Positions 1-43,689 of a stretch of DNA of 43,689 bases are shown here, one piece after another (position 1 is the stretch's first letter; every line of letters begins with the position of its first letter). Made by a program: the position numbers and the translations under genes. This DNA is from Clostridia bacterium. Its GTDB lineage: Bacteria > Bacillota > Clostridia > Monoglobales > Firm-18. The stretch is taken from NCBI GenBank assembly GCA_045576675.1, contig JAZNGX010000072.1, positions 1 through 43,689 of the forward strand, read 5' to 3'. The notes under the pieces were generated by a model that worked only from the letters and a program-made list of their open reading frames with translations, was not told the origin of the DNA and did not search any database.

Positions 1-26
1 CCAAGTGTTCTTAAGGACACTTGGGC

Positions 27-200
27 AGTTTTATTCGCCTTACGGCGAGTGCTATTGCTACGCAGTGATATTTGAACTTCGTTCAAGTGATATTGCCTTC
101 GGCAGTTTATGGCGAATTAAATATCACTGAAATCGTAAGATTTCAATACCACTTCCCCAAAGGGAAATATCACTCTGTGCGAAAAGCGCAGAATATCACT
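27..200. repeat. Composite palindromic element (REP/REPIN-like): 4 direct 9-mers plus 4 inverted 9-mers separated by mini-hairpins
   Basis: AGTTTTATT 27-35, AGTGCTATT 48-56, AGTGATATT 64-72 and 86-94; reverse-complement copies AATATCACT 120-128, AATACCACT 145-153, AATATCACT 166-174 and 192-200; short hairpins lie between them. Confidence 0.75.
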
Positions 201-211
201 ATATAAAAAGT

Positions 212-250
212 ACTACCCGAAAAATCTCTTCTTCGGGTAGTTTTTTGTTT
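212..250 (+). terminator. Intrinsic terminator-like hairpin
   Basis: ACTACCCGAA-N10-TTCGGGTAGT followed by a T-tract; an A-run precedes it, so it may act on both strands. Confidence 0.6.
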
Positions 251-423
251 TATACTGTTACAAGCAGGGAATTTGTGTGCCAAATTCCGTTTTTATTAAA
301 GGTAACTGTCCTTAGGGAACCTGTTCCTTGTCTTCGTCTTATGTTAAATACACTCTCATCACGGAGGAGGGCAGTATGGGGGCAGCAATTCCAAATATAT
401 TTAAGGTATGTAAAAAACTGAGC

Positions 424-459
424 AAAAAAATAAAGCGTACTGCTTTTGCAGTACGCTTT
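424..459 (-). terminator. Intrinsic terminator of the secreted protein/peptide unit
   Basis: Perfect 12-bp stem AAAGCGTACTGC-TTTT-GCAGTACGCTTT; T7 run follows on the - strand, just after the peptide stop codon. Confidence 0.85.
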
Positions 460-472
460 GATATTTGTTATA

Positions 473-598
473 TTATGAATTGTTGTTCATTACCCAGTAT
501 GTGATTGTATCACCGTCTGTAGTATAAGTAGGAGCAGCAACGCTGTCTTTTACTTTGATATCAACAACTTCAACAGTTGGCTTTTTGTATTCTTTCAT
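473..598 (-). CDS. 41-aa peptide MKEYKKPTVEVVDIKVKDSVAAPTYTTDGDTITYWVMNNNS with a YxxP leader-like N-terminus
   Basis: Translated by hand (below ORF-track cutoff); SD AAGGAG upstream of the ATG; starts 27 nt after the upstream stop; terminator directly follows. Confidence 0.8.
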   Translation of the reverse strand: MKEYKKPTVEVVDIKVKDSVAAPTYTTDGDTITYWVMNNNS

Positions 599-625
599 TT
601 TATTCACTCCTTAACTTAATATTGA

Positions 626-1687
626 TTATTTAGAAATTATTGTACCGTATTTGTAAATACCTTTAGCTTTTACATATGTACGAGCTTTATAACCTGTCAT
701 TTCACCTTTAGCATCGATTACGTTGATACCCCAAGCGCCTTCGCTGTTTGAAGCGTGAGCCGTTAATACGTAAACACCATCAACATCTGCTACGAAGCTT
801 TCATCAGCGATATTTGCTGTTGTGAACAAGATACCAAATTCAACACCTTTAGCTTCAGCTTCAGGAGCTATTGTAGAGAACACTGAAACTTGCTTTGAAC
901 CTTCTTTAACACCCTTTGCTTCCAATTCAGCTGCAAGATCTGCGTTTTCAGGCTTTGTGTATGTTACAGGAGCTTCAAGATCTTCAGCTTTTAGGTCTTT
1001 AGTGATAACTGTTTCGTATGCGATTTCGTCTTCGCTATCTGTACCCCAGTTTGTATCAAAATCAAAGCTGTCTTCAGGAACTACAACCTTTGCAAAAGCA
1101 AGTGTTGAGTTAGCTGCGAATGCAAGTTCGAATGTTGCAACATTCTTTTCAACTGCTGCGTCGCTGTTTAATGTGTATGTATACTTTTCAGAACCTGTTA
1201 CATTAAATGAAACATTAGCATTAGGAGCAACGTAGATAACATCTGATGCATCAACTGTTACGCCAGCAGCTGTAACTGTAAGACCTTCTTCTACAGTAAC
1301 GTTAACTGTGTAATAACCTGCAACTTTTGTAGTAGCTGAATCTGTTTCACCAAAGTTAACTGCTTCACCGTCTGTACCAACGATAGCTGTTGCAGTTGAA
1401 ACATTAGCCATTTTTTCAGCAGCTACTGAATATGAGAAACTGAAAGCGCCGTTATCATCGGCTGTTGTCTGATCTACATAAAGAATAGTGTCTTTTGTAG
1501 GTTCTGCGTCTTTGTAAATAATGTGTGTTACTTCTTTACCTGCATCAGCTGTACCTGATGTAACAAGGCTTGCTTTACCTGTGCTGATGTCGTAAGTAAC
1601 TGTTGTGTTGTAAGAATTTGCAAATGCGGTTAAGGACATTGAACCTAGCATCATAACCGCTAACATGATGCATAATACTTTTTTCAT
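626..1687 (-). CDS. Secreted acidic Ala/Thr/Val-rich protein, probable cell-surface protein of unknown function
   Basis: Sec signal peptide MKKVLCIMLAVMMLGSMSLTAFA; SD GGGGAGAG before ATG 1687 (preferred over 1744); beta-strand-like composition; no SLH or LPxTG motif recognised. Confidence 0.8.
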   Translation of the reverse strand: MKKVLCIMLAVMMLGSMSLTAFANSYNTTVTYDISTGKASLVTSGTADAGKEVTHIIYKDAEPTKDTILYVDQTTADDNGAFSFSYSVAAEKMANVSTATAIVGTDGEAVNFGETDSATTKVAGYYTVNVTVEEGLTVTAAGVTVDASDVIYVAPNANVSFNVTGSEKYTYTLNSDAAVEKNVATFELAFAANSTLAFAKVVVPEDSFDFDTNWGTDSEDEIAYETVITKDLKAEDLEAPVTYTKPENADLAAELEAKGVKEGSKQVSVFSTIAPEAEAKGVEFGILFTTANIADESFVADVDGVYVLTAHASNSEGAWGINVIDAKGEMTGYKARTYVKAKGIYKYGTIISK

Positions 1688-1769
1688 AAAATACTCTCCC
1701 CCAATTTTTTTTGACTTTTTTGTTCCGGAGCCTCCCCGAAACATTCTCTTTCTATTTTTACATACATAT

Positions 1770-1798
1770 ATGATACATAATTTTCAAGAATTTGTCAA
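1770..1798 (-). promoter_or_regulatory. sigmaA-type promoter for the secreted protein gene
   Basis: TTGACA-N17-TATCAT on the - strand. Confidence 0.65.
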
Positions 1799-2016
1799 GA
1801 GAATTATTTATTTTCAATAAACAGTAATATACAATTATTTCTCTTTCTTTTAGTTAAAATGCACAAAGATTTTTTTACGTTAAAAAATACCATAAAAAAC
1901 GTTGCTTTTTCGGGGTTATATAACGTGCCGGGACGGTGATTTGCAGCTGTTTTATATAGTGCTTGATTATTAATGTAACAAATTTTTAAAAATATTAAAT
2001 TTTTTTTACAAAAGTA

Positions 2017-2045
2017 TTGATTTTTTCGAAAAAATACATTATAAT
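2017..2045 (+). promoter_or_regulatory. sigmaA-type promoter of the dcw operon
   Basis: TTGATT-N17-TATAAT. Confidence 0.65.
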
Positions 2046-2053
2046 AAAAATCA

Positions 2054-2080
2054 AGTGGTGGAATTGTGGTTTTTTGTGGT
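2054..2080 (+). promoter_or_regulatory. MraZ operator repeats
   Basis: GTGG repeats at 2055, 2066 and 2076 (about one helical turn apart) just downstream of the promoter, as known for mraZ autoregulation. Confidence 0.75.
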
Positions 2081-2117
2081 TTTTATTCCCAAAAATGAGA
2101 TGGTGGAGGTGAACGCA

Positions 2118-2543
2118 GTGCTTACAGGTGAATATCAACATAATATAGACGCAAAAGGCAGAATGATAGTGCCTGTTAAACTGCGTGAAGAGCTGGGCGA
2201 TACGTTTGTTATTACAAAGGGGCTGGACGGCTGCTTGTTTGCTTTGCCTATGCCTGAATGGGAAAAGCTTGATAATGAATTGCGTGACAAACCAATTTCC
2301 ACAAGCCGAAAAATTAAACGATTCTTTTATGCGAGCAAAACAGATTGCGAAATTGATGGTAACGGAAGAATACTTATTCCGCAGCCGTTAAGAGAATTTG
2401 CACAGATAGAAAAAGAAGTTGTAGTTGTTGGTGTTTCAACACGAGTTGAAATATGGAGCAAGGAAAACTGGGATAAAGAAAATGCAATGTTTGTTGATAA
2501 TTCTGACGAGGTTGCATTGCAGATGGAAGAGCTGGGAATATGA
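2118..2543 (+). CDS. mraZ: Transcriptional regulator MraZ
   Basis: GEYQHNIDAKGR and DGNGRILIP repeats; GTG at 2118 follows SD GGAGGT. Confidence 0.97.
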   Translation: MLTGEYQHNIDAKGRMIVPVKLREELGDTFVITKGLDGCLFALPMPEWEKLDNELRDKPISTSRKIKRFFYASKTDCEIDGNGRILIPQPLREFAQIEKEVVVVGVSTRVEIWSKENWDKENAMFVDNSDEVALQMEELGI

Positions 2544-3460
2544 CGGAGTTTAAGTTTCATCACATACCTGTTATGCTTAACGAATGCATCGATGGTTTGG
2601 ATATTAAAAAAGACGGAATTTATGTTGACGGAACGCTTGGCGGATGCGGTCATTCAAAGCATATAGTGAAAAACGGCGGTAAGGTTATCGGAATAGACCG
2701 TGATATGACAGCGATAAAAAATGCGGCAAACATATTGCCTGAAGCTATAACTGTTCACGATAATTACAGCAACATAAAAAATATTCTTAACAATTTAAAT
2801 ATAGATAGTATTGACGGAGCATTGCTTGATTTGGGCGTGTCATCATATCAGCTAGACACTCCTGAAAGAGGCTTTAGTTATCGTTATGATGCACCGCTTG
2901 ATATGCGTATGGATACTTCAAAAGGTGTTACTGCCTATGATGTAGTTAATGAATATTCAAAGGAAGAGCTTGAAAGTATATTTTTCAGATATGGTGAGGA
3001 ACAATATTCACGTTCTATTGCGGCAAGAATTGATGAACGCCGCAGGTTTTCGCCAATTAAAACTACTCTTGAGCTTGCAGATATTATAAAGTATGCTATT
3101 CCGCCAAAAGCAAGGCGAGATAAGCATCCTGCAAAAAAGGTGTTTCAGGCAATAAGAATTGAAGTTAATGGTGAGCTTGAGGTGCTTGGACAGACTGTTG
3201 AGGATTTTTGTGAGGTGTTAAAGCCAGGAGGCAGACTTGCAATAATAACCTTTCATTCTTTAGAAGACAGAGCAATAAAAAACACATTCAATAAGCTTGC
3301 AAAGGGCTGTGTTTGTCCGCCTGATTTTCCGATTTGCGTATGCGGCAACAAGCCGAAGGCGGAATTGCTTTCAAGAAAACCTGTATTACCTTCAAAAGAA
3401 GAACTTGAAATCAATCCGAGGTCAGCCAGTGCAAAGCTAAGGATATTAATTAAGAAATAA
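2540..3460 (+). CDS. rsmH: 16S rRNA m4C1402 methyltransferase
   Basis: HIPVML, DGTLGGCGHS, DLGVSSYQLD, FQAIRIEVN, NPRSASAKLR motifs. Confidence 0.97.
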   Translation: MTEFKFHHIPVMLNECIDGLDIKKDGIYVDGTLGGCGHSKHIVKNGGKVIGIDRDMTAIKNAANILPEAITVHDNYSNIKNILNNLNIDSIDGALLDLGVSSYQLDTPERGFSYRYDAPLDMRMDTSKGVTAYDVVNEYSKEELESIFFRYGEEQYSRSIAARIDERRRFSPIKTTLELADIIKYAIPPKARRDKHPAKKVFQAIRIEVNGELEVLGQTVEDFCEVLKPGGRLAIITFHSLEDRAIKNTFNKLAKGCVCPPDFPICVCGNKPKAELLSRKPVLPSKEELEINPRSASAKLRILIKK

Positions 3461-3483
3461 AAATTTTTACGGAGGAAAAGCGT

Positions 3484-3954
3484 ATGTATTATCCTACACG
3501 GGGTACAAGTGCATATAAGCCTGAGATCGTTGTTCCGCAACGTGAGTTAAAAAAAGCGGTTAACAATCAAAAATTACGCAAAAAGGCAAAGTCACAAAGA
3601 TTTTATGCAATGGTTGCTATTGCAACAATGTTTTTGCTTGTGTTTGCTTATCTTTCAAGAAGTGTACATATATATGGTCAGCGTGATGAAATTGCTCAGA
3701 AAACCGAACAGCTTGAAAACCTTAGAATGGCAAACGACCAGTTGAACGTGGAAATCAAGAGCTTGACTGACAGTTCAAGAATAGAGCAATACGCTTCTGA
3801 ACACCTTAATCTTAAAAAAATGGACTCTAATCAGATTGTATATCTTGACCAGACAACAGAAGACAATATGCAAAGGATAACAAAAAACAACGGCAACGGT
3901 ATTTTTAAAGGAATTTTCGGATTATTCGCAGGAGTTGTGGAATATTTGCGATAA
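3484..3954 (+). CDS. ftsL: Cell division protein FtsL-like
   Basis: Single TM segment plus coiled coil, RIEQYA..L motif, position after rsmH. Confidence 0.75.
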   Translation: MYYPTRGTSAYKPEIVVPQRELKKAVNNQKLRKKAKSQRFYAMVAIATMFLLVFAYLSRSVHIYGQRDEIAQKTEQLENLRMANDQLNVEIKSLTDSSRIEQYASEHLNLKKMDSNQIVYLDQTTEDNMQRITKNNGNGIFKGIFGLFAGVVEYLR

Positions 3955-4105
3955 TTGAAAAATAAATATGAATTATGTAATATATTGTAAATATGGTATA
4001 AGGGGGAATATCCTCTTATACTATTTTCGCTTTATAATATAGTATAAAATTTGTCGAAAGGGGAAGGGCTAAAGCTAATTCGGCTTTAAAACCTGTGGAG
4101 CTGCT

Positions 4106-6343
4106 ATGGCTGAAAATCACAAAAACAGCAAAAGAAAATCTATGACAAAGCTCAGTAAAAAGCGTGCGGTTATGGTAGGCTGGATTTTTATTGCGCTTTT
4201 GTTTGCCCTTGTTATAAGACTTGGTCATTTGCAGATTGTTCGTGGTGAGGAGCTGCGTAAGGCTGCTGCAGAACAGCAGGCAGGCGACCGTATGATAAGG
4301 TCAAAACGTGGTGATATACTTGACAGAAATGGTACACAGCTTGCGGTTTCGGCATCTGTTGAAACGATATCCGCTTCGCCTAAAATTGTTAAATCAAACA
4401 AAGATAACATATCGGTTGAAGAAGTGGCAAGTGGCTTAAGCCAGATACTTGAGCTTGATTATGATAGAGTTTATAAGCATCTTACTGCCAACACAGAATA
4501 TGAAAATCTAAAATCCAAGGTAGATAAAGAAACAGCCGATAAAGTACGAAGGTTTATAAATACCAACGACGTAATCGGAATTCAGATAGATCAGGATACA
4601 AAACGTTTTTATCCGTACGGAAATTTTGCCTCACACATAATTGGTACAACAGGCACTGATAATCAGGGCTTAAGCGGAATTGAAATGATGTACGACAAAT
4701 ATCTCAAAGGCTCACCGGGGCGTGTTATAACAGCGAAAACAGGCGGTGGTAAGGATATGCCGTTTGAGTATGAGAGAATGATTGACCCTACAGATGGCCT
4801 TAATGTTGTGCTTACAATAGACGAGTCTATTCAGCGTTTTGCGGAGAAACACCTTGAAACCGCAGTGCTTGAAAACAAGCTTGGTAACGGTGCTGCCTGC
4901 ATAGTTATGGAGGTAAAAACGGGCAATATACTGGCGATGACAACAAAGCCTGATTTTGACTTGAACAAGGCGTTTGAAATACAGGAGCCTGAAACTGCCG
5001 AAAAGCTAAAAGAGCTTGAAGGTGACGAATGGCTTGAGCTTTACAATCAATCATTGCAAAAACAGTGGCGAAATAAAGCTGTATCAGATACATACGAGCC
5101 GGGTTCTACTTTCAAAATTTTCACAATGGCAATGGCGTTGGAAGAAAAAACAAACAATCTTAATGATATGTTTTATTGCGGTGGCTCAAAGAGAGTTGGT
5201 GACAGAACAATAAGATGCTGGAAGGCGGGCGGTCACGGACAGCAAACATTTGTGCAGGCGGCTCAGAATTCCTGTAATCCGGCGTTTATTGACATTGGTG
5301 CAAATATCGGTGCAGAAAAGTTTTATAATTATTTTCAGGGCTTTGGCTTTATGAGAATGACTGGTATTGACCTTGCCGGAGAGGCCTTGGGACTGTTTCA
5401 TCAGCGTTCTAATTTCCACGAAATTCAGCTTGCAACCTCATCTTTCGGTCAGACCTTTAACGTAACACCATTGCAGATGATAACTGCGGTAAGTGCGGTT
5501 GCAAACGGCGGAAAGCTTATGCAGCCCAAGGTTGTAAAACAGCTTACAGACAGTGATGGAAACGTGGTTACAAATTACGAGGATGTTGTGGTAAGACAGA
5601 TTATATCGGAGGAAACCTGTAAAACACTTTGCGACATATTGGAATCAGTTGTTTCTGAAGGTGGTGGTTCCGGTACATACATAAAAGGCTATCGTGTTGC
5701 AGGAAAAACAGGTACTGCCGAAAAAGTGCCGAGAGGAACAGGAAAATACGTATCGTCCTTTATAGGCTTTGCACCGGCAGATGACCCACAGATTGCAGTT
5801 CTGGTTATGCTTGATGAACCTAACGGTCACGCATATTACGGTGGCGTAATTGCTACTCCGGTTGCAAGAAACATCTTTGAAGATACCCTTAATTATTTAA
5901 ATGTTGAGGCGGCATACACGCCTGAAGAATTGCTTACCTTGGAATCAACAGTACCGAATGTTACCGGCAAAACTGTTGAGGATGCAAAAAGAGCAATTGA
6001 AGCAAGTGGTTTAAAATGTAAAATAGACGGCGATGGAGAAACTGTTCTTAATCAAATTCCAAAAGGAGGAATTAAAGTTAATCAATCGTCAACAATAATG
6101 TTGTACACTACTGAAAATCAGGAGCCTGCACTTACTACAGTGCCAAACGTGCTTAACTGTTCGGCAACAAAAGCGTCAGAACTGATTTCTCAGGCAAATC
6201 TTAATATAAACATTGTTGGTGCGGGAGCAAATCCAAGTCAGAACAGTGTTGTGTCTTATAAGCAGGACCCTGCCGCAGGCACACAGGTTGAAATAGGCAG
6301 GATAGTAACGGTAGAATTTAAAAATTTGGAAGCAGGGGAGTGA
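4106..6343 (+). CDS. Class B penicillin-binding protein (SpoVD/FtsI type) with two PASTA domains
   Basis: RGDILDRNG, YEPGSTFK (SxxK), SCN, KTGT motifs; two C-terminal VPNV PASTA starts. Confidence 0.93.
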   Translation: MAENHKNSKRKSMTKLSKKRAVMVGWIFIALLFALVIRLGHLQIVRGEELRKAAAEQQAGDRMIRSKRGDILDRNGTQLAVSASVETISASPKIVKSNKDNISVEEVASGLSQILELDYDRVYKHLTANTEYENLKSKVDKETADKVRRFINTNDVIGIQIDQDTKRFYPYGNFASHIIGTTGTDNQGLSGIEMMYDKYLKGSPGRVITAKTGGGKDMPFEYERMIDPTDGLNVVLTIDESIQRFAEKHLETAVLENKLGNGAACIVMEVKTGNILAMTTKPDFDLNKAFEIQEPETAEKLKELEGDEWLELYNQSLQKQWRNKAVSDTYEPGSTFKIFTMAMALEEKTNNLNDMFYCGGSKRVGDRTIRCWKAGGHGQQTFVQAAQNSCNPAFIDIGANIGAEKFYNYFQGFGFMRMTGIDLAGEALGLFHQRSNFHEIQLATSSFGQTFNVTPLQMITAVSAVANGGKLMQPKVVKQLTDSDGNVVTNYEDVVVRQIISEETCKTLCDILESVVSEGGGSGTYIKGYRVAGKTGTAEKVPRGTGKYVSSFIGFAPADDPQIAVLVMLDEPNGHAYYGGVIATPVARNIFEDTLNYLNVEAAYTPEELLTLESTVPNVTGKTVEDAKRAIEASGLKCKIDGDGETVLNQIPKGGIKVNQSSTIMLYTTENQEPALTTVPNVLNCSATKASELISQANLNINIVGAGANPSQNSVVSYKQDPAAGTQVEIGRIVTVEFKNLEAGE

Positions 6344-7746
6344 TAACCGTGAACATTAACAAGCTTGTTAAAACTGATTTAGACATAGAGGTTACGGGGA
6401 TATGCTGCAATTCTGCTCTTGCACAGGCAGGAGACGTTTTTGTGGCAGTAACCGGATTTAGTACAGACGGCCATAAGTATGCTGCTGATGCACAGAAAAA
6501 AGGTGCGGTTTGCGTTGTGGCAGAACACGATATTGAAGATGTTACGATACCGGTTATAGTTGTTGAAAACACAAGAGTTGAAATAGCAAAAATGGCTCAT
6601 ATGTTTTACAACCACCCCACACACAGCTTTAAGCTTATCGGGGTTACAGGAACTAACGGTAAAACAACTGTGACATATCTTGTTAAGGCTATTCTGGAGG
6701 CTGCCGGCGAAAAGGTCGGACTTATCGGAACAAATCAGAATATGATTGGTGATGAGGTTTTTGCTACAGAACGTACAACTCCTGATTCTCTTGAGCTTGT
6801 ACAGCTTTTTGACAGAATGGCAAAAGCAAATTGCACATATGTTGTTATGGAGGTTTCGTCACATTCGCTTGAACTAAACAGAGTGCATGGCTGCGAGTTT
6901 GAAGTAAGCGCATTTACAAATTTCACGCAGGATCATCTTGATTTTCACAAAACAATGGAAAATTATCTTATGGCAAAGGCAAAGCTTTTCAAGGTGTGCA
7001 ATAAGGCTGTTATTAATATAGATGACGATGGAGGAAAACGTGTTTCTCAGGATATTGCGTGCAGTAAAATTACTTACGGTACTGTTGATGCTGATATAAC
7101 TGCAACTGAAATCAGTCAGTTCTCAAACGGTGTTGAATTTGTATGCCTTGGTGAAAAATTCAGAATTAACATTCCGGGGATGTTTTCGGTTTACAATGCT
7201 CTTGCGGCAATTTCAATATGTAAGGCACTGGGTGTTGAGCTTACGTTGATACGTGACACTCTTGCCAAGGCAAATGGTGTGAAGGGTCGCTTTGAGGTGT
7301 ATCCTACAAATGGTGATTATACTGTTATAATCGACTATGCACATTCACCTGACGGACTTCAAAATGTGCTTGAAACAATTAAAGGCTTCGCAAAAGGCAG
7401 AATTGTGGCACTTTTTGGTTGCGGTGGTGACAGAGATGCAAAAAAACGCCCGCTTATGGGTAAAATTGCAGGCGAGCTTGCTGATTTTTGCATAATTACA
7501 TCAGATAATCCGCGTTCTGAAGAGCCTGCGGCAATAATCCGTGATATACTTTCAGGAATGGAAAACGCCACAGCAGAATACGTGGTTGTTGAAAACAGAC
7601 ACGATGCAATCGAATATGCAATAAAGAATGCACAAAAAGGTGATGTTATCCTGCTCGCAGGCAAGGGGCATGAAACATATCAAATATTAAATGAAGGTAC
7701 TATACACTTTGATGAAAGGGAAGTTCTTGCCAAGTTTATCAAATAA
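6340..7746 (+). CDS. murE: UDP-MurNAc-tripeptide synthetase, meso-DAP type
   Basis: GVTGTNGKTT, MEVSSH, DYAH, DNPR (DAP specificity) motifs; start could be the GTG at 6349. Confidence 0.96.
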   Translation: MITVNINKLVKTDLDIEVTGICCNSALAQAGDVFVAVTGFSTDGHKYAADAQKKGAVCVVAEHDIEDVTIPVIVVENTRVEIAKMAHMFYNHPTHSFKLIGVTGTNGKTTVTYLVKAILEAAGEKVGLIGTNQNMIGDEVFATERTTPDSLELVQLFDRMAKANCTYVVMEVSSHSLELNRVHGCEFEVSAFTNFTQDHLDFHKTMENYLMAKAKLFKVCNKAVINIDDDGGKRVSQDIACSKITYGTVDADITATEISQFSNGVEFVCLGEKFRINIPGMFSVYNALAAISICKALGVELTLIRDTLAKANGVKGRFEVYPTNGDYTVIIDYAHSPDGLQNVLETIKGFAKGRIVALFGCGGDRDAKKRPLMGKIAGELADFCIITSDNPRSEEPAAIIRDILSGMENATAEYVVVENRHDAIEYAIKNAQKGDVILLAGKGHETYQILNEGTIHFDEREVLAKFIK

Positions 7747-7760
7747 ATGAGGTGTTTTTG

Positions 7761-9113
7761 TTGGAGTGTATTACAGTTAATGATGTTGTTTCTGCAGTGG
7801 GCGGAAGGCTTATATGCGGAAACGGACAGGATATTATTACTTCAATAACTACTGACAGCAGAAGCCTTGATGCAGATTTGTTTATTGCATTAAAGGGTGA
7901 ACGATTTGATGCAAATGATTTTGCTATGCAATACCTTAAAACAGGCAAAAGCGTTGTTGTCAGCCGTGAATTTGAACCTGTTGCAGACAAAAATGTTATT
8001 TATACAAACGATACTAATGCCGCACTTTTAAAGCTTGCGGCGTTTTACAGAAAGCTGTTTGAAATTCCGGTTATCGGCATAACCGGAAGTGTAGGAAAAA
8101 CAAGTACAAAAGAAATGATTTCTTCAGTTCTTTCAGTTAAAAACAGTGTTATGAAAACTGCGGGAAATTTCAATAACGAAATCGGTGTTCCACTTACTCT
8201 TTTTAATCTTGAAAAAACACATCAGTGTGCCGTTGTTGAGATGGGTATGAGTAATTTTGGTGAAATGAGCAGGCTTACTTCTGCGGTTTGTCCTGATATT
8301 GCAGTTATCACAAATATTGGCACGGCGCATATCGGGAATCTTGGCAGTCGCGAAAACATACTTAAGGCAAAGCTTGAGATAACTGAAAGTATGGGGGAAA
8401 AATCACTGCTTGTGTTAAATGGTGATGATAAGCTTTTGTGGAGTATGAAAGGTAAACTTCCTTTTGATATATTGTATTATGGAATAGAAAACAGTGACGC
8501 TGATATTGTTGCTGAAGATATTGTAACAGATGCTGATAAAAGTGAGTTTACGGCTATGAACAAACGATTTGTCATTAATACACCCGGTGAGCATAATGTT
8601 TATAATGCAATGGCTGCATATCTTGTAGGTAAACAGTTTGGTATGAATGACGATGATATATCAAAAGGTGTGTCACAATTCAGAAACTGTGGAATGAGAC
8701 AGAATGTTATAAAGCTTGACGGACTCACACTTATTGAAGATTGCTACAATGCAAGCTACGATTCTGTAAAGGCAGCCTTAAAGGTTTTAAAAAGCGTTGC
8801 AAAAGGCAGAACTGTTGCGGTGCTTGGTGATATTCTTGAACAGGGTAAGTATTCCCAAAAAATCCACTCGGACATTGGAACACTTGTTTCTAAAGGCAAA
8901 ATAGATGTATTGGTTACGGTTGGTGAAAGCTCTAAAATAATTGCAGAGGTTGCAAATATGGGAATGTGCTTTGATACAGCCGAGGATGCGGCAAATGCTG
9001 TCAGTGGCATTGTTGCCGAGGGAGATACTGTTTTGTTTAAAGGGTCACGCGGAATGCATCTTGAGGTTGTATGTGACAGGTTAAAAACATTTTGGAAGGA
9101 AAATAAGCTATGA
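7761..9113 (+). CDS. murF: UDP-MurNAc-pentapeptide synthetase
   Basis: TDSR, ITGSVGKTSTKE, NNEIGVP, DCYNA, KGSRG; start chosen by SD GAGGTG spacing (ORF open from 7752). Confidence 0.95.
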   Translation: MECITVNDVVSAVGGRLICGNGQDIITSITTDSRSLDADLFIALKGERFDANDFAMQYLKTGKSVVVSREFEPVADKNVIYTNDTNAALLKLAAFYRKLFEIPVIGITGSVGKTSTKEMISSVLSVKNSVMKTAGNFNNEIGVPLTLFNLEKTHQCAVVEMGMSNFGEMSRLTSAVCPDIAVITNIGTAHIGNLGSRENILKAKLEITESMGEKSLLVLNGDDKLLWSMKGKLPFDILYYGIENSDADIVAEDIVTDADKSEFTAMNKRFVINTPGEHNVYNAMAAYLVGKQFGMNDDDISKGVSQFRNCGMRQNVIKLDGLTLIEDCYNASYDSVKAALKVLKSVAKGRTVAVLGDILEQGKYSQKIHSDIGTLVSKGKIDVLVTVGESSKIIAEVANMGMCFDTAEDAANAVSGIVAEGDTVLFKGSRGMHLEVVCDRLKTFWKENKL

Positions 9114-10057
9114 TTGCTAAAATATTTACAATGTTAATAAGCTTTGCAGTGGCGGTTATAATCTCGCCGTTTATGATTAAGTTTTTAAGACGTGTTAAAT
9201 TTGGTCAGGAAATAAGAGAAATCGGTCCGTCATGGCACAGCAAAAAGCGTGGTACGCCAACAATGGGTGGTATTATATTTATAATGGCGGTTGTAGTTGC
9301 GTTGGCTTTTAATTATAAAAGCTTCAGTCCATCACTTGCAATTGTTGCTGCAGGGGCACTTGGTTTTGGTGTAATTGGATTTATTGATGACTTTATAAAG
9401 GTTGTTATGAAGCGTAATCTCGGACTTACATCGCTGCAGAAATTTTCAATGCAGCTTCTTGTTACCATAGCGGTTATACTTGTTGGACTGCATTACGGAG
9501 TAGTTTCTACTAATGTATATATCCCTTTTGTAAAAGTGTATGCAGATATGGGATGGCTTTACATACCATTTGCTATTTTTGTTGTTTTGGGAACTGTTAA
9601 CAGTGTTAATTTAACTGATGGCATTGATGGTCTTGCAACATCTGTAACAATTGTTGTAATGCTGTTTTTCGGTGTTGTGTTTGCTGAAAAAACAGATATA
9701 TCTGCTTTTGTAGATGCATTAATCGGTGGTTTGTTTGGCTTTTTGCTTTTCAATAAAAATCCTGCAAAGGTGTTTATGGGAGACACAGGTTCGCTGTTTT
9801 TAGGTGGAGCTGTTGCCGGGCTTGCTATAATATCAGAGAATCCACTTATACTTGTTCTTGTAGGCTTTGTGTATTTTGCTGAAACCTTATCAGTTATCCT
9901 GCAGGTTGCATCATTTAAGCTTACGGGCAAAAGAATTTTTAAAATGAGCCCGATACATCATCATTTTGAAATGAGTGGATGGAACGAAAAAAAGATTGTG
10001 CTTGTATTTACTATGGTTACTGCAGTGTTGGCAATTGTATCTTATATTGCGATTTAA
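9110..10057 (+). CDS. mraY: Phospho-MurNAc-pentapeptide transferase
   Basis: GTPTMGG, NLTDGIDGL, FMGDTGS, PIHHHFE. Confidence 0.97.
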   Translation: MIAKIFTMLISFAVAVIISPFMIKFLRRVKFGQEIREIGPSWHSKKRGTPTMGGIIFIMAVVVALAFNYKSFSPSLAIVAAGALGFGVIGFIDDFIKVVMKRNLGLTSLQKFSMQLLVTIAVILVGLHYGVVSTNVYIPFVKVYADMGWLYIPFAIFVVLGTVNSVNLTDGIDGLATSVTIVVMLFFGVVFAEKTDISAFVDALIGGLFGFLLFNKNPAKVFMGDTGSLFLGGAVAGLAIISENPLILVLVGFVYFAETLSVILQVASFKLTGKRIFKMSPIHHHFEMSGWNEKKIVLVFTMVTAVLAIVSYIAI

Positions 10058-10072
10058 AGGAGCAGATAAAAC

Positions 10073-11176
10073 GTGAAAAAAATAAAACATATTGATGTTT
10101 ATTTTCTGTTAACTGTACTGGTTTTGCTTGGGTTTGGGCTTATTATGATAATGTCTGCAAGCTCCGAGTGGTCACGCAATCTCAGCTATACCGGCGGCGA
10201 TGCGTTATATTATGCCAAAAGGCAGGCATTGTGGGCGTTTCTTGCTTTGCTGGCAATGGTGTTTTTTACGTTTTTTGATTATCACAGGCTTGGAAAGTTA
10301 TCTAATTTGATAATAGGCGCATCATTTGTATTGCTTTTGCTTGTTTTGCTTATCGGTACGGAGGCAAAGGGAGGTAAGCGTTGGATTGACCTTGGTTTTA
10401 TCAACTTTCAGCCGTCGGAAGTGGCGAAGGTTGCACTGATTATATTTTTTTCATACAATCTTGGTAAAAAAGAAGATCCGTTAAAGGAATTCTGGAACGG
10501 TCTTGTACCTAATCTTGCAATGCTTGGCGTGTTTTGCGGTCTTGTAATGCTTGAGCCGCACTTTAGTGCAACGATGCTTATCGGGCTTGTGTCGGTTGGT
10601 ATATTTTTTGTTGCGGGAGCACGCATTTCGCATTTGCTGATGCTTGGAATTCCTGCGGTAGTAGGTGCATTTGCATTAGTACGTACATCTGAATACAGAT
10701 GGCAGCGTGTTACTGCATTCTTAGACCCGTTTGCTGATAAGCTTGGTGACGGTTGGCAGAGTATTCAGTCGCTTTATGCAATTGGCAGTGGAGGCATATT
10801 CGGTTTAGGACTGGGGAAAAGCAGACAAAAGTTTTCGTATATTCCGGAGCCTCATAACGACTTTATATTCTCTATTTTGTGTGAAGAGCTTGGTTTTGTT
10901 GGTGCAACGCTTGTTATTTTGTTATTTGTCATACTTGTATGGCGTGGGGTTAAAATATCCCTTTCTGCACCCGACAAATTCGGCAGCTATCTGGCTATTG
11001 GAATAATGATGATGATTGCGTTTCAGGTAATTATTAATATTGCGGTTGTAACGTCATCAATGCCTGTTACAGGTATGCCGCTTCCGTTTTTTAGTTATGG
11101 AGGCACATCGCTTGTTATTATAATGAGCTGTATGGGTATAATGCTTAATATTTCGTCACATTCTAAAGGAGTTTGA
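10073..11176 (+). CDS. ftsW: SEDS peptidoglycan glycosyltransferase FtsW/SpoVE
   Basis: RW, FQPSE, PEPHNDFIFS, LPFFSYGGTS. Confidence 0.92.
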   Translation: MKKIKHIDVYFLLTVLVLLGFGLIMIMSASSEWSRNLSYTGGDALYYAKRQALWAFLALLAMVFFTFFDYHRLGKLSNLIIGASFVLLLLVLLIGTEAKGGKRWIDLGFINFQPSEVAKVALIIFFSYNLGKKEDPLKEFWNGLVPNLAMLGVFCGLVMLEPHFSATMLIGLVSVGIFFVAGARISHLLMLGIPAVVGAFALVRTSEYRWQRVTAFLDPFADKLGDGWQSIQSLYAIGSGGIFGLGLGKSRQKFSYIPEPHNDFIFSILCEELGFVGATLVILLFVILVWRGVKISLSAPDKFGSYLAIGIMMMIAFQVIINIAVVTSSMPVTGMPLPFFSYGGTSLVIIMSCMGIMLNISSHSKGV

Positions 11177-11181
11177 TTTGT

Positions 11182-12285
11182 ATGCGAGTAATATGTGCGG
11201 GTGGTGGAACAGCAGGTCATATTAATCCTGCACTGGCTATTGCAAAGCACATTGCTGCAAATGATAAAAACAGTGAGTTTTTGTTTATCGGCACAAAAAA
11301 AGGTATGGAAAAAACACTTGTGCCAAAATCAGGCTTTGATATTGAATTTATTGAGGTTGAAGGGTTTTCAAGAAGTCTTACACCGTCAAATATAAAGGTT
11401 GTAATCAAAGCGGCAGTGTCTGTGCTTAAAGCGAAAAAGATAATAAAACATTTTAATCCCGATATTGTAATCGGCACAGGCGGATATGTATCAGGTCCTG
11501 TTTTGTTTGCGGCTTCAATGCTTAAAATCCCAACTCTTATTCACGAGCAAAATGTTTTTGCGGGAATGACAAGCCGTATGTTAAGTGGTAGAGTTGATAC
11601 AACCTGTATAAGTTTTGAAGCAAGTGCTTCCGCTTTTCCAAACGCTAAAAAGCTTGTGCTTACAGGTAATCCTATACGTGGAGAAATTTTTAATGTAACT
11701 AAAAAAGCGGCAAAGGAAAAGCTTGGTGCTGACAGCCGTCCGTTCATAGCAGTGTTTGGAGGAAGCCTTGGTGCAAAAGTTTTGAATGAGGCAATAATAA
11801 AGTTTATCAAAGCTTCGCATTATGACAAAAGCTTTCAGTTGCTTTTTGCAACGGGTGAACGTTGGTATGATGATGTTATGACAGAGCTTGGTGATAGCTT
11901 GCCTGATAATATTAAGGTTGTTCCGTATATATATGATATGGAAAATGTTATGAATGGCGCTGATTTGCTTGTGTGCAGGTCAGGTGCTATAACGCTTAGT
12001 GAAATTACTGCACTCGGAAAAGCATCTGTCTTAATTCCGTCGCCTAATGTTACAGATAATCATCAGTATCATAACGCAATGGCACTGGCTGATAATGGTG
12101 CAGCAGTGGTTGTTACAGAAGAGCAGCTTGAAAAGGACAGCGGGTTGCTTAATAGTACGATTAAAGCACTGCTTTCAGACAAAGAAAAGCTTGTGAATAT
12201 GGAGCAGCAATCGGCAGAAATGGGAATCAAAGATGGTTGTGAAAGAATATATAATGAAGTGAATTTACTTATCAGAGAGAATTAG
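11182..12285 (+). CDS. murG: Lipid II GlcNAc transferase
   Basis: GGGTAGHI, GTGGYVS, HEQN, GNPIR, GGSLGA, HQYHNA. Confidence 0.97.
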   Translation: MRVICAGGGTAGHINPALAIAKHIAANDKNSEFLFIGTKKGMEKTLVPKSGFDIEFIEVEGFSRSLTPSNIKVVIKAAVSVLKAKKIIKHFNPDIVIGTGGYVSGPVLFAASMLKIPTLIHEQNVFAGMTSRMLSGRVDTTCISFEASASAFPNAKKLVLTGNPIRGEIFNVTKKAAKEKLGADSRPFIAVFGGSLGAKVLNEAIIKFIKASHYDKSFQLLFATGERWYDDVMTELGDSLPDNIKVVPYIYDMENVMNGADLLVCRSGAITLSEITALGKASVLIPSPNVTDNHQYHNAMALADNGAAVVVTEEQLEKDSGLLNSTIKALLSDKEKLVNMEQQSAEMGIKDGCERIYNEVNLLIREN

Positions 12286-12309
12286 GCATAGCTGCCAATT
12301 CTCTTTTTT
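12275..12309 (+). terminator. Terminator-like hairpin overlapping the murG stop
   Basis: AGAGAATT-A-GGCA-TAGC-TGCC-AATTCTCT followed by Ts. Confidence 0.6.
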
Positions 12310-12398
12310 GTTTACATAAATTCACCCTTTAGCCATATATTTTGCATTGAAAGAGTATTTGATATAAAGTAAAATATAGAGTCATAAGGGGGGATTAT

Positions 12399-13244
12399 GT
12401 GAAATTTACAAAAAAACTAAAAAAATTAGTATTTACAGCTGTGGTGGCTTTAGGAATTGGCGGAGTAAGCTCTTTTGCTTACGACGTACCTGTTTGTGTA
12501 ACTGTCAACAACAGCTATATTGAAATGGCTGAAGAGCCGTTTTTGGAAAACGGTATAACATATGTTCCACTCAGATTTTTAAGCGATGTTTTTAATGCCG
12601 AAAATGTGAGATGGAATTCACAAACAAAGCAGGCGAGCGTTTTGTTTGACGGAAAAAACATTGTTGTTACTGAAAATAGTGATATTGCATCAGTTGACGG
12701 CAACAGTGTAAAAATGAATGGTGAAGCGATTATAAGAAATGGTAGATTGTTTGTTCCTGTAAGGTTTTTTGCTGAAAGCTTTGGTGCAGATGTTAACTGG
12801 AAGCAAAAATACTATAGGGCGGAAATTAATAAAGATGGCGTTGTTTTGCCTGATGATGTTATAGAACAACGCAGTTATAATGATGACCATATTTACTGGC
12901 TTGCTAAAATAATTCACTGTGAAAGTGAGTCAGAAAGCATTAAAGGTAAAATCGGCGTAGGGAATGTTATAGTAAACAGGGTGCTGAGTGACGAGTTTCC
13001 CGACACTATTTATAAGGTTATTTTTGATACAAAATACGGAGTTCAGTTCCAACCTGTGTTAAACGGTACAATATATAAAGAGCCGGGCGGTGAATCATAT
13101 ATGGCTGCCAAGCTTGTTCTGGAGGGCGAAAACACTGCCGGTAACAGCCTTTATTTTTTAAATCCGAGAATTGCAACAAATTTCTGGATTGTAAACAATA
13201 GGGTTTTCTATACGAGTATAGGTAATCACGATTTTTATCTTTAA
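12399..13244 (+). CDS. Cell wall hydrolase, SleB/CwlJ (Hydrolase_2) family, with N-terminal copper-amine-oxidase-like stalk domain
   Basis: Signal peptide; TYVPLRF and LFVPVRF stalk repeats; LAKIIHCES, VGNVIVNRV, FPDTI, QFQPV, IGNHDF catalytic domain. Confidence 0.88.
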   Translation: MKFTKKLKKLVFTAVVALGIGGVSSFAYDVPVCVTVNNSYIEMAEEPFLENGITYVPLRFLSDVFNAENVRWNSQTKQASVLFDGKNIVVTENSDIASVDGNSVKMNGEAIIRNGRLFVPVRFFAESFGADVNWKQKYYRAEINKDGVVLPDDVIEQRSYNDDHIYWLAKIIHCESESESIKGKIGVGNVIVNRVLSDEFPDTIYKVIFDTKYGVQFQPVLNGTIYKEPGGESYMAAKLVLEGENTAGNSLYFLNPRIATNFWIVNNRVFYTSIGNHDFYL

Positions 13245-13247
13245 AAC

Positions 13248-13288
13248 AAAAACCGATGTTTCGTAGCGATACGATGCATCGGTTTTTC
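13248..13288 (+). terminator. Terminator-like hairpin after the hydrolase gene
   Basis: AAAAACCGATG...CATCGGTTTTT. Confidence 0.7.
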
Positions 13289-13317
13289 TTGACATTGCAG
13301 GCTTTTGTTAATATAAT
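13289..13317 (+). promoter_or_regulatory. Consensus sigmaA promoter
   Basis: TTGACA-N17-TATAAT. Confidence 0.8.
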
Positions 13318-13341
13318 GTATATGTTTTAATGGAGGGAACT

Positions 13342-13750
13342 ATGAAAATACAATTATCTGACCATTTTAATTATAAAAATTGGAGTGATTTCTGTTGTAA
13401 TGTTTGTGATTGCAGAGGCCTTTGCATATCCGCTTTCATATCTTTTTGTAGGATATGACAGTGTGCTTATGTCGCTGACCTTAAGAGGCTTTCTGATTTA
13501 CTCGTTCACGTTCTTGTTTTCCGGCTTTGCAATATTCGGCTCTGCTTTTTTTACTGCTTTGAATGACGGTCTTACTTCTGCGGTAATATCGTTTTTAAGA
13601 ACTATGGTTTTTCAGGTTATTGCGGTAATCGTATTTCCAATGCTGTGGGAAATGGATGGCATATGGATATCGGTGATTGCGGCAGAGATGATGTCTGTAA
13701 TAATAACTTTGATGTTTTTGAAACGGAAACGGTTGTATTATGGGTATTGA
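13342..13750 (+). pseudogene. MATE family efflux transporter remnant (large internal deletion plus frameshift)
   Basis: SD GGAGGG + ATG 13342 gives MKIQLSDHFNYK, which I recognise as a clostridial MATE N-terminus; it joins out of frame to a ~120-codon MATE C-terminus (FFTALNDG..SAVISFLRT..GIW...AE). Confidence 0.75.
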
Positions 13751-13769
13751 AGAAAAAACAAAAAAACTC

Positions 13770-13798
13770 TTGACAATATAAAAATTGTGTGTTATTAT
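13770..13798 (+). promoter_or_regulatory. sigmaA promoter of infC-rpmI-rplT
   Basis: TTGACA-N17-TATTAT. Confidence 0.7.
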
Positions 13799-13805
13799 TT
13801 ATCAG

Positions 13806-13934
13806 TAAAGCAGAAGTTATCCGCAGATTCTTCTCACCGTACGGACTTTGATGATTTGTTACGGTTGCGTATTTTAACTTTATTTTTATGCGTATTTTTG
13901 GCGGATGGCTTATGCTATCCGCTTTATTTTTTTT
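13806..13934 (+). ncRNA. Ribosomal protein L20 leader
   Basis: AAGCAGAAG...CTTCTCACC 5' motif; terminator GGCGGATGGC-TTAT-GCTATCCGCT + T-tract; TATCCGC near 13819 can pair with the terminator 5' arm; upstream of infC. Confidence 0.8.
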
Positions 13935-13945
13935 GGGAGGTGCGC

Positions 13946-14464
13946 ATTATCAGCAAGGAAGTTTTAATCAATGAAAAAATCAGGGATCCTGAAATTCGCC
14001 TTATTGGCAGTGATGGAGAACAGCTTGGTATTGTTTCGGCAGAAAAGGCTTTGGAAATAGCTATATCAAAAAATCTTGATTTAGTTAAGATTGCTCCGCA
14101 GGCTAAGCCGCCGGTATGCAAAATTATGGATTACGGCAAATATCGCTTTGAAATGGCAAAGCGTGAAAAAGAACAGCGTAAAAACCAGAAGGTTGTTAAT
14201 GTTAAGGAGCTTCGTTTAACACCTAATATTGATGACCATGATTTTTTCACTAAAGTTAATAATGCAATTAAATTCTTAAAAAGCGGTGACAAGGTTAAGG
14301 TTTCTGTCCGCTTCAGAGGTAGAGAGGTTACTCACGCTTCTTTGGGAGAGGCTATACTTGTTCGTTTCGGCGAGGCTGTTGAAGAGCATGGTGTAGTTGA
14401 TAAAAAGCCGAAGCTGGAAGGCAGAAATATGGCAATGTTTATATCGCCAAAGGGTGATAAATAA
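13946..14464 (+). CDS. infC: Translation initiation factor IF-3 (ATT start)
   Basis: INEKIR, LDLVKIAP.AKPPVCKIMDYGK, GDKVKVSVRFRGRE; SD GGGAGGTG precedes in-frame ATT 13946. Confidence 0.95.
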   Translation: MISKEVLINEKIRDPEIRLIGSDGEQLGIVSAEKALEIAISKNLDLVKIAPQAKPPVCKIMDYGKYRFEMAKREKEQRKNQKVVNVKELRLTPNIDDHDFFTKVNNAIKFLKSGDKVKVSVRFRGREVTHASLGEAILVRFGEAVEEHGVVDKKPKLEGRNMAMFISPKGDK

Positions 14465-14496
14465 ATTAGTTTAAACAACGAAAGGGGTTGTAATAA

Positions 14497-14697
14497 ATGG
14501 CAAATAAAATCAAGACTCACAGAGGTGCGGCTAAAAGATTTAGCTTAACTGCAAAGGGTAAGGTAAAAAGAGGTCAGGCTTTCCGCAGCCATATCTTAAA
14601 CAAGAAGACAACAAAGAGAAAAAGAGGTTTGCGTAAATCTGCTTATGCTTCAACTGCAAACGCAGCAGTTATCAAAAAGTTAATTCCATATAAATAA
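14497..14697 (+). CDS. rpmI: 50S ribosomal protein L35
   Basis: [25 protein letters not shown]. Confidence 0.97.
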
Positions 14698-14733
14698 TAT
14701 GGTTATCTACGAGAATTAAGGAGGAACATAGAA

Positions 14734-15090
14734 ATGGCTAGAGTAAAAGGTGCATTAAACACCAGAAAAAGACATAAAAAGGTATTAAAGCTTGCCAAAG
14801 GTTACAGAGGTTCAAGACATACTTTGTTTAAAACTGCAAACGAAGCAGTTATGAAAGCATTAAAGCACGCATATATCGGCAGAAAGCTTAAGAAAAGAGA
14901 TTTCAGACAGCTTTGGATTGCAAGAATTAATGCAGCAGCTCGTGCAAACGGTTGCAATTACAGCACAATGATGAATGGTCTTAAAAAAGCTGGAATCAGC
15001 ATCAATCGTAAAATGTTAGCTGAAATCGCAGTATCAGATGCAGCAGCATTTGCAAAATTGGCTGAACAGGCTATGGCAGCAAGAAAATAA
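14734..15090 (+). CDS. rplT: 50S ribosomal protein L20
   Basis: [31 protein letters not shown]. Confidence 0.98.
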
Positions 15091-15099
15091 TGAAAGTTT

Positions 15100-15143
15100 A
15101 AAGGGGTCGCTTGTAAGTATGAATAATAAAGCGTTCCCTTTTT
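15100..15143 (+). terminator. Terminator-like hairpin after rplT
   Basis: AAAGGGGTCGCTT...AAGCGTTCCCTTTTT, imperfect stem with large loop. Confidence 0.45.
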
Positions 15144-15213
15144 GCATAATATATGATACAAGCTTTAAGTTAATTCTTTTGCTGATATGCTGCGATGAAT
15201 GAAGGTGATTATT

Positions 15214-16584
15214 ATGCCCGGTCCAAAATCGTTTGTACGTTTGGCAATTCGTTTTTATAAGCCGCAATCATTGCTTATTATTTTTGCGGCAATAATTCTT
15301 ATAGGTGCTGCTCTTTTGTGCCTGCCTGTTGCAAGCCGTAACGGTGAAAGTGTAGGCTTTATTGATGCACTGTTTACTGCAACCAGTGCCACGTGTGTAA
15401 CAGGTCTTATAGTGGTTGACACGTTTAATCACTGGACATTGTTTGGTCAGCTTGTTATTATTTCTCTTATTCAAACGGGTGGTCTTGGTGTTATGACGAT
15501 TGCTACGCTTTTTTCTTTGGTTACAAAGAGGGCAATTAATTATAACGAACGTTTGTTTATTCAGGAAAGTCTTAATGTTGATACTGCATCAGGAATTATC
15601 CGTATGACAAAGCATATAATAATAGGAACCTTTATTATTGAGCTTGCAGGTGCGTTAATGTACAGCTTTGTGTTTATACCTGAATTTGGTTTGGGTATGG
15701 GAATTTACAAGTCGGTGTTCACTGCAATATCGGCTTTTTGTAATGCCGGTTTTGACCTTATGGGTAATTACGGAGATTTTTCAAATATGATGCCGTTTGC
15801 AGATAATGTTCATATAAATATTACCACAATGACGTTAATACTTATCGGCGGCATAGGTTTTGTTGTGTGGGAAGAAATATTAAAGCACAAAAGGCATCAG
15901 CGATTTTCGTTGCATACAAAGATTGTTCTTATTATGACAGTTATTTTGTTTGTTACGGGAACTGTTATGTTTTTGAGCTTTGAATATCATAACCCCGAAA
16001 CAATTGGCGGTTTAACATTTGGTAATAAGCTTTTAAAAAGTATGTTTCAATCTGTTACATTAAGAACTGCAGGTTTCAACACTGTTGATATAAATTCACT
16101 GACTGAAACATCAAAATTCTTTTCAGTAATTCTGATGTTTATTGGTGCCTGCCCCGGCTCTACTGGTGGCGGAATAAAGGTTACAACTGTTTTTGTTTTG
16201 GGAGCGGTTTTGCACAATGTTATAAATGGAAGAAATGATATTGTTGCATTTAAACGCACAATATCATATAATACTGTTATGCGTTCGATTGCGATTTTAT
16301 TTATTGGCTTGATTGTTGTAACGGTGGGTAGCATAATTCTTTCGTTTAACCAGGACGCACCTTTTATTGATGTGCTGTTTGAAACTGTTTCGGCATTTGG
16401 CACTGTTGGAATCACAACTGGTCTTACGGAAAAGCTGAATGTTATAAGCAAGCTTACGCTGATTGTTATTATGTATTTTGGGCGCGTTGGCGTTCTTACC
16501 GTTGCATTTATATTTGCCCGTAAAACGAAATCGGGCGGAATTAACAGGGTTAAGTATCCTGATGGCAGAATTATGGTTGGGTAG
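15214..16584 (+). CDS. ktrB: Ktr/Trk potassium uptake membrane subunit
   Basis: Four pore loops SATCVTGL, SAFCNAGF, TLRTAGF, SAFGTVG; start by SD GAAGGTG. Confidence 0.9.
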   Translation: MPGPKSFVRLAIRFYKPQSLLIIFAAIILIGAALLCLPVASRNGESVGFIDALFTATSATCVTGLIVVDTFNHWTLFGQLVIISLIQTGGLGVMTIATLFSLVTKRAINYNERLFIQESLNVDTASGIIRMTKHIIIGTFIIELAGALMYSFVFIPEFGLGMGIYKSVFTAISAFCNAGFDLMGNYGDFSNMMPFADNVHINITTMTLILIGGIGFVVWEEILKHKRHQRFSLHTKIVLIMTVILFVTGTVMFLSFEYHNPETIGGLTFGNKLLKSMFQSVTLRTAGFNTVDINSLTETSKFFSVILMFIGACPGSTGGGIKVTTVFVLGAVLHNVINGRNDIVAFKRTISYNTVMRSIAILFIGLIVVTVGSIILSFNQDAPFIDVLFETVSAFGTVGITTGLTEKLNVISKLTLIVIMYFGRVGVLTVAFIFARKTKSGGINRVKYPDGRIMVG

Positions 16585-16592
16585 GTGAAACA

Positions 16593-17243
16593 ATGAATAA
16601 TTTTGTAGTTATAGGTCTTGGTCGTTTTGGCACTGCAATCGCACAAAATCTCTATGAGATGGGCTATGAGGTGCTGGCACTTGATAAAAACAAAGATCTT
16701 GTGGATGAAATTTCTGACTGCGTTACAAATGCTATTGCTGTTGATGTTACTGATGAGGCGGCATTAAAAACTCTTGGCATCAGAAATTTCAGTGTTGCAA
16801 TTATTGCAATAGGCAGTGATATGGAAACAAGTATTCTTACTACCGTTATTTTGCGTGACCTTGGAGTTCCATATATAATAGCAAAGGCACAGAGTGATAT
16901 ACACGCAAAGGTTTTGAAAAAAATTGGTGCAGATAAGGTTATATTCCCTGAAAAAGATATGGCAATACGTGTTGCATATAACATTGTTGCCGGAAATGTG
17001 CTTGATTATATTGCACTTTCACCTAACTATGGTATTGTGGGAATTAATGTTCCGCAAAGCTGGGTTGGTCATTCACTGGTGCAGCTTAATCTTCGTGCAA
17101 GGCACGGAATAAATGTTATTGCCGTTAATCACGGTGAGGATGATATTACGGTTTCACCTGATGCATCTTATGTGTTTAAAGATGGTGATGTTGCTGTGAT
17201 ATTAGGAAAAGACGTTAACGTTGATGAGTTGAATAAGATATGA
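16593..17243 (+). CDS. ktrA: Ktr/Trk potassium uptake RCK subunit
   Basis: VIGLGRFG nucleotide-binding motif, IGADKVIFPE, RCK_C domain. Confidence 0.9.
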   Translation: MNNFVVIGLGRFGTAIAQNLYEMGYEVLALDKNKDLVDEISDCVTNAIAVDVTDEAALKTLGIRNFSVAIIAIGSDMETSILTTVILRDLGVPYIIAKAQSDIHAKVLKKIGADKVIFPEKDMAIRVAYNIVAGNVLDYIALSPNYGIVGINVPQSWVGHSLVQLNLRARHGINVIAVNHGEDDITVSPDASYVFKDGDVAVILGKDVNVDELNKI

Positions 17244-17971
17244 TTAAGAAAATTACTTCTGCTGATAATAATACATTAAAGCAGGTTAAAAAATTACAGA
17301 AAAAAAGTGAACGTATTAAAACCGGGCTGTTTGTTGCAGAGGGTAAGCGTATTGTTGAAGATGCAATAAAAGCCGGAGTTGTGGAGTTTATAATAACGTG
17401 TGATGAAAGTGTTGACTTTGAAAACACCTATCTTGTAAACCGTTCGCTTTACGAAAAAGTGTCTGACACAAAATCGCCGCAGGGGATAATGGCGGTTTGT
17501 CGGCTTCCTGAACAAAACGGTACAGCTTTTGATGGTAATATCGTTATTTGTGATGGCGTTAAAGACCCCGGAAACCTTGGCACGGTTATAAGAACTGCAG
17601 AATGTGCCGGTTTTGGTGCTGTGCTTTTGATAAACGATTGTGTTGACCCTTATAACCCAAAGGTTGTCCGTTCAACGATGGGGTCGGTTTTTCGTATGCC
17701 TGTTATTGAATGTGATATTGAATATATAAAGGCTTTAAAGTCATATACATTGGCAGTTACAATGCTTGATGGTGCTGTGGACATATTTAAGGCTGATTTT
17801 AAGGAAAAGGTCGCACTTGTTATTGGCAGTGAGGCAAATGGTGCATCTGATGATATTAAGATGATGGCACAATTGCCTGTGAAAATACCTATGTGCGGTC
17901 AGGCAGAATCAATAAATGCGGCTGTTGCGGCAGGAATAGCTATGTACGCCGTAAAAAATGCTACGGAGTAA
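17240..17971 (+). CDS. TrmH/SpoU family RNA methyltransferase
   Basis: DPGNLGTVIRTA, GSEANG, IPMCGQAESINAAVA SPOUT motifs. Confidence 0.92.
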   Translation: MIKKITSADNNTLKQVKKLQKKSERIKTGLFVAEGKRIVEDAIKAGVVEFIITCDESVDFENTYLVNRSLYEKVSDTKSPQGIMAVCRLPEQNGTAFDGNIVICDGVKDPGNLGTVIRTAECAGFGAVLLINDCVDPYNPKVVRSTMGSVFRMPVIECDIEYIKALKSYTLAVTMLDGAVDIFKADFKEKVALVIGSEANGASDDIKMMAQLPVKIPMCGQAESINAAVAAGIAMYAVKNATE

Positions 17972-17975
17972 TAAA

Positions 17976-19091
17976 ATGAATGAGTTATTATATAAGGTCT
18001 GGTTTTTGACACTTAAGGGCTTTCGATATGAACGGCTTATCAAAATATATGATGCTGCAGGCAGCTGCAAGGCAATATATGAAGCCGGAGAAGAATTAAA
18101 AGAATCACTTGGATTAAGTGATTTTGAAGCTGTGCAGATAATGCACAAAAACACTGATAAAGCAGACAAGATTATTTCTGATTGTCAAAAAGAGGGCATT
18201 CGGATTATAACTATGCTTGATGACACCTATCCCAATATGCTTAAAAACATTTCGCATCCGCCAAGAATTTTGTATGTCAAGGGCTGTGAGATGGATTTTA
18301 ATAATATTGTTACCGTAACTGTTGTCGGTTCAAGGCAACCAACTTATTATGGCGACAAAATAAGCTTCAAGCTTGGTTACGACCTTGCAAAAGAAGGCGT
18401 TGTAATCGTTAGTGGGATGGCACGCGGCATTGACAGTCAGTCTCAAAGAGGCTCTCTTAAAGCGGGAGGAAAAACTATTGCTGTTCTTGGTACAGGCTGT
18501 GACATAGTATATCCTCCGGAAAATAAAGAATTAAAGAAAATTATCGAAGCAAACGGATGCGTTATTTCAGAATATCCGCCCGGAACCCGTGTGATGCGTG
18601 GCAGCTTTCCTGACAGAAACAGGATAATGAGCGGCCTTGCAATGGGAGTAATAGTTGTTGAGGGTGGATATCACAGTGGAACAAGTATTACAACAAGGCT
18701 TGCGGCAGAACAAGGCAGAGAATTGTTTTGCGTACCGGGTAATATTGACAGTCCGCTCAGCTATATACCTAATTCCTGTATTAAAGACGGTTGCCCTGCT
18801 ATAACTACGGCTGAGGATGTTATTATCGGTCTTACGGGAATTTATCCTGAGCTTATGCTTGACAAAATTTTAAAGGATGAAGCAGAGCGTGCTTCAGAAT
18901 CTGTTGCGGATAAGCTTAACAGGGAGCAAAAGAAAATAATATCTGTATTAAGTAAAAATACACCAATGCATATAGATGAGATTTGCATTAAAGCCTCGCT
19001 TGATGCTGCGGTGGTTAATCAAAATATATTAATGCTCGAAGTCAATAAGCTTGTGGCATCAATGCCCGGCAGAAACTATATTTTACGTTGA
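17976..19091 (+). CDS. dprA: DNA processing protein DprA
   Basis: VGSR, IVSGMARGID, FPDRNRIMSGL, C-terminal winged-helix-like region; start by SD GGAG. Confidence 0.95.
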   Translation: MNELLYKVWFLTLKGFRYERLIKIYDAAGSCKAIYEAGEELKESLGLSDFEAVQIMHKNTDKADKIISDCQKEGIRIITMLDDTYPNMLKNISHPPRILYVKGCEMDFNNIVTVTVVGSRQPTYYGDKISFKLGYDLAKEGVVIVSGMARGIDSQSQRGSLKAGGKTIAVLGTGCDIVYPPENKELKKIIEANGCVISEYPPGTRVMRGSFPDRNRIMSGLAMGVIVVEGGYHSGTSITTRLAAEQGRELFCVPGNIDSPLSYIPNSCIKDGCPAITTAEDVIIGLTGIYPELMLDKILKDEAERASESVADKLNREQKKIISVLSKNTPMHIDEICIKASLDAAVVNQNILMLEVNKLVASMPGRNYILR

Positions 19092-19115
19092 TTTTGAGTG
19101 CGAAAGGATAAAATT

Positions 19116-21176
19116 ATGGCAGAATATTTGGTTATTGTTGAGTCACCGGCTAAAGCTAAAACCATAAAAAAGTATTTGGGAAAAAATTATAGTGTTGAAG
19201 CTTCTATGGGACACGTCAGAGATTTGCCGAAAAGTGCACTTGGCATTGATGTGGAGCATAATTTTGAGCCAAAGTATATTACAATCAGAGGTAAGGGTGA
19301 CCTTATGGCAAAGCTTAAAAAGCAGGCGAAAGCGGCTAAAAAAGTTTTTCTTGCAACTGACCCTGACCGTGAAGGTGAAGCTATATCGTGGCATCTTGCC
19401 GCAACTCTTGGTATTGAAAAATCAAACACATATAGAATAGCGTTCAATGAGATTACCAAAAGTGCAGTACAAAACGCAGTGAAAAATCCGCGTGAAATAG
19501 ATATCAATCTTGTTGATGCACAACAGGCAAGACGTGTGCTTGACAGAATTGTGGGTTATAAAATCAGCCCGCTTTTATGGAAAAAGGTTAAAAAGGGTTT
19601 AAGTGCCGGTCGAGTTCAATCTGTTGCAACACGTCTGGTTGTTGACAGAGAGCGCGAAATAGAAGCTTTTATACCTAAAGAGTACTGGACCATTGATGCC
19701 GAGCTTTCAAAGCAAAAGCAAAAAACAAAGTTTGTTGCTAAGTTTTATGGTGACGAAAAAGGTAAAATAGAGCTTGGTAATGAAAAACAGGTTAATAAAA
19801 TATTAGCAGACCTTGAAAACGCACAGTACGAGGTTGTTAATGTAAAAAAATCAGTTAAAACAAGAACTCCTGCACCGCCGTTTATTACAAGCACGCTTCA
19901 GCAGGAAGCCAACAGAAAGCTGAATTTTTCATCCAAACGCACAATGCAGGCGGCACAGCAGCTTTACGAAGGTGTTAATGTAGGCGGAATTGGCTTGGTG
20001 GGTCTTATTACTTATATGAGAACAGATTCATTAAGAATTGCAGATGAGGCACAGGCGGCAGCAAGTGCATTTATAAAAGCGAATTACGGAGTTGAGTATG
20101 CACCAAAAAGCTATCGTGTATATAAAACAAAAAAGAATGCCCAGGATGCTCACGAGGCTATAAGACCTTCTGACGTTACAATCACCCCGGAGAAAATCAA
20201 GGATAGCGTAAAGCCTGATTTGTATAAGCTTTATAAGTTGATTTGGGAACGCTTTGTTGCAAGTCAGATGGAAAATGCCACATATGATGCACAGGCGGTT
20301 GATATTAAGGCAAACAATTATATTTTTAAAGCAAATGGTTCAAAAATAAAATTTGCTGGTTTTACAAAAATTTATGTTGAGTCAACTGATAATGATGATG
20401 AAACAGGCAAGCTGCCTGAGCTTGAAAACGGTGAAATTCTGGAGCTTTCAAAGCTTAATGAAAATCAGAAGTTTACCGAGCCGCCGGCTCGCTTTACCGA
20501 AGCATCGCTTATTAAAATGATGGAGGAGGATGGCATTGGCCGTCCGAGTACGTATGCACCAACCATCAGCACAATTCTTGCCAGAGGATATATTGCAAAG
20601 GAGAAAAAGAGCCTTTATCCTACTGAGCTTGGTACAATCGTAACAGATCTTATGACAGAGCATTTTAACGATATCGTTGACGTTGATTTCACAGCAAAAA
20701 TGGAAAAGCAGCTTGACGATGTTGAGGCAGGCTCTGTTGATTGGGTAAAAATAATAAGTGATTTTTACGAGCCTTTTGTGAAAACACTTTCAAAGGCAGA
20801 GGAAAACATAGGTAATATTGAGGTTAAGGATGAGGTTTCTGATGTACCGTGCGATAAGTGCGGCAGAATGATGGTTTATAAGATGGGCAGATTTGGCAAG
20901 TTTTTAGCCTGCCCCGGCTTCCCGGAATGCAGAAATGCAAAGCCTATTATAAAAGAAACCGGCGTTAAATGCCCGAAGTGCGGCGGAAAAATTCTTGTGA
21001 AGAAATCAAAAAGAGGTAAGGAGTATTTCGGTTGTGAAAACAACCCGAAGTGTGACTTTATGAGCTGGTATAAGCCAATAGATAAAAAATGCCCCGAATG
21101 CGGTTGGGTTATGGTAGAAAAACGCATAAGAGGCAAGGTGACAGAGCAATGTTCAAATGAGGAATGTGGTAAATAA
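19116..21176 (+). CDS. topA: DNA topoisomerase I
   Basis: [39 protein letters not shown]-terminal Cys zinc ribbons. Confidence 0.98.
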
Positions 21177-22462
21177 TGACAGTTAATGTAATCGGAGCAG
21201 GTCTTGCAGGCTGTGAGGCGGCATGGCAGATAGCCAAAAGAGGCGTAAAGGTTAACCTTTACGAAATGAAGCCTACGAAAAAATCACCTGCTCATAAATA
21301 TGACGGTCTTGCAGAGCTGGTGTGCAGTAACTCGTTGCGTGCCGACGGAACTGCAAATGCTGTGGGGCTTTTGAAAGAAGAAATGCGTAGGCTTGGCTCG
21401 CTTGTTATGGAGTGTGCCGATGCGACACGTGTCCCTGCAGGCGGGGCTCTGGCGGTTGACCGTTACGGTTTTTCCGATATGATTACGGATAAAATCAAAA
21501 GCAATGAAAACATAACGCTTATGCTTGGTGAAGAAATTTCAAAAATTCCAGATGGTATAACTGTTATAGCAACAGGCCCTTTGTCTTCGGATGCTATTTG
21601 TGAGGAAATAAAAAGGCTCACCGGAAACAGCGAGTATCTGCACTTTTTTGATGCGGCGGCACCGATTGTGTCATATGATACGATTGATAAAAGCATTACC
21701 TACAAAGCGGCTCGTTATGGCAAGGGCGGTGCGGATTATATAAACTGCCCAATGACGAAAGAACAATACGATGCTTTTTATAATGAACTTATAAATGCCG
21801 AAACTGCAGAGGTAAAGGAGTTTGAAAACAATGTCTTTGAAGGCTGTATGCCTGTTGAAGTTATGGCAAAAAGAGGGTATAATACATTAACCTTCGGACC
21901 GCTAAAGCCTGTTGGATTACCTCGCCCTGACGGAACAATGCCTTATGCAGTGGTGCAGTTAAGACAGGATAATGCAGATGGAAGTATGTATAATATAGTA
22001 GGCTTTCAGACTCATCTTAAGTTTGGTGAGCAAAAGCGTGTGTTTGGTATGATACCGGGACTTGAAAATGCAGAATTTTTGCGTTATGGTGTGATGCACA
22101 GAAACACTTATATAAATTCGCCACAGCTTCTTGACAACACTTACAGATTAAAAAGTACAGACAATATATTCTTTGCAGGGCAGATTACAGGGGTTGAAGG
22201 ATATGTTGAAAGTGCAGCAAGCGGACTTGTGGCGGGAATTAATGCGGCTGCAAAGGCTCTTGATGAGCCACCGGTTGTATTTGATCGTGCAACTGCTCAC
22301 GGTGCATTAGCTCATTATATAAGTGACGAAACTGTTAAAAACTTTCAGCCGATGAATATAAATTTCGGACTTTTACCTTCTTTAGAGGTAAGAATTAAGT
22401 CAAAAAAAGAAAGATATGAAGAAATTTCTAAAAAAGCTCTTGCAATTTTAGAAAACATATGA
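21176..22462 (+). CDS. trmFO: Folate/FAD-dependent tRNA m5U54 methyltransferase
   Basis: [36 protein letters not shown]; follows topA. Confidence 0.96.
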
Positions 22463-22468
22463 TATTAT
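22440..22468 (+). promoter_or_regulatory. rpsB promoter overlapping the trmFO 3' end
   Basis: TTGCAA-N17-TATTAT with extended -10 TG. Confidence 0.6.
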
Positions 22469-22523
22469 AGTAAGGCTATGATTGTGTCTTTATGCCCATT
22501 TAGACATAATTATATATAAAAAA

Positions 22524-22600
22524 ATACGCACGTATGCAGGATTTGACGGGGGTTGCCCTTTGGGTTTCCGGCAAAAATGACTGCTGCGGAGGTGTAATTA
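22524..22600 (+). promoter_or_regulatory. Probable S2 (rpsB) autoregulatory leader
   Basis: TACGC/GTGTA and GCAG/CTGC pairings, GGTTGC...CGGAGG motifs in a GC-rich island of the 5' UTR. Confidence 0.55.
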
Positions 22601-22621
22601 AAAAACAAGGAGGATTTAAAA

Positions 22622-23362
22622 ATGGGAGTAATTTCAATGAAACAGCTTCTGGAGGCAGGCGTTCACTTTGGACACCAGACTCGCAGATGGAACCCGAAAA
22701 TGGCTGAGTACATTTTCACAGAAAGAAACGGTATCTACATCATCGACTTGCAGAAGACCGTTAAAAAGGTAGAAGAAGCTTACAGCTTCGTTCGTGAAGT
22801 ATCAGAAGGAGATAACACAATCCTTTTCGTTGGTACTAAAAAGCAGGCTCAGGAAGCTATCTGTGATGAAGCTAAGCGTGTAGGTATGTACTACGTTAAC
22901 AACAGATGGTTGGGTGGTATGCTTACAAACTTCAAAACAATCAGAAGAAGTATTGACCGTCTTTATCAGTTAGAAAAGATGGAAGAAGACGGCACATTTG
23001 ATTTGTTGCCAAAGAAGGAAGTATTAAAGCTTAAGAAAGAAATGGAAAAGCTTGAAAAGAACTTCGGCGGTATCAAGGAAATGAAGAAAATGCCTTCAGC
23101 TATGTTTGTTGTTGATCCCCGCAAGGAGAGAATCGCTATCGCTGAAGCTAAAAGACTTGGTATTCCTGTTGTTGCTATCGTTGACACAAACTGTGACCCT
23201 GAGGAAGTTGACTATGTTATCCCAGGTAACGACGATGCAATCCGTGCAGTAAAATTAATTGTTGAATGTATTGCAAACGCTGTTTTGGAAGCAAAACAGG
23301 GTGAATCATTCTCAGTTGCTGATGATGCAGACGATGCAGAAGAAGTAATGGAGCAGGAATAA
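22622..23362 (+). CDS. rpsB: 30S ribosomal protein S2
   Basis: [33 protein letters not shown]. Confidence 0.99.
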
Positions 23363-23393
23363 TTTAACTATAGAAGAAAAGGAGTTTTGATAT

Positions 23394-24287
23394 ATGATTT
23401 CAGCAAGCGCTGTAAAAGAGTTGCGTGAGGTTACAGGCTGCGGTATGATGGACTGCAAAAAAGCTTTAACCGAAACAAACGGTGATTTTGACAAGGCTGT
23501 TGACTATCTTCGTGAAAAAGGTCTTGCTACTGCTGCTAAAAAGGCAGGCAGAATAGCTTCAGAAGGTCTTGTTGATATATTGGTAGAAGGTAACGTTGGT
23601 GCAATGGTTGAGATTAACTCAGAAACTGACTTCGTTGCTAAAAATGAAGAATTCCAGACATTTGTTAAAAATGTTGCAAGACAGGTTATCGCTGTAAATC
23701 CTGCAGATGTTGATGCACTTTTAGAGTCAAAGTTTATTGATGACGAGTCAATGACAATCAAGGATTTGTTAACAGAAAAGATTGCAAAAATCGGCGAAAA
23801 TATGAATTTGAGACGTTTTGCAAGATATGAAGGTGGCGTTGTAGGTTATGTTCACGCTGCAGGCAGAATCGGTGTTATGGTTAAGGTTGAAGCTGACCTT
23901 ACAAACGCTGATGCAGCAGTTGCTGCAAAAGACTGCGCAATGCAGATTGCAGCTATCAATCCTTTATACAAGGATAAGGACAGCGTTCCTGCAGAAGACC
24001 TTGAAAAAGAAAAGAACATCATCAAGGCTCAGATTAAAGAAGATCCTAAAAATGCTTCAAAGCCAGACAATATCATTGAAAAAATGCTTATTGGTAAGGT
24101 TAACAAGTTCTACGAGCAGAACTGTCTTGTTGAACAGGCATTTGTTAAGGATGACAGCATAAGCGTTGGCAAATATCTTGAATCTAAGGGCGTTAAGCTT
24201 GTAGATTATGTTCGCTTTGAAAAGGGCGAAGGTCTTGAAAAGAAAGTTGACGACTTTGCAGCAGAAGTTGCAAGTATGACAAAATAA
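23394..24287 (+). CDS. tsf: Elongation factor Ts
   Basis: VKELREVTGCGMMDCKKAL, EINSETDFVAKN. Confidence 0.98.
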   Translation: MISASAVKELREVTGCGMMDCKKALTETNGDFDKAVDYLREKGLATAAKKAGRIASEGLVDILVEGNVGAMVEINSETDFVAKNEEFQTFVKNVARQVIAVNPADVDALLESKFIDDESMTIKDLLTEKIAKIGENMNLRRFARYEGGVVGYVHAAGRIGVMVKVEADLTNADAAVAAKDCAMQIAAINPLYKDKDSVPAEDLEKEKNIIKAQIKEDPKNASKPDNIIEKMLIGKVNKFYEQNCLVEQAFVKDDSISVGKYLESKGVKLVDYVRFEKGEGLEKKVDDFAAEVASMTK

Positions 24288-24416
24288 TCAAGCTTAGTTT
24301 TGCTTATCTTTTCGGGTAGTTATTAAATTATGCTTGATTGAAACGGTGTGATGAAATTGCTTGGCAGTTTCTTACATTGTTATAAGATATACCTATTAAA
24401 TAAGGAGGATTAACAG

Positions 24417-24551
24417 ATGTTACAGACATATCAGCCTAAAAAACGTCAGAGAAAAAAGGTTCACGGTTTCAGAAAGCGTATGGCAACTGCTAACGGCAGA
24501 AAGGTTCTTGCTCGCCGTCGTTTAAAGGGTCGTGCTAAAATTTCAGCGTAG
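24417..24551 (+). CDS. rpmH: 50S ribosomal protein L34 (absent from ORF track)
   Basis: Hand translation [44 protein letters not shown]; SD AAGGAGG. Confidence 0.98.
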
Positions 24552-24576
24552 TATTTAAGTCTAATGGACTACAGTT

Positions 24577-24605
24577 ACGGATTGGGCATTTTATGCCCAA
24601 TCCGT
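24577..24605 (+). other. Strong hairpin between rpmH and rnpA
   Basis: ACGGATTGGGCAT-TTT-ATGCCCAATCCGT perfect stem, without a long T tract. Confidence 0.7.
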
Positions 24606-24634
24606 GATTTGAATTTAAAGAAAGGTAATTCTTT

Positions 24635-25000
24635 ATGAAAAATACCTGTTCTCTTAATAAGAATACATGGTTTAAACGGCTGTATTATAAAGGAAAAAAG
24701 ATTCAAAGTCCGTTTTTTACTTTGTATTATATGAAAGTAAACAATCAGTCTATAAACCGCTTGGGCTTCACGGTTAGCACTAAGCTTGGTAAGGCAGTTA
24801 TAAGAAACCGTGTCAGACGTCATTTATACGAAAGCTTCAGAAAGTATGAGCCTGAATTAAAGGTTGGCTATTATATGGTGATTGCGGCAAAGCACTCGGC
24901 TGTGGGTGCTGATTTTCAAAGTATATGCCGCAGTATGGGTGGAGTACTTAAAAAAGCAGAGATATTTAATAATGAAGAAATTAATTGTAACGGTAATTAA
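24635..25000 (+). CDS. rnpA: RNase P protein component
   Basis: [21 protein letters not shown] (RNR motif). Confidence 0.95.
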
Positions 25001-25181
25001 GTTTTATAGAAAATATATTTCACCAATGAAAAGACCGTGTTGCAGGTTTTATCCGACTTGTTCGGCGTATTGTCTTGAAGCAGTAGATAAGTACGGTGCA
25101 ATTAAAGGCGGCTTGCTTTCTATAAAACGTTTGTGTCGTTGCCATCCGTGGAATAAAGGTGGTTACGACCCTGTTCCGTAA
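24972..25181 (+). CDS. yidD: Membrane protein insertion efficiency factor
   Basis: [31 protein letters not shown]. Confidence 0.95.
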
Positions 25182-25201
25182 CAGAAATATGTGGAGGACA
25201 T

Positions 25202-26095
25202 ATGGGATCACTTATAAGACCATTCGGTATGTTTCTGAAATTATTATATGATTTGACCGGCAATTACGGCTGGGCATTGATTATATTTACGGTTATAGTT
25301 AACGTCGCTTTAATGCCTCTTAGCATAAAGCAGCAGAAATCAACTATGGCTATGCAGAAAATTCAGCCGAGAATGAATGAAATTCAAAAAAAATATCAAT
25401 ATGACAAAGAAAAGCAGAGTCAGGAAATGATGAAGCTTTATCAAGAATATAATATTAATCCAATGAGCGGATGCTTACCGCTTTTAATCCAGTTTCCAAT
25501 AATTTTGATTTTGTATCAGGCAGTATTGAAGCCACTAACTTATATGTTTGGTGCCACAGAGGGATTTACTCCTGCAGTTATTGAAAGCCTGATGGAAAAA
25601 GCAAGTGAAATTATAGGCAAGCCGGTTACATCGGAAATTCAGATTTTTTCAGTAGTAGACAAGCTGGGTGATTTGTGGCCACAGGGCGTTGAGGTTATGA
25701 ATTTTGACTTCTTTGGTCTTGCTCTAAATCAGACACCAAACTTTGCTGTTCCAAGCTTACTTTGGATAATACCTGTTGTTTGTGTACTTACAACTTATTT
25801 GTCATCAGCAATTATGACAAAGCAGCAAAATAAACAAAACAGTTCTGCAAACAATAACCCAACTGCTGATTCGATGAAAACTATGCAGACATTTATGCCA
25901 CTTATGACAGGCTTTTTTGCATTTACATTGCCTGCTGCACTTGGTTTTTACTGGACAATCGGTAATATAGTAAGATTATTCCAACAGTTGTATCTGAATT
26001 ATCGTTTTAAAAAGTTAACTGAATCGGAGGAACAGGAAAAGCTTAATGCCGGAACTGTGCATCCGTCTAAAAAGAAGAAGGGGAATAAGAAATGA
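25202..26095 (+). CDS. yidC: Membrane protein insertase YidC/Oxa1
   Basis: NYGWALIIFT, MQKIQP, NPMSGCLPLLIQFPI, LPAALGFYW. Confidence 0.95.
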   Translation: MGSLIRPFGMFLKLLYDLTGNYGWALIIFTVIVNVALMPLSIKQQKSTMAMQKIQPRMNEIQKKYQYDKEKQSQEMMKLYQEYNINPMSGCLPLLIQFPIILILYQAVLKPLTYMFGATEGFTPAVIESLMEKASEIIGKPVTSEIQIFSVVDKLGDLWPQGVEVMNFDFFGLALNQTPNFAVPSLLWIIPVVCVLTTYLSSAIMTKQQNKQNSSANNNPTADSMKTMQTFMPLMTGFFAFTLPAALGFYWTIGNIVRLFQQLYLNYRFKKLTESEEQEKLNAGTVHPSKKKKGNKK

Positions 26096-26889
26096 CAGAA
26101 CGTATAGAATTTGTTGCAAAAACAGTTGATGAAGCTGTTATGAATGCGATGAAGCATTTTAATGCAACAAGAGATAAAATTAACGTAAGAATTGTTGAAG
26201 AAGGGTCGAAAGGACTTTTTGGCTTTGGTGCAAAGGATGCAAAAATCGTTGTTTCATTAAAGGATGAAGCTGAGCTTGCTGCAGCAAAAGCAAAAGCTGA
26301 GGCTAAGCCCAAGGCAGAACCCAAGCCGAAGCCTGAGAAAAAAGCGCCTGTAAAGGCAGAAAAAGAAGAAATCGGTGAAGAAGAACCGGTAAAAGCTCCA
26401 AGAGAAATCAAAGAGCTGACTGAAGAAGCTGCCGCACATGGTGAGGTTGCTGCTGTTGAGTTTATGAATGGTTTGATTGAAAAGATGGGCGTTGATTGTA
26501 CTGTCACAACAGAACGTCAGCCTGACTGCATTAAAGTTATAATGCACGGAGAAGGTGTTGGTGCATTAATCGGCAGACGCGGCGAAACGCTTGATTCAGT
26601 TCAGTATCTTACAAATCTTTATGTGAACAAAAAACGCAGAGGCGATGATTATTGCAGAATAGTTGTTGACTCTGAAACATATCGTGCAAAACGTCAGGAA
26701 ACTCTTGTACGTCTTGCAAACAGTATGGCTGCAAAAGCTGTTAAATATCGCAAGGATATGTCTTTAGAGCCAATGACTCCTTATGAAAGACGTATAATAC
26801 ATGCTGCATTGCAGAATGTACCTAACGTTAAAACACGCAGTGTTGGTGAAGAACCAAACAGACGTATTGTGGTTATGTACAAGAAATAA
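26092..26889 (+). CDS. jag: RNA-binding protein Jag/KhpB/EloR
   Basis: Jag_N, LIGRRGETLDSVQYL (KH), PYERRIIH (R3H). Confidence 0.95.
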   Translation: MTERIEFVAKTVDEAVMNAMKHFNATRDKINVRIVEEGSKGLFGFGAKDAKIVVSLKDEAELAAAKAKAEAKPKAEPKPKPEKKAPVKAEKEEIGEEEPVKAPREIKELTEEAAAHGEVAAVEFMNGLIEKMGVDCTVTTERQPDCIKVIMHGEGVGALIGRRGETLDSVQYLTNLYVNKKRRGDDYCRIVVDSETYRAKRQETLVRLANSMAAKAVKYRKDMSLEPMTPYERRIIHAALQNVPNVKTRSVGEEPNRRIVVMYKK

Positions 26890-26902
26890 TTATAAATTTA
26901 AT

Positions 26903-27282
26903 AAGGCTGTCTCGAAATAGTGAAACTGTACTAAGCATGACAGAACTCGAACTGGATGTGGTTTAAAAGGTAAATTTTACGTCCACATGTGTTAAAATGC
27001 TCGTTAATATCGCATATTAACTTGCGCTTTTGCCTATGTGGACAAAAAATTTTCTCTTTTAAACTTCGTTAGAACCCTATCGCATAATTAAAATTTTGAT
27101 AGTTTGGTGCGTAAAAACGCAGGAAGGCTGACGCCTTTCAAGTTTGACAATCCGAAATAGCGAAATTTTAATATGCGAAGGGCATATCAAGTTCGGGTCC
27201 TGTTATGCCTGCAGGAGAAATGCCAAAATTGTACCGCTTTTAAATCGGTGTAGTTTGTCATTGACTTTTTCGGGGCAGCCTT
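26903..27282 (+). other. Large structured intergenic element bounded by imperfect inverted repeats (candidate ncRNA or MITE-like insert)
   Basis: AAGGCTGTCTCGAAA 26903-26917 pairs with TTTCGGGGCAGCCTT 27268-27282; several long nested internal helices. Confidence 0.7.
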
Positions 27283-27304
27283 TTTGTTTAGGTTGGTGAA
27301 TAAT

Positions 27305-28642
27305 ATGACTATTGCGGCAATTGCAACTGCTCAGGCATCAGGTGGTATCGGCATAGTGCGTTTGAGCGGTGAAAAATCAATAGAAATAGCAGATAAGCTC
27401 TTTTGCGGAAAGTCTGTAAAAGCTATGGAAAGCCACAAAATGCATCTTGGTAAAATCAAATATAACGGAAGTGTTGTTGATGAGGCGTTGGTTTGCGTAT
27501 TTAAGGCTCCAAACAGCTATACCGGTGAGGATGTTGTAGAAATACACTGTCACGGCGGGGTTGCAGTGTGCAGAATAGTGCTTGATGCCTGCATAGCAAA
27601 TGGTGCAATGCACGCAAAAGCAGGTGAGTTTACAAAGCGGGCATTTTTGAATGGTAAAATGGATTTGTCGCAGGCAGAAGCTGTTGCTGACCTGATTAAT
27701 GCACAAACTGAAAATCAGGTTAATGTTGCTGCCGCACAGCTTGATAAGAACCTGTCATCTGATATCTCAGCTTTACGTCAGAGTCTTGTTGATGCCCTTG
27801 GTCATCTTATGGCAACAATGGACTTTTCTGAAGACGGAGTTGAACCATATGAGTATGATGAGCTTATAGGTAATTTAAATAATGCATACGAAAAAACCAA
27901 CAAGCTTATTAAGTCATCAGAGGATGGAAGGATAATCAAAGATGGTGTTAACACTGCTATAATCGGTGCTCCAAATGCAGGTAAGTCCAGTCTTTTGAAT
28001 GCAATTTCAGGCGAGGACAGAGCTATTGTTACGGATATAAAGGGAACAACACGCGATGTGCTTGAAATATCGGTTAATATACGAGGCTGTAAGCTTAATT
28101 TGTTTGATACTGCAGGCATACGTGAGAGTGATGATACTATAGAGAAAATAGGAATTGAACGTTCCAAAAAAACTGTTGAGGCTGCTGATTTGATTTTCTT
28201 TGTTATAGACGGCAGTAAAGGCATAACTGCTGAGGAAGAAGAAATAATATCGTTTATTGATAAAAGCAAAACCATTATTATAATAAATAAGGACGACCTT
28301 GAACAAGTTGAAATTGACACACTGGGGTATATGGATAATGTAAGCATTTCAGCTAAAAATTCAAGTGGTCTTGAAAAGCTTTATGACATAATCCTTAGTC
28401 GCTATAACAGCATAGATTTGAAGGATAGAGTAGTTATTACAAATCCGCGTCACCGTGACAGCCTTGTTAGAGCAAACAGCCTTTTAAAAGGAATTATCGG
28501 AGATATTACGTCAGGCATACCTTTTGACATAATATTAAGTGATATGGAACTTGCAATTTCTGCTCTCGGCGAAATCGGCGGCGAAACTGTAAGTGATGAA
28601 ATTGTGGAAAACATTTTCTCTAATTTTTGTGTTGGTAAGTAG
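27305..28642 (+). CDS. mnmE: tRNA U34 modification GTPase
   Basis: TIAAIAT, GEFTKRAFLNGK, GAPNAGKSS, GTTRD, DTAG, NKDD, terminal FCVGK. Confidence 0.97.
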   Translation: MTIAAIATAQASGGIGIVRLSGEKSIEIADKLFCGKSVKAMESHKMHLGKIKYNGSVVDEALVCVFKAPNSYTGEDVVEIHCHGGVAVCRIVLDACIANGAMHAKAGEFTKRAFLNGKMDLSQAEAVADLINAQTENQVNVAAAQLDKNLSSDISALRQSLVDALGHLMATMDFSEDGVEPYEYDELIGNLNNAYEKTNKLIKSSEDGRIIKDGVNTAIIGAPNAGKSSLLNAISGEDRAIVTDIKGTTRDVLEISVNIRGCKLNLFDTAGIRESDDTIEKIGIERSKKTVEAADLIFFVIDGSKGITAEEEEIISFIDKSKTIIIINKDDLEQVEIDTLGYMDNVSISAKNSSGLEKLYDIILSRYNSIDLKDRVVITNPRHRDSLVRANSLLKGIIGDITSGIPFDIILSDMELAISALGEIGGETVSDEIVENIFSNFCVGK

Positions 28643-28651
28643 GTGGAAAGT

Positions 28652-30517
28652 ATGGAAAAATATAATGCAGGTGAATTTGATGTAGCAATTATCGGTGCAG
28701 GTCATGCAGGCTGTGAGGCGGCACTTGCCTGTGCAAGACTTGGACTTAAAACGATAATTTTTTCTATAAACCTTGACAGCATCGGCAATATGCCGTGCAA
28801 TCCAAGTATAGGTGGAACAGCAAAAGGACATCTTGTGCGTGAAATAGATTCCCTCGGTGGTGAAATGGGACGTGCTGCCGATGCAACATTTATCCAGTCA
28901 AGAATGTTAAACAAGGGTAAAGGCCCGGCAGTGTATTCGCTTCGTGTACAGTCGGACAGACAGCGTTATAGAATGTATATGAAGGATGTTCTTGAAAAAC
29001 AGGAAAATCTTTTTATAAAGCAGGCAGAGGTTGTTGAAATTCTGCACAAGGATAACAAGGTATGCGGAGTTGTGGCACACACCGGTGCAACCTTTGACGT
29101 AAAGGCGGTTATAATAGCTACCGGTACGTTTTTACGTGGCAGAATCATTATAGGTGATGTTTCATATGAGGGCGGACCGGACGGAATGTTCCCTGCACGT
29201 GAAATGACAAATTCACTTGTTGATATGGGAATAAAGCTTATGCGTTTTAAAACAGGTACGCCTGCACGTGTCAATGCAAGAACGATAGATTATTCCAAGT
29301 TTGAAAAGCAGGACGGAGATGACGATATCACACCGTTTTCCTTTGATACTAAAGAGGTTGGCGAAAACAAGATAAGCTGTTATCTTTCTTATACAAATGA
29401 GGACACTCATAATGTTATAAGGCAAAATCTGCATCGTTCCCCATTGTACAGCGGTAATATTGAGGGGATTGGCCCGAGATACTGCCCGTCAATTGAAGAT
29501 AAGATTGTAAGGTTTTCAGACAAGCCGCGTCATCAGTTCTTTTTAGAGCCAATGGGGCTTGACACAGAAGAGGTGTATGTTCAGGGACTTTCATCTTCGT
29601 TGCCTGAGGACGTGCAGATTGCGTTTTTAAAAACTATTCCCGGACTTGAAAACGTTCATATGATGCGTACTGCCTATGCAATCGAATATGATTGCATTGA
29701 CCCGACTCAGCTATTGCCGACACTTGAATTTAAAAACATAAGCGGCTTGTATGGTGCAGGTCAGTTTAACGGAAGCTCAGGCTATGAGGAGGCTGCAGCT
29801 CAGGGACTTATGGCTGGCATTAATGCTGCAAGAAAGTTAAAGGGTGAAGAGCCGTTTGTTCTTTCGCGTGCAGAGGCGTACATTGGCGTACTAATTGATG
29901 ATTTGGTAACAAAGGGAACTAACGAGCCGTACAGAATGCTTACTGCCCGTGCAGAACACAGGCTTCTTTTAAGACAGGACAATGCGGATTTAAGACTTAC
30001 ACCTTACGGATACAAAATAGGGCTTGTGCCACAGGAGCGCTACGACAGATTCTGCGAAATGAAGGCTTGCATAGAAAGTGAAATAAAAAGACTTTCCAAA
30101 AAGGTTGCACCGCCAAGTGAACGCGTGAATGAATTTCTTCGCAAGAGAGAAAGCACTGTAATTTCGTCAGGCGTACATTATGACGAGCTTTTAAGACGCC
30201 CTGAAATTACTTATGAGTCGTTAAAAGAAATAGATGATGAGTTCCCTGATTACGATAAAAACATTTCAAATCAGATAGAAATATCAGTTAAGTATGAGGG
30301 ATATATCAAACGTCAGGCAGAACAGGCAGAGCAGGTTAAAAAGCTTGATAACAAAAGAATACCAGAGAATATTAATTATGATGATGTTTACGGCCTCAGA
30401 ATAGAAGCACGCCAGAAGCTTAACTCAGTAAAGCCACGCTCTGTTGGTCAGGCATCAAGAATTTCAGGTGTTTCGCCTGCGGATATAGCGGTGCTTTTGG
30501 TATATTTAAGTAAGTAA
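28652..30517 (+). CDS. mnmG: tRNA U34 carboxymethylaminomethyl modification enzyme
   Basis: [38 protein letters not shown]. Confidence 0.97.
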
Positions 30518-30549
30518 AAGCAAAAAATATCCTGTGGAGGTGTTTAACT

Positions 30550-30810
30550 ATGACAGTTGCAATCACGCAGGGTATGCAATATATCGGAGAAAAATTAAGA
30601 GAGCTTGGCTACAACGTTGTTGAATACGGGAGCTATAAAAACAAAATTGACGCGGTGGTTTACTCTGGTCATTATCTTGCTGCCGCTCAAATGGTAAGCT
30701 CAAATTTTTCGGGAAACAACGGAGTTTTAATGATTAATGCTACTAACAAATCAATTGAGCAGATTGATCAGTATTTAAAACGTAAAGTATACTCCGGACT
30801 ACTTGACTAA
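30550..30810 (+). CDS. YkuS/UPF0180-like small protein
   Basis: L.E.GY.VV...DAVVYSG...INATNKS.E pattern; SD GGAGGT. Confidence 0.6.
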   Translation: MTVAITQGMQYIGEKLRELGYNVVEYGSYKNKIDAVVYSGHYLAAAQMVSSNFSGNNGVLMINATNKSIEQIDQYLKRKVYSGLLD

Positions 30811-30862
30811 TGAGAAAAAATGGTGTATGATGTAATGTGGTAATGCATTGGGAGGTGTTTAA

Positions 30863-32044
30863 ATGATATATGTAGATAATGCAGCAACAACCAAAATGAG
30901 TAAAGAAGTATTGGACAGTATGATGCCTTATTTAACGGATTTTTACGGCAATGCTTCTTCAGTATATACAATCGGTCAGCAAAGCAGAAATGCGGTGGAT
31001 GATGCAAGAGAAGCTATTGCATCATTAATTGGTGCTAAGCCTGCTGAGATTTTTTTCACAGGCTGTGGCAGTGAGGCTGACAACTGGGCAATAAAGGGTG
31101 CAGCACTAAAAAATGCGGCAAAGGGAAAGCATCTTATTACTTGTGCAATAGAGCATCACGCAGTTTTGCACTGTTTTCAGGATTTAGAGAAAAAAGGATT
31201 TAAGGTAACGTATCTGCCTGTAGACAGTGACGGACTTGTTAGTGTTTCTGATGTGGAGAATGCGATTACTCCTGAAACAACCCTTATTTCAATAATGATG
31301 GCTAATAACGAAATCGGTACAATTCAGCCGATTAAAGAAATAGCAGAGGTCGCAAAAAAACACAATGTGTATTTTCACACCGATGCTGTTCAGGCTGTGG
31401 GACATATTCCTGTGAATGTACAGGATTTGGGTGTGGATATGTTGTCCGCATCGGCACATAAGTTTGAAGGTCCAAAAGGCGTAGGCTTTTTGTATATCAA
31501 AACAGGTACAAGACTTGAACAGTTTATGCATGGTGGTGCTCAGGAACGCAACAAGCGTGCGGGAACTGAAAACGTTGCAGGTATCGTTGGAATGGCAACA
31601 GCACTTAAAATAGCAGTGGAAAATATGGAAACTAATATGGAAAAGTGCTTGAAGCTAAGAAATCGTTATATAGATTTGGTAACAAGCAAAATTAAAAACA
31701 TCAGAATTAACGGACATCTTGAGAAGCGTTTGCCTGGTAATGCAAATATTTCTTTTGAGTTTATTGAGGGCGAAAGCTTGCTTTTAAGTCTTGATATGAT
31801 GGGAATAGCGGCATCAAGTGGCTCTGCCTGCACAAGCGGCTCTTTAGACCCGTCACACGTTTTGCTTGCAATCGGTTTGCCTCACGGTATAGCTCACGGT
31901 TCGCTCAGGACTTCGTTCTCGCACCGTAATACCGAGGCTGAGGTTGATGAAATTGTTGAAAAATTAGTGGTGATTGTAAAGCGTCTGCGCGATATGTCGC
32001 CTCTTTACGAAGATTATTTGAAAGGAATTGATTCAAATGTATAG
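30863..32044 (+). CDS. iscS: Cysteine desulfurase IscS/NifS type
   Basis: YVDNAATT, HTDAVQA, SAHKF, SSGSACTS (group I). Confidence 0.95.
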   Translation: MIYVDNAATTKMSKEVLDSMMPYLTDFYGNASSVYTIGQQSRNAVDDAREAIASLIGAKPAEIFFTGCGSEADNWAIKGAALKNAAKGKHLITCAIEHHAVLHCFQDLEKKGFKVTYLPVDSDGLVSVSDVENAITPETTLISIMMANNEIGTIQPIKEIAEVAKKHNVYFHTDAVQAVGHIPVNVQDLGVDMLSASAHKFEGPKGVGFLYIKTGTRLEQFMHGGAQERNKRAGTENVAGIVGMATALKIAVENMETNMEKCLKLRNRYIDLVTSKIKNIRINGHLEKRLPGNANISFEFIEGESLLLSLDMMGIAASSGSACTSGSLDPSHVLLAIGLPHGIAHGSLRTSFSHRNTEAEVDEIVEKLVVIVKRLRDMSPLYEDYLKGIDSNV

Positions 32045-32474
32045 TGAAAAGGTAATGGACCATTTTTCAAATCCACGCAATGTTGGTGAGCTTGAAAATG
32101 CCAATGCTGTAGGTCAGGTTGGTAACGCCAAGTGCGGAGATATTATGAAAATGTATATGTTTATAGAAGACGAAGTTATTAAAGACATTAAGTTTAAAAC
32201 ATTTGGTTGCGGTGCTGCTGTTGCAACAAGCAGTATGGCTACAGAGCTTGTTAAAGGCAAAACAATTAAAGAAGCATTGGAAATCACAAATAAAGCTGTT
32301 GTTGAAGCATTGGACGGCTTGCCGCCCGTAAAAATCCATTGCTCGGTTTTGGCTGAAGAAGCAATCCGTGCATGCCTTGCGGATTATTACAAGCGTCAGG
32401 GAATTGACCCGACACCTATTCTTGGTTGCAGCTGCAACTGCGAAGAGTGTCACGCTCATCATCACCATGAGTAA
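32037..32474 (+). CDS. iscU: Fe-S scaffold IscU/NifU-N with Cys/His-rich tail
   Basis: MYSEKVMDHF.NPRNVG, CGD, FGCG, LPPVKIHCS. Confidence 0.93.
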   Translation: MYSEKVMDHFSNPRNVGELENANAVGQVGNAKCGDIMKMYMFIEDEVIKDIKFKTFGCGAAVATSSMATELVKGKTIKEALEITNKAVVEALDGLPPVKIHCSVLAEEAIRACLADYYKRQGIDPTPILGCSCNCEECHAHHHHE

Positions 32475-33516
32475 GGTTGTTATAGGAATGAGCGGCGGTG
32501 TGGATAGCTCTGCATCCGCCGCTATTTTGCTTGAAATGGGATACGAGGTTATCGGTGTCACAATGAAGCTGTGGGACGGGATTTTGCCTGACGGAAAATG
32601 CTGTTCGCTTTCTGCGGCTGATGATGCAAAAAAAGTTGCCGATAAGCTGGGTATTCCTTTTTATGTTTTGGATTTTACCAGAGATTTTAATAAATATGTG
32701 ATAGAAAATTTCACATCAGAATATTTAAAAGGAAGAACACCAAATCCGTGCATAATGTGCAATAAGCACCTAAAATTTGATGCAATGCTTGATGGTGCGA
32801 AAAAGCTTGGTGCGGATTATATTGCTACAGGGCATTATGCAAAAATTGAAGAAAAAAACGGCAGATTTTTGCTTAAACGATGCGCTGATACAAAAAAGGA
32901 TCAGACATATTTTTTATATACACTTACGCAAAATCAGCTGTCACATACAATATTTCCTTTGTATGGTGTTACAAAGGATGAAACACGTGATATAGCAGAA
33001 AAACTAGGACTTGAGGTTGCAAAAAAACGTGACAGCCAGGAAATCTGCTTTATTCCCGACGGTGACTATGCAAGCTTTATTGCGGCAAAGGGTGGTATAT
33101 CAAAAAAAGGTGAATTTGTTACCACTGACGGCAGGGTTGTTGGTGAACACTGCGGAATAATTAATTACACAATCGGGCAACGTAAGGGTCTTGGAATAGC
33201 TCTTAACAAGCCTGTTTATGTAACAGATATTGATGTCCGAAACAACAGAGTTGTGCTTGGTGACAATGATGAGCTTTTCGGTACCGAGTTGTATGCCCGC
33301 GATGTAAACTTTATTCCGTTTGATGAACTGACAGGTGAGCTTAAATGCACTGCAAAGGTGCGTTACAGAACGGTTGATTCACCATGCACAGTAACGCCGG
33401 TTAATGGTGGTGTGAAGGTTGTGTTTGACCAGCCGCAAAGGGCGATAACGAAGGGGCAGGCAGTGGTGTTCTATGATGGTGACACAGTAATAGGCGGAGG
33501 AATAATAGATGCTTGA
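32467..33516 (+). CDS. mnmA: tRNA 2-thiouridine(34) synthase
   Basis: SGGVDS PP-loop, TPNPCIMCN, ATGHYA, KDQTYFL, DSQEICF; real start ATG 32467. Confidence 0.97.
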   Translation: MSKVVIGMSGGVDSSASAAILLEMGYEVIGVTMKLWDGILPDGKCCSLSAADDAKKVADKLGIPFYVLDFTRDFNKYVIENFTSEYLKGRTPNPCIMCNKHLKFDAMLDGAKKLGADYIATGHYAKIEEKNGRFLLKRCADTKKDQTYFLYTLTQNQLSHTIFPLYGVTKDETRDIAEKLGLEVAKKRDSQEICFIPDGDYASFIAAKGGISKKGEFVTTDGRVVGEHCGIINYTIGQRKGLGIALNKPVYVTDIDVRNNRVVLGDNDELFGTELYARDVNFIPFDELTGELKCTAKVRYRTVDSPCTVTPVNGGVKVVFDQPQRAITKGQAVVFYDGDTVIGGGIIDA

Positions 33517-35674
33517 TTTGAATTTTCCAAATTTGAATGATAAACAACGTGAGGCTGTTTTTAAGACAGATGGCCCTGTTTTGATACTTGCAGGTGCAGG
33601 AAGCGGAAAGACAACTGTGCTTATAAACAGAATTGCATATTTAATTGGCGGGCTTAACGTGCGTCCGTATCAGATTCTTGCCATAACATTTACAAATAAG
33701 GCGGCAACAGAGCTTAAAAACCGACTTGTTAATATGCTTGGCAGTGATGGTGATGAGGTGTTTGCCTCAACATTTCATTCGATGTGCGTGAGGTTTTTAC
33801 GCCGTGATATTGATAAAATCGGTTATAGCAGTGATTTTAATATTTTTGACAGAGCAGACCAGACAACAGTTGTTAAAGAGTGCTTAAAGGAGCTTAACGT
33901 TGATAGTGAAATCTTTAATCACAAAACTGTGCTAAATGAAATATCCCGTGCCAAAGATGAGCTTGAAACTCCCGATGATATGAAAAAAAACAACCCGTTC
34001 GATTTTAAAAAAGGGGTTATTTCTGATATTTATCAGCTTTATCAGAAAAAGCTTAAAACCTATAATGCCCTTGATTTTGATGATATAATTATGCTTACTG
34101 TTAAGCTTTTCGAGGAGCATCCCGATGTTCTGGAATTTTATCAGAGAAAGTTTAAATATGTAATGGTAGACGAGTATCAGGATACAAACCATGCACAGTA
34201 TAAGCTTGTGTCAATGATTGCGGACGGCTACAAAAACTTCTGCGTTGTTGGTGATGACGACCAGAGTATTTATAAATTCAGAGGAGCAGATATAGAAAAT
34301 ATTCTTTCCTTTGAAAAACAGTATGAAAATGCAACAGTAATTAAGCTTGAAGAAAACTATCGTTCGACACAAAATATTCTTGATGCCGCAAATGGTGTTA
34401 TCAAAAACAATATGGGCAGAAAAGGTAAGAATTTGTGGACAGGAAATGGTGAGGGTGAAAAAATATCCTTTTACCGTGCTCCCAATGAACACGAGGAAGG
34501 CTATTACATTGCCGAGCAGATAATAAATATGTGCAGTGACGGTTATAATTACAGTGATTTTGCAATTTTGTACCGTACCAATGCACAGTCACGTGTGATA
34601 GAAAATATGCTTATTCAGAACGCCGTGCCTTACAGAGTGCTTGGTGGCTTGCGATTCTTCGAGCGTAAGGAAATAAAGGACGTTTTAGCATATATAAAGC
34701 TTGTTAACAACGGTTGGGATAATGTTAACTTAAAAAGAATAATTAATGAACCAAAACGTGGTATCGGTGCTAAAACTGTGTCAAATTGTGAAGAAATCGC
34801 ATTAAACAGAAATATAAGTATGCTTGATGTTTGCAGGGCAGAGGGTGGCAAATTGGGCGAATTTGCAAAGCTGATTGATGGGCTTGCAGAGGAAGCTAAA
34901 AATATGCCGTTATCACAGTTTATTAATAAGGTTATTGATAAAACGGGTTATGGCGAAATGCTTATACGTGAAAACACTGTTGAAGCTACCACAAGACTTG
35001 AAAATATAAAAGAGCTTATTTCCGATGCAATGGAGTTTGAAAAAACTGCCGAGGATAAAAGTCTTAATGCATATCTTGAAAAAATATCGCTTATTGCAGA
35101 TGTTGACAATTATGATGAAAGTCAGGATGTCGCTGTGCTTATGACCTTGCACAGCGCAAAAGGGCTTGAGTTTCCTGTTGTGTTTCTATGCGGAATGGAG
35201 GAGGGCTTGTTCCCAAGCTTTATGTCACAAAGCACATCGGCAGAGCTTGAAGAAGAACGCCGTCTTTGCTATGTGGGTATAACAAGAGCAAAGAAAAAGC
35301 TGTTTTTAACCTGCACTTCAACACGAACCTTGTTTGGTAATACAAGCTATAACAAGCCGTCAAGGTTTATTGATGAAATTGATGAAAGACTTATCGATAT
35401 GCCGTTTAAGGAAGTTAAAAAGCCAACGTTTGTTGAAACACAAACCTATAAGCCTAAAAACACTTTCAGCAATACTGTTTCATTGCAACCGAAAAAGACT
35501 GTTTCAAGCGATGTTACTTATAAGAGCGGCGAACGTGTTAAACATAGCAAATTCGGTGAAGGAATGATACTTAAAGCAACTCCTGTAGGCAACGACTGGC
35601 ATCTTGAAATTATTTTTGATTCTGTTGGAACAAAAAATCTTATGGCTGCTTATGCAAAACTTAAGAAGCTATGA
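33509..35674 (+). CDS. pcrA: ATP-dependent DNA helicase PcrA/UvrD
   Basis: AGAGSGKT, DEYQDTN, VGDDDQSIY, LHSAKGLEF, EEERRL, C-terminal Tudor-like domain. Confidence 0.96.
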   Translation: MLDLNFPNLNDKQREAVFKTDGPVLILAGAGSGKTTVLINRIAYLIGGLNVRPYQILAITFTNKAATELKNRLVNMLGSDGDEVFASTFHSMCVRFLRRDIDKIGYSSDFNIFDRADQTTVVKECLKELNVDSEIFNHKTVLNEISRAKDELETPDDMKKNNPFDFKKGVISDIYQLYQKKLKTYNALDFDDIIMLTVKLFEEHPDVLEFYQRKFKYVMVDEYQDTNHAQYKLVSMIADGYKNFCVVGDDDQSIYKFRGADIENILSFEKQYENATVIKLEENYRSTQNILDAANGVIKNNMGRKGKNLWTGNGEGEKISFYRAPNEHEEGYYIAEQIINMCSDGYNYSDFAILYRTNAQSRVIENMLIQNAVPYRVLGGLRFFERKEIKDVLAYIKLVNNGWDNVNLKRIINEPKRGIGAKTVSNCEEIALNRNISMLDVCRAEGGKLGEFAKLIDGLAEEAKNMPLSQFINKVIDKTGYGEMLIRENTVEATTRLENIKELISDAMEFEKTAEDKSLNAYLEKISLIADVDNYDESQDVAVLMTLHSAKGLEFPVVFLCGMEEGLFPSFMSQSTSAELEEERRLCYVGITRAKKKLFLTCTSTRTLFGNTSYNKPSRFIDEIDERLIDMPFKEVKKPTFVETQTYKPKNTFSNTVSLQPKKTVSSDVTYKSGERVKHSKFGEGMILKATPVGNDWHLEIIFDSVGTKNLMAAYAKLKKL

Positions 35675-35708
35675 AAACGAGCTGTGACTTTTGTCACAGC
35701 TCGTTTTT
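35674..35708. terminator. Bidirectional terminator between convergent pcrA and ssp
   Basis: AAAACGAGCTGTGAC-TTTT-GTCACAGCTCGTTTT perfect 15-bp stem. Confidence 0.85.
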
Positions 35709-35921
35709 GTATGAATTAATCATACGTCTTACCATTTCACCGCCTATTGGGCCGCCCTCACTGCCGTTTTGTCTGGCTGTTTTATCGCCCTTATAATGGT
35801 CGTTGTTTTCTTTACAATACTGTAATAGTCCCATATCTTGGGCAACTTCCAGCTTGAATTTTGTCATTGCATCATAAGCATCAGGGTTTAATAATCTTGA
35901 CTTTCTGTAGTTTTTTGACAT
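35694..35921 (-). CDS. Alpha/beta-type small acid-soluble spore protein
   Basis: KFKLEVAQDMG...GDKTARQNG...GGEMVRRMI; SD AAAGGTGG before ATG 35921. Confidence 0.88.
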   Translation of the reverse strand: MSKNYRKSRLLNPDAYDAMTKFKLEVAQDMGLLQYCKENNDHYKGDKTARQNGSEGGPIGGEMVRRMINSYKNEL

Positions 35922-35959
35922 AAAAAATACTACCACCTTTCGGTAGTAGTATATCCGTA

Positions 35960-37072
35960 TTATCCAAGATAATCCTTGACAAATTCAGCCATTAATTCCG
36001 CACCGATAAAAATTGCATCTTCATCAACAATAAAATCAGAAGAATGAAGCGGTTTGTTTGCACCACCAAGCTTTGCCATACACGCAGGCACTTTTTCTGC
36101 AAAATATGCAAAATCCTCACCAATCATATCAGGCTCATTCTGCATAACAACATTGTTGTCACCAAGCACACGCTTTGCAGTTTTAGCGAACTCTCTTGTG
36201 AGTTCAACATCATTTACAAGAGGCGGATACAAAAAGTGATAATCAAGCTCGATTTCTGCACTGAATTTTTCTTCAGTGTCTTTTATGGCTTTTTTTATTT
36301 CTTCGTATATATACTGTCTGGTAATCGGATCCAAAGAACGTGCAGTGCCCATTAATGTTGCTGTGTCGGGAATAATATTGGTGCTTGCCCCACTTACGAA
36401 AGAGCATATTGAAACAACAAAACGCTGGTCACATTTGATTTCTTTTAAGCGACAAACAAGATAGCTACCAGCATCAATCGGATTTATGCAAAGCTCAGGT
36501 CGTGCACCGTGACCGCCTTTGCCTTTGATTGTTATATAAAAATGGTCAGGCGAAGCCATACTGCCACCTTCTCTGATTAAAACACTTCCAAGTGGAACTT
36601 CGTTGCTTATATGAAAAGCAAAAGCGGCATTAACCTCAGGATTTTCCATAACACCTTCGTTTATCATCGGCTCTGCACCGCCAGTTGCTTCTTCTGCAGG
36701 CTGGAACAACAATCTTACCCGTCCGTTTAACTTGTCTTTTTGTTTAACAAGTGTTGTTGCACAAGCAAGCAGAGTTGATATATGTATATCGTGACCGCAG
36801 GCGTGCATAATTCCCGGTGTTTCAGAGGAAAACTCAAGCCCTGTCTGCTCTGTTACGGGCAAGGCATCCATATCGGCACGAAGCAGTATGGTTTTACCAT
36901 CTTCTTTTCCGCATATGTCAGCTGTTATTCCGGTTTTTGCAATTCCGCACTTTGGTTCAAGCCCTAATTCTTTTAAATATTCTGCAATTATTTTTGCTGT
37001 GTTATATTCTTCAAATGCCATTTCGGGATGTCTATGAATTTCTCTGCGGATTGCGATAATTTTGTCTTTCAT
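35960..37072 (-). CDS. M20 family amidohydrolase
   Basis: RREIHRHPE, RADMDAL, MHACGHD, FQPAEE, GGHGA, EDFA. Confidence 0.93.
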   Translation of the reverse strand: MKDKIIAIRREIHRHPEMAFEEYNTAKIIAEYLKELGLEPKCGIAKTGITADICGKEDGKTILLRADMDALPVTEQTGLEFSSETPGIMHACGHDIHISTLLACATTLVKQKDKLNGRVRLLFQPAEEATGGAEPMINEGVMENPEVNAAFAFHISNEVPLGSVLIREGGSMASPDHFYITIKGKGGHGARPELCINPIDAGSYLVCRLKEIKCDQRFVVSICSFVSGASTNIIPDTATLMGTARSLDPITRQYIYEEIKKAIKDTEEKFSAEIELDYHFLYPPLVNDVELTREFAKTAKRVLGDNNVVMQNEPDMIGEDFAYFAEKVPACMAKLGGANKPLHSSDFIVDEDAIFIGAELMAEFVKDYLG

Positions 37073-37096
37073 AAAAATGCCCCCTGAGTATAGAAT

Positions 37097-37127
37097 AAAA
37101 GGGATTGCCGGAAAAGCAATCCCCTTT
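37097..37127 (-). terminator. Terminator after rpmE
   Basis: GGGATTGC-N7-GCAATCCC flanked by A/T runs. Confidence 0.7.
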
Positions 37128-37136
37128 TATATATTA

Positions 37137-37343
37137 TTATTTGTCTGTCATACCATAACGTTTCTTAAATCTGTCTACACGGCCGCCTGTGTCAACAAGC
37201 TTCTGTTTGCCGGTGAAAAACGGATGACACTTGCTGCATATTTCAACACGAATATCCTGCTTTGTTGAACCTGTTTCTATAACCTCACCGCAAGCACATG
37301 TAATTGTTGTTTTCTGGTAATCCGGATGAATACCCTGTTTCAT
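37137..37343 (-). CDS. rpmE: 50S ribosomal protein L31, zinc-binding type
   Basis: [26 protein letters not shown]. Confidence 0.98.
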
Positions 37344-37377
37344 TTCTTCTCACCTCTTTAGATAATAATGCTTAGAT

Positions 37378-37406
37378 ATTATAGCATATATATTTTAAAA
37401 ATGCAA
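37378..37406 (-). promoter_or_regulatory. sigmaA promoter of rpmE
   Basis: TTGCAT-N17-TATAAT with extended -10 TG on the - strand. Confidence 0.65.
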
Positions 37407-37430
37407 GAGTTTTTTGAAAATTTTTTAATA

Positions 37431-37970
37431 TTATTTATAAGTTTCTGATTTAACTTCAAAATATGATTTCGGGTGGCTACAAACAGGACATACTTCAGGT
37501 GCTTCTGTGCCTTTTACAACGTGACCGCAGTTGCGGCATACCCAATATACTTCATTGCCTTTTTTGAATACCATACCTTCTTCAACGTTTTTAAGAAGAG
37601 TAAGATATCTTTCTTCGTGCTCTTTTTCTATATCTGCAACCTTGCGGAATAATTCAGCAATCTGTGTGAACCCTTCTTCGTCAGCAACCTCGGCAAAGCC
37701 TTTGTACATTTCAGTCCACTCATAATTCTCGCCGCTTGCGGCATCCTTTAAGTTTGTCATTGTATCAGCGATACCCTGATGTAATAGCTTAAACCATATT
37801 TTTGCATGTTCTTTTTCATTGTTTGCAGTTTCTTCAAAAATAGCCGCAATCTGCTCATAACCATCTTTTTTAGCCTTGCTTGCATAGTATGAATATTTGT
37901 TTCTTGCCTGTGACTCGCCGGCAAAAGCCGCCATTAAATTAACTTCAGTTTTTGAACCTTTTAATTCCAT
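37431..37970 (-). CDS. rbr: Rubrerythrin
   Basis: [22 protein letters not shown] diiron motifs; CRNC...CPVC rubredoxin-like domain. Confidence 0.95.
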
Positions 37971-38050
37971 TTTGTAACACTCCTTTAAAGTTTATTTATT
38001 ATATATTTTACCACTTCAAGAAAAAATATGCAATATATATTTTATTTAAG

Positions 38051-38079
38051 TTGATTTTTTTGTAAAAATAATATATAAT
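38051..38079 (+). promoter_or_regulatory. sigmaA promoter of the hprK operon
   Basis: TTGATT-N17-TATAAT; the region is very AT-rich. Confidence 0.55.
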
Positions 38080-38107
38080 TAAAATACATTTTAAGGAGGT
38101 ATTTCTT

Positions 38108-39070
38108 GTGGAAGAATTTGTATATACAATTCCTTTGTCAGATTTGGCAGAGCGTTTTAAATTAGAAATAGTCAGTGCACCGGTTTCGTTGGAAAAGGTG
38201 CTTGTTACAACGCCTGATGTTAACAGACCTGCATTGCAGATTGTGGAGTTTTATGACTATTTTGATGAATCAAGGCTGCAGATTTTAGGAATGGTTGAGC
38301 ACACATTTCTGCAGAAAAAAAGTCACGAGGAGCTTTTAAATATTTTCGACAAGCTTTTTGAAAAGGAAATCCCTGCGTTGATTTTTACAAGGCAGTTGGA
38401 TGTTTTCCCTGAGGCAATAGAATGTTCAAAAAAATATAATGTTCCTATTTTGCGTACAAGCCATTCAACCTCTTCATTTATGAGTGCGTTGATTGCACAC
38501 CTTAATACAGTGCTTGCACAGCGTATCACAAGACACGGCGTTTTGATTGAGGTATATGGTGAGGGTATCCTTATGCTTGGCGAAAGCGGTGTAGGTAAAA
38601 GCGAAACCGCAGTTGAGCTTGTAAAGAGAGGTCACAGGCTTGTTGCTGATGATGCTGTTGAAATCAAAAAGGTTTCAGCAATCTCACTTGTAGGCTCTGC
38701 CCCTGAGATAATAAGGCACTTTATTGAGCTTCGTGGCGTTGGTATCATTGATGTTAAAAAGATTTTTGGTATTGGTGCTGTTAAAGATACTGAAAAAATT
38801 GATATGGTAATAAATCTTGAAACATGGGTTGATGGTAAAATGTATGACAGGCTTGGACTTGTTGAGGAATACACAGAAATCTTAGGTATTCAGATTCCTT
38901 CAATTTTACTTCCCGTAAAGCCGGGACGAAACCTTGCTATCATTGTTGAAATTGCGGCAATGAATAACAGAGCAAAGCGTATGGGCTACAATGCCGCAGA
39001 GGTATTAAATCAGCGTTTGCTTGACGAGATGCAAAAGAATTCGTTTGATGATTTTTCGGAGCAGGTGTAA
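38108..39070 (+). CDS. hprK: HPr(Ser) kinase/phosphorylase
   Basis: GESGVGKSE, GHRLVADD, ELRGVGIIDV, PGRNLA. Confidence 0.97.
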   Translation: MEEFVYTIPLSDLAERFKLEIVSAPVSLEKVLVTTPDVNRPALQIVEFYDYFDESRLQILGMVEHTFLQKKSHEELLNIFDKLFEKEIPALIFTRQLDVFPEAIECSKKYNVPILRTSHSTSSFMSALIAHLNTVLAQRITRHGVLIEVYGEGILMLGESGVGKSETAVELVKRGHRLVADDAVEIKKVSAISLVGSAPEIIRHFIELRGVGIIDVKKIFGIGAVKDTEKIDMVINLETWVDGKMYDRLGLVEEYTEILGIQIPSILLPVKPGRNLAIIVEIAAMNNRAKRMGYNAAEVLNQRLLDEMQKNSFDDFSEQV

Positions 39071-39073
39071 AAA

Positions 39074-39775
39074 ATGGAAATATTATTTGACTTACATACA
39101 CATACTGTGTTTAATGACCACGCATACAGTACTATATTTGAAAATATCTGCTGTGCAAAAAGCAATGGCCTTAAAGGGCTTGCAATAACAGACCATTCAA
39201 TGCGTATTGAGGATTCGGGACATTACTGGCATTTTTTGCAGATGCCAAAGATTATACCACCGTATGTTAATGATGTTCGTGTTTTTTGCGGTGCGGAGGT
39301 TAATATAATTAATACAGATGGCGAAATTGACATGGATGAAGCTCTGTTAAAAAGGCTTGATGTTATAATTGCTTCGTTTCACGATACTGTGTATATGGCA
39401 GAAAACGAAAATGAAATTATTGGCGTTTATGAAAATTTGGCGAAAAACCCGTATGTTAAAATATTCGGTCATATTGACAGATGCCCGTTTGAATATGATA
39501 TGGCAAAGGTTATTAATCTGGCAAAGGAGCATAATAAGCTTGTTGAGATTAATCAGCATTCACTTAATACACCGCATTACCGCGAAAATGCAATTTTGCT
39601 GGCAAAGCTTTGCAATGAATACAAGGTGCCTGTTGTTGCAAATACAGATGCACATTTTTGTACTCAGGTCGGCGATTTTACAGTGATAAAACAATTGCTT
39701 GATGAAATAAGCTTTGATACAGGTCTTATAGTAAATGCGGATTATGACAGGACAATGGAATTTTTTAATAAATAA
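39074..39775 (+). CDS. PHP-family phosphoesterase (YcdX-like)
   Basis: DLHTHT, ITDH, GAEVN, GH, NTDAH metal ligands. Confidence 0.88.
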   Translation: MEILFDLHTHTVFNDHAYSTIFENICCAKSNGLKGLAITDHSMRIEDSGHYWHFLQMPKIIPPYVNDVRVFCGAEVNIINTDGEIDMDEALLKRLDVIIASFHDTVYMAENENEIIGVYENLAKNPYVKIFGHIDRCPFEYDMAKVINLAKEHNKLVEINQHSLNTPHYRENAILLAKLCNEYKVPVVANTDAHFCTQVGDFTVIKQLLDEISFDTGLIVNADYDRTMEFFNK

Positions 39776-39796
39776 TTATTTTTGGGAGGAATATAT

Positions 39797-40741
39797 ATGT
39801 ATTATATTGGTATTGATTTAGGCGGCACAAATATTGCGGCAGGTATTTATGATGAAAATCTTGAGCTGTTGTATAAAACAAGTGTTCCAACAAGAAACGA
39901 AAGAACAGACAAAGAAATTGTTGACAGTATGACAGAGCTTTCAAAGCATGTTATGGAGCATGAGAATATTGACAAAAATGACGTAAAGGCAATAGGTATA
40001 GGTGCACCGGGAAGCATTGATGTTAAAAATGGTGTTGTAATTTATTCAAATAACATAAAGTTTAAGGATACACCCATAAGAGCATGGATGGAAGCAGATT
40101 TGGGAATTCCCGTGTTTATTGAAAATGATGCAAACTGTGCGGCTTTGGGTGAGGCAATAAAGGGAGCAACAAAGGATGCCGACCATTCAGTTATGATTAC
40201 ATTGGGCACAGGCGTTGGAGGCGGAATAATAATCAACAAAAAGATTTATTCAGGCTTTGACGGCACAGGTGCCGAAATAGGCCATACTGTTATTAATTTT
40301 GATGGTATTCCGTGCAACTGCGGCAGAACAGGCTGCTGGGAGGCTTATTCATCTGCAACAGCACTTATCAGACAAACATATGAGGCTGCATTAAATAATC
40401 CTGACAGCCTTCTTGGTAAGGCGGTTGACGGAAAGTTTGAAAATGTTAACGGAAAAACTGCATTTGATGCAATGCGTGAGGGCTGCCCTGTAGGAACAGC
40501 AGTTGTGGAAAAGTATATTGATTATATTGCAATTGGTGCAGCAGATATTATAAATGTATTTAAGCCTGATATGCTTGTAATCGGCGGCGGTGTTTCAAAA
40601 GAGGGGGATAACCTTGTAAAGCCTCTTGAAAATCTGCTTGTAAAATATTGTTATGGAAACAGAGTAGGAACACAAATAAAAATAGCACAGCTTGGCAACG
40701 ATGCAGGTCTTATAGGTGCTGCAGCTTTGGGAAAGGAATGA
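39797..40741 (+). CDS. ROK family sugar kinase (glucokinase-like)
   Basis: GIDLGGT, ENDANCAALGE, TLGTGVGGG, EIGH, CNCGRTGCWE. Confidence 0.92.
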   Translation: MYYIGIDLGGTNIAAGIYDENLELLYKTSVPTRNERTDKEIVDSMTELSKHVMEHENIDKNDVKAIGIGAPGSIDVKNGVVIYSNNIKFKDTPIRAWMEADLGIPVFIENDANCAALGEAIKGATKDADHSVMITLGTGVGGGIIINKKIYSGFDGTGAEIGHTVINFDGIPCNCGRTGCWEAYSSATALIRQTYEAALNNPDSLLGKAVDGKFENVNGKTAFDAMREGCPVGTAVVEKYIDYIAIGAADIINVFKPDMLVIGGGVSKEGDNLVKPLENLLVKYCYGNRVGTQIKIAQLGNDAGLIGAAALGKE

Positions 40742-41636
40742 TTTAATCATTTTAGAAATTGTTAAGCAGTTAAAAGGAATTTCAGATAAAAGCCTAGTAA
40801 TTGAAAATGAGCTTATGAGCAAGCATACATCGTTTAAAATTGGCGGACCAGCAAGGGTTATGGTTATACCTGACAGCAAGGATACACTTATAAAAATGAT
40901 GTCTGTTCTTAAGAACACAAAGTACACTGTTATAGGTAACGGCTCAAATTTGCTTGTAAGCGACGATGGTTACGATGGCGTTGTGATAAAAATCAGTGGA
41001 ACAATGAACAGCATCAGCGTTGATGACAATGTCGTTACTGCCGGTGCCGGTGCGTTGCTGTCTAAAATAGGCAACTGCGCAAAGCTTAAGTCGTTAACCG
41101 GATTTGAATTTGCATCAGGCATACCGGGTACTGTGGGCGGAGCCGTGTTTATGAATGCAGGTGCTTACGGTGGCGAAATGAAGGATGTTGTTGTATCGTC
41201 ATCATACATTGATGCTGAAGGAAAAGTCGGTGAAATTACCGAGCATAAATTCGGATACAGAACCAGTGTGTACAAGGACAGCGATAAATTTGTTACAGAA
41301 GTTAAAATCAAGCTCGAGCATGGTGACGTAAGTGAAATTCAGGCAAAAATGCTTGATTTTGCTAAACGCAGAAGTGATAAGCAACCGCTTGAGTATCCAA
41401 GTGCGGGGAGTGTTTTTAAACGCCCTGAGGGTTATTTTGCAGGCAAGCTTATTGAAGATGCAGGTCTTAAAGGTTATACGATAGGTGGAGCGTGTGTTTC
41501 AGAAAAACACAGTGGCTTTATAATCAACAAGGGTGGAGCAACCTGCAAGGATGTTTTAGAGCTTATTGAGCATATAAAAAGCACTGTTTATCAGCAGTTT
41601 GGAGTTGAGCTTGAGCAGGAGGTCAAAGTTTTATGA
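40716..41636 (+). CDS. murB: UDP-N-acetylenolpyruvoylglucosamine reductase (start uncertain)
   Basis: HTSFKIGG, IGNGSNLL, GIPGTVGGAVFMNAGAYG, PSAGSVFKRP. Confidence 0.95.
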   Translation: MLQLWERNDLIILEIVKQLKGISDKSLVIENELMSKHTSFKIGGPARVMVIPDSKDTLIKMMSVLKNTKYTVIGNGSNLLVSDDGYDGVVIKISGTMNSISVDDNVVTAGAGALLSKIGNCAKLKSLTGFEFASGIPGTVGGAVFMNAGAYGGEMKDVVVSSSYIDAEGKVGEITEHKFGYRTSVYKDSDKFVTEVKIKLEHGDVSEIQAKMLDFAKRRSDKQPLEYPSAGSVFKRPEGYFAGKLIEDAGLKGYTIGGACVSEKHSGFIINKGGATCKDVLELIEHIKSTVYQQFGVELEQEVKVL

Positions 41637-42493
41637 GATTAGTAATTGTTACCGGAATGTCGGGTGCGGGCAAAACAACCGCCATCAGATTTTTGGAGGA
41701 TATAGGCTTTTATGTTGTTGACAATATGCCGCCGACGTTTGTAACAAATTTTGCAGAGCTGTGTATGGTCACAGGTGGCAAGCTTGAAAAGGCTGCCATT
41801 GTATGCGACAGCCGTGTCGGTGACTTTTTTGGAGGGCTTACAAATGCACTTGACGAGCTTAAAGAAAAAGATATTAATTATGAAATTGTTTTTCTTGAGG
41901 CTCAGGACAGTACGCTTATAAGACGTTATAAGGAAACACGCCGCAAGCATCCGCTTCAGGAGGATAACAGCCTGCAGCACGCAATAACGGGTGAGCGTGA
42001 AATGCTTGAAAGCATACGTGAAATAGCTGACCATATTATTGATACAACAGATGCAACGGGTAAGCAGCTTGTTGAAAAGCTGAAGGATTTGTTTTTAAGC
42101 ACAGGTGAAAAAACAAATCTTAAAATAAATGTGGTGTCTTTTGGCTTTAAATATGGATTGCCTCTTGATGCTGATTTGGTTTTTGATGTGAGATTTTTGC
42201 CCAATCCATTTTATATTCCTGAGCTTAAAAAGCATAACGGCACAGAAAGCTGTGTGGCTGACTATGTTATGAGCTTTAAGGAGGCACAGGATTTTTATGC
42301 AAGATTGAAGGATATGATAAAATCTCTTATTCCATTGTATTCTGAGGATGGACGTGCAGGGCTTGTAATTGCAATAGGTTGCACCGGCGGACAGCACCGC
42401 TCGGTAACAATAGCCGAAAAGCTATATAATGATCTGGCACGAAAATTTCAGGTGAATATTGAACACAGGGATTATCAAAAATCAGTATATTAA
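41633..42493 (+). CDS. rapZ: RapZ/YvcJ P-loop protein
   Basis: TGMSGAGKT, SFGFKYG, FDVRFLPNP, GCTGGQHRSV. Confidence 0.95.
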   Translation: MRLVIVTGMSGAGKTTAIRFLEDIGFYVVDNMPPTFVTNFAELCMVTGGKLEKAAIVCDSRVGDFFGGLTNALDELKEKDINYEIVFLEAQDSTLIRRYKETRRKHPLQEDNSLQHAITGEREMLESIREIADHIIDTTDATGKQLVEKLKDLFLSTGEKTNLKINVVSFGFKYGLPLDADLVFDVRFLPNPFYIPELKKHNGTESCVADYVMSFKEAQDFYARLKDMIKSLIPLYSEDGRAGLVIAIGCTGGQHRSVTIAEKLYNDLARKFQVNIEHRDYQKSVY

Positions 42494-42506
42494 ACGGGGT
42501 GATACC

Positions 42507-43508
42507 TTGACATTACGTGATGAATATATAACGTCTCTTGATGTTGCACCGCAAAGCGACAGAAAAATTGTTGCAATAGGCGGCGGTACAGGGATGTCTA
42601 CTATGCTTGGCGGTTTAAAGGAGCTTACAGGGCATATTACTGCGGTGGTTACTATGGCTGATGACGGTGGCGGCTCAGGCAAGCTAAGAGAAGATATGGG
42701 CATACTGCCTCCCGGTGATGTGCGTAACTGCATTTTGGGGCTTGCTAAAGCAGACCCTATTATGAAAAAGCTTTTGAATTACAGATTCACAGAAGGCTCT
42801 TTGGAGGGGCAAAGCTTTGGCAACCTGTTTCTTGCGGCAATGTGCGGAATTTCTTCTAATTTTGAAGAGGCAGTAAAGCGTGTAAGCGATGTTTTAAAGG
42901 TTACAGGTCGTGTTTTGCCTGTTACGCTGGAGGATGTTAATCTTAAAGCTACATATGCCGACGGCAATGTGCTTGTGGGGGAAAGTATAATTCCTAAATA
43001 TGCAAAGAAAAATAACACGCAGATTAATCGCATCGAGATTGTGCCTGGTGAGGCAAAGCCGCTTGACGATGTTATAACTGCTATATCTGAGGCGGATGCT
43101 GTTGTTATAGGCCCGGGAAGTTTGTACACAAGTATTTTACCAAACCTGCTTATAAATGGGGTTGCCGATGCTGTTAAGAATACAAGGGCAATAAAAATAT
43201 TTATATGCAATCTTATGACTCAGCCTGGTGAAACAACAGGAATGAGTGCATACGAGCATATTATGGCGTTATATGAACACGTTGGAGATTTGAATATAAA
43301 TTATTGCCTTGCAAACAATTTGAAGGTTCAGCACGAGTTTTTAAAGCCTTATCTTGAGGACGGAGCGACCGAAATTGTTATTGATGAAGATAGAATAAAA
43401 CAGCTTGGTATTGAGGTTGTTTATGGGAATTTTGTGTCTTTGCAAAAAAGTCTTTTGCGACACGACTGCAAAAATCTTGCAAAAACAATTATGAGCTGTG
43501 TTGATTAA
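42507..43508 (+). CDS. yvcK: YvcK/GlmR family protein
   Basis: IGGGTG, DDGGGSG, PPGDVRNC, GPGSLYTS; TTG start after SD GGGGTG. Confidence 0.93.
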   Translation: MTLRDEYITSLDVAPQSDRKIVAIGGGTGMSTMLGGLKELTGHITAVVTMADDGGGSGKLREDMGILPPGDVRNCILGLAKADPIMKKLLNYRFTEGSLEGQSFGNLFLAAMCGISSNFEEAVKRVSDVLKVTGRVLPVTLEDVNLKATYADGNVLVGESIIPKYAKKNNTQINRIEIVPGEAKPLDDVITAISEADAVVIGPGSLYTSILPNLLINGVADAVKNTRAIKIFICNLMTQPGETTGMSAYEHIMALYEHVGDLNINYCLANNLKVQHEFLKPYLEDGATEIVIDEDRIKQLGIEVVYGNFVSLQKSLLRHDCKNLAKTIMSCVD

Positions 43509-43533
43509 TAGAAATATTTTGATTTCAAAAGTA

Positions 43534-43570
43534 AACGGAGCAGTGATAACTCACTGCTCCGTTGTTCTTA
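43534..43570 (+). terminator. Terminator after yvcK
   Basis: AACGGAGCAGTGA-TAAC-TCACTGCTCCGTT then T-rich sequence. Confidence 0.8.
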
Positions 43571-43583
43571 TTATATTGATAAC

Positions 43584-43689
43584 AAAACCACCTGCTATGC
43601 AGGTGGAATGTACGGACTTTAGTGTCAGTATTGACAAAAAAATACCGTTTTGATAATGTAAATGTGACTACCAATCGCATTCAAAAAAC
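43584..43689 (+). mobile_element. Probable left end of an IS200/IS605-family element (truncated by the window edge)
   Basis: Hairpin CCACCTGC-TAT-GCAGGTGG 43588-43606 followed by a TTGACA promoter at 43631; resembles clostridial IS200-type ends from recall; no transposase ORF in the window. Confidence 0.5.

Follow-up and report, generated by a model that had tools for sequence, protein, structure and literature searches.

Introduction

On the trp leader of Bacillus, each subunit of the ring oligomer TRAP binds one of several repeated short words, and this binding decides which of the alternative RNA pairings forms. The Pfam family PF05635 is named after intervening sequences of 23S rRNA; those with a PF05635 gene are small mobile insertions in a stable-RNA locus and combine a structured RNA with this gene. 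We know of no role for stand-alone Avd-like/TIGR02436 proteins outside DGRs. Within DGRs, Avd is a pentamer; it binds an RNA stem-loop of 11 bp with a UNCG cap, bases being flipped between the protomers, and stem-loops of this type were predicted in 207 of 278 DGRs (bioRxiv 10.1101/2023.10.23.563531). The Gut-1 motif (RF01706) is listed by Weinberg et al. 2010 (PMC2864571) as a likely RNA that is not cis-regulatory and was seen only in human gut data. A literature search on Gut-1 returned that paper, whose additional files may say more, and a structure-prediction benchmark; it returned no paper on the function of Gut-1 and no published link between Gut-1 and PF05635. We describe here a Gut-1 element found at the beginning of a 43,689-nt stretch of DNA (hereafter the window), which is the start of contig C72 in a 2.35-Mb assembly of 185 contigs.

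A ladder of two inverted Gut-1 arms

As the window begins contig C72, the element lies at a contig end. Its features are listed in Table 1. Reading of the sequence confirms the alternation of 9-mers with seven spacer hairpins that had been reported in a preliminary description of this DNA. On the + strand, words resembling AGTGATATT are found at 48 (one mismatch), 64 and 86 (both exact), and the word at 27 is AGTTTTATT, which has two mismatches to AGTGATATT. A fifth, degenerate word, AGTTTATGG, absent from the earlier list, lies at 104. The complement of AGTGATATT is exact at 120, 166 and 192 and has one mismatch at 145.

Table 1. Features of the element at the start of the window.
Feature	Position	Strand	Remarks
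H0, 5' hairpin	1–24	+	10 bp, one T.G on +; followed by T-rich M1
Left arm	27–103	+	Words M1–M4 alternating with hairpins H1–H4; Gut-1 motif proper
Words	M1 27–35, M2 48–56, M3 64–72, M4 86–94	+	M1 degenerate
Left-arm hairpins	H1 36–47, H2 57–63, H3 73–85, H4 95–103	+	H2 of 2 bp only
Centre	104–121	+	Inverted repeat; degenerate fifth word (104–112) and 3' strand of helix P1 (111–121)
P1, long-range helix	29–39 with 111–121		M1 end and 5' arm of H1 pair with 111–121
Right arm	120–200	+	Anti-words M'1–M'4 alternating with hairpins h1–h3
Anti-words	M'1 120–128, M'2 145–153, M'3 166–174, M'4 192–200	+	
Right-arm hairpins	h1 129–144, h2 154–165, h3 175–191	+	h3 with one T.G on +
Intrinsic-terminator-like hairpin	207–247		A-tract before, T-tract after
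3' module	250–325		Common only to the C181 copy; hairpin and T-run at 268–288

A cmscan search matched positions 26–98 (+) to RF01706 with 51.8 bits (E 7.9e-9; gathering score 50) and positions 116–201 (–) with 40.8 bits (E 4.9e-6), below the gathering score, so that the ladder consists of two inverted Gut-1 arms. In the alignment to the RF01706 model, three hairpins are joined by conserved GUGAAAU-like single-stranded linkers, as in Gut-1. The ladder had previously been held not to be assignable to a named family, and a match in Rfam had been named as what would remove its novelty; because the Gut-1 family is known, this claim of novelty falls. Its larger architecture and its tie to Avd-like genes, described below, were not found in print.

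The ladder pattern is far beyond chance. The window contains 35 matches to AGTGATATT with at most one mismatch against 15.5 expected, a number reached by none of 100 shuffles, and seven of them fall within the 153 nt of positions 48–200. The RNA fold energy of positions 1–250 corresponds to z = -10.4 on the + strand and -8.7 on the – strand. A word-independent ladder scanner detected 11 loci in the genome; applied to four block-shuffled versions, it detected 1, 4, 0 and 0.

The hairpin H0 is terminator-like on the + strand and is the conserved opening part of the ladder subfamily of the window, since it is also present in the copies of C181, C163, L039, L079 and L084 (C, contigs of the genome; L, loci in relatives). 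Downstream of the ladder, the terminator at 207–247 occupies the position that a promoter and an Avd-like gene hold in the relatives C163, L079 and L039, and the 3' module is an inverted version of the one found behind the terminator of the Avd-like gene in C163 and L079. Homology with the C181 copy stops at about 325. The window copy has no gene behind it and is bounded by terminator-like hairpins on both sides. Contig C175 carries the first 34 nt of the window at its end and probably adjoins the window on the left; no promoter-like site was found before the ladder in either the window or C175.

Copies in the genome and covariation

Taken together, BLAST, the Rfam model and the ladder scanner revealed 16 ladders in the genome, in agreement with the multi-copy intergenic repeat with two opposite halves that had been proposed. 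They fall into three word classes: GTGATAT (six copies: C72, C181, C163, C114, C63 and a half copy on C15), TCGATAT (eight copies: C100, C130, C138, C15, C31, C46, C83 and C155) and GCTAAAT (two copies: C114 and C125). Wherever a copy has two arms, its own word recurs in the right arm as an exact complement. The TCGATAT and GCTAAAT ladders give no Rfam match at E < 0.1. The C181 copy is 94% identical to positions 1–300 of the window.

The 43 ladders that could be parsed in the genome and its relatives contain 177 distinct hairpins, with 856 Watson-Crick, 4 G.T, 2 A.C and 11 other pairs. The difference between the loops of the two arms noted for the window is general among these 43 ladders, the left loops being TTC, TGAC or TGC and the right ones GAA, AAA or GTAA. 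In an alignment of the nine GTGATAT-class ladders (A1), compensatory pairs were found in H0 (five of 10 pairs), H1 (two), H3 (two), h1 (two), h2 (two) and h3 (four); 89% of the hairpin cells are paired, compared with 31–46% when the partners are slid, and the covariation score was reached by none of 500 shuffles. The covariation of hairpins between conserved words, which had been suggested as a check, is thus observed: the hairpins are kept as structures and the linkers as sequences, hairpin sequences being different both among the copies and inside a single copy.

The long-range helix P1 is also maintained, with 96.6% of its cells paired and two covarying pairs in A1. In about 33 of the 43 ladders, the best complement of the centre is found at the place of P1, as a perfect run of 9–13 nt with at least 11 sequence variants; the best complement averages 10.1 nt over all 43 ladders and 6.1 nt when the centres are shuffled. 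P1 and H1 compete, and P1 confers a polarity on the element.

Pairing between the arms follows a less uniform pattern. In A1, the rung M4-M'1 is paired in 100% of cells and M3-M'2 in 92.6%, each with one covarying pair (in the latter, the window has A.C where a change in C181 brings the pairing back), whereas M2-M'3 (89.6%) and M1-M'4 (80.6%) have none; two positions of M1-M'4 never or almost never pair, M1 pairing with the centre rather than with M'4. Support is confined to the two inner rungs, so that the picture of three nested, stacked four-way junctions is only partly right. A test of the rung register gave compensation at nine of 83 informative positions when the rungs were nested and at 1/59, 2/73, 1/58 and 3/39 in shifted registers (7/229 in total), which supports the nested ladder weakly, as related copies are not independent. 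The 4 G.T against 2 A.C among the 873 pairs of the 43 ladders are too few to choose the folding strand. In A1, H0 and h3 both have their G.T pairs on the + strand, a weak hint that a single strand may fold as a whole, rather than one arm on each strand.

Association with Avd-like genes

The C163 ladder, which belongs to the subfamily of the window, is followed by a promoter (TTGAAA-17-TATAAT) and then by a gene for a 116-aa protein. This protein matches PF05635 (4.3e-28) and TIGR02436, 'four helix bundle protein' (1.1e-31), as well as PDB 2RLD, which has five chains (7.7e-28), but reaches only 19.1 bits (0.0013) with the DGR Avd model, for which the cut-off is 80. A relationship of PF05635 with HEPN was found neither in two papers examined for it nor in a lenient Pfam scan.

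In a set of 61 relatives, PF05635 was detected in 21 of the 24 genomes with a Gut-1 match and in seven of the 37 without; in an evenly drawn sample of the class, in 28 of 31 and 24 of 119, respectively. Restricted to relatives with a completeness of 90% or more and a contamination of 5% or less, the gene is found in all 10 Gut-1 genomes and in seven of 32 others. The exceptions comprise three Gut-1 genomes without PF05635 in each sample, and 7 and 24 genomes with the gene and without a Gut-1 match, some of which carry heptads or ladders of other word classes (the latter in at least two, G006 and G032). Because related genomes are not independent, these counts overstate the link, and physical linkage therefore weighs more. 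Among 19 assessable PF05635 loci, a ladder lies immediately upstream of the gene in 11; the other eight carry tandem heptads, without hairpins, right before the start codon (TRF period 7 in six of the eight). The two types of array, ladder and heptad, go with two subfamilies of the protein.

A scan of 185,579 species genomes matched at least 594 relatives; the best 80 of these were analysed, 73 of them having enough upstream sequence. Among these best 80 of at least 594, a strict parse recognises a ladder at 40 of the 73 loci, and an objective test (at least three identical 6-mers, each separated by a hairpin) is passed by 47 of the 73, against two of 131 control stretches; 31 of the 33 loci negative in the strict parse, again among the best 80 of at least 594, show a full or one-armed ladder by eye. 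The converse does not hold, as an Avd-like gene lies behind only one of the 16 ladders of the genome and three of 29 Gut-1 loci in relatives. A correspondence of one protein per word class fails in this genome, which has one Avd-like gene and three word classes. Five left words were counted in every word class checked for word number. Gut-1 ladders are physically and genomically linked to Avd-like genes.

We propose that the ladder is a putative protein-binding leader RNA of mobile Avd-like cassettes and that the window copy is an orphan of such a cassette, left between terminators; we give this reading a probability of about one half. Positions 1–325 of the window are best explained as a 'solo' copy that lost its gene or never had one; the element it derives from is modular and has the two-armed Gut-1 as its core (27–200). 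The window copy is most likely a relic and might act, at most, as a putative decoy RNA for the single Avd-like protein of the genome, that of C163.

Insertion behind tRNA genes and mobility

Of 29 Gut-1 loci in relatives, 17 start, by reading, right after a tRNA-like ...CCA end and an 'A-tract - hairpin - T-tract' module. ARAGORN places a tRNA immediately before the ladder in seven of 12 re-fetched stretches, with many tRNA identities, and in the genome studied here the C125 ladder lies behind two tRNA-Arg genes. Tandem units were found in L092, C114 and C15; many units are without a gene, and a promoter of its own precedes the gene in some others. In L092, four units follow one tRNA-Arg, each composed of an A-tract - hairpin - T-tract, a ladder and a box that ends in CCA, and the last unit is followed by an Avd-like gene. 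The box behind the ladder may resemble Xer/dif arms.

The comparison of filled and empty sites called for earlier showed a gained unit in one relative and no clean empty site in the subfamily of the window. The genome G059 contains, relative to G051, an additional discrete unit of about 245 nt located exactly between CCA and A-tract, which carries a 14-nt junction repeat; the orthologous site of G044 is not empty but holds another small insert, with a 29-nt repeat of the tRNA 3' end on its flanks. At C181, four gut-metagenome contig sets yielded no clean empty-site joint and many loose ends. In all four of these sets, the depth of the ladder, mapped on the C181 copy, is 10–100 times that of its flanks. 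The C181 copy sits between the halves of an apparent bidirectional terminator, with a flanking 17-nt inverted repeat, and no target-site duplication was seen at this copy or elsewhere in the subfamily. Ladder units are gained as discrete modules just behind tRNA-CCA ends. Their distribution extends to a phage-like scaffold, in which a promoter, a tRNA-Arg, a hairpin, a ladder and an Avd-like gene follow each other, and a protein 87% identical (counted by eye) occurs in another bacterial family; a plasmid collection contained no match. Phd-Doc, RelB-YafQ and barstar are other cargo found near ladders.

These observations would also suit an element acting at the DNA level, namely a MITE- or attC-like mobile repeat whose single-stranded hairpins and P1 are recognised by a putative recombinase, the Avd-like gene being its commonest cargo or an accessory. 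Besides the discrete gain in G059, the tandem units ending in CCA, the split terminator at C181, the excess depth, the cargo and the phage-like scaffold, such a reading would account for the breaks that repeats introduce in the assembly at C72, C63, C100 and C175, and it agrees with the almost purely Watson-Crick stems: the near-absence of wobble (4/873) and the GAA/TTC triloops are more typical of DNA hairpins. The search for a cognate enzyme, however, gave none. The tyrosine integrase of C138, the only one adjoining a ladder, was rejected because its presence does not follow that of ladders: it has close homologues in genomes with no Gut-1 match and none in ladder-rich genomes, G059, G054 and G049 having 12, 8 and 7 Gut-1 matches and integrase matches of Xer level only, while G006 has five integrase copies and no Gut-1 match. 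The RAYT-like gene of the genome is associated with other repeats (see below), and no reverse transcriptase (PF00078) was matched in the genome, which is 93.9% complete, so that a link with DGRs was also discarded. With the absence of a target-site duplication in the window subfamily, and with five identical words, a fixed polarity relative to the gene and an RBS 14–26 nt after the last word left unexplained, we regard mobile DNA as a rather doubtful account of the whole element.

Leader RNA or DNA operator

The leader reading, to which we now return, draws on the position of the ladder relative to the gene and its promoter. In 24 of the 40 parsed loci (among the best 80 of at least 594), the last anti-word is at most 26 nt from the start codon and the RBS lies inside this interval, 14–26 nt after the last word; at this distance, the ladder must be part of the 5' leader RNA. 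In L135, L136 and L170, the order is promoter - tRNA - hairpin - ladder - RBS - gene and the only promoter is that of the tRNA, and in L141 a -10 box directly precedes the first hairpin of the ladder, as it does, by reading of the sequences, in L088, L082 and L047. At such loci the ladder has to be an mRNA 5' leader. Heptad arrays are found in leaders as well (L076, L073). The RNA nature of the ladder would thus follow from gene geometry in the gene-linked copies.

In the other 16 parsed loci (among the same best 80 of at least 594), a promoter separates the ladder from the gene, and its -35 box immediately adjoins the last anti-word. The subfamily of the window (C163, L079, L039) is of this type, and for such loci a DNA operator is at least as good a fit as a leader. 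The words might then be double-stranded operators, bound by the Avd-like protein or another factor and regulating transcription, the hairpins being only spacers. The junction CACT|TTGAAA-17-TATAAT recurs in C163, L079, L039 and L114–L124, the words are first direct and then inverted, and in L086 heptad arrays overlap the promoter. Yet the irregular spacing of the words (16–26 nt) means that they are not phased on the helix, and double-stranded operators do not need the compensatory changes of the spacer hairpins or the covariation of P1. Together with the 24 loci in which the ladder is inside a transcribed leader, and with the RNA binding of the only characterised homologue, DGR Avd (bioRxiv 10.1101/2023.10.23.563531), this makes an operator function improbable. 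The array of protein-binding sites suggested earlier is close to our best reading, in which the array is RNA and its binding putative.

The ladder could also be an independent small RNA acting in trans, running in the window from an upstream promoter to the 207–247 terminator. This would agree with the listing of Gut-1 as likely non-coding and not cis-regulatory (PMC2864571) and with the terminator that follows the window copy. We give it little credence, as promoter-like sites are absent before the ladder in the window and C175, most copies start right after the T-tract of a terminator, and what Rfam describes is no more than the left arm of a unit that is larger and tied to the downstream gene.

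A REP/REPIN-type repeat moved by a RAYT (HUH Y1), as put forward in the preliminary description, or a passive terminator or insulator block, would match the multi-copy extragenic hairpins in two orientations, the two Y1_Tnp genes and the flanking terminator-like hairpins, but it is largely refuted and highly improbable: the PF01797 (Y1_Tnp) matches lie on C35, on C75 and, as a weak fragment, on C63, ladders are absent from C35 and C75, the RAYT-like gene of C75 is flanked by its own unrelated inverted repeats, the Y1 gene of C35 is an ordinary IS200-type tnpA, the internal hairpins are not terminators because they have no T-tracts, and variable hairpins with conserved linkers are the reverse of REPs.

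A proposed model for the complete element

If the ladder is a leader RNA, the following scheme can be drawn for a complete element. The element would be transcribed as the 5' leader in front of an Avd-like four-helix-bundle gene and would display five words of 7–9 nt between small perfect hairpins. By analogy with TRAP and DGR Avd, small ring-forming Avd-like proteins probably bind the Gut-1 ladder: the ring would recognise its own leader by the words and hairpins, with one word for each subunit, this number being suggested by the five left words, the five chains of 2RLD and the pentamer reported for DGR Avd. The anti-word arm would compete by pairing with the words, and the alternative between P1 and H1 would provide a competing fold, so that the leader could behave as an autoregulatory switch in the style of TRAP. 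The units, with or without a gene, would move as modules behind tRNA-CCA ends and terminators and would often lose their gene; they might also pass between bacterial families and phage-like contigs.

A broader and more tentative proposal, which we consider possible rather than likely, is that Gut-1 ladders, and the heptad arrays in front of the sister subfamily, are the cognate RNA ligands of the stand-alone Avd-like/TIGR02436 family. A pentamer would read the five words of the leader, with an anti-word switch, and the RNA-protein pair would be the core of a minimal mobile cassette behind tRNA genes. Such a cassette would leave dozens of orphan ladders per genome, comparable with REP/RAYT systems but without a known catalytic protein.

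Taken alone, the window is of modest interest, as it holds a gene-less copy of a known motif; the interest lies in the larger architecture and in the tie to Avd-like genes. Gut-1 has been an orphan motif since 2010, and the stand-alone Avd-like/TIGR02436 family is widespread (at least 594 relatives in 185,579 species genomes). The physical link joins two orphans, a motif and a protein family, and makes both testable. Ladders also explain common contig breaks and odd hairpin arrays behind tRNA genes in genomes of gut and rumen Clostridia.

Comparison with known systems

Integron attC sites differ from the ladders in that no integron-type tyrosine recombinase tracking the sites was found here, the sole integrase adjoining a ladder (C138) not covarying with them. 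REP/REPIN sequences and their RAYT share with the ladders the dispersion of extragenic hairpin repeats that go with one small repeat-flanked gene. Here, however, the associated gene encodes a four-helix-bundle protein without a known catalytic domain and not an HUH transposase, the hairpin sequences are free and the linkers conserved, and the RAYT-like gene of the genome has other repeats.

The parallel with the intervening sequences of 23S rRNA is tentative. The insertion occurs here behind tRNA genes or terminators and not inside the rRNA, and its structure lies ahead of the gene rather than around it. The analogy with TRAP concerns the mechanism alone, since the two proteins are unrelated; here the words measure 7–9 nt, hairpins stand between them, and binding is putative.

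DGRs likewise encode an Avd-family four-helix-bundle protein, there a pentamer, beside a structured RNA, the demonstrated binding being that of the DGR; their stem-loops have stems of about 9–11 bp capped by UNCG or GNRA (bioRxiv 10.1101/2023.10.23.563531). The element described here has no reverse transcriptase, template repeat or variable repeat, its own protein fits TIGR02436 (1.1e-31) and not the DGR Avd model (0.0013, below the cut-off), and its putative RNA strings together numerous short hairpins and repeated words, where the DGR has a single stem-loop.

Gut-1 itself (RF01706; Weinberg et al. 2010, PMC2864571) shares with the ladder three to four small hairpins, UUC or UNCG-like loops, GUGAAAU-like linkers and an occurrence in gut bacteria. 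The 77 positions of the Rfam model nevertheless correspond to one arm, whereas the unit is here of about 175 nt and also comprises the closing helix P1, a 5' hairpin and the inverted arm of anti-words. At least eight classes of linker word were seen among the copies, which are tied to Avd-like genes and to tRNA 3' flanks; Gut-1 was classed as not cis-regulatory in PMC2864571.

Post-ladder boxes and tRNA junctions

Many ladders (two-armed Gut-1-like elements) are followed by a conserved box, (T)GCATCTAWWYYRTWC...CCA, and then by an A-tract terminator; box and terminator together reproduce the arrangement of the tRNA-CCA/terminator junction. A direct repeat of the 3' end of a tRNA gene around an insert is a classic sign of integrase-type insertion, and a 29-nt direct repeat of the tRNA-Arg 3' end bounds the insert found at L112, a locus of the relative G044. 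This tRNA-Arg is the same tRNA as that bearing ladder units in two other relatives, G059 and G051.

Features in the window, the source genome and its relatives
Feature	Location	Strand	Basis or remark
Bidirectional terminator	window 431-460
372-aa protein, N-terminus signal-peptide-like	window 626-1744	-	
Presumed beginning of a dcw (cell-division) cluster	window 2055-6343	+	translations
ORF, presumably mraZ	window 2055-2543	+	translation
ORF, presumably rsmH	window 2540-3460	+	translation
Small ORF, presumably ftsL-like	window 3484-3954	+	translation
ORF, presumably penicillin-binding-protein-like	window 4106-6343	+	translation
RAYT-like Y1 transposase gene	source genome, C75:30234-31028		265 aa
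TCGATAT-class ladder, altered copy	source genome, C155:23879-24045
Box (T)GCATCTAWWYYRTWC...CCA	L092 1390-1425; also after ladders of C114, C63, C125, L031, L035, L041, L045
tRNA-Arg gene, then insert	L112, G044:C56:73680-73890		insert about 150 nt
Heptad-array loci	L072, L073, L076, L078, L081, L086		upstream of PF05635 genes

Genes and variant ladder copies

In the window, the bidirectional terminator separates the ladder from the 3' end of the gene encoding the 372-aa protein, for which a Pfam search returned nothing at E <= 0.01. Elsewhere in the source genome, small accessory genes adjoin ladders on contigs C130/C46, C83 and C114, the set comprising Phd-Doc, RelB-YafQ, a DUF4304-like protein and a barstar homologue. 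The RAYT-like gene is flanked by inverted repeats of its own, which are unrelated to the ladders. The altered ladder of C155 is devoid of two left-arm units and carries a 47-nt insert in place of one right-arm spacer. At L039, located at a contig end in another relative (G018:C70), the Avd-like gene is followed, immediately past its stop codon, by a new start of the same 5' hairpin and ladder; this restart could point to cassettes in tandem or to a circular form, or could be an artefact of assembly.

Heptad arrays upstream of a second Avd-like subfamily

In the relatives, the PF05635 genes of a second Avd-like subfamily are preceded by tandem heptads devoid of hairpins, which abut the start codon (consensus about ARTGNNN, 2.7-5.1 copies). 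A comparable period-7 array was not found in the 1.3 kb farther upstream of these arrays. A figure legend of a study on CRISPR discovery (PMC10910872) includes '23S rRNA IVP' among the protein families associated with CRISPR arrays, an association that might be caused by the repeat arrays located 5' of these genes.

Follow-up and report, generated by a model that had tools for sequence, protein, structure and literature searches.

Comparison with related genomes indicates that the stretch between jag and mnmE in the 43,689-nt contig analysed here (the whole of which we call the window; its genome is G000) is a composite, in which an older hairpin downstream of jag holds a diverged copy of a mobile repeat. 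The inserted part probably represents a non-autonomous, MITE-like mobile DNA element that would be moved in trans by a putative transposase. It belongs to a multi-copy family with well-placed boundaries, a TA target duplication, empty and independently filled sites, conserved self-complementarity and a wide distribution in Clostridia.

The locus had originally been singled out as one extensively paired, ORF-less unit of 380 nt ending in a T-run about 20 nt before mnmE. The distance of the T-run from the mnmE start codon held (Table 1), Pfam domains identified both flanking genes within the order yidC, jag, mnmE, mnmG, and our search inside the insert returned no ORF of at least 60 aa. On the + strand, the 416 nt from 26890 to 27305 fold to -151.7 kcal/mol (z = -11.2), against -92.95 +/- 5.24 kcal/mol for 100 dinucleotide-preserving shuffles, none of which was as good; the - strand of the same 416 nt folds to -117.3 kcal/mol (z = -7.6). 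All helices of the original prediction are present in this MFE structure, namely the outer stem 26903-26917/27268-27282, the long helix 26934-26953/27190-27209, and arms A and B. Folded alone, the element reaches -111.4 kcal/mol on its + strand (z = -11.9) and -93.5 kcal/mol on its - strand. A scan of 26700-27500 yielded no promoter site and a single weak terminator-like hairpin, on the - strand at the apex of arm B, while ARAGORN detected neither a tRNA nor a tmRNA in the whole window.

Table 1. Features of the jag-mnmE region, with positions given in the window
Feature	Position	Strand	Remarks
jag (Jag/KhpB RNA-binding protein)	26092..26889	+	Pfam Jag_N 1e-18, KH_KhpA-B 1e-13, R3H 1.1e-21
jag stop codon TAA	26887-26889	+	
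Older post-jag hairpin, 5' strand, outside the repeat family	26903..26924	+	pairs with 27268-27282
Left TA, one copy of the target-site duplication	26932..26933	+	
Repeat element proper, 276 nt, diverged family copy	26934..27209	+	nhmmer profile positions 4-283, E = 2.9e-55
P1 terminal helix, 5' strand (terminal inverted repeat)	26934..26953	+	pairs with 27190-27209
Arm A, long imperfect hairpin	26961..27064 (about)	+	consensus helix 3
Arm B, long imperfect hairpin	27075..27182 (about)	+	consensus helices 6-11
P1 terminal helix, 3' strand	27190..27209	+	
TG, decayed right TA of the duplication	27210..27211	+	same position as the right-hand TA in other copies
Rest of the older hairpin interior, including the local hairpin 27226-27256	27212..27267	+	aligns to the G017 spacer from CAGGGGA onward
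Older outer stem, 3' strand, and T-run (27281-27285)	27268..27285	+	about 20 nt before mnmE
mnmE (tRNA modification GTPase), ATG at 27305	27305..28642	+	Pfam TrmE_N 2.1e-43, MnmE_helical 5.5e-50, MMR_HSR1 2.4e-28

The division into host hairpin and insert was drawn from the closest relatives, G017, G015 and G008 (Jag 78-80% identical), whose jag-mnmE spacers contain no element. All three retain the 5' strand of the outer stem nearly letter for letter (more than 20 invariant columns in common with 26903-26924), a matching 3' strand and a T-run adjoining the mnmE RBS. The order of stem, T-run, RBS and ATG is the same in G017 and G015, and in these insert-free relatives the T-run likewise lies about 20 nt before mnmE with no promoter in between. 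Because the outer hairpin is present in relatives without any insert, the insertion came after the outer stem, the T-run and the local hairpin 27226-27256, which belong to the host, and the view of the 380 nt as a single unit has to be abandoned. The insert-free G017 spacer folds into a Y-shaped hairpin (-40.1 kcal/mol, z = -4.5), in which an outer stem of 21 bp carries two inner hairpins. Pairwise alignment to this spacer covers the left flank up to the first inner hairpin and the right flank from just past it; the loop of that hairpin is therefore where the element landed. With its outer stem followed by TTTTT and kept in insert-free relatives, the host structure resembles intrinsic terminators and intra-operon hairpins, but the loop of the outer stem now measures about 350 nt.

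An assembly artefact can be set aside, since both insert junctions are covered by DNA contigs from two other studies: contig X3 spans 26871-27164 with no difference as well as 27172-27648, and contig X2 spans 26934-27507 with one difference. A joint skipping the element was sought in the DNA contigs of four runs and none was found, X2 and X3 carrying the element at the same site. Matches in X4 and X5 consisted only of fragments from other organisms.

BLAST and nhmmer searches with the region recovered divergent copies elsewhere in G000 (61-86% identity), all of which cover only about 26933-27211. A family profile (A1) built from 11 copies then gave 29 matches in this genome at E <= 0.01, ten of them full length, corresponding to about 25 copies or fragments. 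Contig ends truncate several of these, since the assembly breaks at copies that are 100% identical. The copies are all intergenic and none has an ORF; a conserved neighbour gene was sought and not found, the flanks varying from copy to copy. By BLAST, the family occurs in 15 of 41 related genomes, G000 counted; excluding G000, it was detected in 12 of 21 genomes of the same taxonomic family, 2 of 11 of a second family and none of 8 distributed over five other families. The BLASTN search for further copies, which had been proposed as a check of the original prediction, thus revealed a multi-copy repeat both in the genome of the window and in other Clostridia.

To survey more genomes, we relied on the apex of arm B, which harbors the most conserved motif of the family (GGCT..GCCTT..GACAA, at 27126-27157 in the window) and from which a diagnostic pattern of 32 positions, matching there, was derived. 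This pattern was found in at least 116 stretches of genome contigs, and nhmmer confirmed 114 of these 116, the two others being one Saprospiraceae and one Rhizobiales record. Among the matches listed, the sources are uncultured gut and rumen Clostridia, Oscillospiraceae, Acutalibacteraceae and Ruminococcaceae, and one isolate. Of the 151 genomes of the order, 24 contain the pattern; a class-wide sample of 401 genomes with a completeness of at least 90% yielded 38, which belong to at least a dozen families. Since the pattern is strict, both counts are lower bounds. A reversed-pattern control returned zero in every genome.

Length is well conserved, as 111 full-length copies among the matches listed measure 245-290 nt and mostly 274-280 nt. 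The isolate draft genome G041, which holds locus L086, contains at least 24 full-length copies that are 84-100% identical to the query copy. Within genomes, nearest-neighbour identity amounts to 94-100% in G008, G032 and G016, 91-99% in G041 and 74.5-100% in G000; the copies of G008 are 94-99% alike and those of G032, a genome that is 99% complete, 94-98%. Such high identity within genomes indicates recent spread, to judge from the sequences. At the other end of the scale, the copy of the window is only 74.5% identical to its nearest copy in G000, its right-hand TA has become TG and its last base has changed; it is old and probably immobile. One copy resides on a phage-like contig with terminase, portal, protease, major head and endolysin-like genes, which suggests a route between hosts. 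We also encountered derivatives that have lost modules, retaining either P1 and arm A (C48) or P1 and arm B (C63), along with further shortened forms (C130, C150 and C174).

The insertion signature was best read from the recent copies of G041. The dinucleotide TA is found at both ends in 18 of the 20 fetched copies, within a TTAA context in ten and a TTAT context in five, and the element itself has the ends AGC...GCT. Outside the two TAs, the bases adjoining on the left and on the right change independently of each other, hence the duplicated unit is TA. A piggyBac-like duplication of the 4-bp TTAA was considered and rejected, as the 5' side always reads xTAA and the 3' side always TTAx, and the two x positions are independent. 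Over the whole family, TA flanks both sides in 72 of 115 copies under a strict criterion, and in 17 of these 72 an ORF of at least 60 codons terminates precisely at the element, its TAA or TAG stop codon including the TA; since the element starts with A or G, a stop codon is regenerated there. A single TA is common to abutting copies in 13 loci (L098, L156, L096, L030, L080, L066, L082, L119, L140, L149, L137, L150 and L101). In a few copies a direct repeat of 3 bp (TGA or TCA) replaces TA, which counts against the MITE-like reading: TGA flanks both sides in L123 and only the 5' side in L159 and L104.

The jag-mnmE spacer itself provides both empty and filled sites. Genomes G014 and G006, of one genus, and G002, of another, have only a short terminator there and no copy, while in G018 and G016 a family copy in the opposite orientation lies between the jag stop codon and the short terminator, flanked by a TGA direct repeat. 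The position and orientation of this copy point to an independent insertion into the same spacer. The comparison of empty and filled sites that the original prediction had called for therefore bears out one of its two proposals, a MITE-like insert: 26934-27209 is one of many copies of a family that has no ORF, carries terminal inverted repeats and duplicates TA. Given the TA-flanked copies, the TA common to adjacent copies, and the filled and empty sites, the family behaves like a MITE.

All copies are built on the same plan. Each of 117 copies has a terminal helix P1, 17-49 bp long, which encloses two long imperfect hairpins, so as to form a three-way junction with arms A and B. The outer half of P1 exists in at least eight unrelated sequence types, and its inner half retains a CGAAC/GTTCG core. 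The interior is conserved, above all at the apex of arm B, and the terminal repeats vary between subfamilies; this is the reverse of the conservation seen in a classical MITE and counts as a point against that designation. Covariation was evaluated on 115 copies and a 70-pair structure, with 500 shuffles and slid-partner controls. Changes on both sides were observed in 63 of the 70 pairs, the fraction of paired cells was 92.2% versus 73.5 +/- 0.3% in shuffles (0/500 as high), and the covariation score was 0.534 versus 0.204 in shuffles (0/500 as high) and 0.08-0.13 with partners slid by 1-3 columns. In consensus helix 3 (arm A), 15 of 16 pairs have changed on both sides and 94.6% of the cells are paired. 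Covariation, raised earlier as a check, is thus very strong; its presence throughout is unusual in a decaying transposon and could also be expected of an RNA or of a nucleic acid that is folded as a substrate.

A duplicated TA points to transposases of the IS630/Tc1-mariner group, and a mixture of TA and TNA recalls some IS5 subgroups. We searched copy-rich genomes for such enzymes and for other mobilising enzymes. The IS630-type domain DDE_3 (PF13358) was found in none of six genomes (G000, G008, G016, G019, G032 and G041), and control genomes gave matches. DDE_Tnp_1 was absent from five of six, G041 having one match on a small contig that is unrelated to the element, and DDE_Tnp_1_2 was absent from all five genomes searched. 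Among five genomes, Y1_Tnp was detected in three (not in G008 or G032), IS110 (PF01548) exceeded the cut-off in two (again none in G008 or G032) and the TnpB zinc ribbon (PF07282) exceeded it in none; rve occurs in some genomes, with none in G032 and only a match below the cut-off in G008. Serine recombinases are present in all five genomes, which says little. Seven of the eight transposase/recombinase families tested are therefore missing from at least two copy-rich genomes, serine recombinases being the exception.

The search for a partner element gave a similar result. The original prediction had suggested looking for terminal repeats around a transposase: the inverted repeats are there, but no autonomous insertion sequence or larger element with a transposase between matching ends was found in the 22 fetched stretches. 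No piece of the element was detected at 16 loci with matches to transposase families (Y1_Tnp or rve), and no ORF bounded by element ends in six G041 regions around partial copies. Short-word BLAST of a G041 copy against ten transposase-bearing G041 loci yielded only chance words of 8-14 nt. IS elements are often lost from MAGs and the genomes are drafts, so that a missing transposase or partner is weak, not conclusive, evidence; the isolate draft G041 weighs more than the MAGs, and the same negative answer is obtained there.

The other proposal made for this locus, a large non-coding RNA, deserves consideration in the form of a multi-copy structured RNA that would, for example, stabilise the jag-mnmE-mnmG transcript in cis, attenuate it or expose it to RNase III. 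The copy of the window is co-oriented with jag and mnmE, its + strand folds 18-34 kcal/mol better than its - strand, and its family consensus pairs include nine G-U versus two A-C. The hairpin around it lies inside the operon, with a T-run that stops about 20 nt short of mnmE, so any read-through from jag into mnmE must also transcribe the copy. Effects on co-transcribed mRNAs are reported for other bacterial repeats (Correia, ERIC, BOX) in the portions of PMC2229807 and PMC3049150 drawn on here. The asymmetry in G-U pairs, on which the idea of selection for a + strand RNA had been founded, thus holds for this copy, but it does not extend to the family. Mean MFE values are -107.1 kcal/mol on the + strand versus -104.8 kcal/mol on the - strand (n=117), the + strand being more stable in 72 copies. 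RNAalifold pairs predicted on the + strand contain 408 G-U and 86 A-C, and those predicted on the - strand 89 and 399; counting G-U on predicted pairs being circular, we used pairs defined by their Watson-Crick content, which gave 102 G-U versus 114 A-C at >=80% Watson-Crick and 198 versus 157 at >=70%. Where a copy lies between co-directional genes, it shares their orientation in 31 cases and opposes it in 22, which amounts to no orientation bias. If transcribed copies were kept as RNA, the excess in antisense copies would be expected on the other strand; what we observed is a G-U excess on the element's + strand that is as large in antisense copies (74 G-U/23 A-C) as in sense copies (85/59), or larger, and hence independent of the transcribed strand. 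In the absence of a family strand asymmetry and of an orientation bias, nothing shows a function as a one-strand RNA, and the conserved trait is self-complementarity as such. Nor is there a promoter-like site in or near the copy of the window; moreover, the copy in the G018 and G016 spacer is oppositely oriented and close relatives have no copy at all. No Rfam family matched 26903-27282 at gathering scores, and Rfam searches in E-value mode with 26700-27500 and eight other copies returned only miRNA-type noise far below gathering scores (elsewhere in the window, the one gathering-score match is Gut-1, at 26-98). Altogether, we regard a cis-acting RNA as improbable. The absence of a known Rfam family is in line with the initial description of the element as undescribed, as is the literature searched, including PMC8040213 and two preprints, in which we found no description of the family; supplementary tables, such as those of PMC8040213, are excepted and could list it.

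The covariation might instead reflect mobility of a structure-specific kind, in which an enzyme, perhaps encoded by the host in a single copy, would recognise the shape of a folded single strand of DNA or of a cruciform. REPINs with RAYT, PATEs derived from IS200/IS605, and attC sites with IntI offer the analogy. Conservation of the fold, with free sequence in the terminal helix, would be explained in this way. The very strong covariation in all helices, P1 included, speaks for it, as do the same geometry across at least eight P1 sequence types, a length of about 278 nt that is constant over many families of Clostridia, and the preference for neither strand, which is expected if either can fold. 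So does the likeness of the copies in G032 and G008, given that seven transposase families have no matches over the cut-off there, but absent transposases are weak evidence for the reason given above. REPIN-RAYT systems and IS200/IS605 PATEs are hairpin-forming, long-lived and non-autonomous, their shape matters to the mobilising enzyme, and the mobilising gene can be single-copy and unlinked; they need a Y1 HUH transposase, and HUH/Y1 transposition leaves no target duplication. The present family differs from them in its duplicated TA (sometimes TGA), a signature of staggered cuts by DDE enzymes, and in the absence of Y1_Tnp from G008 and G032; copy flanks differ without a conserved neighbour gene. 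We therefore hold this route to be rather unlikely. A bolder variant, in which a new shape-reading enzyme would cut at TA, the result being a partnership akin to REPIN-RAYT with a duplicated dinucleotide and a family still spreading, is speculative and also unlikely, if not quite to the same degree. By far the least probable reading makes the element a descendant of the guide RNA of a transposon, either the bridge RNA of IS110 or the omega RNA of TnpB/IscB, with loops that would base-pair with the donor and the target DNA. It is compatible with the two stem-loops and their conserved internal loops, with the core-like repeat of 2 bp on either flank and with the variability of the ends, but the TnpB zinc ribbon exceeds the cut-off in none of five genomes, IS110 is absent from G008 and G032, no copy adjoins a TnpB/IscB or IS110-type gene, the targets within one subfamily share only TA and an A/T context, and Rfam again gave no match. 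The partial copy C63 had looked like a candidate omega RNA, but the 419-aa ORF whose end it overlaps is dinB (IMS family) and not TnpB.

Under the MITE-like reading, which we prefer, the element would transpose as DNA, with the putative transposase acting in trans and cutting TA in an A/T context with a 2-bp and rarely a 3-bp stagger. Insertion would be tolerated in short intergenic spacers and at stop codons. In the window, the copy would have inserted into the loop of an inner hairpin of the pre-existing Y-shaped, T-run-tailed hairpin downstream of jag. Since P1 closes the element on itself, RNA hairpins may tolerate such an insertion without separation of their strands, and since P1 brings the strands of the host hairpin together again, the jag-mnmE hairpin and its T-run probably work much as before, namely, as in the relatives, probably as a leaky intra-operon terminator or a stabiliser. 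The arms would remain self-complementary because transposing lineages need them, rather than the jag-mnmE locus.

Several known repeat families share parts of this description. In the portions of PMC2229807 consulted, bacterial MITEs are described as having terminal inverted repeats, 5'-TA-3' termini, target duplications and stem-loop folds. The same portions present RUP of Streptococcus pneumoniae, Correia/NEMIS of Neisseria and ERIC/IRU of enterobacteria as likewise intergenic, ORF-less and multi-copy, with terminal inverted repeats and duplicated TA termini, with long stem-loop folds, and often co-transcribed with neighbour genes; they give bacterial repeat elements as <200 bp, as compared with 278 bp here, a further point against the MITE-like reading. 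RUP, Correia and ERIC measure about 100-170 bp, form a single hairpin and are restricted to one genus or family, whereas the present family forms a three-way junction, has terminal repeats that vary between subfamilies around a conserved interior, and extends over many families of a bacterial class. A partner of the IS630 type, with ends that match, has been proposed for RUP; here, an IS630-type gene was found in none of six genomes. BOX elements of pneumococcus consist of the modules boxA-boxB-boxC in a linear array. They resemble the present family in being modular repeats with extensive secondary structure, our family having the module-loss forms described above, but no sequence relationship between the two was seen and BOX is confined to a few streptococci. 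BOX is judged parasitic but likely to affect co-transcribed genes in the part of PMC3049150 used here.

The finding at jag-mnmE is for the most part accounted for: the supposed large regulatory RNA is a mobile repeat that sits within an older hairpin, and annotators should therefore not call it an mnmE riboregulator. Long, constant in length and strongly covarying, the repeat is common among uncultured Clostridia of gut and rumen, and screens for structured RNAs will repeatedly pick it up as a false 'novel ncRNA'. It also breaks MAG assemblies, several contigs of G000 ending inside copies, and it is a useful target for annotation. In the genomes tested, the family proliferates without the transposases predicted by its TA duplication, which makes the question of its mobiliser directly testable in a cultured carrier, G041.

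The spacer between jag and mnmE is a recurrent landing site for the repeat family. One close relative of the window's genome (G008, stretch L168) carries in this spacer a distinct insert, about 230 nt past the T-run, the T stretch that ends the older hairpin downstream of jag, shortly before mnmE. The ends of this insert are inverted with respect to each other (TTAACCGAAACGAA ... TTCGTTTCGGTTAA), and the spacer of another close relative, G015, matches that of L168 elsewhere and has no such insert. It looks like a member of a second MITE-like family likewise targeting TTAA or TA. Copies of the repeat family itself also lie immediately 3' of the jag stop codon in G018 (L170) and G016 (L174), in the opposite orientation and with a TGA direct repeat; these two genomes belong to another genus, whose jag-mnmE spacer received its family copy independently.

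The family further includes copies with internal insertions and a derivative retaining arm A only, which are listed in the table with the other features located in this part. The copy on contig C86 of the window's genome is identical to that on C41 apart from its additional arm A nucleotides. The arm A-only derivative has a 5' terminal repeat of one subfamily type and a 3' terminal repeat of another, and is thus a chimaera whose ends no longer pair well. Another copy is found on an IMG/VR contig, flanked by an unknown ORF on one side and an endolysin-like gene on the other; the contig is phage-like and also bears genes for terminase, portal, protease and major head proteins.

Coordinates of repeat-family copies, the insert-free spacer hairpin and the Gut-1 RNA
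Feature	Location	Strand	Remark
Copy with internal insertion	G000 (window's genome), contig C86, 1-292	-	19 extra nt in arm A
Copy with internal insertion	Stretch L083, 74-545		~228 nt splits the copy between positions 152 and 187 of the profile
Arm A-only derivative	G000, contig C48, 2006-2183
Copy on phage-like contig	Stretch L164, ~1562-1908
Insert-free spacer hairpin	G017, stretch L167, 1375-1500	-	Y-shaped, ~105 nt
Gut-1 RNA	Window, 26-98	+	Rfam RF01706

The inner part of the 3' strand of P1, the terminal helix of the repeat, resembles a tRNA T-arm (GRTTCRANTYC) in 15 of 117 copies (for example in L056, L059, L137 and L080), a resemblance limited to a minority of the repeat subfamilies. 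A short-word BLAST search against the 26 tRNAs of the window's genome returned 26 matches, 22 of them on the T-arm and in sense orientation, against 2.7 matches, 0.7 on the T-arm, for shuffled queries.

Separately, the first bases of the window hold a genuine match to the Gut-1 RNA (51.8 bits, E = 1.7e-07, for a gathering score of 50), at its extreme 5' end.

Where the spacer is free of the repeat, as in the close relative G017, it folds into a Y-shaped hairpin (-40.1 kcal/mol, z = -4.5), which is conserved in the corresponding region of G015 and G008 and whose T-run abuts the mnmE ribosome-binding site. By itself, this predicted hairpin may be an attenuator or a processing site.
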